Shown one piece after another: positions 1 to 64,000 of a stretch of DNA of 64,000 nt. The notes under the pieces were generated by a model, which saw only the letters and a program-made list of their open reading frames with translations, searched no databases and had not been told where the DNA came from. This DNA is from TPA_inf: Saccharomyces (Eukaryota). The position numbers were made by a program, and so were the translations under genes. The stretch's first letter is position 1. Every line of letters starts with the position of its first letter. The DNA lies in NCBI GenBank assembly GCA_000146045.2, contig BK006941.2, forward strand, positions 64,001-128,000, written 5' to 3'.

Positions 1-502
1 ATCAATAAAAACCATTTTTTCGTTCTTGTAAAATTGTATCTCTCATCTGTATTGGATTTTTCGACCATTTGAAAATCATCCTTGCTTTTTCCTTTATATT
101 CAGTCGAGGAATCATTTGCTGTATTAGGCTCTGGTTGAGAAACCTCTTCAAGGCCCTTTTTTGGGTAGGCTTTCAATAAATGTAGAACATTGCCGGATAG
201 TGTAATAATTCCCATTATTATGGTTTTGTTTTGCCTGGTTTGGGCCTGACTTTAGTTATATGATTATTTTTGTATAGATAGCTATAAGTTATTGAAAGTA
301 AGCTAGACAATAATTTTTGGTGAATAGTTGGTGAACATTCCTGAACTACAAAGGACTATTGTTATATTTAGTTTACTTCAATTGGCCCCCAATAGGCTTC
401 GTAATTTTTACATGTCACAAAATTAAATAAGGCAAAACGAGAAACAAAATATTAAAAATGTAGGAAAAAAAAAGTCAAAATTGGTTTGACGACTTAACCT
501 AA

Positions 503-2959
503 TCAATTTAAGTCGGAATGATGATCAACAATAACATCTTTAATTTTATCATGAATATCTAATTCGGTTAATTGACCCAATTCATCTATGAGCTCGGCAA
601 CTTTATCATGCAACTTAACATCCTCCTCGTGAACAATTTCATTCTCATCCATTGTGGATGGATGAGCTGGTTTACTCATATCAGCTTTTTCCAAAAAGTC
701 CTGGTTAGTATTTTCATCGCTTTCGGCACAGAACTGGCCTCCACCAAGAATTATTGAACACATTGTCCTTGTTTCGTTCAAGATGTCACTAGAATATGAC
801 ATCCAAACTTCATCTTGTAAGAAGGCATATATATCTGGAGCAATTAGATCGGTCTTATAAATTTTGGAATACTTCGCAATTTCTTCGGCAATTAATACTA
901 ATTGACCCATATAACCTAAATTTGTTTTCTCTTTTTCGTAAAATTCAAACGAATCCTTGTGGCCTTGTAAAATGAAATCAGAGATAATATGGAAGTCTTT
1001 AACAGGTAACTTTTGGTTGCTGCCGTACAAAGGTTTTGGGATAAATCTTGTAGACTTTTTGAAATCAAACAAAGAATAGACCAAAAATGAGTTATAAGAA
1101 AAATCCATTCGACCATTGAATATCTGCTGAATAATATCAAATACAATGTTGTGCCAAAAGTTATTCCAAGGATATCTTAAGAATAATTGTAGAAACTTTG
1201 GAAAAAACCCAAGGTCATGAAGTTTAATTTTGAATAAATCTCCAATGGTAGGGTTTTTACGTATTTTCAAATTTTGCGTTTCACTGACGTAAGGAATTTC
1301 AAAACTCATATCATCATCATCATCAATATTGTCATCAGATGTATCAAAAGTAGAATACAATTCATTATCATGAAACTTTTTTTTAATATTTTTTTTTTGT
1401 TTTTGGTTGTCATTACTGTCATTACTATCATTATTATTACATTTATCTTCTAATGTATTGGAAGTAATAGTATTATCATTTATATTTAAATTTTTCATGG
1501 CTTTCTCTAGTGAGTTTTGATCAAGAGTGTCCCTGCATTTATCTCTGGTACGTGCTATTTTTTCGCCTCTTTTTGAATTCATCAATCCCATATTTGAACA
1601 GTGTAACATTTCCGATATCAATTCTGTAATCTTGACTCTTTCAAAGCCCAAAGGCCTGAATGATTCATGCAATTGGTTTTCTAGTAGGTGATGCTTAACA
1701 GATGGAAGAGCTTTTGAAGCAGTGTCATGATCATCGTCATCATCATTTTCAAGTTTAATTAGTAATGCATAAAAATCTTCCATATGCATAGTGAGCTCAT
1801 ATAACAAATGGCCCAAATAGACTGGATCTCTTTGAGAAGGCGGATTGTCTACTATGGTGGTACTTAACAAATCTACTTCGTCATAGTCGGAATTATTCTT
1901 CCTGATCAACTCAATTATAATAGATACGGCAACTCCCATTGCATGGCCTCTTTGAAATAAGATTATATTAATAAGTTGGTCGACATATTGCGGAGAGGCA
2001 AGCTGTCTTGTCAATCGGTTAGGTCCGATCCACAAAGTATCCAGTTTAAAATTGGTGGAAATGCTGATCAGTGCTTTTAGAAGCTCTCCGCTACTGTTTT
2101 GAATACCAGGTGAGTATTTGCTATTTTCCAAGAGATTCAAACACTTAGGTATCAGATCCTGGTGATACAAGAAGTCAATAATGTTCGTAGGTGATTCAAC
2201 TTGATCAGTCAGCATGATTTTAATGAGAAATTCAACCAAGGGTGAGACTTCAATATGATATAAGAACTTGTCCACAATGTTCGGTTGCGATTTGAAAAAT
2301 TCCAAATAGCTAGATGTCTGTTCAAACAGAAGAGTTTCGTTAATCTTAAGGAAAACAGCCAAGATAGGACAATTTTCTGCCTCAATATTTTCAAACTGGA
2401 AAACCTCGAACAGAGAGGACAAAAATGGGGTATTTTGCACGAGTGCCTCCACTATGGGCGCACTTTTCGAACAAAAAATACTGGAAATAATGTTGACATA
2501 CAGCATTGGGTCTTCATCGTCCTGATCTTCATATTCACCTGTTTGATGGAATGAATTCTCTAAAAGAAATGGGGTTCTATAACCAGTGCGGTCTATGTCC
2601 TTCAGGTAAGCCATCAACATGTCCACTAGGTAGTCCATGTGGCGGACCTGCTGGGAACGGTCGTCATAGAAATATCCCAAGCAAATGAAGTCGACGAGTC
2701 TGTCGTTGGCTGCTCCATTCAGTTCATCCAGCAAAGCTGTTTCCAACAAGATCCTATCAATAAATGACTGGTTAAGGTCACTCCTATCCCGAGACTCGGT
2801 ACCAAATTCGGACTCTGACTCCATAGAAGGCTCATTCTTCTTGTCGTCAGTTGAAGAGGTCTCATTTCCCTCCAAACTACGAAAAATTAGATAGTACTCT
2901 TCAAGTATCGAATCAATTCCGGAATGACTCAGCGTCTCTCCAAAGGGCCATAGTGACAT
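503..2959 (-). CDS. SAP4: SIT4-associating protein SAP4 (YGL229C), 818 aa
   Basis: Full-length 818-aa ORF in the track; protein recognised as the SAP-family Sit4 phosphatase-associated protein; its position before SHE10 and VID30 matches known chrVII-L order. Confidence 0.85.
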   Translation of the reverse strand: MSLWPFGETLSHSGIDSILEEYYLIFRSLEGNETSSTDDKKNEPSMESESEFGTESRDRSDLNQSFIDRILLETALLDELNGAANDRLVDFICLGYFYDDRSQQVRHMDYLVDMLMAYLKDIDRTGYRTPFLLENSFHQTGEYEDQDDEDPMLYVNIISSIFCSKSAPIVEALVQNTPFLSSLFEVFQFENIEAENCPILAVFLKINETLLFEQTSSYLEFFKSQPNIVDKFLYHIEVSPLVEFLIKIMLTDQVESPTNIIDFLYHQDLIPKCLNLLENSKYSPGIQNSSGELLKALISISTNFKLDTLWIGPNRLTRQLASPQYVDQLINIILFQRGHAMGVAVSIIIELIRKNNSDYDEVDLLSTTIVDNPPSQRDPVYLGHLLYELTMHMEDFYALLIKLENDDDDDHDTASKALPSVKHHLLENQLHESFRPLGFERVKITELISEMLHCSNMGLMNSKRGEKIARTRDKCRDTLDQNSLEKAMKNLNINDNTITSNTLEDKCNNNDSNDSNDNQKQKKNIKKKFHDNELYSTFDTSDDNIDDDDDMSFEIPYVSETQNLKIRKNPTIGDLFKIKLHDLGFFPKFLQLFLRYPWNNFWHNIVFDIIQQIFNGRMDFSYNSFLVYSLFDFKKSTRFIPKPLYGSNQKLPVKDFHIISDFILQGHKDSFEFYEKEKTNLGYMGQLVLIAEEIAKYSKIYKTDLIAPDIYAFLQDEVWMSYSSDILNETRTMCSIILGGGQFCAESDENTNQDFLEKADMSKPAHPSTMDENEIVHEEDVKLHDKVAELIDELGQLTELDIHDKIKDVIVDHHSDLN

Positions 2960-3135
2960 ATTTTTATTTTATTTTAGCTTTATCGAAAAGCAAGAGAGCA
3001 GTAAACTGGACGGTATAGAAGAAAAGAGAACTTAATAACAAAAGACCAGATTGTCTATAACTTTATCTCACACCAAATACCAGGTTGTCCTTTTCCCGCT
3101 GGGTGAAGCAACCGTTTCACTTATTCGCACAATCC

Positions 3136-3175
3136 AATTAGTAGAACACAACACAACACAACACAACACAACACA
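3136..3175. repeat. (ACACA)n pentanucleotide repeat, about 8 units with one G variant, between SAP4 and SHE10
   Basis: acacaacacaacacaacacaacacaacacagcacaacacg, directly visible. Confidence 0.9.
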
Positions 3176-3576
3176 GCACAACACGCTTACCAAATTATAT
3201 TTACTACGGCAACCAAAAACCGACAGAATAAAAAACAGCCATCATACGTGGATGAACTCTTGGTTTATTGTCTGTTATTATCCTCGAGAGTTCTTATTTA
3301 GGGGATTTAGGGCTGGCATCAATACCCTAACTAAACCCTGAACTGCCCAAGGAACAATTTTCAAAAGTAAGAAATGTCCTATACGTTTCTATGTATAACC
3401 CTAAGATAGTCAGGTTTCGGAAATAAGGCGGATTTCTACGTACATGATGATAATCATGTATCAAAGAAAGGATCAACTTGAAGAACAGCCTTAAAGTAAG
3501 CGTAATGGGCATTCTGTTTCAACCACCATTTCTGAAGTACTTTATATCTTGGATGCACAAAAGCTGTTACATCTAA

Positions 3577-5331
<1,755 letters not shown>

Positions 5332-5349
5332 TGAAATTCATGCGCTTGC

Positions 5350-5352
<3 letters not shown>

Positions 5353-5387
<35 letters not shown>
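5353..5387. repeat. (AC)n dinucleotide microsatellite (about 17 units) followed by a (TA)n/(TCTA) tract, just 3' of SHE10
   Basis: acacacacacacacacacacacacacacacacaca, directly visible. Confidence 0.95.
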
Positions 5388-5389
<2 letters not shown>

Positions 5390-5670
5390 ATCTATCTATA
5401 TATATATGTATGTTCTTTATTGTTTGTCTTTACCTTTATATATAAACATATATAGCCATATAAGAATATAATATTACCACTCCACTGTATTTTGTATCCT
5501 GCCTATTTTTGCTAGATTACAGGACGCGCGAGCCTTTCAGGGGAGGGAACTGATGAATCGATCAACCAAAAGAAAGAGCCAAAGGATTGGACCAGAACTG
5601 TTACTGTTATAGCAGAAATATTAGTAGTACGTTAAAGCCAAGCGTCGAATTTCAGCATAATTAAGAGGAA

Positions 5671-8547
5671 ATGTCTGAATATATGGATGACGTAGACCGC
5701 GAATTCATTAACTGTTTGTTCCCGAGCTACTTGCTGCAACAGCCTGTGGCTTATGATTTATGGATTTTATATTTGCAACATAGAAAACTCTTTCACAAAC
5801 TGAAGAACACTAACTTAATCAACGCTGATGAAAATCCCACTGGCGTTGGAATGGGCAGGACAAAGTTAACTGCTTTAACAAGGAAAGAAATCTGGTCTAA
5901 ATTGATGAATTTGGGTGTTCTAGGCACAATTTCGTTTGAAGCTGTCAACGACGATTACCTGATTCAAGTCTATAAATATTTCTATCCAGACGTTAATGAT
6001 TTTACTTTGAGATTTGGTGTTAAAGATTCAAATAAAAATTCAGTGCGAGTTATGAAAGCTTCCTCAGACATGAGGAAAAATGCTCAGGAACTATTAGAAC
6101 CCGTTTTATCCGAACGTGAAATGGCGCTTAACTCTAATACCAGCCTGGAAAATGACAGAAATGACGATGATGATGACGATGATGATGATGACGATGATGA
6201 CGATGACGATGACGACGACGACGATGAATCCGATCTGGAAAGCTTAGAAGGGGAAGTGGATACTGACACGGACGATAACAACGAAGGAGATGGCTCTGAC
6301 AATCACGAGGAAGGTGGAGAAGAAGGAAGTAGAGGAGCTGATGCTGATGTGTCCAGTGCACAGCAGCGTGCCGAAAGGGTTGCGGACCCATGGATATATC
6401 AAAGATCTAGATCAGCTATTAATATAGAAACAGAATCAAGGAATTTGTGGGATACATCTGACAAGAACAGTGGTCTACAATACTACCCCCCTGATCAGTC
6501 TCCAAGTTCTTCCTTTTCTTCTCCTAGAGTATCGTCTGGTAACGACAAAAATGACAATGAGGCAACAAATGTTTTGTCCAACAGTGGTAGCAAAAAGAAA
6601 AACTCAATGATCCCTGATATTTACAAAATACTTGGGTACTTTTTACCTTCTAGATGGCAAGCTCAACCAAATAACAGCTTGCAGCTATCTCAAGATGGTA
6701 TTACTCATTTACAACCTAATCCTGATTATCACTCATACATGACTTATGAAAGATCAAGCGCTTCTTCTGCCTCTACCAGAAATAGACTGAGAACCTCTTT
6801 TGAGAACTCTGGGAAAGTGGACTTTGCAGTCACTTGGGCAAATAAGTCATTGCCAGACAATAAGTTAACTATATTCTATTACGAGATTAAAGTTCTCAGT
6901 GTAACGAGTACAGAGAGTGCTGAAAATAGTAACATTGTTATCGGATACAAGTTAGTAGAGAATGAATTAATGGAAGCGACTACAAAAAAGAGTGTTTCTC
7001 GTTCAAGCGTGGCCGGTTCTAGTAGTAGCTTAGGTGGTAGTAATAACATGAGTTCCAATAGAGTACCTTCTACTTCTTTCACTATGGAAGGTACTCAAAG
7101 GCGTGATTATATTTATGAAGGGGGCGTTTCAGCCATGTCTCTTAACGTGGATGGTTCCATAAATAAGTGTCAGAAATACGGATTTGATCTTAATGTATTT
7201 GGCTATTGCGGATTTGACGGTTTGATAACTAATTCTACAGAACAATCTAAGGAATATGCTAAGCCTTTTGGTAGGGATGACGTTATTGGTTGTGGCATAA
7301 ATTTTATCGATGGCTCAATTTTTTTCACGAAGAATGGTATCCATTTAGGTAACGCATTCACCGACTTGAATGATCTAGAATTCGTCCCATATGTGGCCTT
7401 ACGACCTGGGAATTCTATCAAAACAAATTTTGGGTTAAATGAGGATTTTGTATTTGACATTATTGGATATCAAGATAAATGGAAGAGTTTGGCGTATGAG
7501 CATATTTGTCGTGGACGCCAAATGGACGTTTCAATTGAAGAATTCGACTCTGATGAAAGTGAGGAAGATGAAACTGAAAATGGGCCTGAAGAAAATAAAT
7601 CAACAAACGTTAATGAAGATTTGATGGATATTGATCAAGAGGATGGTGCCGCTGGTAATAAGGATACAAAGAAGCTTAACGATGAGAAGGACAACAATCT
7701 GAAGTTTCTTTTGGGAGAAGATAATAGGTTTATAGATGGAAAGCTAGTTAGACCAGACGTGAACAATATTAACAACTTAAGCGTGGATGACGGTTCATTG
7801 CCTAATACATTAAACGTGATGATAAATGATTATTTGATCCACGAAGGATTGGTGGATGTTGCAAAGGGGTTTTTGAAAGATTTGCAAAAAGATGCGGTTA
7901 ATGTCAATGGGCAACATTCTGAAAGTAAAGATGTTATCAGGCACAATGAAAGACAGATCATGAAAGAAGAACGTATGGTAAAGATAAGGCAAGAATTAAG
8001 ATACTTGATAAACAAAGGTCAAATTAGCAAATGCATCAATTATATCGATAACGAAATTCCAGATCTGTTAAAAAATAATCTAGAATTGGTATTTGAGTTA
8101 AAACTAGCGAATTATCTGGTGATGATTAAAAAGAGTTCATCCAAAGATGATGACGAAATTGAAAATTTAATTTTGAAGGGTCAAGAATTATCTAATGAAT
8201 TTATCTACGATACTAAAATTCCACAATCTTTGAGGGATAGGTTTAGTGGACAATTGAGTAATGTCTCTGCATTGTTAGCATATTCCAATCCACTTGTGGA
8301 GGCACCAAAGGAGATATCAGGATATTTGAGTGACGAATACTTACAAGAGAGATTATTTCAAGTTAGTAACAACACAATACTAACATTTTTACATAAGGAT
8401 AGCGAATGCGCATTAGAGAATGTAATATCAAACACTAGAGCTATGCTTTCTACATTACTTGAGTATAACGCGTTCGGTTCAACCAACTCTTCAGATCCAA
8501 GATATTACAAAGCTATTAACTTCGACGAAGATGTGTTGAATTTATGA
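5671..8547 (+). CDS. VID30: VID30/GID1 (YGL227W), 958 aa, GID ubiquitin-ligase complex subunit (SPRY, LisH/CTLH)
   Basis: 958-aa ORF with a 24-residue poly-Asp run and C-terminal LisH/CTLH-like region; recognised sequence, length and synteny. Confidence 0.85.
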
Positions 8548-8748
8548 GCATAAAACAAGCACCTTCAAACAACAAAGCCATGTGATATCAGTCATTATCT
8601 TCCCAAAAATCGCATATTAATATGTCTTAAACCGTTTATATAATGAAATTTACTTGACACCTTTCTTTTTAATATTCTCATCCAAAATACTTCTTAAGTA
8701 TAGTATATAATTTCATCGATAATTCCTTTATAGGCCAACGAAGAGCCA

Positions 8749-8988
8749 CTAGACGTAGACACCGAAAGAATTCGAAGCAAAAACAGTGGTCAAGCCAGCA
8801 AACAAGCTGCCAATTACACTTAAAATTGTGTAGAAGAAGAGTTTCTTAATGTATGAAGATTTAGAACCGACGGCGAACAGGGCAGATGATAATACAGCTA
8901 ATGTAACGATTAAACCACAAATTGCAAATTTTGGTTGAGTGTCTAAGTGGATAAATGGCTGGAAGCTCTTTGAGGAATGGAACTCTTT
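8749..8988 (-). CDS. OST5: OST5 exon 2 (oligosaccharyltransferase zeta subunit, YGL226C-A); codes KEFHSSKSFQPFIHLDTQPKFAICGLIV...ASNSFGVYV*
   Basis: Reverse-complement translation of 8749-8988 gives KEFHSSKSFQPF...GLTTVFASNSFGVYV with stop at 8749-8751; joins in frame to exon 1 (MTYEQLY) across a 149-nt intron; total 86 aa, matching the protein I remember. Confidence 0.8.
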   Translation of the reverse strand, partial: KEFHSSKSFQPFIHLDTQPKFAICGLIVTLAVLSSALFAVGSKSSYIKKLFFYTILSVIGSLFAGLTTVFASNSFGVYV

Positions 8989-9137
8989 CTTAAGTGATTA
9001 CACAAATGCCGAGAAGGCGAATTGGCTATACTTGTTAGTAATTATGAATTAGAAAACAGGAAGGGAACTATTCATTGTCCTGTGTGTTGTTAAAAACATC
9101 AAAAGAATAGCATCAACCAGCGTTACAGGCAACGTAC
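8989..9137 (-). other. OST5: OST5 spliceosomal intron (149 nt; GUACGU...UACUAAC...AAG)
   Basis: GTACGT at the intron 5' end (+ strand 9132-9137 acgtac), perfect TACTAAC branchpoint (+ 9034-9040 gttagta), acceptor cttAAG/AAAGAG restoring the frame to give an 86-aa protein. Confidence 0.7.
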
Positions 9138-9158
9138 GTATAATTGTTCATAAGTCAT
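9138..9158 (-). CDS. OST5: OST5 exon 1 (ATG ACT TAT GAA CAA TTA TAC = MTYEQLY) followed by 5' splice site GUACGU
   Basis: Reverse complement of 9138-9158 is ATGACTTATGAACAATTATAC, immediately followed by GTACGT; branchpoint TACTAAC is the reverse complement of 9034-9040; 3' splice AG at 8989-8990. Confidence 0.75.
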
Positions 9159-9339
9159 TGTAAACCTTGAATATGCAGGGATATCTCTCACTGCTTATGT
9201 TTTGCCTATTTACAGTATACGTTTTATGTGTACTTGCATCCTTCTTCGAAAAGTATTTGCAATTTCAAATTTCGCGTCAAAGAAAAGAGAAGACCACCCA
9301 AAAGATATCATTTCAACATAGGTAGAAATAAGGCAGAAG

Positions 9340-9711
9340 ATGATGGGACGAAACGGTATTCGGCTAGCACTGAAAAGATCTTTCAGCACTTATCAGCCAC
9401 CGGTAGTAGAGATTACGAATATAACGAAGTTATGGCCCACTCTACGACCTGAAGTTAGGGATGAAATCAAGGAATACTTACGATGGAGGATGCAAGAAGA
9501 TTGGAGACATATACCGCTGGAGGAGACCAAAGCAGCGTATTTCTTATCTTATGGACCCTGTGGTGGCAGATCCAAGGGCAACGAATGGAACGTAGGGTAC
9601 ACGGGAATGCGGATAGTGTTCAACCTTGTTTTATTTGGCGGTGCAGCGACTGCATTTTATAATTGGAAACAAGATAAAAAGCTAGAGGAACAATTAAGGG
9701 ATCTTGTATAA
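9340..9711 (+). CDS. MTC3: MTC3 (YGL226W), 123-aa mitochondrial protein
   Basis: 123-aa ORF MMGRNGIRLALKRSFSTYQPP... with a mitochondrial presequence-like N-terminus; divergent from OST5 (181 bp apart); length and position match. Confidence 0.75.
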   Translation: MMGRNGIRLALKRSFSTYQPPVVEITNITKLWPTLRPEVRDEIKEYLRWRMQEDWRHIPLEETKAAYFLSYGPCGGRSKGNEWNVGYTGMRIVFNLVLFGGAATAFYNWKQDKKLEEQLRDLV

Positions 9712-9828
9712 ATTGGAAGCAACAATAGTATATATATATATGCGCTTGCGCAGAGTACGTTCTATTCATTTTTTATCATTCATTATCTATCCCTGTAAAT
9801 AAACTAATATAAAAATTCAAAAAAATAA

Positions 9829-9902
9829 TGATTTCGCCCAGGATCGAACTGGGGACGTTCTGCGTGTTAAGCAGATGCCATAACCGACTAGACCACGAAA
9901 CC
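9829..9902 (-). tRNA. tV(AAC): tRNA-Val (anticodon AAC)
   Basis: Reverse complement reads GGTTTCGTGGTCTAGTCGGTTATGGCATCTGCTTAACACGCAGAACGTCCCCAGTTCGATCCTGGGCGAAATCA, a cloverleaf with GTGGTCTAGTCGG D-arm, GGTTCGATCC T-arm, anticodon loop CTTAACAC. Confidence 0.9.
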
Positions 9903-11474
9903 ACTTAATTGAAATATACAACCCCAAGATAAGATACTTGCTTCATAGTTTAGTTGTAAAATTGAAGTTCAGTACAACATGGCACTAGTATAAAAAAAAG
10001 TTTACCAGCCATTACTGCGCACTTACCTACATTAGTCACTCTTAGCGTATATTCTAAATACGCTTAGAGACGTCTCCTTACTATTTTTCATACGTATAAC
10101 TCTCAAAGGACAGTATAGACATATCCCTGGGGGCTTTTAGAGTGCAGCCTCTGGAGGTCTACACACGTTAATAGTCTCAAAAAATACGCTAATATTTGTT
10201 AAATAAGCGAATAGGTCTTCATGTGCGCCTGAATCAGTAGCTGTCTACATGGTAAAGAGTAATTTGTTGACACGAAAATTGATAGTTGGTTAAAAAATAT
10301 TGCAGATTCAATACTACATGAAAGACTTAATTACAAGATAGACTGATGGTGAAAAAAGAATGTACAGGTTTACCGGCAAACATTTTGAGAAATTAAAGCC
10401 CAAAAAATTTTGTGTACCTTATGATTTTCCTCCTCTGTCTAATCCAGTTCCGTATCTGGGTACTGCTGCTTCTTTGTTAAAATCGCAGCATGCTTCCCAT
10501 TGTTGGGAATTGACTTTGAGCAATATTTAGTTAGTAACTACCATATAGGTGACTGTCGTGTGCCAGCTATAACAGAAATAATCCTTTCACCATGATCATT
10601 GTAAACGATCAAAGAAAACTCTGAAGGGACTATAATGCAGTCTTCATGCAGACACTTGAAATATACGACATTAGTAGCTCCCAAGGTAGTAGGCACATCC
10701 TGCGTAAATTCTCCACAACCATGTTGTATATATAGCAGCCATAGTATGACCGAGCACATGGGACGTACGAATAAAAGATTTTCTCAGATCCCTGAACTTG
10801 AGCGTCAACCATGAATTTCTCTACTTTTTTTTCGAGCAGTAATTACCATTTTAGGTTTGATTACAATCACAGCTTCAGCAGAATTTGATTTCGACGTAGG
10901 CTATGAAGAGTTTGTCCGTATCAACCCTGATAAGACCTTCTTAGAAAGTGAGATTGGCCTTTACGTTGGTTGGACCGAGGGTAGTCAACGGCAGATAACA
11001 ACGATACCACATAATTCCACGTTGGCGGCATCACTACAAGAGTAGAATGGTTGTGGTGGTAATGGCACAGAAACCTCCATCGCTACGTCCACACTTACGA
11101 TGAGTGGTATACCTATCGCTACGATAATGAAGCACAGAAAAAGTGTACTTATCATATTACCGCAACTATGTACGTGAGGTGTAAATTATGGCTCTCATAG
11201 GACATAAGTAGGACAGAAATTGAAATTTTTGTGTTGGCAGAGCGAAAGAAACTTGAATTCGTTTATGAGGAATAAATTCTCAGCTCCATCCATGGTTCCA
11301 GTTGACGCTATGATACGCAAATTCCTTTGTGATACAGGTATCATTTCTGCAATTCCTCGTAGATTGTTGATCATACCATAAGATTGATGCTGGGGAAAGT
11401 GGAGAAGCTAACTTAACGATTGAGGCCTTGGCAAACCCTGTTAAACCAGTACTATCGGCCTTAACATGCGACTT

Positions 11475-11495
11475 AGAGAGAGAGAGAGAGAGAGA
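11475..11495. repeat. (AG)n microsatellite, about 10 units
   Basis: agagagagagagagagagaga, directly visible. Confidence 0.9.
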
Positions 11496-12893
11496 TGTTT
11501 GCGTTTGCGTCATGATAGAGATGCTACATCCACATAGTTGTTGTAGACATGTTTAAAGGTACAATTCTGCAACAACGCCTTGAAATTTTCCAAAACTAAC
11601 CAAGCACATTGGAGTTACGCTTATATAGTAAGCCACTTCACTTGCGTTGCTGTAAAGGTTGATAACTACAGGTAGGAATTAATGAATGTTAAATAAAAAA
11701 GGGAAATACCATCATCTCGACAAGAAAGGCAAAATAACTTTTCAATCTCACCAAGACGCGCGAACGAAACTCGTGCGTCTATATTAGTATCTTGACGGCG
11801 CTTTTACATCATTAAAGGTGTAATAAAACTGAAGTCATGCGATGGCACTGAAATAATCAAAGTAACTATTTGTGATGGCATGCACTGTGATATGATCTCA
11901 AGGAAAAAAATGCAATGTCGGGCGCCAATACTTATGATCATGCTTAGTCTCGACATTGACCTTGCTTGCTACAGTAATCTGGTGTCCGAGTAGTGACATC
12001 TAGGTACCGGTGAGAACTATATCTTCATTACTACACTTGTCGCCCCTGAATATTATCGCTACACACGCGAAAGAGCTCTTGTTAAAGTTACTCTCGCATC
12101 ATTGCGGTACATGTTTTGCATATTCATCTGAAGTAGGAAAGGGTATAAGCAGTATATGATGTACCATCTGCATAAGCGGTGTTTAATGCGTACCTATCGT
12201 TTAAGAACAAAAGGAACACACCCACACCCGCTCCAATACCATATTGAGAGAATAATGAGGTAACATATGCTTCTATTTGGTTCGATAAGACGGCTACTAG
12301 TCCAAAAAAAGTCAAACAACAATTTCAACAGCTACATTCTGAAGATAGAACGCATTTTTGCCTGAATATTGCAACTCAATAGACATTCTAAAGTGCTACG
12401 AGAAAAAAGCTTGTAATGGACCATGGCAATGTGCGCCATATATATATGCGGCTCCCTTATGAGTAGAAGAAAATATATGACTGGTGGTACAAAGTGGCAT
12501 GGTGGTATATAGATGTAGGAACACCATTTGAGTTTGCCATAATGATTAAATTTCCCTTTTTATAAAGAATTAGCCGCCCATAACACGAAAAATATCACAG
12601 TTGACGAAAGAAGACACGTCGCCTAAACGCGTAATGAATCGCAATATACGAAAAGCTAAACGGGTTTTTCAGAATCCTCTTACCCAGCCTTGGATAATAG
12701 TTTTGGCCGAAAAAAAAAAAAAGAAAGAAAAAAATTGAAATTTCGCGATCCGAACAAACAATGAACAGAAAAACAGAATATATATAACGCTGCCAAGCCT
12801 ATTTCTTGTTGCCGATTAATTGTTGACATCCTCTTAATTACCAAAAGAGCCTAAGAAAACAAACACACTAACCACACAGTATCTTTCGCCCGA

Positions 12894-13907
12894 ATGTCTG
12901 AATTGAAAACAGGTCATGCAGGCCATAACCCTTGGGCTTCAGTTGCCAATTCCGGTCCGATCTCTATTTTATCCTACTGTGGTTCCTCTATTTTAATGAC
13001 GGTGACTAACAAGTTCGTCGTCAATTTGAAGGATTTCAACATGAACTTTGTCATGCTTTTCGTGCAATCTTTGGTTTGTACTATAACCTTGATTATCCTA
13101 CGTATACTGGGCTATGCGAAGTTCCGTTCATTAAACAAAACAGACGCCAAGAACTGGTTCCCTATTTCCTTTTTACTGGTCTTGATGATCTACACCTCTT
13201 CGAAGGCTTTACAATACTTGGCTGTTCCAATTTACACCATTTTCAAGAATTTGACTATTATCTTGATTGCTTATGGTGAGGTTCTCTTTTTTGGTGGCTC
13301 TGTCACCTCCATGGAATTGTCATCATTTTTGTTGATGGTCCTTTCTTCTGTCGTTGCAACTTGGGGTGACCAGCAAGCTGTGGCTGCCAAGGCTGCTTCA
13401 TTGGCTGAAGGAGCAGCCGGTGCTGTTGCCTCCTTTAACCCAGGTTATTTCTGGATGTTCACCAACTGTATCACTTCTGCATTATTCGTTCTTATAATGA
13501 GAAAGAGAATTAAGTTAACTAACTTCAAGGATTTCGACACTATGTTTTACAACAATGTTTTGGCTCTACCTATTCTATTGCTGTTTTCTTTCTGTGTGGA
13601 AGATTGGTCTTCAGTTAATTTGACCAATAACTTTTCTAACGATTCGCTAACTGCTATGATCATCAGTGGTGTTGCATCCGTCGGTATTTCTTACTGTTCC
13701 GGTTGGTGTGTTCGTGTTACTTCGTCTACTACATATTCGATGGTAGGGGCTTTGAACAAGCTGCCAATTGCCTTGTCTGGTTTGATTTTCTTTGATGCTC
13801 CAAGAAACTTCTTATCTATTCTCTCCATTTTTATTGGTTTCCTATCAGGTATTATTTATGCTGTTGCCAAACAAAAGAAGCAACAAGCCCAACCTTTACG
13901 TAAATGA
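12894..13907 (+). CDS. VRG4: Golgi GDP-mannose transporter VRG4 (YGL225W), 337 aa
   Basis: 337-aa multi-pass membrane [46 protein letters not shown]...; recognised nucleotide-sugar transporter sequence. Confidence 0.9.
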
Positions 13908-14014
13908 GAACTTACGGGGGGTGCAATTTATTTTTTTTTTTTGGTTTATTTTATTTTATAGAGGCATCTAATGCAAGTAGATTTATATACAATTATACTT
14001 AAAATTGATATACC

Positions 14015-14890
<876 letters not shown>

Positions 14891-14998
14891 TCATGTATTC
14901 CGAAATTAATTCAGGTGAAATGGGGGAGTAATATGATATCAAGAAGGCGATCACTTATTGAAGTCCACATAGATACACACAGATAAACATATATATAT

Positions 14999-15002
<4 letters not shown>

Positions 15003-15037
<35 letters not shown>
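15003..15037. repeat. (TA)n microsatellite (about 17 units) in the SDT1 5' / COG1 3' intergenic region
   Basis: tatatatatatatatatatatatatatatatatat, directly visible. Confidence 0.95.
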
Positions 15038-15045
<8 letters not shown>

Positions 15046-15111
15046 CAACGCCCATACCATTATCATTATCAATAAGTTTGCGAGGCGGGTACCCTCCCTC
15101 GTGCTATTATA

Positions 15112-16365
15112 TTACTGTTGCCTTAATTGAGTAATTTGATCGATGACTAATTGCAAGAGATTGTGATTGTTGTACGAAGTTATAAAATCATCCACAACAC
15201 TCGTTGAGTTTTCCAGTGGTGAAGGTAAGCGGGATGAGATCTGAGTCTTAAACTCTTGCAATTGAGTAATCAATTTATTTCTCAAATCTGTCAGTGTCTC
15301 TTGAGGGCATTTATACAATTCTAAGTTTTGTAGGATTTCAATCGTAGGCTGCACCGTTTGATAAATTTGCAACGTGGTATCATTGGTTAAACCTTTTGAA
15401 TAGAATACCGCTGTATCAATATATTGTTTCAATGCATCATCATCAAGTGGAGATACAGTGCCATCATTGAGGTTCGTATCATTATCATGGAAGATATCTA
15501 ATTTATGAAGAGTTTCAGGCTCCTTAAGCTTGGCTCTCAAAGTAGAGAGTGTATCCAAATGTGTGTTTATTTCTTTCACGGTTCTCCGAATGAGATGGTC
15601 TCTAAAGGTGGACGAATTCACAAAATCGACAACAATCGCGTCCTTATATTGCTGATTGGAGTGATATTGATGATCTTTGCTGTTGGCACTTGATATCAGT
15701 AACGCTTGAACGTTATCGTTAAATAGTGTCTCGAATAGGGATTCATTGAATATAGAAAGTAAATCATCGTCCCACTTCGAGGAAAACTCCGTGTTTAGTA
15801 AATTGTATAGTTTTACCCACTGTAGTAAAGTTAAGTTTAATGTCTTCATAGAGTCCACCAAGAACTTCTGTAGTCGACAACATTTGTCCTTGACAAGCGC
15901 TTCAAATTTGGAAGGAACTGGTATCAAAGATAATTCGTGGAAATTCAACAGTAGCTCGTCGAATATCCGCGACGGAGTAGTGGAAGTAACTATACGATTA
16001 CAGAAGTTGTTGATGGAGATGGTCCAATTTGAAATTACTAAAATGTTTTGCGATGGTATGCTGACTTTTTCTTCGTCACGAGGTGGTGATATATGGGTAG
16101 TGGTTTGGTATGGTAGTGGAGTTAACTTATTCAACTGAAATTTTTCATCATTGAAACACAGGGATTTAAAATCTTGATCAACATTTTTCAAATTGAGCGA
16201 CAAGTCATTAACAGAATCGGTCAAGCTTAAGATCTTGTTATAGTTCTTTAGCAAATTCTTTTGGAAGGCCTCATTGGTTTTAGTCAAATCGTTCTGTAAC
16301 TCCAATTGATAATCTTTAATCTGTGGAATATGAGAATCGCGAAACAATGGTAAGACTTCATCCAT
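15112..16365 (-). CDS. COG1: Conserved oligomeric Golgi complex subunit COG1 (YGL223C), 417 aa
   Basis: 417-aa ORF; sequence, length and synteny match COG1. Confidence 0.8.
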   Translation of the reverse strand: MDEVLPLFRDSHIPQIKDYQLELQNDLTKTNEAFQKNLLKNYNKILSLTDSVNDLSLNLKNVDQDFKSLCFNDEKFQLNKLTPLPYQTTTHISPPRDEEKVSIPSQNILVISNWTISINNFCNRIVTSTTPSRIFDELLLNFHELSLIPVPSKFEALVKDKCCRLQKFLVDSMKTLNLTLLQWVKLYNLLNTEFSSKWDDDLLSIFNESLFETLFNDNVQALLISSANSKDHQYHSNQQYKDAIVVDFVNSSTFRDHLIRRTVKEINTHLDTLSTLRAKLKEPETLHKLDIFHDNDTNLNDGTVSPLDDDALKQYIDTAVFYSKGLTNDTTLQIYQTVQPTIEILQNLELYKCPQETLTDLRNKLITQLQEFKTQISSRLPSPLENSTSVVDDFITSYNNHNLLQLVIDQITQLRQQ

Positions 16366-16597
16366 TTTCTATCGTATTGGTTTTTTTTAGGTTTTCTACC
16401 ACAAGATTTGTTGTACGAATGTGTTATTTATTATTCACCGCCATGTTTCATTTTTCTTCAGCATAATGATGAACTGTAACAGAAAATAGGAAAAAAAAAT
16501 TGTCATCTGAGAAATTGCTTTGGATGACCAGATCCAAAACAGACATAAGCATTCGTATAATTGGTACATAGGTATATATCAAATAAAAATATGCATT

Positions 16598-16602
<5 letters not shown>

Positions 16603-16633
<31 letters not shown>
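16603..16633. repeat. 31-bp homopolymeric poly(dA:dT) tract between COG1 (5' side) and EDC1 (3' side)
   Basis: An uninterrupted run of 31 A, directly visible in the sequence. Confidence 0.95.
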
Positions 16634-16636
<3 letters not shown>

Positions 16637-16658
16637 AAAATGTCTCTCTAAAGGGTGA

Positions 16659-17186
16659 TTATAAAAAACTTGGTTTGGGCAAGTTTTTAGCCTCCCTTGG
16701 ACCATTAGTGGCGAAAGTGGAGCCTGCATAAGAGTGACTGAGTTTTTTGGCACTGCCATTACAACCCATTGGTATTATCCCTTGAGAGCCATGCGGGGAT
16801 TGTTTCTGGTTCAGAAGCAGATTCTTTAGGTTCTGACTCAGTAAACGAGTATCATCTTTGTTGTTCTGTCGTGGCGTTTCTTTATTATTCTGTCTGTTTT
16901 TTTTACCTAAAGTAGTTGTAGAGGAAGGGGAAGAAGGTGGAGAGTGCTTCTTTTGATTAAATGATGGTTTCTTGTTGGAAGAATGGCCGAAGTTAGGTTT
17001 CTGACCGTTAGGAAGAGTTTGAGGAGGTGGTATATCTGTGATATAGTTGTTATTATTGGCGTTCTTAGCAGCATTTCCCCTCGCACGATTATTTCTAGTT
17101 TTTTGTTTGATTAGATTATTTGTCTTGTTCCTGCCAGCCGATGGCAACAGCCTGGAGCTGTTGAAATACATGGTATCCGTCGACAT
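16659..17186 (-). CDS. EDC1: Enhancer of mRNA decapping EDC1 (YGL222C), 175 aa, N/K/R-rich
   Basis: 175-aa low-complexity basic ORF; position between COG1 and NIF3. Confidence 0.75.
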   Translation of the reverse strand: MSTDTMYFNSSRLLPSAGRNKTNNLIKQKTRNNRARGNAAKNANNNNYITDIPPPQTLPNGQKPNFGHSSNKKPSFNQKKHSPPSSPSSTTTLGKKNRQNNKETPRQNNKDDTRLLSQNLKNLLLNQKQSPHGSQGIIPMGCNGSAKKLSHSYAGSTFATNGPREAKNLPKPSFL

Positions 17187-17425
17187 GCCTTGTAATATTT
17201 GTGTGAGTATATTTGTGTGCTAAGTGTAATTACGTTACGCTTTGCTGAGTACTTCGTCTTCAATACAGAGTATGTTATTGTCCTTGTTATTTGAAGACTT
17301 TTACCTTTTCTATCCGTATTTCTCTATCCGATACAACAACATCATTTTACACGAACAGCCGGATGATAAAACTGTAGTACGTATGGTATTTGTGATATCC
17401 TATATAGCCATATAATTACTAGCAG

Positions 17426-18292
17426 CTATGCAACAGTCAAAGGATCGCAATCCATTTTGCTTACGACTACTTCGTGGCCCTCATCTTGCAACAAGCCCTT
17501 CATAACGTCTTGAAGGAATCCACGCTCAGTATTTGAGTGGTTGCAAACAATAACGGTCTTGCCCATTTCTTTCCACTTCAGTACTTCATGATGTGACATT
17601 TCTCCCGTATAGTAAAGGTCTACGTCCTCTTTTAGTTGCTTAAACACGCCAGAACCGCTCCCGGCACAGACAGCGACTTTTTTGATTTTGAGTTGATTCC
17701 ATGCGGATGGAGCAGCAAGAGATGCTACTTGTACATAGGGAACCCGTAAAACACGCTTGACATTTTTGACAATTTGCTCCAAAGAGATGTCTTTATTGAA
17801 TTCTACGAATCTACCGTAGCCAATCAAGTCGTCAGTTTCGCCACTTACAGTTTCCAAGGCATAAGACTTTGCGACGTTCTCTCCGTTGTTCAAACCCCTA
17901 ACCAACCAGTCATTTACACCGCCACGAGCGGCATCTACGGCAGTGTGAGGGCAGTATACGGATATTCCGTACTGGATTAGCTTTATAGCTGTCTCGTGTT
18001 GTGGGTTTGTATGTGGGCTTAATCTGTTCCAGCTTGGGAAAATAAAAGGATGGTAAGCAACAATTACGTTGCAGTTAGCATCCACAGCTTCTTGAGCAAC
18101 TGACTTCGTGAGGTCTACAGTCAAAAGGACCTTTGTTTTAGCGTTTGCATCGGCAGTGGTGACTTGTGCAGTGGAACAATCGATGAGAAGACCCGTATTG
18201 TCCCAGCTCTTGTCTGCGTACTTTTGAGGGTAGAACTTGGTAATGCTACGCACAAGTTTGTCCAATTGTGCTCTAGTAATAGCTCTGCTCAT
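17426..18292 (-). CDS. NIF3: NIF3 (YGL221C), 288 aa, NIF3/YqfO family (GTP cyclohydrolase 1 type 2 homolog)
   Basis: 288-aa ORF with conserved NIF3-family metal-binding histidines (…AYHPFIF…, …CNHSNTE…). Confidence 0.85.
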   Translation of the reverse strand: MSRAITRAQLDKLVRSITKFYPQKYADKSWDNTGLLIDCSTAQVTTADANAKTKVLLTVDLTKSVAQEAVDANCNVIVAYHPFIFPSWNRLSPHTNPQHETAIKLIQYGISVYCPHTAVDAARGGVNDWLVRGLNNGENVAKSYALETVSGETDDLIGYGRFVEFNKDISLEQIVKNVKRVLRVPYVQVASLAAPSAWNQLKIKKVAVCAGSGSGVFKQLKEDVDLYYTGEMSHHEVLKWKEMGKTVIVCNHSNTERGFLQDVMKGLLQDEGHEVVVSKMDCDPLTVA

Positions 18293-18373
18293 TGCGTTTC
18301 GGTGGACTCTTGTTCTGTTTCCTTCCGACTGTGTATTGGAATAAGTTTTTCGGTGTTATATATATACATATAT

Positions 18374-18736
18374 ATGACAGGTGAAAGAATTGAAAAGGTG
18401 AAAATAAATGACGAATTTGCAAAATCACATTTCCTAACAACTCAGTGGAGAGAAACAAAGCGCCAACGACACTATAAGATGCCCGTTACTGAACAGGGAC
18501 TCCGCGAGAGGATAGAATCAGCCATACCGCAAGTTTACCATATCATTGTGACGGATCTTTCGTACGGTTGTGGTCAGTCGTTTGATATTGTGGTGGTCAG
18601 CGACTTCTTTCAAGGTAAAAGCAAACTAATGAGGAGTCGTGCAGTGAACAAGGCTGTGAAAGAAGAGCTGCAGGAGATTCATGCCTTTAGCTGCAAGTGC
18701 TACACTGAGGAGGAATGGTCTAAGATTGTGGTATGA
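18374..18736 (+). CDS. BOL2: BolA-like protein BOL2/FRA2 (YGL220W), 120 aa
   Basis: The track ORF 18164-18736 is 190 aa, but the protein I recall starts at Met 18374 (MTGERIEKVKINDEF...), giving 120 aa with BolA fold motifs; upstream in-frame sequence overlaps NIF3 and is treated as an artefact. Confidence 0.75.
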   Translation: MTGERIEKVKINDEFAKSHFLTTQWRETKRQRHYKMPVTEQGLRERIESAIPQVYHIIVTDLSYGCGQSFDIVVVSDFFQGKSKLMRSRAVNKAVKEELQEIHAFSCKCYTEEEWSKIVV

Positions 18737-18877
18737 AAAGGATGATATTGTTCTATTATTAAGTTTCGAAAGGAGACGGCATTGAATCTTTTTGGCATAG
18801 ACGATTTTGCTTTCTTACGTTATTTACATCGGAGAGTATGTATTTGTGTAGTTATGTACTTAGATATGTAACTTAAT

Positions 18878-20257
18878 TTAATGATATGGTGGGGGGCTAT
18901 CCTCCATGCCCCATTTCCAGTTATTTGAAGGTTCTTGCGAGTTCAAACCTATGAAGTAAAACGGTTTCTTTTTAGATGTATCTTTCTTGGAGTCCAAATT
19001 TAGCGATATTTTTTCTGGTATAACGTATTTATCCCTTATCGATACTGTTGTTTTCAAATATGGGGGAGATTGTTCTTCAAGCTCGGGTATCGGTGTTTGG
19101 ACCGGTGTGGACGTAACTGTTTCAATAGCAGTACTATCATCAACAGCCTGTTCTCCTTGTGATTGTAGGTTCGATGGTGTGCGGGTCTTTTTGCATTTGA
19201 TCTTTCTTCTCCTTGGTTTGGCATTGTCGTCGTTGCTGTTACTCCTATCGAAAAGTCGAGACTGAATCTTGGTTATCGTAGCCAAATCGTACTGGCTGGA
19301 ATCTAACACTGTTTTAGGTAATAGATTGTGGGAACAGTAGAATGGCTTTACCAATTGTTTTGATGATACGGTTGATGACTTTGGTTGTGGAAATGATTGC
19401 GAAGAGTAGTAATTGTTTAAAGAGGGCATCCTTGATATAAATCTGTACAAGTTTTGTCTTTCCAAGCAACCAGGTATAGCGGAAAGAGAATTCATCACAG
19501 TGGAATGTAGTGACAGTGTTGACCTCGACGACACAATGCTTGAAAGACGTAGCATGTTTATTGGAGAAAGCTCTTGAAAATCTGATCCGTCCAAGATTAC
19601 ATTCCTAGACATTGTAGTTTGTTGATGATGATGCTCTCTTTTACCAGGGATGGTACTGGTGCTCTCGCCGCGATTGGTGAACCAGTTCTGTGACGTGTTG
19701 AAGATCAAAGAAGGAAGAACATCCTTGAACACTACATGCATGGACTCTTTTAGCCTTCTCTCAATGGTGCTTTGGAGAATTTTTACAGAACAATCAAACT
19801 TAAAATCCAAATCAACGTCATTAAAGGATATCCCAATTCCAGGGTTCTTTACAAAAATATTCGTGATGGCTTCTAGCTCGATGGAACTGAACGTCATAGT
19901 TATAGGAATTGTGAACGATCCATTATTGATGAGCTGGGGCATGGTAAAGCTGGGTGTATCCTGTTCGTTAATCAATAAAAGATTCGACTCTATGACTGTC
20001 TGTATCCGCAACATAGCATCCTTACATGAAATCTTGCAAATCCCCTTGGCCAGAGACTTGGGCTGCGTGATAATGTCTAGGTCCAGAATTTCTAGCTGTG
20101 GTATTGTAGGAAAATCCACCTTCTGTACCTTAATTCCGCTTTTCAAGATATCTAATTTCTTTTTAGACGGTGAGTTCAAAGCCGTAGATAACTTTTCCCG
20201 TATTCGTTCATTGAAAGAGTTATCACCAAACACAGCTTCGTTGAATCTAAATGACAT
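18878..20257 (-). CDS. MDM34: ERMES complex subunit MDM34 (YGL219C), 459 aa
   Basis: 459-aa [33 protein letters not shown]...; SMP-domain N-terminus; C-terminal PPPY motif. Confidence 0.85.
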
Positions 20258-20884
20258 GACGATGCTGAAGTTTCTTGCAGTTGTGTTTTTTTTGTTATAA
20301 TTGTTACTGTTTCTATGTTTTACGAATCTTCCATGACTCTTCTAATTGGTCTCTTTTTACTACAAGGCTTCATGGCCCTTTTTCAAACCTAATTTATAAG
20401 TTCTTTGCCCTATGCTTAAAACAGTTTAGCCCTATTTAATATAGTACAAAAAAGGAAAAACCTAATTGAAAAAAGCTATTCACCCTAGGTCATTACTACT
20501 TTTTCCCTTAGCTAGCCGTGTTTTTAGTTTTTGTTTTGTTTATTTTACCTGTATTATGCCTTGTTTGATGACTTTAGTATGGGTTTGGTTTGTCTTATCC
20601 TTGGATACAAAAGGACCAGATACATTCACGTCTGGTCGGTAGAACATCGGTATCCAGTATAGTGTTCAGCTGTTCCTATAGAGACAAAATTTATAATCTG
20701 CGTGTAACAAATATCTGCAGGTTAAAAAAGTCCAGATCAGTGTTTCGAAGCTGTTGATTTTTCTTTTTTTTTTTTTATATTAAAATTTTCATATTCCCTG
20801 ATTGCATCGTTTATCTGATTATCATTTCATTGCATTCTTTAACTACTTGAGTTTTCTTTCCAGCTGTATACTATTGACACTAAC

Positions 20885-23302
20885 ATGAACGTGCCTGAAA
20901 CAAGACAATCCTCCATAGTCGTAGCTATAAGAGTAAGGCCCTTTACGTCAATGGAAAAAACAAGATTGGTCAATGAAGCTAGTGGTGCAGAAGCTAACTT
21001 TCCCGGTTTGGGGGATTCGTCGTTAATATTACCCATGAGTAATAACTCCGACTCCGATATAGACATAGACGCTGAAGAAGGTTCTACGCGGAGCAAAAGA
21101 AATAGCTTGCTGAGGAGAAAAGTAATTAGACCGGAGGGTATACGTAAAATTGTGGATTGTGTGGATGATAGAATGCTCATATTCGACCCAGCTGATAGAA
21201 ACCCATTGAACAAAGTGAGTGATCAGGTCCTGAACTCGATGCGTGCAAGGGCCACTAAGGCCACTGCGTCCTCTATCAATAACAGCAATGCTACGAACAA
21301 ATTTTCTTCGCAACGTCGAAGGCACGGTGGCGAAATCAAGTTTGTATTTGATAAATTGTTTGATGAAACCTCTTCCCAAGCCCGTGTATACAAAGAGACC
21401 ACCAGCCCGCTCCTAGATTCTGTTTTAGATGGATTCAACAGTACCGTATTTGCTTACGGTGCTACTGGTTGTGGCAAGACATATACTGTGAGTGGCACAC
21501 CTTCACAGCCGGGGATCATATTTCTAGCCATGGAGGAACTATTCAATAAAATTACAGACCTGAAGGACGAAAAAGACTTCGAGATTTCACTGTCTTACTT
21601 GGAAATATACAATGAAAGAATCAGAGACCTTTTGAAACCAGAGACACCATCTAAAAGATTGGTCATTAGAGAAGATACGCAGAACCACATCAAAGTGGCG
21701 AATTTGTCGTATCACCACCCAAATACGGTAGAAGATGTGATGGACTTAGTTGTCCAGGGAAACATAAACAGGACTACGTCACCGACGGAAGCAAACGAAG
21801 TATCTTCACGATCTCATGCAGTGCTGCAAATACACATCATGCAGACAAATAAGCTTGTAGACTTGACCTCGCAACATACATTTGCTACACTTTCAATAAT
21901 CGATCTAGCTGGGAGCGAAAGAGCCGCCGCAACAAGAAACCGTGGTATAAGATTACACGAAGGTGCGAATATAAATAGATCCCTACTAGCACTGGGCAAT
22001 TGCATTAACGCGTTGTGCTTGAATGATGGCAGCAGAAGCTGTCATATTCCATACAGGGATTCCAAGTTAACTAGGCTGTTGAAATTTTCACTGGGTGGCA
22101 ATTGCAAAACAGTCATGATTGTTTGCATATCGCCCAGCAGTTCACATTATGATGAGACATTGAATACTTTGAAATATGCAAATCGTGCTAAAGAAATAAA
22201 GACCAAAATAATCAGAAATCAGCAGTCTTTGAGTAGACACGTTGGATCTTATTTGAAAATGATTACGGAACAAAAGCGACAAATCGAAGAGTTACGCGAA
22301 CGTGAAGAGAAGATGATTTCTTTGAAGCTAACGAAATACAAACTAAACAAAGAAAAGATCCAGTTAGCCATTAACGAGTGCGTCAATCGTGTTCAGCAAA
22401 CGTATGCAGGAGTGGAAACGTATCAAGTAGCCAAGACCTTGAAATCATTAATACTTTGTAAAAGGCGGTTTTTGCAAATGGTCAAGCTAGAAGTGGATAA
22501 TTTGATACTATTATTTGAACGGGAGGAAAGTACAGCCGCCGAGATGCAGCCGGTGATTAGTAATTGCCGAATGATCAGTGGTCAGCTTTATAACAAAATA
22601 CACGAGTTAGAAATGAAATTTGATGAAACCGACACTCTGAGTTCCGTCATTCATCAGGTACATTCCATTGACTTGAACAAGTTAAGAGAGATGGAGGACT
22701 GGGATGAAACTTACGACCTGGTGTACTTGGAGTCGTGTTTAAATCAAATATCAGAATTACAAAGAAACGAAATCTTGGTTAATTCCTCCATAATGACAGA
22801 AAAATTAATGTCAGATCCGGGTTTGAACTCCCGATTTAAATTTCTATCAAAGTGGCTGATGAATAGGACACCTAACATTGAATCCATAATTCAAGACCTG
22901 GTTCATATCGACGAGGAGTTTGAATCTTTTGCCAGAACTTTTATCGCCAATCCCGATAGCAATTTTACAAACACAAATATAAATATAATAAACACGACGG
23001 CAGCTGACTTGGCTGTTCCCGCTGAGACCCTACAACGGCAAAATTTTTCCCAAAAAAAAGTAAAGTGGACGAGTCCCGACCTTAGTCCCAGCCCTATGAT
23101 TGAACCACAACCGGAGCTAGAACCAGAACTACACCAAGATCAAGACGCCATTGCAAGTGAAGTGGACGTAAGTATGCAAGATACCACATTCAATGAGCAG
23201 GGGCCCTCGACCCCCTCCGCTCCGACTACAGCGGTTCCAAGAAGGAAGATGCGCTCCTCCCTTCTTACTCATCAAAGTCTACTGGCCACTGCCAGGAAAT
23301 AA
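20885..23302 (+). CDS. KIP3: Kinesin-8 motor KIP3 (YGL216W), 805 aa
   Basis: 805-aa ORF with N-terminal kinesin motor domain (P-loop GATGCGKTYT, switch motifs SSRSH, DLAGSE). Confidence 0.9.
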   Translation: MNVPETRQSSIVVAIRVRPFTSMEKTRLVNEASGAEANFPGLGDSSLILPMSNNSDSDIDIDAEEGSTRSKRNSLLRRKVIRPEGIRKIVDCVDDRMLIFDPADRNPLNKVSDQVLNSMRARATKATASSINNSNATNKFSSQRRRHGGEIKFVFDKLFDETSSQARVYKETTSPLLDSVLDGFNSTVFAYGATGCGKTYTVSGTPSQPGIIFLAMEELFNKITDLKDEKDFEISLSYLEIYNERIRDLLKPETPSKRLVIREDTQNHIKVANLSYHHPNTVEDVMDLVVQGNINRTTSPTEANEVSSRSHAVLQIHIMQTNKLVDLTSQHTFATLSIIDLAGSERAAATRNRGIRLHEGANINRSLLALGNCINALCLNDGSRSCHIPYRDSKLTRLLKFSLGGNCKTVMIVCISPSSSHYDETLNTLKYANRAKEIKTKIIRNQQSLSRHVGSYLKMITEQKRQIEELREREEKMISLKLTKYKLNKEKIQLAINECVNRVQQTYAGVETYQVAKTLKSLILCKRRFLQMVKLEVDNLILLFEREESTAAEMQPVISNCRMISGQLYNKIHELEMKFDETDTLSSVIHQVHSIDLNKLREMEDWDETYDLVYLESCLNQISELQRNEILVNSSIMTEKLMSDPGLNSRFKFLSKWLMNRTPNIESIIQDLVHIDEEFESFARTFIANPDSNFTNTNINIINTTAADLAVPAETLQRQNFSQKKVKWTSPDLSPSPMIEPQPELEPELHQDQDAIASEVDVSMQDTTFNEQGPSTPSAPTTAVPRRKMRSSLLTHQSLLATARK

Positions 23303-23980
23303 CATACATATCCTACGTAAACTATCGAATATAACTTCTTTCCGCCAGCATTAAACGCATTTATGTTGATTAATTCCGGGTTACGGGAAAAATTTTTCTT
23401 TAATTTCTTTTTTTTGAATTTATTTGGCACGAGAAAAGGTTCAAAGTGAATAATTGCTTTTAGTCATTAGACACATTACCTACTTTCTAAGAGATTCTAA
23501 AAGAAACTAAGCACCACAAATCATTGATCTTTTAAGAAAAACGCACAAGGATCATATACTAGATTCTCGTTCTCGTTTTTTCTTCCTTTTTTTTTTCTCT
23601 AAAGCCTTTTACTGGGTTAATTTCCTTTATTGACCCAAATTAAAAGAAAACGTTTCTCAGGAGACTCTTTTAAGCAAAATTTAGCAAATTTGTGTTTGCT
23701 GTTGTTTTTACAGAGACTGCATTACTTGAAGGTTTGCCTTTAAGTCTTCGAGTCGTTTTTTTTTATTAACTTTAATCCTTTTTCTGTGTGTTTGTGTATA
23801 TTCAGTGGGGTTATTTTACAGTATTCGAAGAGACTTCGTTTCACACATTTAAACCAGCTTTATTAGCGTTTAGCTTATACACTACAAGGAATTTTTTTTT
23901 TCTTTAACATTATTAAGACAGTTATTGAGTTAATTCGTCTTCAGCCCCCCTCCCCCCAACAAACCCCCCTTCATATAGAA

Positions 23981-25339
23981 ATGGCTAATACTTTCAAGTA
24001 TTATCCTGAAACGATGGGTAATTCTAGTGGTTATCCAATTAGTTTGCCTTTTCCGAAAGGTTCGGCTACTTCTGCTGTTAATGTTGCTAGGCAACTGCCT
24101 AAATATTTAGGTCATGTTCCCTCGCAATCAGTTCATACTCAGTTGCCATCCATGGCTTCTTTAGGTTACTTCAATCAGCCAAGTTCTACTTACTATGCTC
24201 CTCCTGCACCACTTCAACAGCACCAGCAACCACCTATCCTTCCCCCTCCGGGCCTAATGTACACTAGTAACAATAACAGCAACGTTATTCCTCCTCCTGT
24301 TCAAATGATTCGGGATGGACAACAACAACCACAACAATCTAACCAAGTAAATGGGGGCGTCAGTGAGAACTTGGACTACGATATTTCTATAATGTCAAAA
24401 TTTATCATGGAAAATGCCTTTGTTGCCTTCAACGCGAACTATAGTACTGATGACCAGACCACTGATCTTTTTTTCAAGGGCATATCTTCTGTGTTGAATG
24501 CCACGAGATTGCCTTCAGCTACTATTTTTTTGGCTATAGATTATCTTTTCAAGTATATCAATAAATTATCTAATGGGATACATTCAATTGGTGGCAATTC
24601 GATCAATATCATTTATCAAAATACTATGATTGCGTTCATATTAGCAAACAAGTTCAACGATGACAAAACTTTCACCAATAACTCATGGTCACAGGCAACA
24701 GGAATACTGATAAATGTTATCAATGATTTCGAGAGACAATGGTTGAGAATATTTAACTGGGAATTGTATGATAGTGCTTTTCTTTATTTTGAGTTCGTCA
24801 AGAATTTTGAGATTTTCAAGCAAAATCAACTCAAACCTGCTGTAGCGGTTCCTACGTTATTATCTCCAATTGTCAACGTTGGTGATACGAGAAACGTAAA
24901 TTTCAACTTGAAGCCTACTTCCACAAACAACCTATTATCTCCAGTTTCCAATTATGAAACCCCCATGCTGATGCCGCATAACATGTTTTCATCACCATCT
25001 TATCAGAGTAACTCAAGGTCTGAATTTTCTAGTATGAATGGTTATTATAACTATTACAACTATAATCAGCCAAGATTGAATTACTATCAACAATTCCCCA
25101 ATATATATTCTTCACCAATTTCGGAAACTCAGTTTGATTACGACTTCTACAATTTCAGTAGTCAACAACAACAGCAACAACAAAAACAACACTCACTTTT
25201 ACCTGCCGCTCCACAATTACCTCCCCCTCACGTCCATAATCAGTCTTACGGTCATCATCTTGGCTGGAAGTCAATGGATGACACAATAAATCATTCAAGA
25301 TTTGAGCGAAACTACTTTCCGTATTCGGCAGTGTATTAG
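23981..25339 (+). CDS. CLG1: Pho85 cyclin-like protein CLG1 (YGL215W), 452 aa
   Basis: 452-aa ORF MANTFKYYPETMGNSSGYPISLPFPKG... with Q/N-rich flanks and a central cyclin box. Confidence 0.8.
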   Translation: MANTFKYYPETMGNSSGYPISLPFPKGSATSAVNVARQLPKYLGHVPSQSVHTQLPSMASLGYFNQPSSTYYAPPAPLQQHQQPPILPPPGLMYTSNNNSNVIPPPVQMIRDGQQQPQQSNQVNGGVSENLDYDISIMSKFIMENAFVAFNANYSTDDQTTDLFFKGISSVLNATRLPSATIFLAIDYLFKYINKLSNGIHSIGGNSINIIYQNTMIAFILANKFNDDKTFTNNSWSQATGILINVINDFERQWLRIFNWELYDSAFLYFEFVKNFEIFKQNQLKPAVAVPTLLSPIVNVGDTRNVNFNLKPTSTNNLLSPVSNYETPMLMPHNMFSSPSYQSNSRSEFSSMNGYYNYYNYNQPRLNYYQQFPNIYSSPISETQFDYDFYNFSSQQQQQQQKQHSLLPAAPQLPPPHVHNQSYGHHLGWKSMDDTINHSRFERNYFPYSAVY

Positions 25340-26053
25340 TGAAAACTTTTTTTTCCTTATTTTTTCTTTGATCCCATCGAATTACTTTCTCTTTTGCCCA
25401 GGATCATCTTTCTAATCTATCATTTTATTATTTTCTCTCATGAGAAAACAGAATTTCGAAACAGATATAATAAAAAAATTGAAAAATTTGAAAAAAAAAA
25501 ATCTAGAAACATATTTTCCTAAAATGAAAATCGGAAGCTAACAAAATTTTTGAAAAACGAAATAAAGAAGAAAGATTATTATTATTACTTTTTTTATTAG
25601 TACTCCATATGGACCTCTTAGGTGAGTGATCTTATTAAAAAAAATAAAAAAAATAAAAAAATATGAAAAAAAAAGAAAATTAAAAACTAAACAAATTTTA
25701 TGACAGGAATAAAAACTATAAAAAATGAAAACCAAAAAAAAAAAGCACTGGATTTTTAACATCTTGTCCTTTTCTTTCCCTTTATCATTTTTTCTCATTT
25801 ACTTTGTTATTAATTTTTTTTTTCAAGTTCTCCACATATACATATGTAAGAATTGAGTCTATCTCTTTCTAATATTTAAGAAATACATAAAAAAACCAAT
25901 TTTTTTTTTTTATTACTAGCAAATTTATTTTTGTGAAGTGAAATTCATACATTGGCTTATTAAAGGTATTAAATATTACTGAAATTTTATGAACCAAAAA
26001 GAATAATGGATGATTGTAAGGTTACATGCAATATATCAAGATATTACTAGAGA

Positions 26054-27247
26054 TTATTTACCGCCAGCTTCTCTAAACCACCTGATGCTTCTATCTAAAC
26101 AAACACAGCATAAACTTTCATTTAAATCAGCTCCCATACCAGATCTCCAACCTTTTTTCAAAAACTTCACGTCAAAGACACCAGGTTCAGCTAAAGAATC
26201 TCCATGTTCATCAACAGCTAAGATATCCTCTTCAATTTCAATATCATCACAATGCATATTCAATGTAGTGATTCTTTCCTTTGTTTTTACATCCCAAAAT
26301 CTCAATTTACCATCCCATCCGGCACTGCATAATGTTTCACCAGAATCATTAAACGATAGACTCATGACCCAGCTAGAATGTGCAAATTCACCCAGACTTG
26401 CCTGCGAGCTATGGGTTGGTACGGATAAGGAGCCTATTCTTTCACCAAATTCAGTTTCATATAGAGTGATGCAACCAAATGAATTTGAATCGTGAGCAAT
26501 GGCTAATAAGGATCCTTGAGGAGAAAATTTCACCGATCTGATGGAATTCGAATTATTAATCATAGAATGCTGAGATTCAAAATTGTACAACGGGCGTAAT
26601 GTAGATAGTTCTGAAATTTGTACTGTTCCATTATTAAAACCTGTGGCAATTAGTCCTCGTTCAGAGATATCCACAGAAGTGGCAAATTGACTTGGAGTCA
26701 TAGGCGATTCGACAGTGCCTTGTAATTCTAACGTGGGGCTCCAATTTAGTGTTAAAGAATTTGACTCATCTGCAAACGGGTGAAACTTCCAAATGTAAGT
26801 GGTCCCTTTGACGTCTGTAGCAACCAGCCTATGGGAAAGTAGTCTGTCATTTGAGGCACCCCATTTTAATGCCCAAAAGGAATGCTTTTTCATGTCTGAG
26901 TCTAGAAGATCCAATTTCTCGAATATAACTTTTTTAGTCTCATCTTCTCTAGTGATACGATAGAAGAGTAAATCGCCAGAAAATGAAGTGGTAGCAACAA
27001 GGCATAATTCAAATGCATCTCTCTCAATAGCTTGCAAGACATCGACATGGTGCAATCCGGACTTATGGACAAAGTGAGAATATGACTTATCTTTTGGATT
27101 TTCATTATCTAACAGCTTATTATCCCACACCTTTAAGTAACCGTCACCTGAACAACTTACCGTAAATGAATTGCAAGCAGAAACCGAGAAAATATCAGCG
27201 TCATGAGCTTTACCTGCATTTGCTGTGGCAATAAACACTTTGGACAT
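26054..27247 (-). CDS. SKI8: WD40 protein SKI8/REC103 (YGL213C), 397 aa
   Basis: 397-aa WD-repeat ORF MSKVFIATANAGKAHDADIFSVSACNSFTVSCSGDGYLKVWDNKL... Confidence 0.85.
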   Translation of the reverse strand: MSKVFIATANAGKAHDADIFSVSACNSFTVSCSGDGYLKVWDNKLLDNENPKDKSYSHFVHKSGLHHVDVLQAIERDAFELCLVATTSFSGDLLFYRITREDETKKVIFEKLDLLDSDMKKHSFWALKWGASNDRLLSHRLVATDVKGTTYIWKFHPFADESNSLTLNWSPTLELQGTVESPMTPSQFATSVDISERGLIATGFNNGTVQISELSTLRPLYNFESQHSMINNSNSIRSVKFSPQGSLLAIAHDSNSFGCITLYETEFGERIGSLSVPTHSSQASLGEFAHSSWVMSLSFNDSGETLCSAGWDGKLRFWDVKTKERITTLNMHCDDIEIEEDILAVDEHGDSLAEPGVFDVKFLKKGWRSGMGADLNESLCCVCLDRSIRWFREAGGK

Positions 27248-27431
27248 TTTTCCAATACTTGATTAACCTCTTTTTCGTTTCTTGTCTTTATTTTAGATTT
27301 GTTTTAATATCGCCTAATTTTTCCTTCTTTACTTTATATTTTTTTTATTTTTCGCCTAAAGATTTGTATCAATTAATTAGCCAACAAAAACAAAAACAAT
27401 AAAGTCATATAAGGGTTGATAATTGATATTG

Positions 27432-28382
27432 ATGGCAGCTAATTCTGTAGGGAAAATGAGTGAAAAGTTAAGAATCAAGGTGGACGATGTTAAAATCAAC
27501 CCCAAGTATGTTTTATACGGTGTTAGTACACCAAACAAGCGCCTTTACAAAAGGTATTCCGAGTTTTGGAAACTGAAGACACGATTGGAGAGAGATGTAG
27601 GAAGCACCATCCCATATGACTTCCCTGAAAAGCCCGGTGTATTGGACAGGAGGTGGCAAAGAAGATATGATGATCCGGAAATGATCGATGAAAGACGGAT
27701 CGGACTAGAGAGGTTCCTCAATGAATTGTATAACGATCGTTTTGATTCTCGATGGAGAGACACAAAAATAGCGCAAGACTTCCTGCAGTTGTCAAAGCCA
27801 AATGTTTCTCAAGAAAAGTCACAGCAGCATCTAGAAACTGCTGACGAAGTGGGATGGGATGAGATGATAAGAGATATTAAATTGGATTTAGATAAGGAGA
27901 GTGATGGCACACCCAGCGTGCGTGGAGCACTAAGGGCACGTACGAAGCTCCACAAGTTACGAGAGCGACTAGAACAGGATGTGCAAAAGAAGTCTCTTCC
28001 AAGCACGGAAGTGACTCGTCGCGCCGCTCTATTGAGGTCCTTGCTCAAGGAATGCGATGACATTGGTACAGCAAACATAGCTCAGGACCGTGGACGACTT
28101 CTGGGGGTTGCCACCAGTGACAACTCTTCAACCACGGAAGTTCAAGGAAGAACGAATAACGATTTGCAACAGGGGCAGATGCAAATGGTGCGCGATCAAG
28201 AACAAGAGTTGGTTGCACTGCACCGAATTATCCAGGCACAACGTGGATTGGCCTTAGAGATGAACGAGGAGCTGCAAACACAGAATGAGCTACTTACAGC
28301 ACTTGAAGATGACGTCGATAACACTGGTAGGAGGTTACAGATAGCCAACAAGAAGGCTAGACATTTTAACAACAGTGCTTGA
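27432..28382 (+). CDS. VAM7: Vacuolar SNARE VAM7 (YGL212W), 316 aa (PX domain + Qc-SNARE)
   Basis: The track ORF begins 3 codons upstream (MILM...); the native start as I recall it is MAANSVGKMSEKLRIKVDD...; PX-domain N-terminus and C-terminal SNARE heptads. Confidence 0.85.
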   Translation: MAANSVGKMSEKLRIKVDDVKINPKYVLYGVSTPNKRLYKRYSEFWKLKTRLERDVGSTIPYDFPEKPGVLDRRWQRRYDDPEMIDERRIGLERFLNELYNDRFDSRWRDTKIAQDFLQLSKPNVSQEKSQQHLETADEVGWDEMIRDIKLDLDKESDGTPSVRGALRARTKLHKLRERLEQDVQKKSLPSTEVTRRAALLRSLLKECDDIGTANIAQDRGRLLGVATSDNSSTTEVQGRTNNDLQQGQMQMVRDQEQELVALHRIIQAQRGLALEMNEELQTQNELLTALEDDVDNTGRRLQIANKKARHFNNSA

Positions 28383-28511
28383 ATTAATGAGTTACTATCC
28401 GGGTTACAAATCCTGAGAGTATATTTGTACTAAAAAAAAAAATTGTAAATCTAGTAATTGAAAAATTTTGGCGATGAGACGATATGGTAAGAGTAAAGCA
28501 AAGGAACCGTC

Positions 28512-29591
28512 ATGTCGTTTACTGCTCCTTCAGATCCCGTCAATAAACCGACAAAAGTGAAGGTATCACAGTTGTGTGAACTATGTCATTCAAGAAAGGC
28601 TCTCATTAGAAGACCCAAAAACCTGTCTAAACTTTGCAAACAATGCTTCTGCCTCGTGTTCGAGACGGAGATCCATAACACTATTGTAGCAAATAACTTG
28701 TTTCAGAGGGGAGAAAAAGTAGCCGTGGGGGCCTCTGGTGGTAAAGACTCCACGGTGTTAGCGCATATGCTGAAGCTTCTGAATGACCGTTACGATTACG
28801 GCATTGAGATTGTACTGTTGAGTATTGACGAAGGAATCATCGGATACAGAGATGATTCCTTGGCCACGGTGAAAAGGAATCAGCAGCAGTATGGCCTTCC
28901 TTTGGAGATTTTTTCCTTTAAGGACCTCTATGATTGGACAATGGATGAGATTGTATCCGTTGCTGGTATAAGGAACAGTTGCACGTATTGTGGTGTTTTT
29001 AGAAGACAATCATTGGACCGTGGTGCTGCAAAGCTGGGCATATCTCACGTTGTCACCGGCCACAATGCAGACGATATGGCAGAGACAGTACTAATGAATA
29101 TCCTACGTGGTGACGTAGCAAGATTGGAAAAATCGACTGCGATTATCACACAAAGTAGCGGCTCTCCCATCAAGAGATCAAAACCATTTAAATATTCTTA
29201 CCAAAAGGAAATTGTCCTGTATGCGCACTACATGAAGCTGGATTATTTTTCCACTGAGTGTACCTATGCCCCAGAAGCGTTTAGGGGCACTGCGAGAGAA
29301 TACATGAAGAATCTGGAAGCAGTGAGGCCCAGTTGCATTATAGACATCATCCAAAGTGGCGAAAATTTGGCATTAAAGGCTAAAAAATCTAACGCTGGAA
29401 AGAGAGTCGTCAAATTTGTTGACGGCAATAGATGCGCTAGATGTGGATATCTGTCGTCAAATAACATTTGCAAGGCGTGCATGTTGCTGGAAGGACTGGA
29501 GAAAAGTAGAGCCCAAGTGGCAATCGAGAATGACACTTCTGCCGATGGTGCAGCCTTGAAGCTGAGAGCTCTTGAGAAACTCAGCTTTTGA
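28512..29591 (+). CDS. NCS6: tRNA 2-thiolation protein NCS6/TUC1 (YGL211W), 359 aa
   Basis: 359-aa ORF with PP-loop SGGKDS and CxxC zinc-finger motifs. Confidence 0.9.
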
Positions 29592-29791
29592 CATATATAT
29601 AGCTCGCAGTAGAAGAATGCAGCGTAACATAATATAATATAATATAGTACGGCGCGCCCTCCATTAGAACGCGCAACACAATAAAGACAAATAAAAGAAT
29701 CAGCTATAAAGCTGGCCATTGCATGGTTCGCGCTGGAAAGAGAGGAAAAGCGTGGTGATAAAGAGCGAACCAAGCATATTGTTTTCCAAGA

Positions 29792-30460
29792 ATGAGCAAC
29801 GAAGATTACGGATACGACTACGATTATTTATTTAAGATAGTTCTTATCGGCGACTCCGGTGTGGGTAAATCTAATCTGTTGTCGAGATTTACAACCGATG
29901 AATTCAACATTGAATCCAAATCCACGATTGGCGTGGAATTCGCTACAAGAACCATTGAAGTTGAAAACAAGAAGATAAAAGCACAGATTTGGGACACGGC
30001 AGGTCAAGAACGTTACAGGGCCATCACGTCTGCGTACTACCGTGGTGCTGTAGGTGCACTTATAGTGTATGATATAAGCAAATCAAGTTCATACGAAAAT
30101 TGCAACCACTGGCTTACCGAACTGAGAGAGAACGCAGATGACAACGTGGCTGTTGGGTTGATAGGGAACAAATCAGATCTGGCTCATTTAAGAGCAGTAC
30201 CAACCGATGAAGCGAAAAATTTCGCAATGGAAAACCAAATGTTATTTACTGAGACAAGTGCTTTAAATAGTGATAATGTAGATAAAGCATTTAGAGAACT
30301 GATCGTAGCCATCTTCCAAATGGTAAGCAAACATCAAGTAGACTTAAGCGGGTCGGGTACCAACAACATGGGCTCTAATGGCGCTCCAAAGGGTCCTACC
30401 ATCAGCTTAACACCGGCACCAAAGGAAGACAAGAAGAAAAAATCCAGCAACTGTTGTTAA
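29792..30460 (+). CDS. YPT32: Rab GTPase YPT32 (YGL210W), 222 aa
   Basis: 222-aa ORF with [22 protein letters not shown]-terminal CC prenylation motif. Confidence 0.9.
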
Positions 30461-31857
30461 AAATTTTGTGCCCTACTAAGGTCGCATGGTTTCATGCATA
30501 TTCTGTCTACATATAACCCCCGTTAATAATGCTTTTATAAATATAATCAATTACATATACCTTCCCAAGTTATTTATTACTAACCTTCGTTGCACGCAAG
30601 AAAAAATGTATTAACGTACATACATTTTCTAAATAGACCTTTCCTGACGCCTGCATTTTGCAATAGCCGAAGATAAGAATATGATTTTTTTTTTACGATT
30701 TAAATATTCTGTTGTTGTGCAGTCTAAAAACACACGTGTATGTTTTTTTCCGCACGCATGAGCAGAATTAGACGGTTTTATAAACGTTCGCTCTGTGTAT
30801 TTCACGTACCTTCCCGGATACAAATTTCGTCATGGTTTATATTGGAAGTTTTTCCGAAATTGCGGGTTTTGAAGGTTTATCCGAGACGACGTGAGGGGTA
30901 GGCAGGAGAAGGAAGGCTGTTTACGTACGCAAGGATGGGGTACGACAATGATTCAATTTCTGTTGCTAAGTTTTTTGTTATTTTTTCATATTGGCCTACT
31001 CATCTTTGATATCATTATTTTTTCGAATCTACATTAGAGCGTGTTTCGGAAAACAAACTCGCTCGATACAGTAATTGCGTTTTATTTACGGAAATTACCG
31101 TTCTCGGTTCCAAGAAGGTTAGAAAAATCGGTTGTCGCTCTTTCTTTCCCCCACTTGTAAAAACAAAGAAAGTATAAAATAGTTTATGGCCCTTAAGGCA
31201 GGCCTTGTTGAATTTGAGCTATACCTACCCCAATGATAGTTCTGTGGTAGTTTGTTTGAATATGTAATATGAGAAGCACGATGGCAAACGATAATCTTCA
31301 CTGAGCTGATTTACGAGCGACCATCATCTCCACGGTGCGAATTAATAAGCTGTGGCGATGTGCTGTAGTTGCCCTATCGCCCCTGCGGAGCTTGCGTCAA
31401 CTAGCTCTCCCCTTTCCCCATTGAAGTTAGCGTATTACCATCAGTTAATGATTGATAGGCTCATACGAAGAAGAAAAAAAGCCGGGATAAGAAACCCCGC
31501 CTCCACTTTTTTGGCTCATCCGAAAATTTATCCGCGGAGACATCCACGGAGCACCCGCAAAACTGAAGTAATAACTCTAAATTATATGCCGCTGAGAAAA
31601 ATCTCGTACGAGGATACGGTAAATAATCCGTGCGAGAAAGTTTTTCCGAAAATCATTCCCGGTCAAAAGCGTTTCTGGTATATAAGCGATTGGGAAACCC
31701 GTCTATAATACGTAGTAACTTACGATCTGCCTGTCAAATTGTGTGCTTGTCCTTGTACTATTACCATTGTGTAGCTTATCTTAACTCTCAATTAAGTTTT
31801 AACTCACGCTAAGACTATTGACCTCGAGAACAAACAAAATAAAAATAAAAAAAGAGA

Positions 31858-33006
31858 ATGCCTAAAAAGCAAACGAATTTCCCAGTAGATAACGAAAACA
31901 GACCTTTTAGATGTGATACCTGTCACCGTGGTTTCCATCGGTTAGAACATAAAAAGAGACACTTGAGAACACACACTGGGGAAAAACCTCATCATTGCGC
32001 ATTTCCTGGTTGTGGGAAAAGTTTCAGTAGAAGCGATGAACTGAAAAGGCACATGAGAACGCATACAGGGCAATCTCAAAGGAGATTGAAGAAAGCTAGC
32101 GTACAGAAACAGGAGTTTTTGACAGTAAGCGGAATTCCTACCATTGCATCGGGCGTGATGATACACCAACCAATACCGCAAGTCCTACCAGCAAATATGG
32201 CCATAAATGTTCAGGCAGTAAATGGAGGTAACATTATACACGCTCCCAATGCGGTGCACCCAATGGTGATACCAATCATGGCCCAACCAGCCCCCATTCA
32301 TGCCTCCGCTGCATCTTTCCAGCCTGCAACTTCTCCTATGCCAATTTCTACATACACTCCAGTTCCATCGCAATCATTCACCTCTTTCCAGAGCTCTATT
32401 GGCTCCATACAGTCAAATAGTGATGTTTCATCTATCTTCTCGAACATGAATGTTCGCGTAAACACTCCACGCTCTGTGCCAAACTCTCCGAATGATGGAT
32501 ATTTACACCAGCAACATATCCCACAGCAGTATCAGCATCAAACTGCCAGCCCTTCTGTTGCCAAGCAGCAGAAAACTTTTGCACATTCTCTTGCATCTGC
32601 ATTATCTACCTTACAAAAAAGAACGCCTGTAAGTGCCCCTTCCACCACTATAGAATCACCATCCTCACCAAGTGATTCCAGTCATACCTCTGCATCCAGC
32701 AGCGCTATCTCTTTGCCTTTCAGCAATGCTCCTTCTCAGCTCGCCGTGGCCAAAGAACTTGAGTCCGTCTATTTAGATTCCAATAGATACACCACCAAGA
32801 CTAGGAGGGAAAGAGCAAAATTCGAAATTCCTGAAGAACAAGAAGAAGATACCAATAACAGCAGCAGTGGTAGTAATGAGGAGGAGCACGAGTCGCTAGA
32901 TCATGAATCTAGCAAAAGCCGAAAGAAATTGTCAGGCGTAAAATTGCCGCCTGTACGTAACCTACTGAAACAAATTGATGTTTTCAACGGTCCCAAAAGA
33001 GTTTAA
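31858..33006 (+). CDS. MIG2: C2H2 zinc-finger glucose repressor MIG2 (YGL209W), 382 aa
   Basis: 382-aa ORF with two N-terminal C2H2 fingers ([53 protein letters not shown]). Confidence 0.9.
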
Positions 33007-33337
33007 CCTTTACGGCCCCTTTTTATCTCACCATTTTTCCTCTAACGAACTGTCATGAAACAACTTAGCATATAACGCGTACTTACATAGATAGATTAAA
33101 TAGATAACCATGCATATCACTAACTAGCATCGTCATGAATAGCACGTTTACCTATACGAATTGCGGCCGGCATGGTCTTTTATATTGCTCCCTTGGACCG
33201 AGTAAAGATTTACCTTGCGTTTTCGGATCGTCAAAATCTTTTAGGGAAAGGATAAATACACCACAAGATTCCTGGGAAATGAAAAGTATCTGAAATAATT
33301 GTGCTTTTGGAAGGGTACTGAGAGCAGTGAAGTTTCT

Positions 33338-34585
33338 ATGGGTACTACGACAAGTCATCCAGCCCAAAAAAAGCAAACAACAAAAAAGTGTCGTGCACCT
33401 ATCATGAGTGACGTTAGAGAAAAACCCAGCAATGCTCAAGGCTGCGAACCGCAAGAAATGGATGCTGTGAGCAAGAAAGTTACTGAACTGAGCTTAAATA
33501 AATGTTCAGATTCCCAAGACGCGGGGCAGCCTTCAAGGGAGGGATCTATTACCAAAAAAAAATCGACGTTATTGCTGCGTGATGAGGACGAGCCCACTAT
33601 GCCAAAGCTATCTGTTATGGAAACTGCTGTGGACACTGACTCTGGGTCTTCGTCTACTAGCGATGATGAAGAGGGAGATATTATTGCCCAGACGACAGAG
33701 CCCAAGCAAGATGCCAGTCCTGATGATGATCGCTCAGGCCATTCTTCGCCCAGAGAGGAGGGACAACAGCAAATACGTGCCAAAGAAGCTTCGGGAGGTC
33801 CAAGTGAAATCAAGAGCTCATTAATGGTTCCCGTGGAGATAAGGTGGCAGCAAGGTGGTTCAAAAGTTTACGTGACAGGCTCATTCACCAAATGGAGGAA
33901 AATGATCGGTTTGATACCTGATTCTGACAATAATGGCTCATTTCATGTGAAGCTAAGGCTGCTTCCAGGCACACATAGATTCAGATTTATAGTGGATAAT
34001 GAGCTTAGAGTTAGTGATTTCCTGCCCACAGCAACTGATCAGATGGGAAACTTCGTCAATTACATAGAAGTCAGGCAACCAGAAAAAAACCCAACTAACG
34101 AAAAGATAAGGTCCAAGGAAGCAGATTCCATGCGACCTCCCACCAGCGATCGATCCTCAATTGCTCTACAAATTGGTAAGGATCCAGACGATTTTGGTGA
34201 CGGATATACAAGGTTTCATGAAGATCTGTCACCCAGACCTCCGTTGGAATATACAACAGACATTCCCGCCGTGTTTACTGACCCGTCTGTCATGGAACGA
34301 TACTATTATACCTTGGATCGTCAGCAAAGCAATACTGATACGTCATGGCTGACACCACCCCAATTACCTCCTCAGTTGGAGAATGTTATCTTGAATAAAT
34401 ACTATGCCACGCAAGACCAGTTCAACGAGAACAACTCAGGCGCTCTGCCCATTCCGAACCATGTGGTGCTTAACCACTTGGTTACTAGTAGCATTAAGCA
34501 CAATACACTTTGTGTAGCCTCCATCGTTCGATATAAACAGAAATATGTCACCCAGATTCTTTATACGCCCATAGAGTCCTCGTAA
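33338..34585 (+). CDS. SIP2: SNF1 kinase beta subunit SIP2 (YGL208W), 415 aa, N-myristoylation motif MGTTTS
   Basis: The track ORF (428 aa) has an in-frame Met 13 codons upstream; the start as I recall it is MGTTTSHPAQKK... at 33338 with a glycogen-binding-type domain and C-terminal ASC domain. Confidence 0.85.
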   Translation: MGTTTSHPAQKKQTTKKCRAPIMSDVREKPSNAQGCEPQEMDAVSKKVTELSLNKCSDSQDAGQPSREGSITKKKSTLLLRDEDEPTMPKLSVMETAVDTDSGSSSTSDDEEGDIIAQTTEPKQDASPDDDRSGHSSPREEGQQQIRAKEASGGPSEIKSSLMVPVEIRWQQGGSKVYVTGSFTKWRKMIGLIPDSDNNGSFHVKLRLLPGTHRFRFIVDNELRVSDFLPTATDQMGNFVNYIEVRQPEKNPTNEKIRSKEADSMRPPTSDRSSIALQIGKDPDDFGDGYTRFHEDLSPRPPLEYTTDIPAVFTDPSVMERYYYTLDRQQSNTDTSWLTPPQLPPQLENVILNKYYATQDQFNENNSGALPIPNHVVLNHLVTSSIKHNTLCVASIVRYKQKYVTQILYTPIESS

Positions 34586-34968
34586 TCCGGGATTCCTACT
34601 TTTTAAAGGCGTATTGTATATATTTTTGGCAGCTATGGCACACTAATTTCTATTTCCAATTTAGTGTAAGCAGAGATATAGAAGCATATAACATAATGAT
34701 TTACTAATGGGCTCAGTACTCTCAATGCTTATTGTTATCACAAACCACGATACTAATACCCGGAAGTCGCGTGATCTTTTTTTTTTTCGGAAAATGAGAA
34801 TCGCCACTTTTCTAACGAAAGAATATTGAAATCTTAATATTGGTGAGAAGAGGAATAAAAGTAGCTAAGAGAGTCACGGGACTAAAAGGTAAAAAGTTCA
34901 GCTATTCCAACTTTACTCCTTTCTGATATTGCACCTTTCGTGAACTGGCTTCGTGTATTTAAGTGAAT

Positions 34969-60298: not shown

Positions 60299-60697
60299 CA
60301 CTAGTTACATATGTATAAAACCCAATATCATGGACATAGAATTGCCTATCTCGCGAGCCACGGCAGAAAGTTCTGAAAAAAAAAAAAAAGAGGACGCTCA
60401 CAGGGGCTGGCGTGTGGCTAAGGCAGACTCCGTGGAGTGTAAGAGAAGTTCAAAGCAAGATTAGGCTTTCTGATGAATTGGTAGCGCAGAGTCTGGCAAA
60501 GTCTATTTCAAGTTCACAGCGTCCGTTTACCACAATTGTTTGAGAACTCTTCTCCTTCCTGTGCCTATAGCCACACTTGCAAACATTACATGGTGAAGGC
60601 GCTTTAGAGACTTTTCTGTTTTACTATATATATAAGATAACATAGCGCGCGTGCAAACCAAAGGACAAGTAACAATCTGCACCTGCTTTAGCGTAGT

Positions 60698-63600
60698 ATG
60701 CCTTTATTACAACCATCCACTTGCTTCTGCTACCCTTTGAAGCTTCCGCCATTACCACTGACTTCCGATTCCAACGAGTTTGATGAATGCGCCAGGAAAA
60801 GGTTAACGCTGGACTATAGAACAGGTTCAGCGGTGACGCTAACAAGGTCTAATATATTTGTACATGGTGGTCTAACCATCCCGTTGAACCTGCCAGTTGT
60901 AAATTCTATGCAATTACAAAAGGAGCTTATTCTCTTTTTTGCAAAGGAAAAAAACAACGGTAGTTCTTTTAGGAATTTAAACGAGTGGATAAGTAAGGAG
61001 ACGTTTTTCTTAGACTTGATGTCTAGAACCTGGTACAGAGTCAAGACCTCCTTTGACCAAAGGACAGAGGAATTATTAAAGGCAGAGAGTTCTAGCGCCA
61101 AAGCAGATAATGACACAAACGAGATTAGAACGGACATTAAGAAAGGTAAATCCCTTGAATCTCCGCTCAAGGAGAGGCTATTCCATTCCTTATGTTATTT
61201 AGATGGCTGTTTATATATATTTGGTGGTCTCACAGTGTCTCCTCAGAGCGGATATGAGTTGATTGCTACCAATGAGTTGTGGAAACTGGATTTAAACACG
61301 AAGAAGTGGTCGCTTTTGAGTGATGACCCTCAAATAGCGAGAAGGTTCAACCATACCATGCATGTAAAGAACGAAAATAACGATAATAGAGACACGAAAT
61401 TAATAATTGTCGGAGGTCTTAATAACATGGATCAGCCGGTCAAGAAAATAGACATCTATAACATCTCACAGAATTGCTGGCAATCCGAAACCATACCCAA
61501 ACAACCGATGGAAATCACTACAAATGTCAATGGCATACCATTAGCATTATCAAAGGATCAGAATTTTTCGATTTTAGTTGAAAATAATGAGGCCAACGTT
61601 CCAGCGCTGGCATTCTATATGAGAAGTGATCAAATAGACGAATATCTCGGAAAGGATTCATCAAAGATAAAGGAGAATTCGCCTATAGTGGCGTTGCCGC
61701 TATTGTCTGAATCGCAAGGTATTAGAATGCCCTCAAACCCGGCATTACCGAAAAAACTATTGAATGTTCCGTATGAGCTATTAGCACCGACAGGTGACTA
61801 TTTTGGATTCAATATCATAATCGGTGGGTTTCATCCAAATTACCAATCCTCTAACTTTCATTGTTTTATATACGATATTAACTCCGGAAAGTGGTCACGA
61901 GTCGCTACCGCCTGCCCTGACTGCGATATCAATAAACATCGATTCTGGAGGGTATTTGTTTGGAAATCGCATCATCAGACGATTTTGTTGGGTACCAAGA
62001 CTGATGATTATTATTCACCCAGTGTACAAAGATTCGACCATCTTTCCACTTTTGGATTACCGCTGGTAAATATTTTTAACAAGACGATCCAATTACCCCA
62101 TCACAAGATCTCAGCTTCGTCTTTACCAATACCCATAGAAAATTTTGCGAAGCATAAGGATACTCCATTAAAAAAGGTGAGCTTCACTTCATCAGCTACC
62201 TCCCAATTTGAAAACTACATTAGATATATAGCTCCGCCCTTGGAAATGTCTTCTATCCAATCTGTGTTTCCACCGTATGCCATGGTTCTAGGTAAAGACG
62301 CTTTAGAGATTTACGGGAAGCCTCTTTCTGATTTTGAATTTATTACTAGTGAAGGTGACTCCATTGGTATACCATGCTATTTGCTGAGGAAAAGATGGGG
62401 CCGTTATTTCGACATGCTTTTATCCCAGAGTTATACAAAAGTTTGTGCTGATTATGAAACTACTGATACGCAATCTACACTAATAAAATTTTCACCACAT
62501 TCATCTAGAAACAGTTCTAAAGCTGTGAGGCAAGAAGGTAGACTCTCTTCATCGGGTTCACTGGACAATTATTTCGAAAAAAACTTCCCAATCTTTGCGA
62601 GAACAAGTGTTTCCGAGGCCCAGAACACACAACCTCAGGTAGCGAATGCTGATGCGAAAGCTCCAAATACACCTAGTACGTCAGATGAACCAAGCTCTTC
62701 CTCCTCTTCCGATTTATACTCCACTCCTCATTACCAACGTAATAATGATGAAGAGGATGACGAGGACCCGGTTTCCCCGAAGCCTGTATCAAAATCAAAC
62801 AGTATCTATAGACCCATTAGAAAGACAGAAAGTTCATCAACAACGAGTTCTTCAAACGGTATGATTTTCAGAGTACCTTTCAAGGAAAAAGCGGCTGTAA
62901 CGTCAAACACTGAAGCCCTCTTGGAGTCAAACCTTTCACTTCAAGAATTGAGCCGAAGAAGATCATCACTTATGAGCATCCCGTCTGGTGAACTTCTAAG
63001 GTCCTCTATATCTGAAGCGGAACATCAACGTCGTGCATCTCATCCACTCACTTCATCACCGCTCTTTGAAGATAGTGGAACCCCTTGCGGCAAACAACTG
63101 CAACAACTGCAACAACATACTATACAAAATCCTCATAACCATTTGTCGCCCCGGAGGTTTTCAAGAAGTGCAAGAAGTTCAATTTCCTACGTGAGTTCTT
63201 CTTCCGATAGACGTGGAAATTCAATTTCTAGCAGGAGCACAAGCGATAGCTTTGGAACTCCACCAGTTTTGGGCGTTTTGAATGTACCATTACCTCCTCA
63301 AACAAGAGAACCTAATGAACCACCTCCACCATGTCCTGCAATGAGTACCGGCTCAAATACAAGGCGAAGCAACACCTTAACGGATTATATGCATTCTAAC
63401 AAGGCTAGCCCGTTTTCTTCTCGTAGATCGTCGCATATCGGTAGACGTTCTAGTACACCGGAAACGGAAAACGCATTCTCTGCAACACCAAGAGCATCCT
63501 TAGATGGTCAAATGTTAGGAAAATCTTTGAAGGAAGGTTCTACATCACAGTACACACAGCCAAGGATGAACTCTTTCCCAAAGGCTAATGAAACCATACA

Positions 63601-64000
63601 AACACCCACATCATCAAACAATGAATGGAGCCGTCAATCCGTTACTTCAAATACAGATAGTTTTGACAGTTTGCAATCTAATTTTGCGTTAGAGTTGGAA
63701 CCACTTTTAACACCGAGGTCACTTTATATGCCTTGGCCAACCTCCACAGTTCGAGCATTTGCGGAATTTTTTTACACTGGGCAAGTAAACAGTAAATGGC
63801 TTTTGGCACCAGTTGCTCTTGATTTATTAGTAATGGCCAAGATTTATGAAATACCATTACTGTATAAATTGATCCTTGAAGTTTTATATTCGATTCTGGC
63901 TAAAAAAGAAGAAAGTTTATCCTTAATATGTACTTCGTTAATGGAGACCTTTCGCACCAAAACTCTGAACTCCTATAAAGGTGATGAAGAAAAAACAAAT
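60698..64000 (+). CDS. MDS3: MDS3 (YGL197W), N-terminal 1101 codons only (kelch-repeat protein); CDS continues past the window end
   Basis: ATG at 60698; the open frame runs uninterrupted to the window end (3303 nt); [24 protein letters not shown]...; not in the ORF track because it is truncated. Confidence 0.8.

Follow-up and report, generated by a model that had tools for sequence, protein, structure and literature searches.

Lafontaine et al. are said to have described, in Gene in 2004, gene relics or unitary pseudogenes in the intergenic regions of Saccharomyces cerevisiae; their survey reportedly sought such relics through similarity to the yeast's own proteins. A second point of comparison is the PAU (seripauperin) gene family, most S. 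cerevisiae members of which are subtelomeric. The locus analysed here carries a decayed gene of the first kind together with putative flanks of a PAU gene, and it borders an integration zone for Ty1 and Ty3.

The window, that is, the whole stretch of DNA analysed, comprises 64,000 nucleotides, and all coordinates refer to it unless another sequence is named. A tRNA-Val(AAC) gene on the minus strand (9828-9903; ARAGORN; Rfam RF00005, 53 bits) forms the left boundary of the interval and turns its 5' side toward it, and the 337 aa VRG4 ORF begins at 12894; the gap between these edges is therefore 9904-12893 (2,990 bp). We read this interval as a gene-loss scar that holds the remains of two genes and no working element, and assign this reading a probability of about 0.75. 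Ancestrally, two genes would have stood between tRNA-Val and VRG4, first a minus-strand secreted orphan and then a plus-strand PAU gene, an order still present in S. kudriavzevii, S. eubayanus and S. uvarum. The two genes between the tRNA and VRG4 would have died in the S. cerevisiae lineage, and the interval would be long because most of their DNA remained. The scar accounts for all but approximately 0.7-1.1 kb (from 9904 or 10316 to 11016).

Extent and content of the interval

The preliminary description had pointed to an ORF-free span of about 2.9 kb (9960-12890), which sits within the confirmed gap. As it also stated, no ORF exceeds 77 aa, the largest being a 77 aa ORF at 11280-11513 on the minus strand. 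The longest stop-free run in the gap (90 aa) matches that of 500 dinucleotide shuffles (98 ± 19), and ORF content is therefore at the level of random sequence. The (AG)10 microsatellite of that description was recovered by TRF as (AG)10.5 at 11475-11495, and its A-runs near the VRG4 5' end, given as 12708-12722, correspond to an A-run at 12710-12734 (repeat scan and alignment). The distance from MTC3 to VRG4, 3,182 bp, is the biggest spacing between real genes in the window; the runners-up, read off the ORF list, measure about 2.1, 1.8 and 1.4 kb. All three of the other large gaps that were checked hold delta-like repeats, and two of them also hold a tRNA gene. The GC content of the interval (0.385) equals the window mean.

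An Rfam scan of 9000-13500 returned the tRNA alone. Ten stop-free stretches of the interval gave no Pfam match, and a 632-aa concatenate of stop-free stretches, compared with 5.8 billion proteins, gave none among the best 8,000 candidates. A scan for bacterial-type promoters and terminators, with models not relevant to yeast, stayed at chance level. Literature on the locus, on SUT/CUT lists and on safe-harbour sites contained nothing specific to the interval.

We compared the window with the MTC3-VRG4 gaps of five sister species. An alignment of this kind among sensu stricto species had been proposed in the preliminary description, and it revealed a conserved sub-block next to VRG4 and exposed two lost genes. 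With blastn, only the tRNA and the VRG4-proximal block align. The gap measures 1.41 kb in S. paradoxus versus 3.18 kb here, and S. paradoxus lacks the whole middle. Among 12 S. cerevisiae sequences, nucleotide diversity (pi) is 8-21e-3 in the interval and 1.7-2.2e-3 in the coding sequences of VRG4 and SDT1 on either side, a 4-12-fold difference, with the peak of 21e-3 in the orphan-gene relic described below. Two other S. cerevisiae assemblies (L020 and L026) carry a 226-bp deletion of the segment 11722-11948, as placed by megablast breakpoints. Given the loss in S. paradoxus, the deletions and LTR insertions among strains and the high SNP density, the DNA of the interval appears to drift neutrally.

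A decayed orphan gene and probable traces of a PAU gene

The middle of the interval (approximately 11017-11715, minus strand) is a badly decayed pseudogene of a secreted, cysteine-containing orphan gene restricted to Saccharomyces. With the S. kudriavzevii protein as query, tblastn finds it at E = 7e-4, together with weaker collinear matches on the minus strand. A frameshift-tolerant profile alignment under three gap settings scores 42.5 versus 27.3 ± 3.0, 66.3 versus 29.3 ± 3.4 and 104 versus 61.7 ± 5.2 (z of about 5, 11 and 8); none of the 150 dinucleotide shuffles per setting reached these scores, nor did any of 100 column-permuted profiles. The best-preserved core, 11537-11657, corresponds to family residues 27-69. 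Strand and position, between tRNA-Val and VRG4, are those of the ortholog in S. mikatae, S. kudriavzevii, S. eubayanus and S. uvarum. Along the alignment the relic carries at least four frameshifts and several stops and has no intact ORF, and a second S. cerevisiae assembly has the same disabled relic. The (AG)10.5 microsatellite lies inside it and varies in length among strains, with an 8-bp shorter allele in L001. The relic could still be transcribed or hold a borrowed function.

In S. kudriavzevii, S. eubayanus and S. uvarum, the orphan ORF lies on the minus strand between the tRNA and a PAU gene. S. mikatae has the intact form, of 218 aa. Between S. mikatae and S. eubayanus, pN is 0.37 versus a pS of 0.71 (dN 0.51), and the signal peptide and the cysteines are conserved. 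Judged by this pN/pS and by the conserved signal peptide and cysteines, the orphan was a real gene. Only four members of the family were found among 1.84 billion representative proteins. Pfam returned sub-threshold noise only, and an AlphaFold2 model built from the four-sequence alignment reached a pLDDT of 32 and is unusable. A possible KR site suggested Kex2-type processing of the S. eubayanus protein; the idea was dropped because the site is not conserved in the other species.

Of the six species examined, S. mikatae alone has an orphan that is neither disabled nor truncated. The gene was disabled by decay in S. cerevisiae, by deletion in S. paradoxus and by the change of a Trp codon to a stop in S. 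eubayanus; S. kudriavzevii and S. uvarum have frameshifts after about residue 115-128.

The second gene has left much less. S. kudriavzevii, S. eubayanus and S. uvarum carry a PAU gene of 124-126 aa on the plus strand, 550-600 bp upstream of VRG4, which matches Pfam PF00660 (SRP1_TIP1) at E = 3e-27. S. mikatae has a clear PAU pseudogene in the same place, which served as positive control for the PAU profile (115.7 versus 36.7). The same profile run over the whole gap of the window under strict settings gives 37.0 versus a null of 37.3, and at the expected syntenic position there is no signal under three settings. A match at 10948-11363 (plus strand) scored 73.2 under lenient settings, versus a null maximum of 72.3, with the strict score of 37.0 versus 37.3. 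We rejected it as overfitting because it is borderline, off-synteny and on the DNA of the orphan relic, on the other strand.

Two short blocks on the plus strand may nevertheless derive from the PAU locus. The block 12090-12215 is a putative remnant of the upstream, promoter-side sequence of the lost gene and matches S. kudriavzevii L013 at 13953-14078 (nhmmer, E = 2.7e-4; alignment); within it, ATCGTTTAAGAACAAAAG at 12196-12213 is conserved upstream of intact PAU genes of the sister species. The block 12330-12437 would begin with the last few PAU codons and the stop (12330-12348) and continue into the 3' flank, as judged from a by-eye alignment with modest support; the S. mikatae PAU 3' flank matches this region at E = 0.038 (nhmmer). 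The remainder of the approximately 375-bp ORF is missing from the window. Global pairwise DNA alignments, which we used to place the deletion, are inconsistent between species at this divergence. We infer, with modest support from the sequence, that the PAU coding region was almost wholly deleted and that its upstream block and 3' end persist only as weak traces.

The two ends of the interval and rival explanations

The approximately 410 bp beside the tRNA (9904-10315) are a Ty1/Ty3 target zone that is unoccupied in this strain and occupied in others. The preliminary description had expected Ty sequences 5' of the tRNA and had seen none that was recognisable. On the first count, other S. cerevisiae assemblies carry sigma or delta LTRs at five sites, placed by blastn breakpoints: a 340 bp sigma about 14 bp from the tRNA (9912-9917), two tandem deltas (10025-10030) and single deltas at 10054-10059, 10168-10172 and 10310-10315. 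The breakpoints show overlaps of 5-6 bp, typical of target-site duplications. The inserts were read directly (sigma TGTTGTATCTCAAAATGAGATA...TAATACAACA, delta TGTTGGAATAAAAATCC...TTTCTCA) and their classes were assigned by blastn. On the second count, neither nhmmer nor repeat comparison found a delta or sigma in the interval. All sites are empty in the window, and these LTRs therefore account for none of the length of the interval.

At the other end, the block 12438-12893 is the VRG4 promoter and 5' region (plus strand; blastn and alignment). It is 83% identical to S. paradoxus, and 12564-12893 is 71-73% identical to S. mikatae and S. kudriavzevii. The alignment shows the motif TAGCCGCCCA at 12571-12580, which five of the six species share unchanged, CACGAA at 12584-12589 and ACGCGT at 12627-12632, as well as CGCGAA on the minus strand at 12742-12747. 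ChIP has validated VRG4 as a target of SBF, and two CRCGAA motifs lie less than 400 bp from its start site (PMC2911115). Only these final 330-455 bp of the interval are under cross-species constraint, as the VRG4 promoter.

Between the landing zone and the relic lies the ORF-free stretch 10316-11016, which has no DNA-level counterpart in the five sister species: blastn and nhmmer found no match in their gaps or in their full 20-kb loci. A second copy of the orphan family was not significant in 9904-11016 or 11708-12600. In S. uvarum, the orphan gene ends only 240-300 bp or so from the tRNA, so that approximately 0.8 kb in this window is extra and goes beyond the scar account. In this region, an ORF at 10813-11045 that begins MNFSTFFF and resembles a signal peptide was considered and set aside; in neither poly-T allele does its ATG share a reading frame with the hydrophobic stretch, and no homolog was found.

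We weighed several other readings of the interval against the gene-loss scar. That 9904-11016, or even all of it, is ancient Ty or LTR sequence decayed past recognition fits the location, since Ty1-Ty4 integrate immediately 5' of tRNA genes. It also fits the five LTR insertion sites of other strains and the shared repeated DNA, taken as LTR-derived, that S. mikatae, S. kudriavzevii, S. eubayanus and S. paradoxus carry in the corresponding place. The reading is unlikely all the same: nhmmer searches with delta, sigma and the repeats of the sister species yield nothing better than E = 2 in the interval, no repeat is common to the interval and the deltas elsewhere in the window, and the central 700 bp are a gene relic. 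The three TG...CA pairs with a 5-bp duplication in 9880-11100 are about the number estimated for chance, and none of them starts with TGTTG. Long intergenic regions and tRNA neighbourhoods often host replication origins, yet an origin here is highly improbable. The interval contains no exact match to the ARS consensus WTTTAYRTTTW and a single 10/11 match, where shuffles contain 2.96 ± 1.63 and the window as a whole has 1.19 per kb, and nothing at the place is conserved across species. An extended regulatory region of VRG4 spanning the whole 3 kb would suit a gene that is cell-cycle regulated and bound by SBF (PMC2911115), and is nonetheless very unlikely. The known CRCGAA sites fall inside the conserved block 12438-12893, of which only the part from about 12564 aligns in the more distant species, and the rest is absent in S. 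paradoxus and unalignable elsewhere, even though S. mikatae and S. eubayanus share 94% identity in VRG4 itself. The preliminary description thus stands as an account of a long, ORF-free interval free of recognisable delta or sigma LTRs; its candidates of a decayed transposon, an origin and a large VRG4 regulatory region fail for the bulk of the DNA.

A long noncoding RNA (SUT, CUT or XUT) could act as a transcript or through its transcription; interference with VRG4 or with the tRNA gene would be one route. Relic promoters, here the former divergent orphan/PAU promoter at approximately 11716-12330, could still fire, and 10400-12200, at 0.39-0.44 GC, is similar in composition to DNA that is transcribed or coding. 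We nevertheless see a slim chance for such an RNA: no Rfam family besides the tRNA is present, no sequence upstream of 12438 is conserved between species, S. paradoxus is without the region, and diversity within the species is very high, with part of the DNA deleted in two assemblies. VRG4 and MTC3 are also not named in supplements of two papers on ncRNA deletion collections, which is weak evidence. As for a young, de novo protein-coding gene specific to S. cerevisiae, an ab initio gene was called at about 10641-11051 (plus strand; 104 aa, spliced) in three assemblies, and one of its frames resembles a signal peptide (FFFRAVITILGLITITASA/EF). A stop interrupts the frame in both the window and L022, the poly-T run, whether of 9 or 8 T, leaves the ATG in a different frame from the signal-peptide-like stretch, the prediction depends on an unsupported intron, and the call has no Pfam match and no protein match among the best 8,000 candidates. 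Such a gene is scarcely credible. Improbable, taken jointly, are two further speculations: that the separate losses of the orphan mark a conflict-type gene whose loss was favoured instead of simply tolerated, and that the 0.7-1.1 kb beside the relic is foreign or de novo S. cerevisiae-specific DNA. If the former were true, the gene might encode, for example, a toxin or a surface or recognition protein.

Significance and relation to known systems

The gene-loss scar explains one of the longer seemingly empty stretches on a heavily studied chromosome arm without recourse to a new element; genes that died while their DNA stayed, plus a Ty target zone with no occupant, suffice. The region 9904-12437 is probably dispensable, as its absence in S. 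paradoxus and partial deletion in some strains suggest, and it could serve as an integration site. The comparison also records a small secreted family found only in Saccharomyces and an internal PAU locus, both of which vary in presence across the genus, a pattern from which studies of orphan-gene turnover may profit. Relics that have no paralog in the same genome are findable only through sister species and frameshift-tolerant profiles.

The zone beside the tRNA resembles other tRNA-proximal hot spots of Ty1 and Ty3 integration in that a sigma lies about 14 bp from the tRNA 5' end, deltas fall within approximately 410 bp and insertions vary from strain to strain; it differs from hot spots with solo LTRs in that the allele in the window is empty at every site. 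The sister-species counterparts of the lost PAU gene have the length typical of seripauperins (124-126 aa), whereas the window keeps putative flanks only, without similarity to PAU coding sequence, and the locus is internal. Like other taxonomically restricted secreted orphans of Saccharomyces, the orphan has a signal peptide, evolves fast and is without a Pfam domain, but five of the six species examined hold it in disabled or truncated form. Its remains share with relics of the Lafontaine type a degraded, frameshifted similarity to a gene, the expected syntenic place and orientation and unconstrained evolution. In contrast to those, the present relic is without an S. cerevisiae paralog, was detected only with a frameshift-tolerant profile and becomes visible only against its orthologs in other Saccharomyces species.

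Locus and basic features of the interval

From its gene order, the window belongs to chromosome VII of S. cerevisiae, in the left arm. It runs from an 818-aa SAPS-domain protein, a 577-aa protein and a 958-aa protein through OST5, MTC3, tRNA-Val and VRG4 to a HAD hydrolase. Based on ORF lengths and Pfam domains we take the first three to be SAP4, SHE10 and VID30, and the hydrolase to be SDT1; MTC3 is named after cluster members that carry that name in their sources. The gap between tRNA-Val(AAC) (9828-9903, minus strand) and the VRG4 start (12894) comprises 2,990 bp (9904-12893) and is, in our reading of the ORF list, the longest between genes within the 64-kb window.

The preliminary description reported an ORF-free interval of about 2.9 kb, and this is real. 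The longest ORF in 9904-12893 is 77 aa, the longest stop-free stretch is 90 aa compared with 98 ± 19 in shuffled copies; in purely statistical terms, the interval does not code for protein. The (AG)10.5 microsatellite (11475-11495) and the A-run near the VRG4 5' end (12710-12734) were found where they had been placed. An Rfam scan matched no family besides tRNA. The GC content of 0.39-0.44 over 10400-12200 is closer to coding DNA than to typical yeast spacer, a first hint of dead genes.

Two genes at the syntenic loci and their remains

Syntenic loci of S. paradoxus, S. mikatae, S. kudriavzevii, S. eubayanus and S. uvarum were reached via MTC3 orthologs. The suggested sensu stricto alignment succeeded only in part at the DNA level: the tRNA and the VRG4-proximal block align (12438-12893, 83% to S. 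paradoxus; ~12564-12893, 71-73% to S. mikatae and S. kudriavzevii), but 9904-12437 does not align to any of the five sister-species gaps or whole 20-kb loci.

Four sister species carry a minus-strand orphan gene, restricted to Saccharomyces, and a plus-strand seripauperin (PAU) gene. The orphan is intact in S. mikatae (218 aa), frameshifted and truncated in S. kudriavzevii (128 aa) and S. uvarum (about 119 aa), and ends at a premature stop in S. eubayanus (191 aa). PAU is intact in S. kudriavzevii (124 aa), S. eubayanus and S. uvarum (126 aa each) and a clear pseudogene in S. mikatae (score 115.7 vs null 36.7 ± 3.5). In the window, the orphan is a decayed relic and the PAU coding sequence is essentially gone. 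Both genes are absent from S. paradoxus, whose gap is only 1.41 kb. Here, ~780 bp of repeat DNA (10558-11337 of the S. paradoxus locus L018) lies between the tRNA and the VRG4 promoter, in the exact place of 2.5 kb in S. cerevisiae, which suggests that the orphan/PAU region was lost there through an LTR-associated deletion. This repeat DNA is common to other species' gaps, including those of S. mikatae and S. kudriavzevii, and is taken to be LTR-derived.

The product of the orphan ORF begins with a signal peptide, contains cysteines in the part that follows and has no Pfam domain. The only four family members among 1.84 billion representative proteins are these Saccharomyces sequences. This was a genuine gene, with a pN of 0.37 vs a pS of 0.71 in the comparison of S. 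mikatae with S. eubayanus. For S. eubayanus and S. kudriavzevii the values are 0.25 vs 0.70, and some constraint may persist on the N-terminal half. The gene was disabled in different ways from species to species, and the full-length 218-aa protein survives in S. mikatae alone. Both S. eubayanus strains (L014 12123-12125; L015) have a stop in place of a Trp codon conserved in the other three species, and frameshifts in S. kudriavzevii (L013 ~12780) and S. uvarum (L016 ~11069-11084) truncate the protein near the same point, residues ~115-128. This repeated disabling across the genus is a residual puzzle.

Orphan proteins gave weak collinear matches to the minus strand of the window (best 11657-11574, E = 7e-4), where the three frames were inspected by eye. 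Both strands were scored with a local profile-to-DNA alignment allowing frameshifts and stops, with dinucleotide-shuffled copies of the gap as the null. Under strict gap and frameshift settings it covers 11657-11537 (score 42.5, null 27.3 ± 3.0), under intermediate settings 11657-11267 (66.3, null 29.3 ± 3.4) and under lenient settings 11707-11017 (104, null 61.7 ± 5.2), all on the minus strand and each reached by 0/150 shuffles. Column-permuted profiles did not reach the observed score on the real DNA in 100 trials at each of two settings, and the plus strand scored at null level. Starting at the signal peptide, the alignment extends as far as the C-terminal PP-W motif and passes through at least four frameshifts as well as several stops. 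The same relic is present in a second S. cerevisiae assembly. Judged by these profile scores, a decayed orphan relic lies at about 11017-11715 (minus strand). Its N-terminal core is firm; its C-terminal part is less certain because the HSCG...C motif has two alternative placements.

The intact PAU genes lie 550-600 bp upstream of VRG4 (L013 14253-14627 in S. kudriavzevii, L014 13955-14335 in S. eubayanus, L016 13045-13425 in S. uvarum) and match Pfam PF00660 with E = 3e-27. These internal, non-subtelomeric copies share 94-97% protein identity across the three species. A TCGTATA-containing block, which resembles a sterol/anaerobic response element, lies upstream of PAU in S. eubayanus and S. 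uvarum; the S. cerevisiae remnant is degenerate. With a frameshift-tolerant PAU profile, strict settings gave no significant similarity anywhere in the gap of the window, and 11708-12600, where the gene would be expected, gave none at any setting. The flanks were recovered by nhmmer in the correct order: the block upstream of S. kudriavzevii PAU matches 12090-12215 (E = 2.7e-4) and the 3' flank of the S. mikatae relic matches 12359-12478 (E = 0.038). In multiple alignments, ATCGTTTAAGAACAAAAG (12196-12213) aligns with a motif ~200 bp before the start codons of the intact PAU genes, and AGCTACATTCTGAAGATAG (12330-12348) with the final PAU codons and stop. Since these anchors are only ~115-150 bp apart, where ~200 bp of upstream sequence and a 375-bp ORF are expected, we infer that the greater part of the PAU ORF has probably been deleted. 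Support is modest because the global alignments are unstable.

Ty landing zone and strain variation

Contigs encoding the same MTC3 and VRG4 proteins provided 11 other gap-spanning S. cerevisiae assemblies. Solo LTR insertions at five sites separate other assemblies from the window: a 340-bp sigma at 9912-9917, ~14 bp from the tRNA 5' end, two tandem deltas at 10025-10030, and deltas at 10054-10059, 10168-10172 and 10310-10315. The Ty remnants expected 5' of the tRNA are thus present in other strains, but the window allele is empty at all five sites. Elsewhere in the window, delta-like copies (47345-47647 and 50938-51103) bracket a 3.4-kb segment beside tRNA-His (46624-46697), forming direct and inverted repeats, and a delta fragment (~57164-57220) lies near tRNA-Lys (58268-58342); tRNA-linked LTRs of this type are absent from 9904-12893.

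Two S. cerevisiae assemblies lack ~226 bp (11722-11948), and AG repeat length differs between assemblies. Among 12 sequences, nucleotide diversity is 8-21e-3 across the interval, peaking at 11017-11714, and 1.7e-3 and 2.2e-3 in the VRG4 and SDT1 coding sequences. Differences from assembly L001 concentrate at 10942-11475 of the window (12 SNPs and one indel in ~530 bp), followed by 720 bp with none, which suggests a diverged haplotype block rather than uniform drift.

Neither the segment 10316-11016 nor the non-LTR DNA within 9904-10315 matches any sequence it was compared with. For proteins this is a weak negative, with no match among the candidates listed. Only ~240-300 bp separate the tRNA from the orphan gene end in S. 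uvarum, so the unmatched DNA is extra in S. cerevisiae. This leaves a residual puzzle of 0.7-1.1 kb without explanation.

Alternative readings and the VRG4 promoter

Several other readings had been proposed for the interval. A replication origin is disfavored by an ACS scan that gave no exact ARS consensus match and a single 10/11 match, below the number expected by chance. Decayed transposon sequence finds no backing in nhmmer searches, which gave no similarity to delta, sigma or sister-species repeat DNA; no convincing TG...CA element with target duplication was seen. Against a long noncoding RNA of conserved function stand the lack of sequence conservation, the loss of the region from S. 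paradoxus and a deletion that is polymorphic among S. cerevisiae assemblies. Three S. cerevisiae assemblies have an annotated spliced 104-aa gene at ~10641-11051 on the plus strand (L022 1748-2158). It has a stop inside the frame, requires an unsupported intron and starts at an ATG that is displaced from the frame by a poly-T run (8 or 9 T). The call looks like an artefact of ab initio annotation that has found its way into public protein sets.

A large VRG4 control region is not borne out either, as the SBF sites with experimental support are no more than 400 bp from the start (PMC2911115). They fall inside the conserved block as CACGAA (12584-12589) and CGCGAA (12742-12747, minus strand); a further motif of SBF/MBF type, ACGCGT, is at 12627-12632. 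Beside these promoter motifs, five of the six aligned Saccharomyces species share an identical TAGCCGCCCA (12571-12580); S. eubayanus has CCT in place of the final CCA, and the TAGCCGCC core does not vary among the six. TAGCCGCCCA fits the Ume6/URS1 consensus TAGCCGCCSA and would be a candidate URS1 site at VRG4.

We conclude that the interval is a gene-loss scar, real but ordinary. It combines one demonstrable relic (the orphan), one probable deletion footprint (PAU), a Ty target zone unoccupied in the window and a VRG4 promoter of normal size. As such, it belongs to the gene relics, an already known class.
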